A stretch of 64,000 nucleotides of DNA from Podarcis bocagei (Eukaryota). Shown in pieces: positions 1-64,000 of the stretch; position 1 is the first letter of the stretch, and each line of letters opens with the position of its first letter. The notes under the pieces were generated by a model, which was not told the origin of the DNA, made no database searches, and saw only the letters and a list, made by a program, of their open reading frames with translations. Location of the stretch: the NCBI GenBank assembly GCA_964188305.1, contig OZ076889.1, one strand, 5' to 3'. The position numbers and the translations under genes are program-made.

Positions 1-436
1 ATTAACACAGCTCAATGAGACAGCTGAGTTAAGCCAAAGCACTTGAGGAAAGGATACAGCAGTGTTGGGGAGGGGTGTGGCCTGGGAAGGAAGCATTGCC
101 TGGGAAGAATCCTGAGGGCCAGACAGGAACACCTTTGGGGGGGACGACATTCACCCCCAAGGCACCTCTAAGAGACTTTGCCCAAGACAAAGTCTATATA
201 AGACTACAGAACCAAACCCATCTTATCCATGAATATAGGATGTTTTCATGTTTTATGTAAGATTACTTGTTAGTCACATGAAAGCAAAGTAAAAGGGAAA
301 AAAAGAATAAATACATGGTTGGGTTCTATGACATACTTACTATCTTATCAGTGAATGTGCTGCTAAGAATACATTTTAATCTTTAAATGAGCAAATGTAT
401 ACAGCAATAAGAATGTTGGCTTATTCAGACACTCAC

Positions 437-547
437 AAGACCAAGTCTTCCAGCTTCAATTAAAATCTTCTTCAAATATCTCTTAAAAACATGGATGCTA
501 TTGTTTTCATATAACTTGGCTTTATCTTTCTTTTCATATTCTTCAAG
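437..547 (-). CDS. CLCC1: CLCC1 coding exon 3 ([37 protein letters not shown])
   Basis: ttgcag acceptor, GTGAGT donor, 111 nt, phase 0/0. Confidence 0.9.
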
Positions 548-3500
548 CTGCAAATATAAAGTGTTTCAAGATCACATTTTACCAATCTTAATTCATGTAG
601 TATATACAGTGGTACTTCGGGTTACATACGCTTCAGGTTAAATACGCTTCAGGTTACAGACTCTGCTAACCCAGAAATAGTACCTCAGGTTAAGAACTTT
701 GCTTCAGGATGAGAACAGAAATCGTGCTCCGGCAGTGCGGCAGCAGCAGGAGGCCCCATTAGCTAAAGTGGTGCTTCAGGTTAAGAACAGTTTCAGGTTA
801 TGAACAGACCTCCGGAACGAATTAAGTACTTCACCCAAGGTACCACTGTAATATGTATACTGTGGCCAGACAATGCCTTAGCCAAGCAATAATCCATTAT
901 ACAGTGGTACCTTGGTTTACAACCACAATCCATTCTGGAGGTCCAGTTGTAAACCAAAACAGGTTGTAACCCAAGGCATGCTTTCACCAATGGGGCCTTC
1001 CCCCCCCCCCCCAATGTTTGTAATCCAAAAAAAGGGACACACACTTCCAGGTTTGACGTGGTTGTAATCCAAATGGTTGTAATCCAAAGCGGTTGCAAAC
1101 CAAGGTACCACTGTAGTGTGTATATTGATTAGACTAACACGTAGGCTAATGTTCACATGTAGGCTAAGGTCCATTGACTGCAGAGGCACTCTGGCCTTTA
1201 ATAATTGAAATCTACTTGCTGAAAGCATCCCCAAAACACAGTTCAAGATCTGTTTATGTTCAAGAGATTTGACTCCAGACATGTATTGAAACCTATTTTA
1301 AAAATGAAACTTGTGACCCATCATGCCAAATGCAGTCCATCAGCTAAGAATGGCACCTAACAGGATCATAATGAGCTGCTTGCTTTTGATGTCTGCTGAA
1401 ATACAGAGTTATCAAACAACTGGCAGCTTATGATATATAGCTGGTGAGCCAGGTTTGGCTTGGTGGGTCAAAAACTATACATGCCTATTATAAACAAAGG
1501 TCAATGTCCCAAGAAACAGTCTATGTTTCTACATCTAATCTTTTGCATATACAGGGGCTGTTGTGGTAGATCTTCATAGTAGCTCAACACTCTACACATA
1601 GTAGCTAATAATACAATAACAAATACTGCCTTGCAGGCACCAATACTGCAATCCCACATTTACCTGGAGTTAAGTCTCAGTTAACTCCATGGGACTGACT
1701 TGTATGCAGTCGTGCAGATGATTGTGCTGTAAACATACAAATCTGCACCTGTTGATGTCAACAATGAAACTGACTGGTTTTAATAAAACCAGATTGTGGA
1801 CCAAATAGTTAATTAAGAGTATTGATTCTTACCACCACCTATCAATATGAATGCTTACCCAGGAATATATTTCTGTGAAGGTGATAGACCAACAAGATCT
1901 GAATTTATGAAAAGAATATGTAAACAATATTTTCATAAAGTAATATATTAAATATGAAGTATCATACATGCAAACAAACCTTAAGAATTAAAGAATCAAG
2001 TTGCTTTTGGCACATGGAAACATCCACAATATTTTCTTTTACCACTGATTTTTGGGGAACTTTCTTATCTTCAGAATCATCCTGGTTCACCTGCAGCAGC
2101 TGTAATCATAGGCATTTCTTAATCTTTCTACTGTAATTTATAGATTGGAAATCTCATATCAATATGGTTGCTTCATTTTGCATATTTATTGGAAAAGGAG
2201 TAAAGAGAGAAAAGAGAGAACTCAACAAAATTTGTTACTCATTGCTGCTGAATGCATGAACAAGAAATAATACTAACAAAACAATTTAACTAATTACATT
2301 GTTTGTAGTATAAACATGCTAACCAAATATGTATTTTCCCTCTCATTTACTGGGTTCTCAGCTCACTGGTACTTTGTGTAAATCAAACTGGCGCGATGCA
2401 AGTTTCATAATATAGTAATTTATGATTTATACCCTGCCCAAACTTCCCTAAACAGGGCTGCCTTCAGATGTCTTCTAAAAGTCAGATAGTTGTTTATTTC
2501 CTTGACATCTGATGGAAGGACATTCCACAGGGTGAGTGCCACTACCAGTAAGGGAACCGCCAGAAGGGGGTGGAGACGCTCCTTCAGGTATAGCGGACCG
2601 AGGCCGTTTAGGGCTTTAAAGATCAGCACCAACACTTTGAATTGTGCTTGGAAACGTACTGGAAGCCAATGTAGGTCTTTCAAGACCGATGTTATGTGGT
2701 CTCGGTGGCTGCTCCCAGTCACCAGTCTAGTTGCCGCATTCTGGATTAATTGTAGTTTTTCGGTCACCTTCAAAGGTAGCCCCATGTATAGCGCATTGCA
2801 GTAGTCCAAGCAGGAGATAATCAGAGCTCTTGCGACACAGTCTGTAGGCAGGTAAGGTCTCAGCCTGCGTACCAAATGAAGCTGGTAGACAGCTGCCCTG
2901 GACACAGAATTGACCTGTGCCTCCATGGACAGCTGTGAGTCCAAAATGACTCCCAGGCCTCTTCAGGGGCACAGTTACCCCATTCAGGACCAGGGAATCC
3001 TCCACACCTGCCCTCCCCCTGTCCCCCCAAAACAGTATTTCTGTCTTGTCAGGATTCAACCTCAATCTGTTAGCCGCCATCCATCCTCCAACTGCCTCCA
3101 GGCACTCACACAGGACCTTCACCGCCTTCACTGGTTCCGATTTGAAAGAGAGGTAGAGCTGGGTATCATCCGCATACTGATGAACACCCAGCCCAAACCC
3201 CCTGATGATCTCTCCCAGCGGCTTCATGTAGATGTTAAAAAACATGAGAGAGAGGATGGAACCCTGAGGTACCCCACAAGTGAGAGCCCAGGGGTCTGAA
3301 CACTCATCCCCCAACACCACTTTCTGGACACGGCCCAGGAGGGAGGAGTGGAACCACTGTATAACAGTGCCCCCAGCTCCCAGCTCCTCTAGACGGTCCA
3401 GAAGGATGTCATGGTCGATAGTATCAAAGACCGCTGAGTGATCCAGCAGAACTAGGAAACAACTTTCACCTGTCCCTAGCCCGCCGGAGATCATCGACCA

Positions 3501-4466
3501 GCGCAACCAAGACAGTTTCAGTCCCATGATGAGGCCTGAATCCCGACCGGAAGGGACCCAAATGGTCCGCATCCTCCAGGCGTGCTTGGAGTTGTTCAGC
3601 AACCACCTGCTCAATCACCTTGCCCAAGAATGGAAGATTTGAGGCTGGGCAATAGTTGGCCATATCGGCTGGGTCTAAGGATGTTTTTTTTAAGAAGAAG
3701 TTTAATGACCGCCTCTTTCAGCGGGTCTGGGAAGGCTCCCTCACAGAGGGAAGCATTCACCACCCCGCAGAGCCCATCGCCCAGCCCTTCCCGGCTCGCT
3801 TTTATTAGCCATGAGTTTCCCATATTCACTGGGAGTCCCATTCCAGCAGAAGCTGCCCAGTATCCCCTTCAAAACCACAATCTGTGCACTCAAGAGAGGA
3901 TGTGCACAGAGAACTGTCCCAAGCCCTCCTGTCCACATGGTGCTACATGTACAACTGAGAGCACTCAGGGATTATATTTTTTTCAAAAACAAATGGAAAA
4001 GAAAATAACAATGAAATGTGGAAGAGTATTTGGCAGCCTTCAACCAACTATTACTTCCTTCCAATCCCTTTTTTGTAATTACTCTGTTTGAATCTAAAGA
4101 TGCAATCAGAGCTCAGTAAGACACCCCTATCAACTAATCAGTTGATCATTAGGACAGAATGGAATCGTTCCAGTAAGAAAAAACAATGCTCAACTCTAGG
4201 TTTATTAATATTAATTTGTTGCAGTATGTGTTCTGTAAGGGAGGCAATCCAGACATCCATGGTGAACAGGTTCTTTAAAGGGCATCAACTAAACCATTTA
4301 CTGAACAGCAACTCAAATTCAAAATGTGTACCTTATCAGGCTTTCTCATGGTTCCTGAAGCTGCATCATAGTTCAGCATGTCTGTTGGATCAATCCAGTC
4401 ATCATTTTGAGTTTCGCTACCTCCTATCAGCAGGATTACACACAGTATCAAAGGAGCTAGCATCAT
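437..4466 (-). CDS. CLCC1: Chloride channel CLIC-like 1, first three coding exons (gene continues off the left edge)
   Basis: Exons 4466-4332, 2090-1980 and 547-437 splice in phase 0 with GT-AG ends. The peptide has a signal-peptide-like start, [21 protein letters not shown] and [17 protein letters not shown], matching vertebrate CLCC1 as recalled. Confidence 0.93.
607..848. mobile_element. Non-autonomous Tc1/mariner-pogo (Tigger-like) MITE
   Basis: TIRs CAGTGGTAC.../...GTACCACTG flanked by TA on both sides; same family as 28596-28811. Confidence 0.85.
902..1113. mobile_element. Tigger-like MITE, different internal family
   Basis: TIRs CAGTGGTACCTTGGTTT / AAACCAAGGTACCACTG with TA TSD. Confidence 0.85.
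1980..2090 (-). CDS. CLCC1: CLCC1 coding exon 2 ([37 protein letters not shown])
   Basis: ctgcag acceptor, GTTTGT donor, 111 nt, open in phase 0; the C..KLDSL..K-like end resembles CLCC1. Confidence 0.82.
2415..3811 (-). mobile_element. L2-clade LINE, 5'-truncated RT fragment with internal deletions
   Basis: RT motifs [21 protein letters not shown] and LDYCNALY in frameshifted ORFs; homologous to 39213-41383. Confidence 0.9.
4332..4466 (-). CDS. CLCC1: CLCC1 coding exon 1 ([45 protein letters not shown])
   Basis: acag|ATG acceptor, AAG|GTACAC donor, 135 nt. Confidence 0.92.
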
Positions 4467-5051
4467 CTGTCACAAAACACAATTGATGGTTTTAGCAGAA
4501 TCAAAATCCTCTGGGACAAATTGAACTATTTAGTGACGTAGGTAATTTGCCTACGTCATCTGGTTACTCTAGTTAAGGAACACAGAAATATAACTTAATT
4601 TACTTGTTAAACTTGCACCCTATCCTTTATGCAAGTAACTCGAGAGTGACATATAAAGTTATCTCTTACAGTCCCCATTAAATTCTACCCGCTTAGTTTC
4701 CAAACACCTTCAAAAACTTGATCTGCAGAATAATTTTACATGAACATCAGATTAGATTAACTAGTACGTGTGGAAGTCTGAGGTTGCACACTCAAATGAT
4801 GGTCATAAAGTCTAGTAAACTTTACTCTAAATCATGGTTGTGAAACTCTGGCATATGTATGGACAAAGGCAAATCTGATAAAAGCAAGCTGTATTAAGCT
4901 GCAGTTAAACTTAACTCATATTACCCAAGCCTGACCACTGATAAGTTTTTAAAAACAAAACCCAGTCTTCCCATTGACTGCTAGGAGTTTCATAGACCTA
5001 TTAGTGCCATTCAAAGAATGATACCAATATCCACCCACAGTTTAAAAAATA

Positions 5052-5283
5052 CAGTGGTACCTTGGGATGCAAATGGGATCCATTCCGGAGCCCCGTTCGC
5101 ACCCTGAAGCGAACACAACCCACATCTGCGCGTTGCTGCTTCCGCGCGTGATGCCATTTTGACCGTCTGCGCATGTGCGTGCAGCGGAACCCGGAAGTAG
5201 CGCACTTTGTTACTCTGCGGGTCGCCGCAGAGTGCAACCCAAAAATACTTAACTTGAAGTACATTTATCCCGAGGTATGACTG
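5052..5283. mobile_element. Tigger-like MITE
   Basis: TIRs CAGTGGTACCTTGGGAT / ATCCCGAGGTATGACTG with TA TSD. Confidence 0.8.
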
Positions 5284-5289
5284 TAGGAG

Positions 5290-5600
5290 ACTTAAGGGCC
5301 ATCACATGGAAGAGAGAGCACGCTTGTTTTCTCCTGCTCTTGAGGGTAGGACTTGAGGCAATGGCTTCAAGTTACAAGAAAGGAGATTCCAACTAAACAT
5401 CTGGAAAATCTTTTTGATAGTAAGAGCTGTTCAACAGTGGAACAGACTCCCACAAGGGGTGGTGGACTGTCCTTCCTTGGAGGTTTTTAAGCAGAGGTTG
5501 GATGGCTATCTGTCATGGATGCTTTAGCTGAGATTCCTCCATTGCAGGGGGTTGGACTAGATGACCCTTGGGTGTTTTCCAACTCTAAGTTTCTATGATG
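5290..5600 (+). mobile_element. CR1 LINE 3' fragment
   Basis: Typical CR1 3' sequence ...GGAGGTTTTTAAGCAGAGGTTGGATGG...GGGTTGGACTAGATGACC...TTCTATGAT. Confidence 0.8.
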
Positions 5601-6570
5601 CATATATAGGGTGGGACATGTTCAAAACCTAGGCCAGACATCAGTTGGGAAACTTAACACCACATTTACAGGGTTCTGGGTGAAATATAACAACTTATAA
5701 CTCCTTTACTAGTGTGCCACTTGCTAGACAACTTTCTAAGAAAGTCTGGCTGGCATTAAAAAAAGAATTCCACCGAGACTTCTCTGCACACAAACACATT
5801 ATTTGTTTACAGCAGCATTTTTGGTTCTCAAAAAGATTTGCAAGTTTTGTGTCAAAGAAATGAAAGACAGTATTTCTATTTTCCTTATTGTATAGCAACC
5901 TCATACCCCCTCTTATCTGCACACACTCCTGCCTACCTGTCTAAATATGGGCAGTGTACTATGCTGCTGGCAGTCCTCCACATTTCAACGCTGCACAAGA
6001 ACAGAAGAGCCTGCTAGATCAGGTCTGTTTTTGCAGCAGCCAACAATCAGAAGGTCTGTGGGAAGCCTGAAAGCAGAAGCTGAGCATAACAGCAGCATTC
6101 TCCCCACTCATCGTTCCCAGGTCACAGCAACTGGGGGTTCAAACAAGTAGAGATAAGCCTTTGGTAGAGAATTAACTGCAGTCAAACATAACTATGCATA
6201 AGTGCATGAAGGCATTAAGACCAGAGATGTCTGTTCCTAGACTCAGCCATGTAACTGACCAAAGAAGATTGTGCCTAAGTTCCAAGCTTAGAGCAGGTGT
6301 TTGAAGCTATCTTTCTGTATTTTCTACCCACTAGTATTCTGCCTGCGTTCTCTTTGCTGCTGCTTGGATAAATGAATGAAACTCTGACCTTTGTAAGCAA
6401 CACATTTTAAACTTACTTAATAGCATGCAGTCAGTTCGCTGCAAGATGGGTAGAAAGAATGCTGTTTGCAAGCAGGCTAAATAAGATAAAAGGGTCTAAC
6501 AACATAAAGCTATAGAGCTGCTTGACTTTTGTTAATTTAAACTCTGCTACTGGGGGCTCTCTCCTGCTAG

Positions 6571-6781
6571 CAGGGACATAGCTAGGGGGTTGGTCAGGTT
6601 GGACCACGCTAAGGGCACAGTTCGGGGCGGGGCGGATACAAAAAAATGCACCTCTCTACTCTGGCTCCGAGTGGGAGCCATCGCAACAGCCTTGCCGGGG
6701 GGGGGCTCTCCCCAGTCTGGCCATCAGAGCGCAAGGGATTGGGGGGATCCCAGAGCGCAAGGGAGCCCAGCTATGCCTCTG
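6571..6781. mobile_element. Degenerate hAT-like MITE
   Basis: Imperfect TIRs CAGGGACATAGCTAGG / CCCAGCTATGCCTCTG; weak 8-bp TSD. Confidence 0.5.
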
Positions 6782-6891
6782 CCTCTTGGGAGTGAATTTA
6801 ACCCCGCATTTTGAATCCAGGCACCCAGATTCTTTTGTTATTTACTCCCCTCCCCCTTCAAAAAACCCCCCACATACCTTTGGGTCACAGG

Positions 6892-7025
6892 CAGGGCTTT
6901 TTCAGCCAGAACTCGCCCGAACTCAACTCCGGCACCTCTCAGGTGGGCACCACTGCCATTATAAGAGAACAAAGGAGGCGTTCTTAGGGATTTCCGGTTC
7001 CTCTTTTTCTAGAAAAATAGCACGG
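6892..7025. mobile_element. hAT-type MITE
   Basis: CAGGGCTTTTT start and GAAAAATAGCACGG end; 8-bp TSD GTCACAGG/GTCACGGG. Confidence 0.7.
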
Positions 7026-7029
7026 GTCA

Positions 7030-7760
7030 CGGGGATTTGTCTTTTCCTCCCCCCACACCATTGATAGGGTTGGCCACGGCCACCGAAAGGGAAAGCTGCT
7101 GCTTTGAAAATGCCTTCCTGAGAGGGAAAACGCTTCTCGCCCGCATTAGACGCCGTGCAACCGTCTTGGGGGGTGAATGAAAAGGGGAAGGCGGAACGGC
7201 AACCCTGGAGAGGGAAAATGCCTCGTCATCCAGGCCCGAAGGGAGCGGGGAGAACGACAGAAGGAGAACCGAGGCCACGACCACTGGCTGGCGGGACGTC
7301 TCCGCCTGAGGGAAAGAGGCGACGGACGGAGGAAAACTGAGGAAACCACCACGCCCACAACCAACGAACACACAACCCCTCCCCCTCCGCCGCATTAGCA
7401 GCGCGCGCGCACCACCTGAGGGATTCGCTTCGCCAACCGCCAACGGTTCCTCGCGCTTTTAAAAACAAGCGAACCAAGGCAACAGACCCTCGCAACTTCC
7501 GGCGGCCACAGCTCAACCGCGCTTCCTCGGATCCGCGAGCTCGGCCGTCATCCGCCTCGGCCTGGCGCTCGGCGTTCGGTGGCTTCCTTCGCTCGCGCCT
7601 CTCGATCGGCGGTCGACTTGGCTCGCCTGCCGCGGGCGCTCTGATAGCCGCCTGATAGGGCGGTGGCGAGGTTGGGATGCTTAAGTTTATATCCGTTTAG
7701 CTCGGCGGGGGTTTCTTGTCTCGACGAGATGCGCGCGGGGTGGTGCTGCAAAAGAGAGGG
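7030..7760 (-). promoter_or_regulatory. CpG island / promoter and probable non-coding first exon of CLCC1
   Basis: High GC and CpG density upstream of the first coding exon; ETS/GABP-type CCGGAAGT on the minus strand near 7495-7502; candidate donor CAG|GTGGTG at 7416/7415. Confidence 0.7.
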
Positions 7761-7934
7761 CAGTTCTTCTCGCCAGAGTGCAGAGGCAAAGGCATCGCAT
7801 CTTATTTCGAAGTAGAGTGCTTTTGGTCTTAAACTGATAGGTTTTACTTTTATTGCAGCAGTAACAGTGCTTAGCCCATTTGCAAAACTAAGCAGGGTCC
7901 GGTGTGGTTTCAAATTGGATGGGGGACCGCCTGT

Positions 7935-8002
7935 TGAGATACCTACATTGTAAGGGGGTTGGACTAGATGATCCTGAGGGTCCCTTCCAAATCCATGATT
8001 CT
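7935..8002 (+). mobile_element. Short CR1 3'-end fragment
   Basis: GGGGTTGGACTAGATGATCCTGAGGGTCCCTTCCAAATCCATGATTCT. Confidence 0.7.
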
Positions 8003-8287
8003 GCGAAACCCAGGACTCTTATGCAGAAGACGGAATTGCAGCTGGTGTACTACAAAAGGGCTGAAAGGTGTAGTAGCCCTGTCCTCCTTGGCGGGCGGGC
8101 AGCCGCTTTAATTTAGAAGTACCCACTGATGGGGATGCGGATGGCGCTGTGGGTTAAACCACAGATCCTAGGACTTGCCGATCAGAAGGCCGGCGGTTCG
8201 AATCCCCTTGACGGGGTGAGCTCCCGTTGCTCGGTCCCTGCTCCTGCCAACCTAGCAGTTTGAAAGCACATCATGTGCAAGTAGATA

Positions 8288-10333
8288 CCGTATTTTTCGC
8301 ACCATAAGACGCACCGGCCCATAAGACGCACCTAGATTTTTTGGGGGGAAATAAAGGGAAAAAATTTTATTTCCCCCCCAGGTGCGCTGCGCTACACCAG
8401 GAGCTTGGGGCGTGCGGAGCTCAGCGCGCCCCAAGCTTCTGCGTGCCGGCAAGGTCTCCGCTAGCGTGGGAGAGCTGGGCGCCTCTCCCAGGGCTAGCGG
8501 ACCCATGCGCTAATCCAGAAGCTTGGGGCAGGCTGAGGTCAGCGCGCCCCAAGCTTCTGCGTGCCGGCAAGCAGTCCGCTAGCCCTGGGAGAGCCGCGGG
8601 GCTCTCCCAGGGCTAGCGGATCGCTGCGCTATACCAGGAGCTTGGGGCGTGCTGAGCTCAGCGCGCCCCAAGCTTCTGCGTGCGCGCAAGCAGTCCGCTA
8701 GTCTTGGGAGAGCCGCGGGGCTCTCCCAGGGCTAGCGGATCGCTGCGCTATACCAGGAGCTTGGGGCGTGCTGAGCTCAGCGCGCCCCAAGCTTCTGCGT
8801 GCGCGCAAGCAGTCCGCTAGCCTTGGGAGAGCCGCGGGGCTCTCCCAGGGCTAGCGGATCGCTGCGCTATACCAGGAGCTTGGGGCGTGCTGAGCTCAGC
8901 GCGCCCCAAGCTTCTAGGTGCGCGCAAGCAGTCCGCTGCCGCCCCAAGCCTCGCGCACCCGGCAGGAGGTCCCACCGGGTGCGCGAGGCTTGGGGCGGCA
9001 GCGGACTGCTTGCGCGCACCTAGAAGCAGCGCGCCCCAAGCTTCTAGGTGCGCGCAAGCAGTCCGCTGCCGCCCCAAGCCTCCCACACCCGGCAGGAGGT
9101 CCCACCGGGTGCGCGAGGCTTGGGGCGGCAGCGGACTGCTTGCCCGCACCTAGAAGCAGCGCGCCCCAAGCTTCTAGGTGCGCGCAAGCAGTCCGCTGCT
9201 GCCCCAAGCCTCGCGCATCCGGCAGGAGGTCCCACCGGGTGCGCGAGGCTTGGGGCGGCAGCGGACTGCTTGCCCGCACCTAGAAGCAGCGCGCCCCAAG
9301 CTTCTAGGTGCGCGCAAGCAGTCCGCTGCCGCCCCAAGCCTCGCGCACCCGGCAGGAGGTACCACCGGGTGCGCGAGGCTTGGGGCGGCAGCGGACTGCT
9401 TGCGCGCACCTAGAAGCAGCGCGCCCCAAGCTTCTAGGTGCGCGCAAGCAGTCCGCTGCCGCCCCAAGCCTCGCGCACCCAGCAGGAGGTCCCACCGGGT
9501 GCGCAAGGCTTGGGGCGGCAGCGGACTGTTTGCGCGCACCTAGAAGCAGCGCGCCCCAAGCTTCTAGGTGCGCGCAAGCAGTCCGCTGCCGCCCCAAGCC
9601 TCGCGCACCCGGCAGGAGGTCCCTGCGGGTGCGCGAGGCTTGGGGCGGCAGTGGACTGCTTGCCCGCACCTAGAAGCTTGGGGCGTGCTGAGCTCAGCGC
9701 GCCCCAAGCTTCTAGGTGCGCGCAAGCAGTCCGCTAGCCTTGGGAGAGCCGCGGGGCTCTCCCAGGGCTAGCGGATCGCTGCGCTACACCAGGAGCTTGG
9801 GGCGTGCTGAGCTCAGCGCGCCCCAAGCTTCTAGGTGCGCGCAAGCAGTCCGCTGCCGCCCCAAGCCTCGCGCACCCGGTGGGACCTCCTGCCGGGTGCA
9901 CGAGGCTTGCAGACACTCGCCCGAAGCAGGGGGAGCCCTCCCGAGGGCTCCCCGTGCTTCGGGCGACAGGCTGCCGCCCCAAGCCTCGCGCACCCGGTGG
10001 GACCTCCTGCCGGGTGCGCGAGGCTTGCAGACACTCCCCGCACGCGCTCTTCCGGCTGGGGAGGTGACCCGCGGCTATAGAGGCTCCTGCCATAGCCGCA
10101 CGTCACCTCTCCAGCCGGGAGAGGGTCGCGGGGGGCTGCTTTAGCCCCGTGCGCGTGCTCTCCCGGCTGGAGAGGTAACACGGGGCTGTAGAGGTTCCTG
10201 CCATAGCCGCGTGTCACCTCTCCAGTCGGGAGAGGGTCGCGGGGCTATGGCGTCTTCGCTCCATAGGACGCACACACATTTCCCCTTCATTTTTGAAGGG
10301 GGAAAAGTGCGTCCTATAGAGCGAAAAATACGG
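8288..10333. mobile_element. Non-autonomous Tc1/mariner-superfamily (Tc2/pogo-like) element with internal palindrome array
   Basis: TIRs CCGTATTTTTCGC...GACGCAC / GTGCGTC...GCGAAAAATACGG with TA TSD; ends shared with the 277-bp copy at 22612-22888. Confidence 0.88.
8400..10250. repeat. GC/CpG-rich tandem array of palindromic units (119-bp and 130-bp periods)
   Basis: 119-bp units at about 8404, 8522, 8641, 8760, 8879, 9677 and 9796; six 130-bp units at 8911, 9041, 9171, 9301, 9431 and 9561, each with a 52-bp arm, 12-nt loop and 52-bp arm. Confidence 0.95.
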
Positions 10334-11725
10334 TAAATAGGTACCGCTCCAGCGGGAAGGTAAACTGCTCTGGTTCGCCAGAAGCAGCTTAGTCATGCTG
10401 GCCACATGACCCGGAAGCTGTACACCGGCCAATAAAGCGAGATGAGCACCGCAACCCCAGTCGGCCACGACTGGACCTAATGGTCAGGGGTCCCTTTGCC
10501 TTTAACTTACCCACTGATGGTAAATTTTGTTTAACTTCCCTCTTTTGTAACATCCTCAAGCTTCATTTAAGCTGTGTAAGTTTTTGTTTTTTAAAGTGTA
10601 TTGTCTTTAATATAGTAAAAGTTTTAAAGAGGTTCGTTACAGAACAGTTGCAGAACAGTATGTGCACCTACCGTTCTCCATTAATCTGTGTTGTCTTTTG
10701 TTGAGTTTTCAGGGATTTGTTTTACTGGATTATTATATAGTCCACCAAAACTGAGCACCTTTTTAAAGGGAGAACAGTGACACCCACAGGAGATAGACCA
10801 GCCAAGATTTTAGGTACAGTAATCCTGTAATGCACTGGTTTTTCCAACTGGTGGATTGGGAGAGTTTCAGCCTGATCTAAGTGGGGTCACAACAGCAGCA
10901 TGCAAACATATGTTAAATGATGAAGAAAAGTTCATGTTCAGCTCCTGTTAATGATCTTTTTGTCAGGGAGGTGCATGCCTTTGCCAGGGTATGCTCCTAC
11001 TGCCTTGATGCAAATATCTGTTTTGTCTTGGAAGGTTAAGTACCCTGAGACTTAAGCTGCATACACACTTAACTGTTGAAAGTGTGAAACCATATATCTG
11101 AATAAGGTATTATGCATACTTGCTTACAACTTGCTGCTTTCCATCCACAAAGGTGGGTATGGTTAGGTGATATACACTGGAAATCCCTCCCTTTGATAGG
11201 GTTTCCTATGCTTTTTCTATACACACCTATTATCTCCCACAGGAACATGAGTACCTGTGCGTGTAGGTTATAACTGTTGTTGTAATTTGTACATTAATAT
11301 TATTGGACAAGTTCAGATTTTTCAGACAATCAGAAAAAAGCAGGAACTGTCAGTTAAAAGTATTGCTATTTTTCTAGGAAAAAAGGTGCGGGAACTCATC
11401 ATAAACACCTCCCTCGTTCTTTTAGAATGGCCCTTGCCCACTTTGAAATAGGCGTAAGACCTCTGGAATATGTGGGTATTTTCCTCCCTGCCTGAAGCAA
11501 AGCCACTCAAGCACACCCATTGAGTTGGCAATCTAGAAAGCCCTGGAAGAGGAGTAGCCACATGTATAAGGCTAATTGAAATAATTAAGATCAGGAGCAA
11601 TATTTTTAAATTTGTCCTATTCCTTGTTTTAGAACAGCGTCCATAGTGCAATGTATAATAATTAGACATCTTTGAGAATAGAAATGCCAAAATAATTTCT
11701 CATTTCTCTATCAGGTGTCAAAGTC

Positions 11726-11731
11726 TTTATT
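11726..11731 (-). terminator. Candidate WDR47 polyadenylation signal AATAAA (3' UTR about 1.4 kb)
   Basis: AATAAA on the minus strand at the end of an AT-rich 3' UTR-like tract; alternatives at 11812-11817 and 12742-12747. Confidence 0.5.
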
Positions 11732-13095
11732 GAGTTTAAAGCACGTATACATTTCTATGGTAACCTCAACTTTTTATGATAGTTAAAAAGGTCTTGCTAC
11801 AGTGCACATAATTTATTATTAAGAACCAAATCTTAACTGTACTTCAAATAAATAACCTAAATATTCAAGAATTTAATTTAAAACCATAACTGTACAATAT
11901 GAAAATATAAACAATACATAAAACATAATACTCTAAAGATATTTAGAAATAAATTTGTAATTCTGTATTATATAGACAGTGCAAGAAATTAAAAAAAAAT
12001 ATCAAATAAGCCTCTGAACTGGGAAATCATTTACTTTTACATTATCATGCAGACATAGCATTTCAAGCCATGCTGTTGCCTTTAATATGGTACTCTACAT
12101 GCACACACAGGAGAAACAGCATGTGCAGCCAGAGGTTGCTTTGAAGACTTCATCATAGTCATTTGCACAGTTACAATAGCAAGCTACTTCTCCGCTTCAT
12201 ATATATTAAAATCTTCAGCAATACAATCAGTTCTGATAGAAACTTCAGAGAAATCCCTAGCTGCATACAGTTTTCTCCCATGTGTGCATGAGGGTTTGAG
12301 GAATCGTGGCTGTAGTTATTAAAATTACTCTTACCAACCATATCCAACTGCATGCTTTCTTTCCTACGGTACCTTACAAAGAGGTATTTTGTTGCATTCA
12401 AAAGTTTTAACATCTCTTCAGCAAACCAATAGGCTTTTTCCCCACCTAAAGCTTAGGAGTGTAGAACATCCAATCAAAACAATCTCAGTTAAAAACCAAC
12501 ATATTATACCTAATGGACTGTGATCAAGAGTCAGCCACTACCTAACCACCTTTCAAGTTCACAATTATAGATACTAAAATCAAAATATGAAATTTTGATG
12601 CAAAACAAATTTGACCACTAGTTAAGATGTGATGTAAGCAACGGTGTAAAATACAGCATAACTAGTTGTTGTTTTAAAAAAATCTATTTTGTGTGGACCT
12701 AGCGATATTTCATGTGAACTTGAGTTAATTATGAATCAGTTTTTATTCCTGTAGAAAATAAAACAGTCATAGAGGCAAAGACCAGAGAATGCAATAAACA
12801 CTAAACTGTAAACACATAATTAGTCTTTTGGAGTGCACACTGACATTGCAAGAGCTTGTTCAACAGACTTCGGCAACAAGACTACGATAGGTCACAGCAG
12901 CATGAGATCACATGGAAAGCACTGAACAATAATACTATCACACACCAACACCTCCTAGCAATCAGGTAACTGAAGGGAAACATCTCTTCTCCATGAGATG
13001 CTTTCCTGATCAAATGCTGCTCTTTTTAATGCCTAATTTAATGTTCCAATAGTCTTAAATGTGTGTGCTTTATCTGTAGGCTTAAAAACTACTCT

Positions 13096-35588
<22,493 letters not shown>

Positions 35589-38500
35589 CTAAAGTTCATG
35601 CAGCTCAATGTAGCATCACTAATAATTTGGCCCAATTGTACAGCTAGCAGTTCAGCTTCATACAGAGGGCTACGAATATCAAGGGCAGATTATGTTTTAC
35701 TTAACTATGTTTCAGTTTACAAGCGTTTAGTAGCATAAAGAACATTTGAACAACAGCTCCTTTAGAAAAAAACTCAATATGCGTTAAAGCAGAATATCTG
35801 GCTATTCAGAAAGTGTACATTTTGTTGGTTACATTGGGGGGGTGGGTGGGACCCCATAACAGTAATCTACTTTAGAATTATTAATATTATTAAGCAAAAA
35901 TAATTGTTAATTTTACCATGAATTATCAGCATGATTGAATAACGTAACAATCTTGCAAACTGCTACCTGCATTTTATCAAAGTGCCTTGCGTGCTATGGA
36001 GTATTTCTGCCTACATTTTTGTTTTAGCAAATTAATATTTAAGATCCAGGCAAAAACATTACTTAATATAGACTTCATGTGATTTGGCCTTTCCTATCGT
36101 ATGCTCCAAATCAAATCCAAAGATCAAGTAAATGTGCACTATCAATAATACCATCTGTGCATTATGCACTAACAAAATGAAACAAAAAAGAGAAAGGGGA
36201 GATTTTCAGTGGCTGCTGCAACATTCATTTTCTTTTGAATATTATTTTATGATAAACTATGTACAAGACTTTTTCTGTTTAAGTTCCTGCAGAAGGTTAA
36301 AGGAAAGAGTAAAAATCATTGTATTTATTCGTTTTTTTAGATTTGTAGCTGCTTCTCAGTTACTTGTCTCAAGAATGGAATACAGATTGAAATCTTACAC
36401 TGAGTAATACAAAATGACCATTTCGACCACACATCTCCTTACCACTTGACAGGATATAAACTAGTATGCCAAGTATTAATATGCATACTGTTTTCATTTA
36501 CCATTTGCTTAATGAACTGTTTGTATCTGCCAACTGTATATGAATCTGTATTTGAAACTTAGTCATTTGTGTTCTAACAGTAAGGTTTCAAATCTCTTAT
36601 TTAAAATTCTGTTTGAATAAATGTTTCACAAGTCCCTCTGCCCAGCACTTGATACAGTCCTAAACCTCTGTATATATAGAAATTTTGAACTGGTTTCTTG
36701 CTGTTTTTCCTTCTTCCCATAATAAAGTCACATAAAAATGGTGATTAGCTGTCACTTTCCACTCCACATACACATAAACATGTGCATTTGTCACTTACAA
36801 CATGATTTCCTACATGGAAATTATATCTGTAGGAAAAGAGTCTTGTGTGAAGTATTCCCAAGTGTGTTCATAAAAAGTCACTATTATGTATTTCATCTAC
36901 AGAGATAGTCGATAAGGAGGAATCCTTAGTGTTTAGTGTTTGTAAAATGATAGTGAGAGGTAATGCTCATGGTATGCCAGACATGAAGATTTCATCCTGG
37001 GCATTTGTACTATTCTACTTCATAGTCTTCATGATTATTCTTTCCATGGTTGTGAGGGTCTCATTTAAACAGCATATCTAGCCCAGCAAACATACTGTTA
37101 ATAGGTACTGAGCAATACAATACAAGTACTGAATCTTTGTAATCACAAATAATTCTTCATGTCTGAAAGGATTGCACTGTATTAAAAGAAGCATGTACAT
37201 TTTGCTTAAGGCTGAAGACAGATCTAGAAAAAAGGGATCAAAGGGTAAGCTGAAAGGAAGTACTGGAGAAGCTGCTTCTCTACTAGCAGATGGATGGGGC
37301 CAGAGTATACTTCTCTTTAATTCTGCAGTTGCAGCAGTTTCCCAAACCTGACAAACTCCCTACTGGTCTTCCCTCCTTCCATTATGTTCTACCTGAAGAG
37401 TAGGGAATGTAGCTTCTTCAGCAGTCTTTAATCCTGTGGCAAACTGGGGTCACAGTGTGCTTGCCTTCAGCTCTGCAGTGCCAGGACAACTCCCATGATT
37501 CATTGTTAGTCACAGACATGTCAGTTTCCAGCACTGCTTTCTCCCACCCAGAACTTCAGAATCCCAATTGTAAGAACTCACAGGCAGAGTTGCAATTGAG
37601 ACCAATGATGTAGGGATATGCACATGTCAATCTGGATGTGTTAATTAGTATGTCAGTTGTATTCTAGTACTGTAGTTATATTTCATTTCCTCGTTTGTGT
37701 TGCATTTTAAGTTTTGCAGCATTTCATGGCCTGTCCAGCATGCACTGTCTTTGTCAGAAACAAATGTGAGCTCAAAAAGATCCCGCCAGACACAATATCA
37801 ATTGTCCAGGGAGTGAGATTTTGCATTAAATAGGACTGGCTCTAATCTGCAGTCAGATTTTAAGACACAGAAGGCTAGAATAAGAAAAATCACATATTGA
37901 CATACACACCCATAAATCTGAGCCTATGCTCTTGGCTGACATATATGGGGGGTTGGGGTGGATAGAGGGAGAGAGAAAATAAGAAGCAGCTGAGCCACAG
38001 AAGGTGTTAGGCACAGAACACAAAACAACTCTTTGCTCAGTGTATGTGGAGGAGAAACCACAAAGACTCTAGGCAAGTGAGATGTCTTTCCCTCTTGAAG
38101 GCAGCTGCTCACATTTCATCATAATTGTTTCAGTTCCCATTAAGCATTTGGGACAGACATTTGATCCTTGGAGATATTCTCTGTATAGATGGGAACCTCA
38201 GAGGAACTAAACTGATTGACAATCGTAAGTACAAAAACTATATAATATTTTATCACAGCCTCTAAAATCGCTCCCCTTCTCCATCTCAAAAGATCCCAGA
38301 TTTTTAGTAGTATTTTTAATGATACTATGACTTATCAAATAATTTAACAACCTCATTTTCAGGAATCATGTTTAGCTATCCACTAAGTTTCTTAGGATTA
38401 GGAGACTACAAATACATCTCATGTGAAACAGGATCCCAAGATTTCAATTTTACAATTTAGAGTAGTACAGATAACATACTTCCTGTGTTAGTAATTTTAT

Positions 38501-39212
38501 TAAATATTTATACATGCTATTGATGCAGAAAGTGTTATGATATACAATACGTTGCCAGGGAGTAGATTTACACTAAGCAGCAGCTTTAATGGGAGTGTCA
38601 ACAGAAACCTTTTTACAAATTAGATGTCTTACACACTTCCCAATATGTAAGTAGAACAGGCACCAATACCTTCTCTAAGTTGTATAGAAGACGAAATTTC
38701 AGCATGTGCAGCTTTTCTCAACCTTGCATTACAAACTCAATCTGCTGGAATTCCCTCTTCTACACAACAATCAAAGATGCATAAACCTTTTCTTCTCTTG
38801 TATCTGGTCAACCAGAGTAAGATTATTATAGACAGGCTCACTAGAAATTAGCAGAAGGCAATATTCTAAATTCCCTTAAAGAGAGTGCAATTATCAGTTC
38901 TATAACAGTAACTAAAAGACAGTGGTGGGAACCTCCAATCCAGCTTAATTAGGCCTGCCAGGACTCAGATGTTGGCTCACCAGGCCATTTGGGGCAAACC
39001 ACACCCACCTTTTCTGACCCAACATCGTAGGAAAGGTCAAGCATCAAAAAATTATTTGCATCAGCAAGTCAATACAGTGAAAGAAAAGGCATCAGATTCA
39101 GAAAGTACTGATTTTTTTATGCAAAGAAAGAATTTGGAACACACTCTGAATTCAAGTTAAGGATGCAAATAAATGATCTTCATTTGCAGAGAGCCACATC
39201 TCCCTAGGAAAG

Positions 39213-39274
<62 letters not shown>

Positions 39275-41383
39275 TTATTTGTACCCCGCCCATCTGGCTG
39301 GGTTTCCCCAGCCACTCTGGGCAGCTTCCATAGAAACCAAAAATACACTAAAATATCACAAATTAAAAACTTCCCTGAACAGGGCTGCCTTAAGATGTCT
39401 TCTAAATGTCAGGTACTTATTTATCGCTTTGACATCTGGTGGGAGGGCGTTCCACAGGGCAGGCGCCACTACCGAGAAGGCCCTCTGCCTGGTTCCCTGT
39501 AGCTTTGCTTCTCGCAATGAGGGAACTGCCAGAAGGCCCTCGGCACTGGACCTCAGCGTCTGGGCAGAACGATGGGGGTGGAGACGCTCCTTCAGGTATA
39601 CTGGACCGAGGCCGTTTAGGGCTTTAAAGGTCAACACCAACACTTTGAATTGTGCTCGGAAACGTACTGGGAGCCAATGTAGGTCTTTCAAGACCGGTGT
39701 TATGTGGTCTCGGCGGCCGCCCCCAGTCACCAGTCTAGCTGCCGCATTCTGGATTAGTTGTAGTTTCCGAGTCACCTTCAAAGGTAGCCCCACATAGAGC
39801 GCATTGCAGTAGTCCAAGCGGGAGATAACTGGAGCATGCACCACTCTGGCGAGACAGTCCGTGGGCAGGGTCTCAGCCTGCGTACCAGGTGGAGTTGGTA
39901 GACAGCTGCCCTGGATACAGAATTGACCTGCGCCTCCATGGACAGCTGTGAGTCCAAAATGACTCCCAGGCTGTGCACCTGGTCCTTCAGGGGCGCAGTT
40001 ACCCTATTCAGGACCAGGGAGTCCTCCACACCAGCCCGCCCCCTGTCCCCCGAAAACAGTACTTCTGTCTTGTCAGGATTCAACTTCAATCCATTAGCCG
40101 CCATCCATCCTCCAACTGCCTCCAGGCACTCACACAGGACCTTCACTGCCTTCACTGGTTCTGATTTGAAAGAGAGGTAGAGCTGGGTATCATCTGCATA
40201 TTGATGGACACCCAGTCCAAACCCCCTGATGATCTCTCCCAGCGGCTTCATATAGATGTTAAAAAGCATGGGGGAGAGGACGGAACCCTGAGGCACCCCA
40301 CAAGTGACGGCCCAGGGGTCTGAACACTCATCCCCCACCACCACTTTCTGAACACGGCCCAGGAGGAAGGAGCGAAACCACTGTATAACAGTGCCCTCAG
40401 CTCCCAGCCCCTCTAGACGGTCCAGAAGGATGTTATGGTCGATTGTATCAAAGGCCGCTGAGAGATCCAGCAGAACTAGGAAACAACTCTCACCTTTGTT
40501 CCTAGCTCGCCGGAGATCATCAACCAGTGCGACCAAGGCAGTTTCAGTCCCATGATGAGGCCTGAATCCCGATTAGAAGGGATCCAAATGGTCCGCATCC
40601 TCCAGGCGTGCCTGGAGTTGTTCAGCAACCACGCGCTCAATCACCTTGCCCAAGAATGGAAGATTTGAGACTGGGCGATAGTTGGCCATACTGGCCGGGT
40701 CTAAAGATGTTTTTTTAAGAAGCGGTTTAATGACCGCCTCTTTCAGCGGATCTGGGAATGTTCCCTCACAGAGGGAAGCATTCACCACCCCACAGAGCCC
40801 ATCGCCCAGCCCTTCCCGGCTTGCTTTTATTAGCCAGGATGGGCAAGGCTCAAGGAGACAGGTGGTTGGTTTGACGCGTCCAAGCAGCCTGTCCACATCC
40901 TCGGGGGTAATGGATTGAAATTGATTCCATGCAACTTGACCAGACAGAGCTCTAGCACTCTCCCGCCCCAGCCCTGCTCCCATGGTGGTGTCTATCTAGC
41001 TCCTTCTGAATATGAGTGATTTTATCTGCAAAAAAACTTTGCAAAATCGTTGCAGGAGATCTTGGGGTCTTTACAAGGCCCCGGTGGTAAAGGTGGTTCC
41101 GTTAAATTGTGAACCACCTGAAAGAGTCTCCTGCTACTATTTTCTGCAGATGCAATAGAGGCGGTGAAGAAAGTCTTCTTCGCCGTCGCTATTGCCACTT
41201 GGTAGGCTCGACGTTGAGCTCTAACCTGTGTCCGGTCAGATTCGGAGTGAGTTATCTGCTACTGACGCTCTAGCCGTCTCAGCGATTGTTTCATCGCCCT
41301 CAGCTCCGAAGAAAACCACGGGGCTGTCCGGGCTCCATGCAATCGGAGAGGGCGCTTCGGAGCCAAGGGCGCTTCGGAGCCAA
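39213..41383 (-). mobile_element. L2-clade LINE, 5'-truncated and relatively intact, with a trinucleotide tail
   Basis: ORFs 39356-39844, 39778-40536 and 40573-40983 carry RT motifs; (AAT)n tail on the plus strand at 39213-39273. Confidence 0.92.
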
Positions 41384-44167
41384 AGGATCCTTCACATCCC
41401 TGGTTTTAATTCAAGCCAGGCTGCAAAGAAAGAATAAAAAGTACACTCCCAATTCCTTCTATTGAACTTAAATCACCTGTCAAAAAAACCCTTGGAGGAT
41501 GGGGACCTCAGAATCCATCCCACCCTGATATAGGATGCAAAGAGCACTGCTGCAGCACTAATATTGCTGTGTGTGCTGCTTCTTGTGAGCTTAAAAGCTG
41601 AAATAGGTAGCACATGTTGTGGAGATTACACTGCAGTGCTCCTTCCAGCTTTGCCTAAGCACTGGAAGTAAGGCGCATCAGATGTTACATAGCTACTATT
41701 GAAGTCCCAGTCTAAGAAGTTATCCTCCTCGCTATATATGGAACAGAGAATTAACATTCCTGTTTACATGTAATGCTAAGACCATGGCTTAGCACAAACA
41801 AGCACACATGCCACCTCTTGGGGAGGAGATTGTGGTTTGTCTTTATGCGTCATCTGAATTTAGGTTCATGGTTTAAGCTCTCTCAGACAAACCATGAGCT
41901 GTATATCATAGGACAAGCCAAGCAGAAAAGTGAAGTGTGAATTGGCCCTAAACACACAATCATATTCCCTTGGAAGGAACAATCATTTTTGTTTATCATA
42001 GCTTTCAATTCTTGAATTAGAAGTTGGTAATGAGTGTTTTAAGTGGTAAGGAAAAACTAACAGCTCTTATTTAAAAGTCCTGTACCAGTGACCAAGTTTT
42101 TTAATTTGATGAAAAATAGAAGTTGGGATATTTGTCATGTTAATACTGATGGAGATATCAAACATTTATTGACCTAGTATTTGTCTCACAATTGTTTTTA
42201 TCATGCATAAAAATTGGGATAAAGATAGAAAAAAGTAACAAAGAGTAAACTACAGTACCCTGATCCAGATAAGAAGATCCTGGAGATAAATGTTAGGACA
42301 GTGGTGTTGTGTGAGCCCCACAGCACCAAGGGCAGGTGGGCACAAGCACTCGGAGATGGGGCATGCTGGGGGCAGAGGGAGAAGGAGCCTACCACAGTAC
42401 CCCAGCAGCCCCATATGCCTGGCATGCCAAAGGAAAAACAAGCCTGACTTGGGAGTGGAGCAACTGCTGCTGCCCCCCACACCCCAGCCCCAAAGGCCAG
42501 CCTGGGCATGGCTTCCCTCAATAAAATAACTATTGGGAGGTGCCTGGTTGTGCCCCCTCAAAAAAATGCACCCAGGGCAATGCCCCCCAAGCTTCTGCAC
42601 ACTCATTACGTTTTGGATCAGGACATGCACATACAAATTAACTGTACTTTCCAATGTGCACCCAAACACAGACATCTCCTATAGGTACTATATTCTTTTA
42701 TTTTCAATGAGATGCATATTTGGATGTGCATCCACAGCCTAGTACAATTATGAGTGAATACCATTTTTACACATGACTAAAGTTGGATTGGGGCATTGTC
42801 TCTGCATTTGGAAAGTTCTGTCTGTCTTGTACAATAATTCATTCTACATGCTAGTGTGAAGAACCCTACAGCTTAGTCACAGGGCAACAAGACAAAAAGT
42901 TTAGTTCTACCAAAGAAATAAGTCCAGTAAGAAAATAAGCTTATGTATGTGGAAGCATTTTGTAAGTAACTAGTCAATAGAATTATAATGTTACTAGAGA
43001 TTTATAGGCTCAGAATAAACAACAGAAAAATTAAAGGAAATCCTGTCCTCCCCCCATTTTTCTAGTGTCCCCCCCCAGGTCTTCACATCTCTAAAATTAA
43101 TAAAACACACTGGTTCATCAATATACTCATATCAGGGACTATAAGGCATATGCAAAGGAGATTTTATCACACTGGGAGATAAACCACCATCCAGAAAATC
43201 TGAAAGATGCAGCTCAAGCTCCTCAGTATGCCGCAAACAGCCAGCACATATGGCACACAACGTCACCAAAGTGATCCAAGGCTAATACTTCAGAATGACT
43301 GAAGGATTTAGAATCCCTTTCTTTTTAATACACATTTTGAATTTGCAGGTTTTCTTCCAATTCTGATTTAATTATTTGTTGAAAAAGCAAAGCTTTCGTA
43401 GCGTATCACCACTCAGACATTCCAATATTTTTTACAGAAATGTAAGTCATATATCCTTACTCCACATAACAGCTTATATTGGTCAGCTATGACAACCAAT
43501 TGACACAGATGGAAATAACTAAGGCTTTGCTTCAGTAGCGTCTTTCTCTGTGAGAGTTAAATTGTCATTGCATGCAATCTTGACTAAGCCTTTTCTAAGT
43601 AGACTAGCAAGCGTTGCCGTCATTGCATGAGACAATGGTCTAAAATAAATGCAAGCATACCATAAGGGATACCAAAAAGAAAAATAAATTCAAGGAGCAC
43701 ATTGCTAAAAATATTAAGACAAAAAACAAATATGCATGCTGGGAGGTCTCTGCCCCAAGGCTTGCTCTGCTGTCCAACCCCACCATCAGCACTTCCCAAC
43801 ATTAGCCCCATAAAGCTTCCCCTACCCACCCTATGCAACTACTAAATCTCCTTTTCACCTTCACAGCCCTATTTTTGAAACCACTTCTCTCCTCTGTTCT
43901 GCAGCTGCACTTTGTCCCCAAAACTAGATGACTTTAAAAGGGGATTAGACAAATTTATGAAGGATAAGGCTATCAAGGCTAGTAGGCCACTGCTGGAAAG
44001 CTTGCTGGAAATCACAAGTGAGGAGAATGCTGGTGTGCTCAGGTCCTGCTTGCATGCCTTCCATAGGTATCTGAAAAGGTGGAGAGATTTTCCTGCCTGA
44101 AAAACTTCCTACCTTCTCACTATTTGCAACTTCCAATTTACAGTGCAATCTTATGCATGTATACTTG

Positions 44168-44763
44168 GACCTCATCTACACTATACTGCACTAAAGTAGT
44201 ATAGACAGTTTTAAGCAGCTAACCACTTTGAACAGTTATGCTTTCCTGCAAAGCAGCCTGAGAACTAAAGTTTAAGGGTGCTGAGAGCTGTTAGGAGGCC
44301 CCAATTCCCCTCACAGAACTACAGTTGCAGGAGTTTCCTGGGAAGAGGGACTGATTGCTAAACCACACTGGAATTGTAGCTTGGGGAGCAAAATAGGGGA
44401 TCTCCTAACAACTCTCAGCACTCTCTCAGCAACTACACTTCCCATGATGCTTTTGGGGAAGCCACAGCTGTTTAAAGTGATATAGTGATATAATGGAAAG
44501 CCAGTGTCGTGTAGTGGTTAGGATGTCTGGCTAGGACCTGTACAACCAAGGTTCAAATCTCCACTTAGCCATAAAGCTCACTGGGTGACCTTGGGCCAGT
44601 CACTCTCAGCTCAACCTACCTCACAGGGTTGTTGTGAAGATCAAATGGGGAGGGGAACTATTTACGCCACCTTGAGCTTGCTGGAGGAAAGGTGGGATAT
44701 AAATGCAATCAATCAATCAATCAATCAATAATTCTGCTTTAAATACATAGTGCAGATGAGGCC
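44168..44763. mobile_element. Possible PIF/Harbinger-like MITE containing a nested tRNA-derived SINE
   Basis: TIRs GACCTCATCTACACTA / TAGTGCAGATGAGGCC; TTG/TTA flanks. Confidence 0.5.
44495..44730 (+). mobile_element. tRNA-derived (CORE/MIR-like) SINE
   Basis: A box TGTAGTGGTTAG, B box GGTTCAAATC, core GGGTGACCTTGGGCCAGTCAC, (CAAT)n tail. Confidence 0.8.
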
Positions 44764-44974
44764 TTAGAAGTAAATCCCACTGAGTTCGATGGGACTTACT
44801 TCCAGATAAGTGAGTACAAGATTTAAGGCTTAGTACACAAGTAACAATTTATTTCTTAAAAGCTGCTTTAAGGTAATAAATTGAGCATTGTCTTAAATCA
44901 CAAATTAATAAATGTATTTTATAGATGCTAAGATTATATTTTAATTATAATTTAGTGTCTTTAGAGCTAAATTA

Positions 44975-45301
44975 CAGTGGTGCCCCGCAAGACGAATGCC
45001 TCGCAAGACGGAAAACTCGCTAGATGAAAGAGTTTTCCGTTTTGGAGGTGCTTCGCAAAACGAATTTCCTATGGGCTTGCTTCGAAAGACGACAATGTCT
45101 TGCGAGTTCCTGCTGGTTCCCCCCCCTTTTTCCTAAGCCGCTAAGCTGCTTATCAGCTGATCCGATCAGCAGATAAGCCGCTAAAAGCCGCTAATAGCGC
45201 TAATCCGCAAATCCGTCAATGGGCTTGCTTCGCAAGACGAAAAAACCGCTAGACGAAGAGAATCACAGAACGGATTATTTTCGTCTTGCGAGGCACCACT
45301 G
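44975..45301. mobile_element. Tigger-like MITE
   Basis: TIRs CAGTGGTGCCCCGCAAGACGAA / TTCGTCTTGCGAGGCACCACTG with TA TSD. Confidence 0.87.
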
Positions 45302-46174
45302 TACTGTGAGTATATCTAATACTAAGTTTCTTCCCTCCACTGTAGCTTGTGGTTTGGCTCTCTTCGTATATTTATTTATTCAGCAAGCTAGATTAACTGT
45401 GTGATGCAATGTGGCTTTAACACGATCATATTGCAGAACACAAGTTGTCAGGTAATTCTGCCTTGAAACAACAGGCTAGCCAACAGTACAATCCTATCTA
45501 TGTGTCAGAAGAATGTACCAGTGTGGTACTTCCCATCTCTAGTGTGTTTAGTATTGAAGCTTGCCTGAAGCACTTGTTGGTTCCTTTCATTTCTTTGATT
45601 GTTAAACTGAAGTGTTAATAAAGAAATTAGAATCTTCTTTAGAAAGGGAACAAACTGTACTTAAGGTCACCCTCAATTTGAGACAGTCCTTCAAGCCCAT
45701 AATTTGAAAAATTAGTTGCTATTGTATAATGATTTATCTCCCAAAATAGCACAGTAGCATCTAAAGTAATTGTAAACAGAAGTTCAATATACAACAGAAA
45801 ACTAAAATAGATTAATATGCAAATAACTGAATATGCATTTGGCATAGTATTTATTATTATTTAAAACACATCCTGACAAAGCACAATTTCTGCAACACAA
45901 AAAGACAGGCAGGCACCTAGGGGCCAAGACACTAGTTTATTATTCCATATTTAGCCTCTCCTAACAGCCTTTTAATCAAAGGATAAGGATAAGTATTTGT
46001 GGCAAATAGGTATTAAGGTAGCATTTAAATTTTAAAAGGTACATAGATTTATTTACATTATGACCATGTATTACTTATTGTTCAGTAAGAAGCATATTTG
46101 AGGGTCAATAACTTTGAATATGGATAAAAAGTGCCCTTTATTTTGTGATTATAACACATATTCATTGTTTATTA

Positions 46175-46303
46175 CAGGGGTGGGAACCTGTGGCCTTGCA
46201 AATTATGTTGGAGGACAGTTCACATCAGCCCTAACCAGCAGCACCAGGATGATGGGATTTGTAGTGCCGCAACATCTGGAGGGCCACATGTTCCCCACCA
46301 CTG
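46175..46303. mobile_element. Short hAT-type MITE
   Basis: CAGGGGTGGGAAC / GTTCCCCACCACTG ends; TSD GTTTATTA/GTTTACAA. Confidence 0.65.
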
Positions 46304-48639
46304 GTTTACAATAAACATTCCACACAACTATATGCACTTAAAGGGAAAATCCCTGTGCTTTTCAGCTCTTCACAGCACCCATTCTAGTCATTCTTATAAT
46401 AATATAAATAGGGCATTCCAATAAAAAGCAAGCACTTTTACCCCCTTTTTATTTTATGGTAAGGAAATGTATATGTTTAACCCTCTGACTGAAATAAAAG
46501 GAGAAGTGGAATTGCTTTGTTTTAGAAGGATTGTGCTTCAGCAATATTACCCAAGCCAGGCCACGACAAAGCAAAAGCACTCAGTGACCCACTATTTTTC
46601 AACTCTTTGGCTTACTAAGGGAAAACAATTGCTTCTAATTGCAAAAACCAAAACCTCCATTCAATAAATAAAGAGCAAATGCTTCACATCCTCCTGCTCC
46701 ATAGCTGTAGCCTATTGGCCTGCCAGAAAGGATGCATGTCAGGTGGTACAAAATTACTATATGTTCCTTATGCTAGGGATGAAAGGAAGATGGTAGCTCT
46801 ATCATAATTAGCACACCTTTTCTGGTAGTGCCACAGTGCTTGGATTGAACCTAAGATATAAAAATGCAACAGTGCTGCAGACAGGAGGTAGATGCAAAAA
46901 TCCAGTGTCTCGAAAACTGATCCTGGTGTCAAGATTACTGAAGAGGACAGAAAGGTTTCTTTGGAAGTACTACAATGAGGGGAACCTCAAGGGAATATTA
47001 GCTATGATTCCTAGATAGATTTCAGCCTAGCATCTTTCAAGTAAACCCTATATGGGAGAAGTGGGGTGGAAGAGCCTGCAGCATAACAGCAAGAATAAAA
47101 CTCTCATCATCATCATCATTATTAAAATTTCTATGCTGTCCTTCATAGGCCAAAGATTGCATAATTAGCCAAAGGCCTGGGAGAAGAGGAATGTTTTTGC
47201 CAGGCACCTACATTGGGATCTCTACTTCTTACTTTCAAGCGGCTCCTAGAAAATTTATTTGGCACCAAAATTTTGTGAAAATATTTGTGAAAGAGAAAAC
47301 CCATGAGGAGTCTTCAAGAATAGCCAAGTGCAGAAGTTATCTGTGACCGACCAATAGGGCACTGAAAAGCCACAGCCTTTGCACCTTTACAGAGTGGTAA
47401 GCTAAAATAATTCTCATGATCTATGTTGCCCCATTTATGCAAAAAGGAATAATTTTTGTTGTCAAATAGCTTTGCATTCTCTTGTTTTCACCTGCTATAA
47501 TTTATTCTCCAACTATTATTTGTCTAAAAGATTATCAAATTAAATAGATGAGCAAAGCAAGAATGGAAGGTGATAAAACATACTAATTACAGCAATTAAT
47601 CAGGAGATGAAGAGGAGAAAAGGCTATTCTAAAGATTACCATATAGAAATAAGAAGGGGTCACTAGCATAACAGTTATGTCAGCATATTATATTTATTTA
47701 GCCTTTCTCATGTGTGACCTATTGCTCTTCAGGTCTCCAAACCAGAATATACCACAGACACATGGTACTTCAGAAAAGTCACAGGCATTCATTATTATGT
47801 TCATGGCATCCTTCAAACTAAGGTTGTCAACAAATTGATTTGTTCTTTGTTCAAACAAAGAACAAAGTATTCCATTATTGTCTCGAGCTATTGTATACAG
47901 TCGCTGCAACATCTGCAGCTGCCTGCTGCCAATATGTTTTGTCAAGTTTGCATTCCTGTATTCAGAATGCATACACAATAACTGTCACCCTTCGTTCGTA
48001 CACTCACAGGATTGTCACTAAACTAAACACATTCTAAAAGAAGCATGTGCATGCATGCATCCACGAACCCACCCTTCCTTCACTGCAGCTCAATTGTGTG
48101 AACAAAGGATTGTAACAGGGAACTGGATACTTGACACTCAAGTTTTTCCTGCTAAAATACGCTGAAAAAACTACTGTGCTGTGACCCAATAAGGCCATCC
48201 CTTGCAATGAAATTACTCAGGAGCAGGGACTTTAGGACACAAAACTGGAATGCTTCCTCGGGAAAACGCACAATTAAAAACCTCAGAGCAGGTAAAACAG
48301 GCTATAAAAACGCCTCATCTTTTTTCTTTTTTTGCAGTGACACTGCAAACCTGTTTCAGGCATCCTCTCCTGTCAAGCACACCAAGCACAGCACAGACAA
48401 ACAATGTCTCTTATGTGCCCAGGACAGATCTGGGTTACTTAGGGAGAGCAGCTTTGCAGGTGCTTAACCCGTTCTGGGAGGTTTGCCCTGCTAAGAATGC
48501 TGCAATAACAAAGGCAGAAGAGGGAGGTGCGGGGACGAGAGGAGGAGACGTTCGCCAGAGAACGGGAAGCAAAATGCAACAAAACCATGGGCAACGGACA
48601 AAATTCAGCAGCAATGCACACGCATACAACACTTTCCCC

Positions 48640-49670
48640 TCGCGAGGCCGGCGGAGGGTGAGGACAGGCAGCCGTGGTGATGCACGGAAGCATGCACTGA
48701 CTCAACGGGAGACAAATAAGCAGGATGGGTTGGGGGGGGGGAGTAAAGAAAATGGTCCTTTCGAACATTCAGCACCAAAGCAGCCCAAGGGAGGCTGTCG
48801 CTTCGCCCCTCCCGCCGCCACCGCCACCACCAGCAGCAGCAGCGCCAAGCCCTTGCCCTGCCAACGCCTCCAAGGGGTGCCCCCCGAACGGGCACTCACT
48901 CGGGGCCTCCCCTCAGGCCCCGGGCATCCCTTCCCACCCTCCCGCTCCTTCGACCCGGTCCCCCCCCCCCTCAGCGGAGGCGCCGCCACCCACCCAAGCC
49001 AGGGCAGCCGTAGGGCCCATCCCTCAGGGAAGAGACAGAGGCTCACCTCAGGGGAGGCTCCCTCCCAAAGCGGCGAGGGGAGACCAGGGCTGGCGGGGGC
49101 GCGCAAAATGGCGGCAAGCGGAGCCTCGCCACCGGGGTAGTGGCAGGGAGGGAAGGAGGGGAAGAGGGTCCCGTCGCCAGCAGCCAACGCGGCCCTGCCT
49201 GCCTGCCTGCCGGCGCCCAGCTGCTCCTCGCCTTCCCGGCCCGGCTGGTGTAGTGGCGGCGGCGGCGGCAGCGCCCTGGCTGCGGTTGTCAAGCGGCTTC
49301 TCCAATCAGTGCCCGGCAGGCCGGCTCCTCAGGGCCCCGCGGCGCCTGGGCGGGGTGACAGCGCAGCCGCCTGACTGTGAGAGCCAGGGAAAAAGGGGCG
49401 GGCGGGCGCAGGGGCGGCGTCCCTACGGGAGGAATGGCTCGCCCAGCCCATGTCGGGGAGCGGCGCGGGCGGGAGGCGCGACGGGGATCGGGGGTGGCAG
49501 CGGCGGAGGCGGGCCAATAAGGAGCGAGGGAATCCGGGGTGTGGATTTTCTCTTCTCCTCCTCCTCCTCCGGCAAGATTGCTTCGCATCTGTTTGGGTTT
49601 TTTTTCTTAATCGCATCTTACGGAGGGTGTTTTTTTGTCTCCTCCTTCGCATCCTCTTCCCGCCCCAGTA
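48640..49670 (-). promoter_or_regulatory. CpG island, promoter and non-coding first exon of WDR47
   Basis: CpG-rich; strong donor GAG|GTGAGC at 49047/49046; YY1-type CAAAATGGCGGC at 49104-49115; CCAAT boxes at 49302 and 49514; several GGGCGG GC boxes. Confidence 0.78.
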
Positions 49671-49932
49671 ATTCCTAGGGTGGGTGTTTTAAAGGCTGTT
49701 CTCCCTTAACATTAATAGTGTCAAACTATTATTATTATTGTTATTATTAAAATGGGATACACCACTGTACTGTCCTTTATCCATACATCTCAAGGCAGTT
49801 CGCAACATAAACAATGAAAGATAAAACACCAAAAACAAGAATAAAAACAATAACAAAATACATATTTAATGCTGTATTATTTTTAACACTTGATTGGGAG
49901 CCGCCCAGAGTGGCTGGGGAAACTCAGCCAGA

Positions 49933-50063
49933 NNNNNNNNNNNNNNNNNNNNNNNNNNNNNNNNNNNNNNNNNNNNNNNNNNNNNNNNNNNNNNNNNNNN
50001 NNNNNNNNNNNNNNNNNNNNNNNNNNNNNNNNNNNNNNNNNNNNNNNNNNNNNNNNNNNNNNN
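49933..50063. other. Assembly gap (131 N)
   Basis: Run of N immediately after an L2 3'-UTR fragment at about 49865-49932. Confidence 0.99.
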
Positions 50064-52689
50064 CCGTTCCCAATGGCATGATTAGCAACCACGTCTTTCT
50101 TCCAGACACGTGTACATTCTAGGCGAGTCCCTTAGAAGCAGGCCACTCACACAAGCAGGTTGTTGTTGTTGGGTAATTGATGCAAGGCAGGGGGGTCTGT
50201 AGAGGTTTAGCCAGCTACCCCACAGAGGCCAGCCCGACATTTTGGCACCTGAGGAAAAGCACAAAATGACGCGCGCCCCCACTCCCGCACCATGGAAGAA
50301 GGGGTGAGTGAAGATCCACGGGTGAAGGGTGGTATACAAATGTATTTAACAATAACAACAAGACATTGGGGATACGATCTGGGGAGGAGACTAGCAGTGC
50401 CTAATATGCACCAAGAGGTCGCTGGAGGGGTGACCTGGGGTGGGGAGCTGCCAAAGATGTAGCAGCAGTGCCAGTGGCATTCCTTGGAGGTCAGATCTGC
50501 TGCCCCTGTGGATCCTGTCACCTGAAGCAGTCGCCTTGCCTTGCCTCCTGGGTGGGTCGGCCCTGTCAACACTGCAGTAATGCATTTATTGAGTCTTAGA
50601 CCCCAATTACACTACAGGGAGAGGTAGCCATTACTTGACAGGTCACTATTTTGGCCGTTATTAATTCACAAATTGTCATTGTCCAAACCTCTTCATGATT
50701 AATGCCCTTATTATACCCAAATTATGCTTGGTGGCATGGAGTATGTTAATATTTAATCGGTCCCATTTCTGAAGCTAGGGAAAACTCAAGGTCCAACTGG
50801 TGCCAGGTGGTTTTTTGTTGCATGCTGCACAGAAATCTCCTCCTTCTGTGTGATTTATATGTCCCCTCCCCCCATTTGTATTAGCAGGGTAAAATTCTGA
50901 TTGATGTGGTTTTGGTAAGAAATCGTATTTGTTCCATTTTGCCTTTCAGCTTCTCTGTTTGTCCTGCTCCCCTTTCTTCTGACTGGGTCAAGCTCAGACA
51001 TGGGTTGCTTGCCAGTGCTGGGGCCCTGTACCACAGTCTTGACATCACAGTAGCATTTTCCTCTATTTTTGCAGTGGAAGCTGCTGGCTTGTTGCCAGTG
51101 CATGTAATTACCATCTGAGAGCTTTCTTGATTCCAGTCTGTCCTTGTCTTTTCTCACATTTTCCACTGCTACAGAAAATCCTTTTTGCCATAAATGTAGT
51201 GACTGAATAAACAAATACTGGGAAGTAAAAGCCATTACTGCATCCAAAGTCTTTCCTTCCTATCTGCTCACCAAAATGGATGGTTCTGTTATTAATGAAT
51301 TGCCTTAAATCTGTATGAGTTATTAAATGTCTACACTGTGTTAACAAAGTACCATGTTTATCTATTCTTTGCTTGGAGGCACTGGGTGGGAAATACTTAA
51401 TATTTAGAGCATAAAAAACCCCCCTCTATATTTTGTTTTCATAGATAATAAAAGAACAAAGCAACAGTGGAGGGTGCAGTGAAGGAAACTGTTATATATA
51501 TAATATCCCAGTCTGATGAAGAGCTCTAGAGAAATGGAAAGCTTTTGTGACATTTTGGTTGGTCCTAATAAATGTATTGCTTGATGGATTATGGACCAAC
51601 ATCACTTTATTTGCTTTGTGTGTTTTCTTTTGTTTCAGCCTCACAGCTTGTCCCATCAAAAGAAATGCTCTCCTGGATAACATAGCATTCACTGAACATT
51701 GTTCACAAATCCACACAAATAGTTTACAAATGGTTTCGTGGTACTTACTCAACACTTCTGGAACTGATCCAAATTCTTGTACTACCGGTTTCTAGGCTTG
51801 TCAAAACAATAAGCAATATTGATTTAAGGTGACAATTCTACACGTCCAAGCACCTTAATAAATGTGTTTACACTCAAGAGGCACTTGCCAGGACTTGCTC
51901 TTAGATGGAAAGCTCTTTGATATAGTAAGACATTGGTGATCAAATACTTGATACGAGAGTTGAGTTTGACTAATTACAAAAAGAGTATGCTGAGAGTATG
52001 CAGGTATATTAACATATTTCAAAACATCAATACTGAAAAGGATTAGCACTTTTGTCAGGAACTCTCACTCTGTGACGTTACATCAAATTGTGAGCTTCCC
52101 CATCAGCCAGTCCTATAGCGCCGGTACAGGGAAACTCAGAACATGTTGCATCACAGAGTAAGTGTTAAAACATGTTTGACAAAGAAGGGGAAGAATTAGC
52201 CATGGAAATGATGCTTTGGTGGCAGCCCGATCACAAAAACATGTGGGACAAGCTCTGGACTTGGTAGGATTTACTGTAAATAAGCAGCTTAGGATTGGGC
52301 TATAAGGATTGTGTTTATATTGTTAACCGCCCTGTGATCCTGATGAAAGGCGGTGCAGAGATTTAATTAATTAATAAGAAGCTGTATAAACTGATGTATC
52401 GTAATTTGCACACAAGTGCTCATAAAAACAATGGTAGAATTAGAGCTTCATTACAGCAAGAGATAAATGATAATTTTGAGCAAGTGCAAGTTTTTAGGAG
52501 ATTTATGAATGGTCCCGTCTCACCTGCACCCCCGGTTTAATCAGTTGGTTGAATCAAAAGCATGAACAAGCTCTGTAGTCTGCTTATCCAGTTAACATAA
52601 GACAGGTTGTTTCTAGCACAAGGCTACCACACCTTTAAAGCACATTCTTTCCCTCAAAGAATTCTGGGCACTAGTTTAGTTTGTTAAGA

Positions 52690-52908
52690 AGGAGTCTCTT
52701 CCCTACCTGAAGGAGTCTCAAAGCGGCTAACATTCTCCTTTCCCTTCCTCCCTCAAACAAACATTCTGTGAGGTGAGTGGGGCTGAGAGACTTCAGAGAA
52801 GTGTGACTAGCCCAAGGTCACCCAGCAGCTGCATGTGGAGGAGCAGGGAAGCGAATCCGGCTCCCCAGATTACGAATCTACCACTCTTAACCACTACACC
52901 ACACTGGC
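52690..52908 (-). mobile_element. tRNA-derived SINE
   Basis: Minus-strand head GCCAGTGTGGTGTAGTGGTTAAGAG and core CTGGGTGACCTTGGGCTAGTCAC. Confidence 0.75.
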
Positions 52909-53763
52909 AATCAAGGGTTTTTGGGAACTGTAACTCTGAAAGGGGTAAACTAGTCTTCCTAATTTTTGTGGAAAAGGATGTGCTTTAAAGGTATAGTGTG
53001 TATGCAGCCTAAATGGGAAGAAATTATCGAGCACCTCCGCAGCACTCCTGTGGTGTGTGTCCTTTGAACAAGCCAATAATAATTTTCTGGTTCAGTGTTG
53101 ACCTGTGCCCATGATGAAAGCAGGGCATGTCAAATGGATGTAGTTCACTTGTAGCTAACAAAACCTTCAAGTCAACTCTGGCTAAAATGCTGCCTTCTGA
53201 GTTGACTTCTGTTAGGAGCCCCATGGAGATGTCACAGAGGGGATGGGCCAATTATGAGGTTTTTTTAGGAGGGTGTAAAGTAAAACAGGGAGTTGGAGCT
53301 TAATAACCCACAGGAGGACCCAGGTGGGCTGAGGAAGGTGAAACTGGGATCTCAAGGAATGCCTCTGCTGGAGGAGGGGTCTCAAGCGAGTCAGGAGCTG
53401 GATCCTGGGGAAGGTTCAAGTGGGTTGTCAGAGAGGTGAGCTACCCCCGTGATATCGGACATCTCTGGTCAGGCACCTCCTCAGTAAGCAGCCTCTGCCT
53501 GGGGACGTGACAGAGTATGCTGGATACTGAGCTAGCACCTCCATCATCCATGACACAGAGAAGCCAGTGCCAGCACAAACCAACAGGCCCAGCCCACTCC
53601 CAGAAGTGTCCATTTGATTGCTCAGATCAGAGATGCCTTCACAAACTGCAAGCCGGCAAAACCTTTTGCCAACCATAAACGTATACATTTAATGGCTTCA
53701 GAAGATAAACTGAAAACACGTACCAAAAAATGAAACCGCAACATTGTTTTTGGTGCCATGCTT

Positions 53764-53769
53764 TTTATT
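53764..53769 (-). terminator. Candidate CAMSAP2 polyadenylation signal (3' UTR about 3 kb)
   Basis: AATAAA on the minus strand at the end of a repeat-poor AT-rich tract following the stop; an alternative lies at 54177-54182. Confidence 0.5.
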
Positions 53770-56748
53770 TAAATGAAAGGGAAGGACTACACTGTACTAG
53801 GTTGGTAGCACTATGACAATATCTTACAGCACAGCTTCTGAAAAAATATGGTAGCAATGCTCCACAAAAGTGGACAAGTAAGCACACGATACACTGTACA
53901 TTTCTCAACGGACGGTGCCCATTTAAATTAGAAATAAACAGAATTTGGCTTTAAACAGCCAAAGAATTTTTCCTTAAAAAAACCAACACCAACAGTCATC
54001 CAAAAATGGTTTCAGTAGCTACTATGACTGTCAGAGCTTGAACACCAGGTCTGGAAATTAGGATGGTTGGCAAATTCTGGCATATAAACAATAAAAACAC
54101 CCCGCTCCCTCGAGGAAAGCACCGGTGTGTAACTGATAATGTCACTGATGAACACCGGACTTCTCCATGAAAGGCTTTTATTTTCTTAAACAAGATCCCA
54201 AATGAAGACATACTGTCATTAGAAAAAAAGAAAAAATCCTGTCCTTAGCTCTCCAAGTAAGTAGTAACGTTTTAATCGCCAAAGTCTCAATTTTTTAATT
54301 GTATTATTCACATCCTACCTTTCAACATTGCACAGACATCTTTTTTCTGAACGGTAGACAAAATTCATAATACATTCAATAATTTAAAATGACACTATGT
54401 TGCCACATTTTAAAAGAAATTATCCTGTTTAGATAGGTGTGCATAAATCAGTCAGTGGTATGTATTATTAAATTATATTTTTCTTTTAGCAGGAATAGTT
54501 TAGTTAAAAATCCTTCCATGTGATCTCCTCCATCATCTATCCCATTTATGTCCTATCAGCTCACCCCCAACTTGGGCAAGTTTTAACTTAGATGTATGCT
54601 TACATGGGTATGCAATATATTTTCCCTATGCCATTAGTTGGAGGATAAGCCTCGTTGGTAGAATGCATAGACCTTCTATCTCCTATTTTTAAAATATATA
54701 TAATATATACACAGTATGTTTACACTTGAAATAGAAGATGGGTTAGATATCCTGGTTCATATACATGCAAACAGTAGGAATCAGCTAACCACAAATAGAT
54801 CAGAGCCACATACCTATTAAACAGGTGGGTTTTGTGTTGGGTTTTTTTTTACAGTTTTAACAAATATACATAAATATAAGAACATAAGTTAAAGTAAATA
54901 TTGATTGCATTTCTGAGAAAATGCTGATAAAGAACCCAGACACACTGATGCCTAAGGCCTTTTCATAATTTTAAAAAGGGCTGTTCTCTAAATTATTTAA
55001 GGACTTATCATTCCTATACATCATCTATATAAAGAACAGAAGCAGACTGTAGTGAAGTACTACCTCTCCAAGTCAAGCAGTTCAGTGGGAGAAGTGTACA
55101 GAATTTTAAGTTTTCCTTTGTAGGATGCATAATAAAAAGTAACAAACACTTTAGACAGCTAGTTCAAAACTGTCTTGAAGTTCCAACACTTGTCACAACA
55201 CTGAAACGGAACAGGTTTAGCAATAATTCAAGTCTTTTCCTGAGAATGAGGTTCCACCTAGATCCCCTCCCACCCCCCAACTAAGTCCTCTGGTGTACAA
55301 ATGTCAAAAAAGCAATCACAAAAATAAGGGTAGGTTTCAAGTTTGAGCTTTTCCACCTGCTGAAACAGTGCCTTGCTATATCTGTATAGGAATCCTGACA
55401 ATAAGAAAGAAAAAGAAAGCAACAAGCAAACCTCCAAACAGAAATAACTTCTCTAAAGGAATCAGATGTGCAGCCCTTTGTTAATACTGAAAAAGGTGCC
55501 CCAGTGATTATTTTGTAAATGTTAACATTGCTGTATGTGTGTGGCTCTCAGCCATTCTTGGTTTTAATACACTCAAGATTGTCATGTATCATCATCATCA
55601 ATACCATAATTTATATTAAACAAAATTAAATTGATGTCTTGGAAGAAAAATTACTTTGGTCCATATACTGGATGGCAACCTGGTGACACATCAGAATAGC
55701 TTTCATAGAGCAGGCTTACTCAATATAATTTTCTTCAAGTTTCTCAGAAGGACTCATACAAAGTGTCTACTTTTAAGACAATTAATACTGTTTTGCTTAG
55801 GATTTTGAAATAGCCATCCAGGCCGTAATCTCAGGAAGCAATGGTAGATGTCTGCATTTGTTTAGTGGTGCTATTTTATTTGGGTCACCTGTCATGCCAC
55901 AGACACGTATCGTCCCCTTTGCTAAATCTCAGAATGTTAAACAGCAGTTTGGACTGAACCGTAAGTGGACTCCTGTTCAGAAGAAAAATGCAAAACACAA
56001 TAGTGCATGCAAAGATCTCCCGTCATGCTTCCCTGGATCAGGGCAATGGTGGATTTCTAAATATAATGACAATACCTTTATAAAATAAGTTTCCTTGTGG
56101 AACAAGCAATGACAGCCATCACATTTCCTTGCCAGAGGTTAAGACATGCTAGCAACATTTAATCCTGGACATCCTCTCCAAGGAAATTTTCTGGTGCAAA
56201 ACCCTTTGAAATGAATGAAAGTCAAAAAAAGAACGGATACCTTCATTTCATTGCAAAAAGGTTTGTGCCCTCTGTTACCGGCAGGCCACTTAAAATTTAA
56301 CGGTGTGGCAAATCAAAACAGAACATTTCTCCAGTGAAGATATAAAGAGCAGAAGCAATTTCCAAAACAAGCATAACACACCAAAGTATAAGGCAATGAA
56401 TTTAATATATACTTTAATTTCAGTCACTACAGATTTGCAAACATTCAATAATTCAGTGTTTTAAAAACGAGAGGAAATGAACCCTATAAACTGTGAGCAC
56501 ATACCCATCTCCACTCTGAGTCAGTCTTTCATGAGCACACGAATGCATAATCACTTAAGTGTCAGTTTTCTGCAAGTCTTCAATACTGTGTTTACATTCC
56601 AGTTGTGCATGATGACATAGCTTTTCTCTTCAGATCCAAGTTCAAAGAAATCTTGTTGGCAAATAAGAACCTATTTTCTAATAGGCAGCAAATACGAAGT
56701 GCAAGTTTGCCACAAACGTGGCAAAGTACCCTACCCCCCTCCGAGTTA

Positions 56749-57054
56749 CTATGCCTTTGTAGGTAAGAGTTTTTTTGGTGTTACTGGTCTCTTGCTCTGC
56801 CACAAATGGCTGTGGATGGTAATAGCGTCGACACTGGCAGAGAGCGTTTTAGCAGGTATGTGGCTGAACTGCTTCCTGTCAGAGTTGTACTTATAGAGCC
56901 CCTCAATCATCTTCTTACTGATGGACTTGGGGCCTATTCCAGTCAACTTACTGATTTCTTCTGTCTCAGGGCAGTACGTGTACAAAGATCGGAACTGGCA
57001 GCCTGAGTCGCGGAAAAGGATAAGGAAGTTGTTGGCATCTGATTTTTCCATTTC
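56749..57054 (-). CDS. CAMSAP2: CAMSAP2 last coding exon (CKK domain, TAG stop)
   Basis: tttcag acceptor, 306 nt to the stop. Confidence 0.95.
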   Translation of the reverse strand, partial: EMEKSDANNFLILFRDSGCQFRSLYTYCPETEEISKLTGIGPKSISKKMIEGLYKYNSDRKQFSHIPAKTLSASVDAITIHSHLWQSKRPVTPKKLLPTKA

Positions 57055-60000
57055 CTGAAAGGGGGAGGGGAGGAAAGAGGGTTCAAATTGTGTACAAGTT
57101 AACATCCAGTTTATGGGTATTTTCAATGCTCCTACACTTATGACAGAAACTATTTCATGTTATTGAAAATGTAATAGCATTGTAAGCTTGGCTTATTTAC
57201 ACATGTGTGAAGGCATCACAAATCCAACAACACAGATACAACTTTCATATCATGGACCTGAAGTTGCACATTCAGTTGCCATTAACTATTCAACAGTAAA
57301 TTATAGAGAAATCAAGTGTTATACATGCATGTGTGAACAAGCAATATAGGGTGCCAAGAGTAATTTTAAAAACTACATTCCTGGTGCACCAGACAGTTAT
57401 AGTCTTATTTCAACTAATGTTATAACTATTTAACAATCTTTATCATCAGAACAAGCTCATGAGAAGTGTTACTAGAGAATTTCACGGTGTATGTATTCCT
57501 ATTCTGGCAAGAATATTGTATTAAGGAGACAGCTTAGCTTAGCAGAGGACCCAGAACAGAGGATGAAAAGGAGGTTAGGAGTTTCAGTGCTATGGCTGCA
57601 CCAGAAATACCATTAATGCACACCATTAATGTTTACGGGGTCTTGGTAAACAGAAAGACTCCCCTCTGAACTTGCAGTGTAAAGAAAACTGTCCCCCCAA
57701 CACTTCCTACCTATCCACAACCTGAACTTCAGATTTTCAGTTTCTTCTACCCCCTTCCCCTTTACAGGTTTGCCTTACCTCTAATATTTTATTCTTCTGA
57801 CCTTCGTTTACTTTTCCAGCCAAGCAGCAATGAGCCAAGGCATTCTGGATTATATGTTTGTTGGATTTTGCACTGGGTTCTTTGTACAGCTTTGGTCCTA
57901 GAGAGAGAGATTTTTAAAAACATATATATGAATAAATGAACATGGTTTAGAGCAGGCAGAGGCAAGGAACCTTTCTGGCTCTGGGGGCCAGACCTTTATA
58001 GCTGCACTCCATGGGCCAAATTTGACAGGTGGCCAGGGCAAGGAATTTCTAAGGAATTTCCTTCAAACCAAACTCTTAATACTCCAGCTTCTCAATCTTT
58101 ATTATGGTTGGGGTATTTAACTACCACCTGATACTAAGTGAAGCAAGATTGTAATCTGGTACACTAGCTTGCTGTTATTACTCTGTATTACTTTTTCTCT
58201 GTTACTTACCGGCTTTCCCCACCACCACCACCTCAAAGCATCTACATGTTCTTGTTTGTAGCAAATAATTCAGCAACAACTCTTAATATACCAACCTGTA
58301 TATTCTGTAGCAGAAGCCACAGAAGATGTCGTTGATGCGTTTTCCCAATCCTTTTCTCCATTACGACTTCCACAACGACTTGGAGATACGAATCCTTCCA
58401 CAGATTCAGACCTAAAAGTTGCATTTAAACAGGAAAGAAGATTTGGCCAATCTATTACCAAGCATGATTTCACAATGAAAAAATGGTAGCATTTCACGAT
58501 GAAAGACCTGAAGATAAAGCACTGTTAAACACAAATATGGAATCAAATGATTTAACAGCACGTAAGTTCTTCCAAATGTCCAAGTAGCTTCAGGAATGAG
58601 TGGGAAGGATGTCAACTGTCCATCAGGCAAAGCTGGCTAAATTCAGAAAAATTGGTGGGTGTTTCCAGCCCCTTTGCCCTTATAAAGCTATCAATGGATA
58701 TGAAAGCACCCCCTCTACTTCATATTAGTCTACACAACTTAGAGAATTTAATTCACTCGTAGATATTTCAGTGGCTTCTTAAAATTAAGGAGAGCTGAAT
58801 GATTACATTTTTAGAAGTGCCATCCTGTGTGTCACGAAATTAAAAGATGCCTGCTTCTTGGGAGACAGCATCTTAAAAAGCAGAGACATCACCTTGCCAA
58901 CAAAGGTCCGTATAGTTAAAGCTATGATTTTCCCAGTAGTGATGAATGGAAGTGAGAGCTGGACCATAAAGAAGGCTGATCGCTGAAGAATTGATGCTTT
59001 TGAATTATGGTGCTGGAGGAGACTCTTGAGAGTCCCATGGACTGCAAGAAGATCATACCTATCCATTCTTAAGGAAATCAGCCCTGAGTGCTCACTGGAA
59101 GGACAGATCCTGAAGCTGAGGCTCCAATACTTTGGCCACCTCATGAGAAGAGAAGACTCCCTGGAAAAGACCCTGATGTTGGGAAAGATGGAGGGCACAA
59201 GGAGAAGGGGACGACAGAGGACGAGATGGTTGGACAGTGTTCTAGAAGCTACCAGCAAGAGTTTGACCAAACTGCGGGAGGCAGTGGAAGACAGGAGTGC
59301 CTGGTGTGCTCTGGTCCATGGGGTCACGAAGAGTCGGACACGACTAAACGACTAAACAACAACAAATCCTGTGTGTGTTTATGTGTCCTGTGTATGCCAT
59401 TCCGTGTGTGTTACTACAGGTGTTGGCTCATACCTAACAGTCCAATAAAAAAATGTACACATCAACAGAAGCAATTAAACAATTCCCTCAGCCTGGAAAT
59501 TAAGTATGTGTAGATCTGTTTTGTGACGACTGTATATGGAAACGGCTATAGGAACATACTCAAAGTTGGTCTAATCTGAAGAGCCATGAACTATTCTTAA
59601 TTATGCATTAACCACTGCCTCACTGAATGCACACTGTTGTGCCAAGTCACATAAATATGATCATTTCCCTCAAATGTAAATTGGAACTGAATATTTACCT
59701 TGGCGTTCTCTTGCCCGATTGCACACTGTCGTCTCCGGTGTTCAGTGATGCCAACGAAAGGCTAGATGCTGAGGGGAGATGGGGGGAACAGCAACACAGT
59801 GAAGGTGTGAGCCTAGGTAAATGCAAGGAACTTTAAAAGAATGCAGATACAGAAAACAGAGTCTGTGAATTAGATGCACCACCAGGAAAGAAAATTTGCT
59901 AAGTTTTCTGAGAAATATTCTCTCTCTTTACTGGCCCTATGAACTCTACATCTGTAAACATATAATGCGTATTTTATCCTCATAAGTCTTTATATAGTAA

Positions 60001-63000
60001 ACGTAAACGATAGCATGGTTATAGGTTGTTCTAAACCTAAACATCACCATGGAGCTCTGTATCAAAAGTATGAAAACCTACTTTAAAAGTAGAGGCAATG
60101 TTGTCGTATCGGTCCAGGTCATGCTGCCTCAAAATTTAACTATGTAAGGAGTGATGAAACAATCATTCTTTGCAGCTTTTATAATGTGATAACTAGGCAT
60201 AATGAAAACCAGTAGCCTGGTAGCGTTTAACAACCCCTCTGCCCCCCAATCTTCGGGCAAGCGACTTAAAACAAAAAGCAAGAGGGGAGGACAGATACAA
60301 CAGAAGGTTTAGTGTCACCCCAGGATTACAGGGCCTTGAAGAGGAAGTAGCTGTGCATCACTTTTCAGTTTCTGAGTACAGTGGTACCTCATTTTTCGAA
60401 CATAATTCGTTCCGGAAGTCCGTTTGAATTCCGAAATGCTCAAAAACCAAAAGCCTCAAAACCGAAAACTCAAAACAGAAGCTGCATTTCCTGTTCAACT
60501 TCTGAGGCACGTTCAAAAACCAAGGCACTTAGTTCCAGGTTTCCGATGTTTGAGTTCCAAAACATTCAACTACAAAGGCGTTCGAAAACCGAGGTACCAC
60601 TGTACTGCATGTCAAAGCTGGAATTGCAGCATCAAGACTCCTCTTTATATTTATTACCTGGAGGACCTTTGATTGGAGTTTTAGGTGACTCAATATGATC
60701 TCTGTGAATGGATTTTGGACGTGGCTTCTTTTGTTTGGACATGTGGAGGCGAGGCTTTATGACAATGTCCATATCTTCCATCAGTTTCAGCTGCTTCCGC
60801 CTTATATATTCTTGCTTAATAAACTCTCGACGTGCTCTTTCATCTTCCTTCTTCTGACGTTCTTCCTCAGACTTCCTCCTTAGAAATTCAGCATCGCCAT
60901 TAGCAAAACCATCCTTCTCACAAACTAAAACCAATTTTTCTGATTATAAGTTACCCAAATGCTAAGTATCTCTGTTACATTCCCAGAACATATCCTGGTC
61001 TCCAAATTTTAGTGTACATATTTTAACTGTATGCTCATGCTAAGCTTTGTGGAGCAATTCACACAAGTACTGGCATAGTCCTAAAGATCCAGTTGAACCA
61101 GATTAGGGTAAATATTAAGTGAAATGCCCCTTAGTACTTCAGTACCACCTAACACTTTAGTATTGTGTACCCGTATATATCAAGTGGCTTTTTAGGTTTC
61201 TTGGTAATATTCAAAGAATAATTATTTTGAAAGTTTAATATTCCTTAGTTATGCAAGAAATTTATTTTAGAATGTTCACATTTTCACATTTAACTGAAGG
61301 TCAAGATTGGATACACAGCGTTTCATTCATTCTGAACACAGGAAAGCTGCAAATAGCTTCTCTTTGCGAGTGATTGTTGCAATGGCTGATGTAGGTGCCT
61401 TTTTGCTCACTGAAGGGGTGAGGCACAGCCACACCAATGTGTGGCCGTGCCTCTTTCAGCTTTTTTAGATGTGGCAGCCATTTTGTGTTATGCCACATCT
61501 CTGGGCATCCATTTTGTGACTAGCTTTCTAAAATTTCCAAATGTGTCCCACTGGCCTAAAAAGGTTGGTGACACCTATCTTAATCAGTTAGTAGAAGGTT
61601 TTAAGTGGTCTTAGCATAGGAAACAGTTTGACAACAAGGATCCCTCGTAGGGTATAGCAATTAGGCGTCTGATTTCTAAATTTAACTCTCTCAGAAGATT
61701 AGCATCTGCAGTTGATCTTACTTTGTTTCTTCTTTCTTATATTCCAACTCTGCTTCCAGTTGCTGCTTCCGAAGTAAGGTTTCTCTTTCCCTTCTCAATC
61801 GCTTCTCCAGCAATGCCGCCCGTTTCACTGCCATTTCGTTTTCAGCCTTTTGATCATCCTTGAAGCAACATTTAGGAAGGAATGTCAATCATTATCTCAA
61901 CATTGGTAGAAGACTTTATCCACAGTACAGCCATTGAACTAAAATGGATTGAGATCAAGAGAGAAATTTAAAGATTGGTCTGAAGCAGGGGTGTGGCACC
62001 TGGGGCTTCCAGATGTTGCTGAACTACAGCTCCCATCACTCTGATCATCGGTCATGCTGATTGGGACTGATGGGGCCAGAAACACGTGGACCGGCACAGG
62101 TTCGTCATCTCTGGTCTAAAGTTACTGAGACAACTATACCGAATTATGCAAGGTGTAAGGTAAAGGTAAAGGGACCCCTGACCATTAGGTCCAGTCGTGG
62201 CCGACTCGGGGGTTGCGGCGCTCATCTCGCTTTATTGGCCGAGGAAGCCGGCGTACAGCTTCTGGGTCATGTGGCCAGCAGGACCAAGCCGCTTCTGGAG
62301 AACCAGAGCAGCGCATGGAAATGCCGTTTACCTTCCCGCCAGAAGGTACCTCCCCTATTTATCTACTTGCACTTTGACGTGCTTTCAAACTGCTAGGTTG
62401 GTAGGAGCAGGGACCGAGCAACGGGAGCTCACCACGTCGCAGAGTTTCGAACCACCGACCTTCTGATTGGTTTAACCCACAGCACCACCCGTGTCCCAAG
62501 CATGCAAGGTCTAGTACTTATTAAAATTAGATTGTTCAGTTGTAGTATTATACCCCACTGGTAGCTATGCTAGATTAACCACTCCTCTATAAAGGATCAC
62601 ACTCCACTATGGACAGAGCACGTCTGTATTACACTCAACCGCAATTCTGTAACCTATGATGTGGTTTATTTACAATACATTTGCAGGGAGAAGTGGATAC
62701 AACTCCACTTGCAGAGGAGCTTAAATCATTTATTATCTGCCCTAGTGTTTTATTTTGAACAATACACGATGGTGAGAAAGGCAACAGAGGCGAGTCATTC
62801 CCCAGCTCCTACCTGTTGCAACTGTGCTTCAAAACAGCTTCTCAGGCAGGTGCTTAGCAAGCTGTTTGGAGCATGACTGTGAGGGTGGACGATTCACGGG
62901 AAGAGTTAACCAAACACAAGCCTCCCAGGTCCCACTCACCATAGACTCTTGCCATACCCTCTGTTACACAGGCCCTGACCACCTGCCCACCCCCACCAGA

Positions 63001-64000
63001 GGCAAAAAGATCCTAAATGCATGCTTGTGATGTTCTCGTTCACTTACCTTGAAAAAGAATCCACAGCACACTTTTTGGTCATCTTCCAATTGTTCCTTGT
63101 CACTCTCACCCTCTGATTTCTCAACAGACTCTTCTGACTTTTCCGGTGGCTTCAAGTCTGTGAGGGAAACTTCTATGAGGTTAACAGTTTTGGATGCAGG
63201 TTCTGCAAATCCTGGCGGGTTCAGCACCTCTTCATTTGGGGTAAGGCAGACAGTTTCTGTAATGGGCTGCGAAAGTACTTCAGACACTGTAGATTCCAGA
63301 GGCCTGGCCGGTTTTTCCTCTGGCTTCTCATTTTCTGCCTGTTCTGCTTCTTTCTCACCTGCTGCTTCTTTGTCAGCCTCTCCCGTTGTATTTTTGACCT
63401 TCAAGCGGTTACGTTCACCGTCATCTCCAAAACAAACAAAGGATCTAGTTTGAATTGATGCCTGACTTGGAGAAAATCTTCTCAAACGAGGAAGGCTGTC
63501 CACAGATCGCGGTGCAGTCAAAGTGCGATTCAAAGGTGCTAATTTCAGTTCATTTGGCCTAGGAGTCCTTTGCATTTTACTGGGGAGAGTGGAATTCTTC
63601 CTAGAGGATGACTGTGGGGACTGGTGGGAAGATCGGGGAGATTCCACGGAAAATGGGGCAATAGGGAAGGGTGAGCCTGCAAACCTTAATGAAGGCTTCA
63701 GCTCCTGAACCTGCTTCTGAGGAGAAGGCTGAGGTGGTGAAATAACCCAAGCCTGTTGCTCCCTCATCTGCATTAGCATCTCTTGCTGAAGTGAGAGGCG
63801 TTGCATTTCTTGCTGCAGGAAATGAAGAGAAGAATTGAGCTTCTCAATAGATTTTGTATATTCCAGAAGGTCACCGTCATTTAAGTTTTCTTCCGAGGGG
63901 CTCACCAAATTGCATTGCTTTTCTATATCAACCGGTGTGTTGGGGGACTTCAGCCATTTCACGTGAGGATTTTCAGTGCTTGCTTTAATTGCCTCTGTGG
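56749..64000 (-). CDS. CAMSAP2: Calmodulin-regulated spectrin-associated protein 2, 3' portion (7 coding exons; coiled coils and CKK domain)
   Basis: Exons >64000-63048, 61858-61722, 60878-60658, 59768-59699, 58411-58296, 57897-57779 and 57054-56749 splice in phase. The C-terminus HSHLWQSKRPVTPKKLLPTKA* matches CAMSAP2 as recalled. Confidence 0.95.
57779..57897 (-). CDS. CAMSAP2: CAMSAP2 exon (PKLYKEPSAKSNKHIIQNALAHCCLAGKVNEGQKNKILE; start of CKK domain)
   Basis: 119 nt, phase 1/0, GTAAGG donor. Confidence 0.94.
58296..58411 (-). CDS. CAMSAP2: CAMSAP2 exon (SESVEGFVSPSRCGSRNGEKDWENASTTSSVASATEYT)
   Basis: 116 nt, phase 2/1. Confidence 0.92.
58833..59365 (+). mobile_element. BovB (RTE-clade) LINE 3' fragment
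   Basis: ORF RVPWTARRS...LKLRLQYFGHLMRREDSLEKTLMLGK...; (CAA)n tail; 11-bp TSD ATCCTGTGTGT at 58822-58832 and 59366-59376. Confidence 0.92.
59699..59768 (-). CDS. CAMSAP2: CAMSAP2 exon (SSLSLASLNTGDDSVQSGKRTP)
   Basis: 70 nt, cctcag acceptor, GTAAAT donor, phase 1/2. Confidence 0.88.
60379..60602. mobile_element. Tigger-like MITE
   Basis: TIRs CAGTGGTACCTC / GAGGTACCACTG with TA TSD. Confidence 0.85.
60658..60878 (-). CDS. CAMSAP2: CAMSAP2 exon (RKSEEERQKKEDERARREFIKQEY...TPIKGPP)
   Basis: 221 nt, phase 2/1. Confidence 0.93.
61722..61858 (-). CDS. CAMSAP2: CAMSAP2 exon (DDQKAENEMAVKRAALLEKRLRREKET...)
   Basis: 137 nt, phase 0/2, GTAAGA donor. Confidence 0.92.
61986..62113. mobile_element. 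Short hAT-type MITE (related to 46175-46303)
   Basis: CAGGGG start and CTCTG end; TSD GTCTGAAG/GTCTAAAG. Confidence 0.62.
62155..62501 (-). mobile_element. Sauria-type SINE, near full length
   Basis: (AAAGGT)n tail, GGTTCGAAAC B box on the minus strand; 9-bp TSD ATGCAAGGT at 62146-62154 and 62502-62510. Confidence 0.9.
63048..64000 (-). CDS. CAMSAP2: CAMSAP2 large central exon (partial; ends ...DDQKVCCGFFFK)
   Basis: ORF 62964..63962; AAG|GTAAGT donor. Confidence 0.93.

What the first reader, a model, noticed from the sequence alone, without database searches (positions are those of the whole stretch)
8288..10333. MITE expanded about 7-fold by a tandem array of long palindromes, between the WDR47 3' end and the CLCC1 promoter
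Seen: an element with CCGTATTTTTCGC TIRs and a TA TSD is 2046 bp here, while its sibling at 22612-22888 is 277 bp with a single hairpin. The extra interior is almost all self-complementary modules. Six 130-bp units (8911-9676) each have a 52-bp arm, a 12-nt loop CAGGAGGTCCCA, the reverse-complement arm and a 14-nt spacer. They are flanked by 119-bp units that each carry two hairpins (a GAGCTC-centred palindrome and a GCGG-loop stem). CpGs are largely undecayed. The element starts about 0.8 kb upstream of the CLCC1 start region and ends about 1.4 kb past the likely WDR47 poly(A) signal. Inference: it is a young, cruciform-prone satellite seed. Transcription from either strand (WDR47 read-through or CLCC1 upstream antisense) would give a string of about 116-nt hairpins, potential Drosha/Dicer/ADAR substrates, and the array adds a mobile CpG-rich block next to a housekeeping promoter.
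Basis: partly seen in the sequence, partly recalled or inferred. Interest (0 to 1): 0.75.

Follow-up and report, generated by a model that had tools for sequence, protein, structure and literature searches.

The report
Lizard MITE carrying palindromic tandem arrays
A 2-kb non-coding cut-and-paste transposon between two lizard genes is filled with tandem copies of long DNA palindromes; it is real, but it is one more example of the known repeat-carrying MITEs, and nothing shows that it affects its neighbours.

Summary
Window 8288-10333 is a 2046-bp element with exact 13-nt terminal inverted repeats. It sits inside a tRNA-derived squamate SINE. Two other copies of that SINE in the window read straight through the site with a single TA, which fixes the borders and the TA target duplication.

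The interior is non-coding, 69% GC, with CpG o/e 0.84. It is built almost wholly of hairpin modules: a 119-bp two-hairpin unit x4.7, a 130-bp palindromic unit x6.0, and four further hairpins.

The 130-bp unit is a fold-back copy of a segment still present once in the element. Its loop is flipped and it has an 18-bp deletion.

Twelve stem substitutions among the six units are all uncompensated, so pairing is decaying neutrally.

The 277-bp "sibling" shares only the termini. "Expanded 7-fold" is therefore a size ratio, not a shown derivation.

The hairpin-RNA and CLCC1 effects remain untested.

This kind is known from miDNA4 and Xstir in Xenopus, DTC84 in a clam and Tetris in Drosophila. This scan had already noted many such MITEs on other DNA of the same genome.

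Verdict: new member of a known kind, low to moderate interest.

The parts
8286..8287 (.). left copy of the TA target-site duplication
   Evidence: Host SINE with the element and one TA removed reads ...TAGATAAATAGG, as do two paralogous SINE copies.
8288..8300 (+). left terminal inverted repeat, 13 nt exact (about 27 nt with 4 mismatches)
8288..8384 (+). left terminal cassette: TIR, two direct 12-mers CATAAGACGCAC, and an A/T-G/C hairpin
   Evidence: Read directly. Its first 61 nt (8288-8348) are 81% identical to the 22612 copy. Weak hairpin, z -2.3.
8385..8937 (.). 119-bp two-hairpin unit x4.7 (H1 palindrome centred on GAGCTC, H2 stem with GCGG loop)
   Evidence: TRF. Fold -52.8 kcal/mol, z -9. 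Central units match 118/119; outer units 101-108/119.
8897..9677 (.). 130-bp palindromic unit x6.0 (52-bp arm, 12-nt loop, arm', 14-nt spacer)
9677..9861 (.). one further 119-type unit, then H1 and linker, in direct orientation
9862..10027 (.). H3 hairpin, H4 hairpin, second H3 (118-bp period); the H3 loop is the reverse complement of the loop in the array units
   Evidence: (I18, I24)
10040..10245 (.). two diverged copies of a fifth hairpin (H5)
   Evidence: (I12)
10255..10333 (+). right terminal cassette with terminal hairpin, ending in the right TIR (10321-10333)
   Evidence: 96% identical over 79 nt to 22810-22888. Fold z -8.8.
10334..10335 (.). right copy of the TA target-site duplication
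8120..10510 (+). host tRNA-derived squamate SINE, split by the insertion (about 8120-8287 and 10336-10510)
   Evidence: Aligns across the junction with SINE copies at 62467-62155 (82%) and 13758-13648 (84%).
22612..22888 (+). 277-bp family member with the same TIRs, one interior hairpin and TG/TA flanks
7000..7799 (-). CpG island upstream of the CLCC1 first coding exon (4275-4466, minus strand); presumed promoter and exon 1
   Evidence: CpG o/e 0.81-1.42. MCLC Pfam hit on the exon. The transcription start was not mapped.
13096..13212 (-). last coding exon of the WD40 gene read as WDR47
   Evidence: ORF ending ...WTYNG*. WD40 Pfam hits on upstream exons. The name WDR47 rests on my recollection of the human protein and of CLCC1-WDR47 synteny.

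Best explanation
This is a non-autonomous cut-and-paste DNA transposon (a MITE) of a TA-duplicating, Tc1/mariner/pogo-like family. It inserted once, as a unit, into a TA inside a SINE in the WDR47-CLCC1 spacer.

Its two short terminal cassettes carry the TIR and repeated 12-mers, which are probably the transposase binding sites. They act as a carrier for a variable GC-rich interior built of hairpin modules.

The interior grew by DNA-level processes that palindromes favour. First, a strand switch (fold-back) at the H3 hairpin turned a 'half-H1 + linker + H3' segment into a long palindrome. Second, an 18-bp deletion in the neighbouring H1 palindrome cut the period from 148 to 130 bp. Third, slippage or unequal exchange multiplied that unit to six, and the 119-bp two-hairpin unit to about five.

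My inference, at about 60:40, is that most of this modular interior came in with the donor copy, and that only some copy-number change happened in place.

The hairpins are a by-product of DNA mechanics, not a selected RNA fold. The element is most likely neutral passenger DNA that happens to add 2 kb of CpG-island-grade sequence 0.5-0.9 kb from the CLCC1 CpG island.
For: Shown:
- Exact TIRs in inverted pairs.
- A precise paralogous empty site with a single TA in two other SINE copies.
- The interior is fully accounted for by tandem and hairpin modules.
- A 121-aa ORF across the array has no relative among 1.84 billion protein representatives.
- A fold-back built from the single-copy segment 9826-9891 matches array unit 1 at 119/119 when the loop is flipped, against 113/119 unflipped.
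- The array spacer is the right half of H1 lacking 18 nt. The last unit, at 9677, keeps the full H1.
- There are 14 substitutions among the six units. Twelve are in stems, and in every case the partner base is unchanged.
- A second family member has the same termini and an unrelated interior.
- The same 27-nt terminus, preceded by TA, occurs at the end of a metagenome contig.

From the literature: MITEs with internal arrays of variable copy number are described for miDNA4 and Xstir (review PMC12628747), DTC84 (PMC3879986) and Tetris (PMC4079207).

Leads only: earlier notes of this scan describe many such MITEs in this genome, including 118-119-bp two-hairpin arrays and a 148-bp hairpin array.
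Against: - No autonomous partner or transposase was found, so the superfamily rests on the TA duplication and TIRs alone.
- Only two copies could be examined directly. Genome-wide copy number and interior variation were out of reach.
- Whether the arrays grew before or after insertion is not shown.
- Neutrality is inferred. No RNA, small-RNA or methylation data were seen.
- CpG transitions are only 5 of 14 array substitutions. That is fewer than expected for germline-methylated DNA (P about 0.001-0.04, depending on the assumed rate ratio). It could mean the block is unmethylated like the neighbouring island, and so not simply inert.
- The flipped loop can also arise by flip-flop recombination between the arms.
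Confidence: 0.8

Rival explanations
1. WDR47 read-through or CLCC1 upstream antisense transcription runs through the array. It yields strings of about 116-nt hairpins that are processed by Drosha/Dicer or edited by ADAR, and the CpG-rich block modifies the CLCC1 promoter.
For: As RNA, each unit would fold on either strand into a near-perfect 52-56-bp duplex (-130 and -135 kcal/mol, z about -17 to -18). The element lies 0.5-0.9 kb from the CpG island and about 1.4 kb beyond a minus-strand AATAAA at about 11726-11731. CpG decay in the array is weak. Runs guessed to be RNA from a related species hold 20-28% of the words of 7300-12300, but which part they hold is unknown.
Against: All Rfam matches are below the gathering score, fall on both strands, and go to unrelated plant and animal miRNA models, so they are generic hairpin hits. 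All twelve stem substitutions are uncompensated. A 52-bp perfect GC-rich stem is not pri-miRNA-shaped; the usual stem is about 35 bp (established knowledge). Similar arrays sit in many other copies regardless of neighbouring genes (earlier scan notes, leads only).
Confidence: 0.07
2. The unit numbers, or the whole array, are an assembly artefact: a mis-expanded or mis-collapsed repeat.
For: No reads could be laid. Tandem palindromes are hard to sequence and assemble.
Against: The six units carry distinct private substitutions in no periodic pattern. The junctions from the 119-bp array into the 130-bp array and back are seamless and in register. The whole element is 2 kb, well within one long read. 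Contig sets from an independent sample of the same species hold 64% of the words of a stretch in which non-element DNA makes up 59%. That is weak support, because other copies can supply those words.
Confidence: 0.05
3. It is a foldback-type (FB/Tetris-like) transposon, whose repeat arrays are themselves the long inverted termini, and not a MITE with cargo.
For: Huge inverted-repeat scores inside the element, for example 425-nt arms at 87%.
Against: Those scores come from the internal palindromic array pairing with itself in several registers. The left interior (H1/H2 units) and the right interior (H4, H5) are not inverted copies of each other. The true terminal inverted repeat is 13-27 nt.
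Confidence: 0.05

Closest known systems
miDNA4 (Tc1/mariner MITE of Xenopus carrying a satellite monomer or array; Scalvenzi and Pollet, as summarised in PMC12628747)
   Same: A TA-type MITE whose interior holds a tandem repeat with a variable number of copies. Proposed as a seed of satellite DNA.
   Different: Here the units are long near-perfect palindromes. At least two unit types plus single hairpins share one element. No free satellite of these units was seen in the window. There is no sequence relation.
Xstir (Xenopus MITE with tandem arrays derived from internal MITE sequence; Hikosaka and Kawahara, via PMC12628747)
   Same: The tandem units derive from the element's own interior through stem-loop-mediated events.
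   Different: Different family and host. Here the unit arises by fold-back at an internal hairpin, not by joining two neighbouring elements.
DTC84 / pearl-like tandem-repeat-containing MITEs of bivalves (PMC3879986)
   Same: Terminal 'cassettes' flank an ordered array of core repeats. A palindrome at unit junctions is proposed as the hotspot for copy-number change. Nearly every copy is unique.
   Different: DTC84 has an AA duplication, up to five core repeats and a microsatellite. Here there is a TA duplication, GC-rich hairpin units and a longer array.
Tetris / Foldback elements of Drosophila (PMC4079207)
   Same: A DNA transposon whose internal tandem repeats are building blocks of an emerging satellite, with extensive self-complementarity.
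   Different: In foldback elements the arrays form the long terminal inverted repeats. Here the TIRs are short and the array is internal cargo.
MITE-derived hairpin RNA genes (for example human miR-548 from Made1; recalled, not checked here)
   Same: A palindromic MITE could fold into a hairpin RNA if transcribed.
   Different: No expression or processing evidence here. The stems are 52 bp and perfect, not pri-miRNA-like. Rfam hits are sub-threshold.

Membership tests
MITE of a TA-duplicating (Tc1/mariner/pogo-like) DNA transposon family | terminal inverted repeats | tested here: met
   13/13 exact, about 27 nt with 4 mismatches
MITE of a TA-duplicating (Tc1/mariner/pogo-like) DNA transposon family | TA target-site duplication, shown against an empty site | tested here: met
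   Two paralogous SINE copies carry a single TA at the site. The metagenome relative is also preceded by TA. The sibling has TG/TA.
MITE of a TA-duplicating (Tc1/mariner/pogo-like) DNA transposon family | no coding capacity | tested here: met
   The interior is entirely hairpin and tandem modules. The array ORF has 0 relatives among 1.84e9 representatives.
MITE of a TA-duplicating (Tc1/mariner/pogo-like) DNA transposon family | autonomous partner with matching TIRs and a DDE/D transposase | not testable with these tools
   No eukaryotic genome collection was on hand. The pattern scans gave one cut contig end and nothing else.
MITE of a TA-duplicating (Tc1/mariner/pogo-like) DNA transposon family | multiple dispersed copies | tested here: inconclusive
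   Two copies in 64 kb. Earlier scan notes report many similar elements, but whether they carry the same TIR was not verified.
Tandem-repeat-containing MITEs | internal tandem array bounded by TIR-bearing flanks | tested here: met
Tandem-repeat-containing MITEs | copy number of the internal repeat varies among copies or alleles | not testable with these tools
Foldback (FB) transposons | long terminal inverted repeats made of the tandem repeats | tested here: not met
   The left and right interiors are different modules, and the TIR is only 13-27 nt.
Rfam miRNA families (MIR1151, mir-449 and others) | score at or above the family's gathering threshold | tested here: not met
   Best hit 70.6 bits against a threshold of 90. 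Hits fall on both strands and go to unrelated families.
Satellite DNA | long arrays of the unit outside the transposon | tested here: inconclusive
   None in the other 62 kb of the window. The genome was not searchable.

The most novel reading that the evidence does not exclude
This genome may have a general process that manufactures GC-rich, CpG-preserving palindromic minisatellites inside unrelated DNA-transposon families. Examples in this window are the TA-type element here and a hAT-like element 4.4 kb away. The process would be hairpin-driven strand switching, perhaps combined with escape from germline methylation. It would then spread CpG-island-grade DNA around genes. This copy would extend the unmethylated CLCC1 promoter domain by 2 kb and/or be transcribed into long hairpin RNA.
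Probability: 0.12. Interest if true: 0.55.

Novelty: new member of a known kind. Interest (0 to 1): 0.25.

Why it matters
It is a clean, fully resolved example of how a palindromic tandem array is built inside a transposon. The source segment and its fold-back product lie in the same element, and the insertion site is proven by paralogous empty sites.

For annotators, such elements will be called CpG islands and miRNA-like hairpins by automatic pipelines next to real promoters. For assemblers, they are cruciform-prone, hard-to-sequence blocks.

If the weak CpG decay reflects real hypomethylation, the family would be a mobile source of CpG-island-like DNA in lizards. That is untested.

Tried and rejected
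1. Reads. So there is no evidence on unit number, filled versus empty alleles, or transcription. Only local whole-window computations (TRF, a local BLAST) touched the window as a whole.

2. The look-up of encoding contigs with four ORFs at the junctions, in the interior and in the flank found nothing on record.

3. A search of 1.84 billion protein representatives with a 121-aa array ORF gave 0 hits. The protein route to other copies is therefore closed, and I did not spend the costly word search.

4. Scans with the 27-nt TIR pattern gave one metagenome contig end (114 bp of element only) and nothing in prokaryote genomes or viral contigs.

5. The TIR string is in no relevant paper; all five hits are unrelated. 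A search for Podarcis, MITE and transposable elements gave nothing useful.

6. Rfam gave only sub-threshold generic hairpin hits.

7. The idea that the 277-bp copy is the unexpanded ancestor is rejected, because no interior homology exists.

8. A foldback-element reading is rejected.

Exons were examined one at a time by reference, so the names CLCC1 (Pfam-supported) and WDR47 (recollection plus WD40 hits) rest on single exons.

Full report
OBSERVATION

The finding is accurate at its coordinates. The 13-mer CCGTATTTTTCGC occurs exactly four times in the 64-kb window. The four form two inverted pairs, bounding 8288-10333 (2046 bp) and 22612-22888 (277 bp). Tandem Repeats Finder reports a 119-bp unit x4.7 (8385-8937, 92% matches) and a 130-bp unit x6.0 (8897-9677, 96% matches).

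Printed in register, each 130-bp unit is a 52-nt arm, a 12-nt loop (CAGGAGGTCCCA), the reverse-complement arm and a 14-nt spacer. As single-stranded DNA one unit folds at -84.4 kcal/mol, against -33 for shuffles (z -16.9). The 119-bp unit folds into two hairpins, one centred on GAGCTC and one with a GCGG loop (z -9.0). The element is 69% GC with CpG o/e 0.84. The window as a whole is 43% GC with CpG o/e 0.39.

BORDERS AND INSERTION

The element sits inside a tRNA-derived SINE (about 8120-10510) with a B-box-like GGTTCGAATCC head. From memory it is the Squam1/Sauria type, which PMC10702118 reports as abundant in lacertids. I could not compare it with a consensus.

When the element and one TA are removed, the host SINE aligns without a break across the junction with two other SINE copies in the window: 62467-62155 (82%) and 13758-13648 (84%). 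Both of those read ...TAGATAAATAGG with a single TA. These paralogous empty sites fix the borders to the base. They show a 2-bp TA duplication and show that the whole 2046 bp occupies a single insertion site.

The 277-bp copy has TG/TA flanks, so one base has changed.

ANATOMY

The interior, from left to right, is as follows:
- A 97-bp left cassette: the TIR, two direct 12-mers CATAAGACGCAC, and an A/T-G/C hairpin.
- About five 119-bp units, each H1 palindrome, linker, H2 hairpin, linker.
- Six 130-bp palindromic units.
- One more 119-type unit, then H1 and linker.
- H3, H4, H3 with a 118-bp period.
- Two diverged H5 hairpins.
- A 79-bp right cassette with a terminal hairpin.

Nothing is left over that could code. 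A 121-aa ORF running through the array has no relative among 1.84 billion protein representatives.

HOW THE 130-BP UNIT AROSE

The arm of the unit equals the right end of H1, the linker and the left arm of H3. This arrangement still exists once, in direct order, at 9826-9879. A fold-back built from 9826-9891 (arm, then the reverse complement of arm plus loop) matches array unit 1 at 119 of 119 positions. The same construct with the loop left unflipped matches 113 of 119. So the two single H3 hairpins (9862-9909 and 9980-10027) carry the loop in the opposite orientation to all six array units.

The arm identity is partly built in, because the arm is also a direct repeat. The informative part is the 12-nt loop.

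The 14-nt spacer is the right half of H1 with 18 nt of its centre missing. The last unit, at 9677, runs into an intact H1. An undeleted unit would therefore be 148 bp.

All six units share the flipped loop and the deletion, so both events came before the tandem amplification. My inference is an inter-strand template switch at the H3 stem, as in quasi-palindrome or fork U-turn models, followed by slippage or unequal exchange. Flip-flop recombination between the arms could flip the loop equally well.

AGE AND MUTATION PATTERN

The 130-bp units are 94-99% identical pairwise. The two central 119-bp units match 118/119, and the outer ones 101-108/119. So the arrays grew in stages and are not brand new.

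Against the consensus, the six 130-bp units carry 14 substitutions. Twelve are in stems, and in all twelve the pairing partner is unchanged. Pairing is therefore eroding, not being maintained.

Only 5 of the 14 are CpG transitions, although CpG positions are a quarter of the unit. If CpGs mutated 5-10 times faster, as in germline-methylated DNA (a rate ratio taken from general knowledge), that few would be unlikely (P 0.04 to 0.001, or 0.13 to 0.01 if a shared change is counted once). This is a hint from a small sample that the block has seen little methylation-driven decay.

FAMILY

The 277-bp copy shares 62 nt at the left end (81%) and 79 nt at the right end (96%), and no interior module. 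It is a different subfamily on the same termini, not the unexpanded form. "Seven-fold" is a size ratio only.

Outside the window, a 27-nt TIR-plus-subterminal pattern found one metagenome contig. There the terminus is again preceded by TA and followed by related GCGCC-rich subterminal repeats, but the contig ends 114 bp into the element. Prokaryote genomes and viral contigs gave nothing.

Earlier notes of this scan are unchecked and are used as leads only. They call this a wall-lizard genome. They list 18 notes on MITEs with hairpin arrays on other pieces of it, including 118-119-bp two-hairpin arrays and a 148-bp hairpin array. Those periods fit the modules and the undeleted unit length that I derive here. 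This suggests the arrays travel with family members, but I could not see those sequences.

GENE CONTEXT

The ORF at 4275-4466(-) hits Pfam MCLC positions 3-46 (1.4e-13), so it is the CLCC1 first coding exon. A CpG island runs 7000-7799 and peaks at 7400-7799 (o/e 1.2-1.4). That is 0.5-0.9 kb from the element's left end.

WD40 exons lie on the minus strand from 13.8 to 21.5 kb, and the last coding exon ends at 13096. I read this gene as WDR47 from memory of the human protein and of its synteny with CLCC1.

A minus-strand AATAAA lies at about 11726-11731, 1.4 kb from the element's right end. Which poly(A) site is used is unknown. By the usual criteria the element itself scores as a 2-kb CpG island.

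FUNCTIONAL CLAIMS

If transcribed, each unit would form a 52-56-bp near-perfect duplex on either strand (-130 and -135 kcal/mol). That is a property, not evidence of expression.

Rfam gives 80 matches, all below the gathering score. They fall on both strands and go to unrelated plant and animal miRNA models. This is the signature of any long perfect hairpin.

No RNA holder was on record for the stretch. Six runs guessed to be RNA from a related species hold 20-28% of its words, but which part is unknown.

Transcription, small RNAs, editing, unit number in reads, and filled versus empty alleles are therefore all untested.

COMPARISON AND VERDICT

MITEs that carry internal tandem arrays and seed satellites are well described:
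- miDNA4 and Xstir in Xenopus (review PMC12628747).
- DTC84, where a palindrome at unit junctions is the proposed hotspot (PMC3879986).
- Tetris (PMC4079207).

This element meets the tested features of a TA-type MITE and of a tandem-repeat-containing MITE. It fails the foldback-element and miRNA-family tests. I file it as a new member of a known kind.

What is specific here is the unusually long, near-perfect palindromic unit and the fact that its source segment survives in the same element.

Noticed in passing
window 14740-15324 (TSD 14732-14739 and 15325-15332): A second, unrelated MITE in an intron of the WD40 gene. It has a 17-nt TIR CAGTGGCGTAGCGTGGG and a perfect 8-bp duplication GTTTCAAA (hAT-like). 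Its interior is a 60-bp x5.3 array of imperfect GC-rich hairpins (14847-15166), and it has an extra internal copy of the left end at 15169-15185. Two unrelated transposon families in one window therefore carry hairpin arrays.
   Followed up: partly
L001 6288-6403 (metagenome contig JGI24158J21664_10029587): The same 27-nt terminus (TIR plus CCATAAGGCGCAC), preceded by TA, lies at the very end of a eukaryote-looking metagenome contig and is followed by GCGCCT-rich subterminal repeats. The terminus family may reach beyond lizards. The organism is unknown.
   Followed up: partly
window 8400-10200: Substitutions between array units show few CpG transitions: 5 of 14 in the 130-bp array and 2 of 35 among the 119-type units. 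This hints at little methylation-driven decay. The sample is small, and one aligned unit is only partly homologous.
   Followed up: partly
window 2727-3614 (-): A 295-aa ORF with a reverse-transcriptase domain (PF00078, 1.2e-20). This is a LINE fragment in the first CLCC1 intron region.
   Followed up: no
window 49933-50063: A run of 131 N in a GC-rich stretch.
   Followed up: no
window 8433-9825: Every 119-bp and 130-bp unit carries a HindIII site (14 sites in all). The 119-type units also carry SacI and SacII sites. A HindIII digest would give a 119/130-bp ladder, so a link to the classical Podarcis restriction satellites (pLHS and others, PMC7397244) is worth checking.
   Followed up: partly
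window 7300-12300: Contig sets of six species labels hold 38-75% of the sampled words of this stretch. Small runs guessed to be RNA from one related species hold 20-28%. That is more than the presumed 3' UTR part alone would give, so the 3' UTR may extend further, or repeat words may be counted.
   Followed up: no
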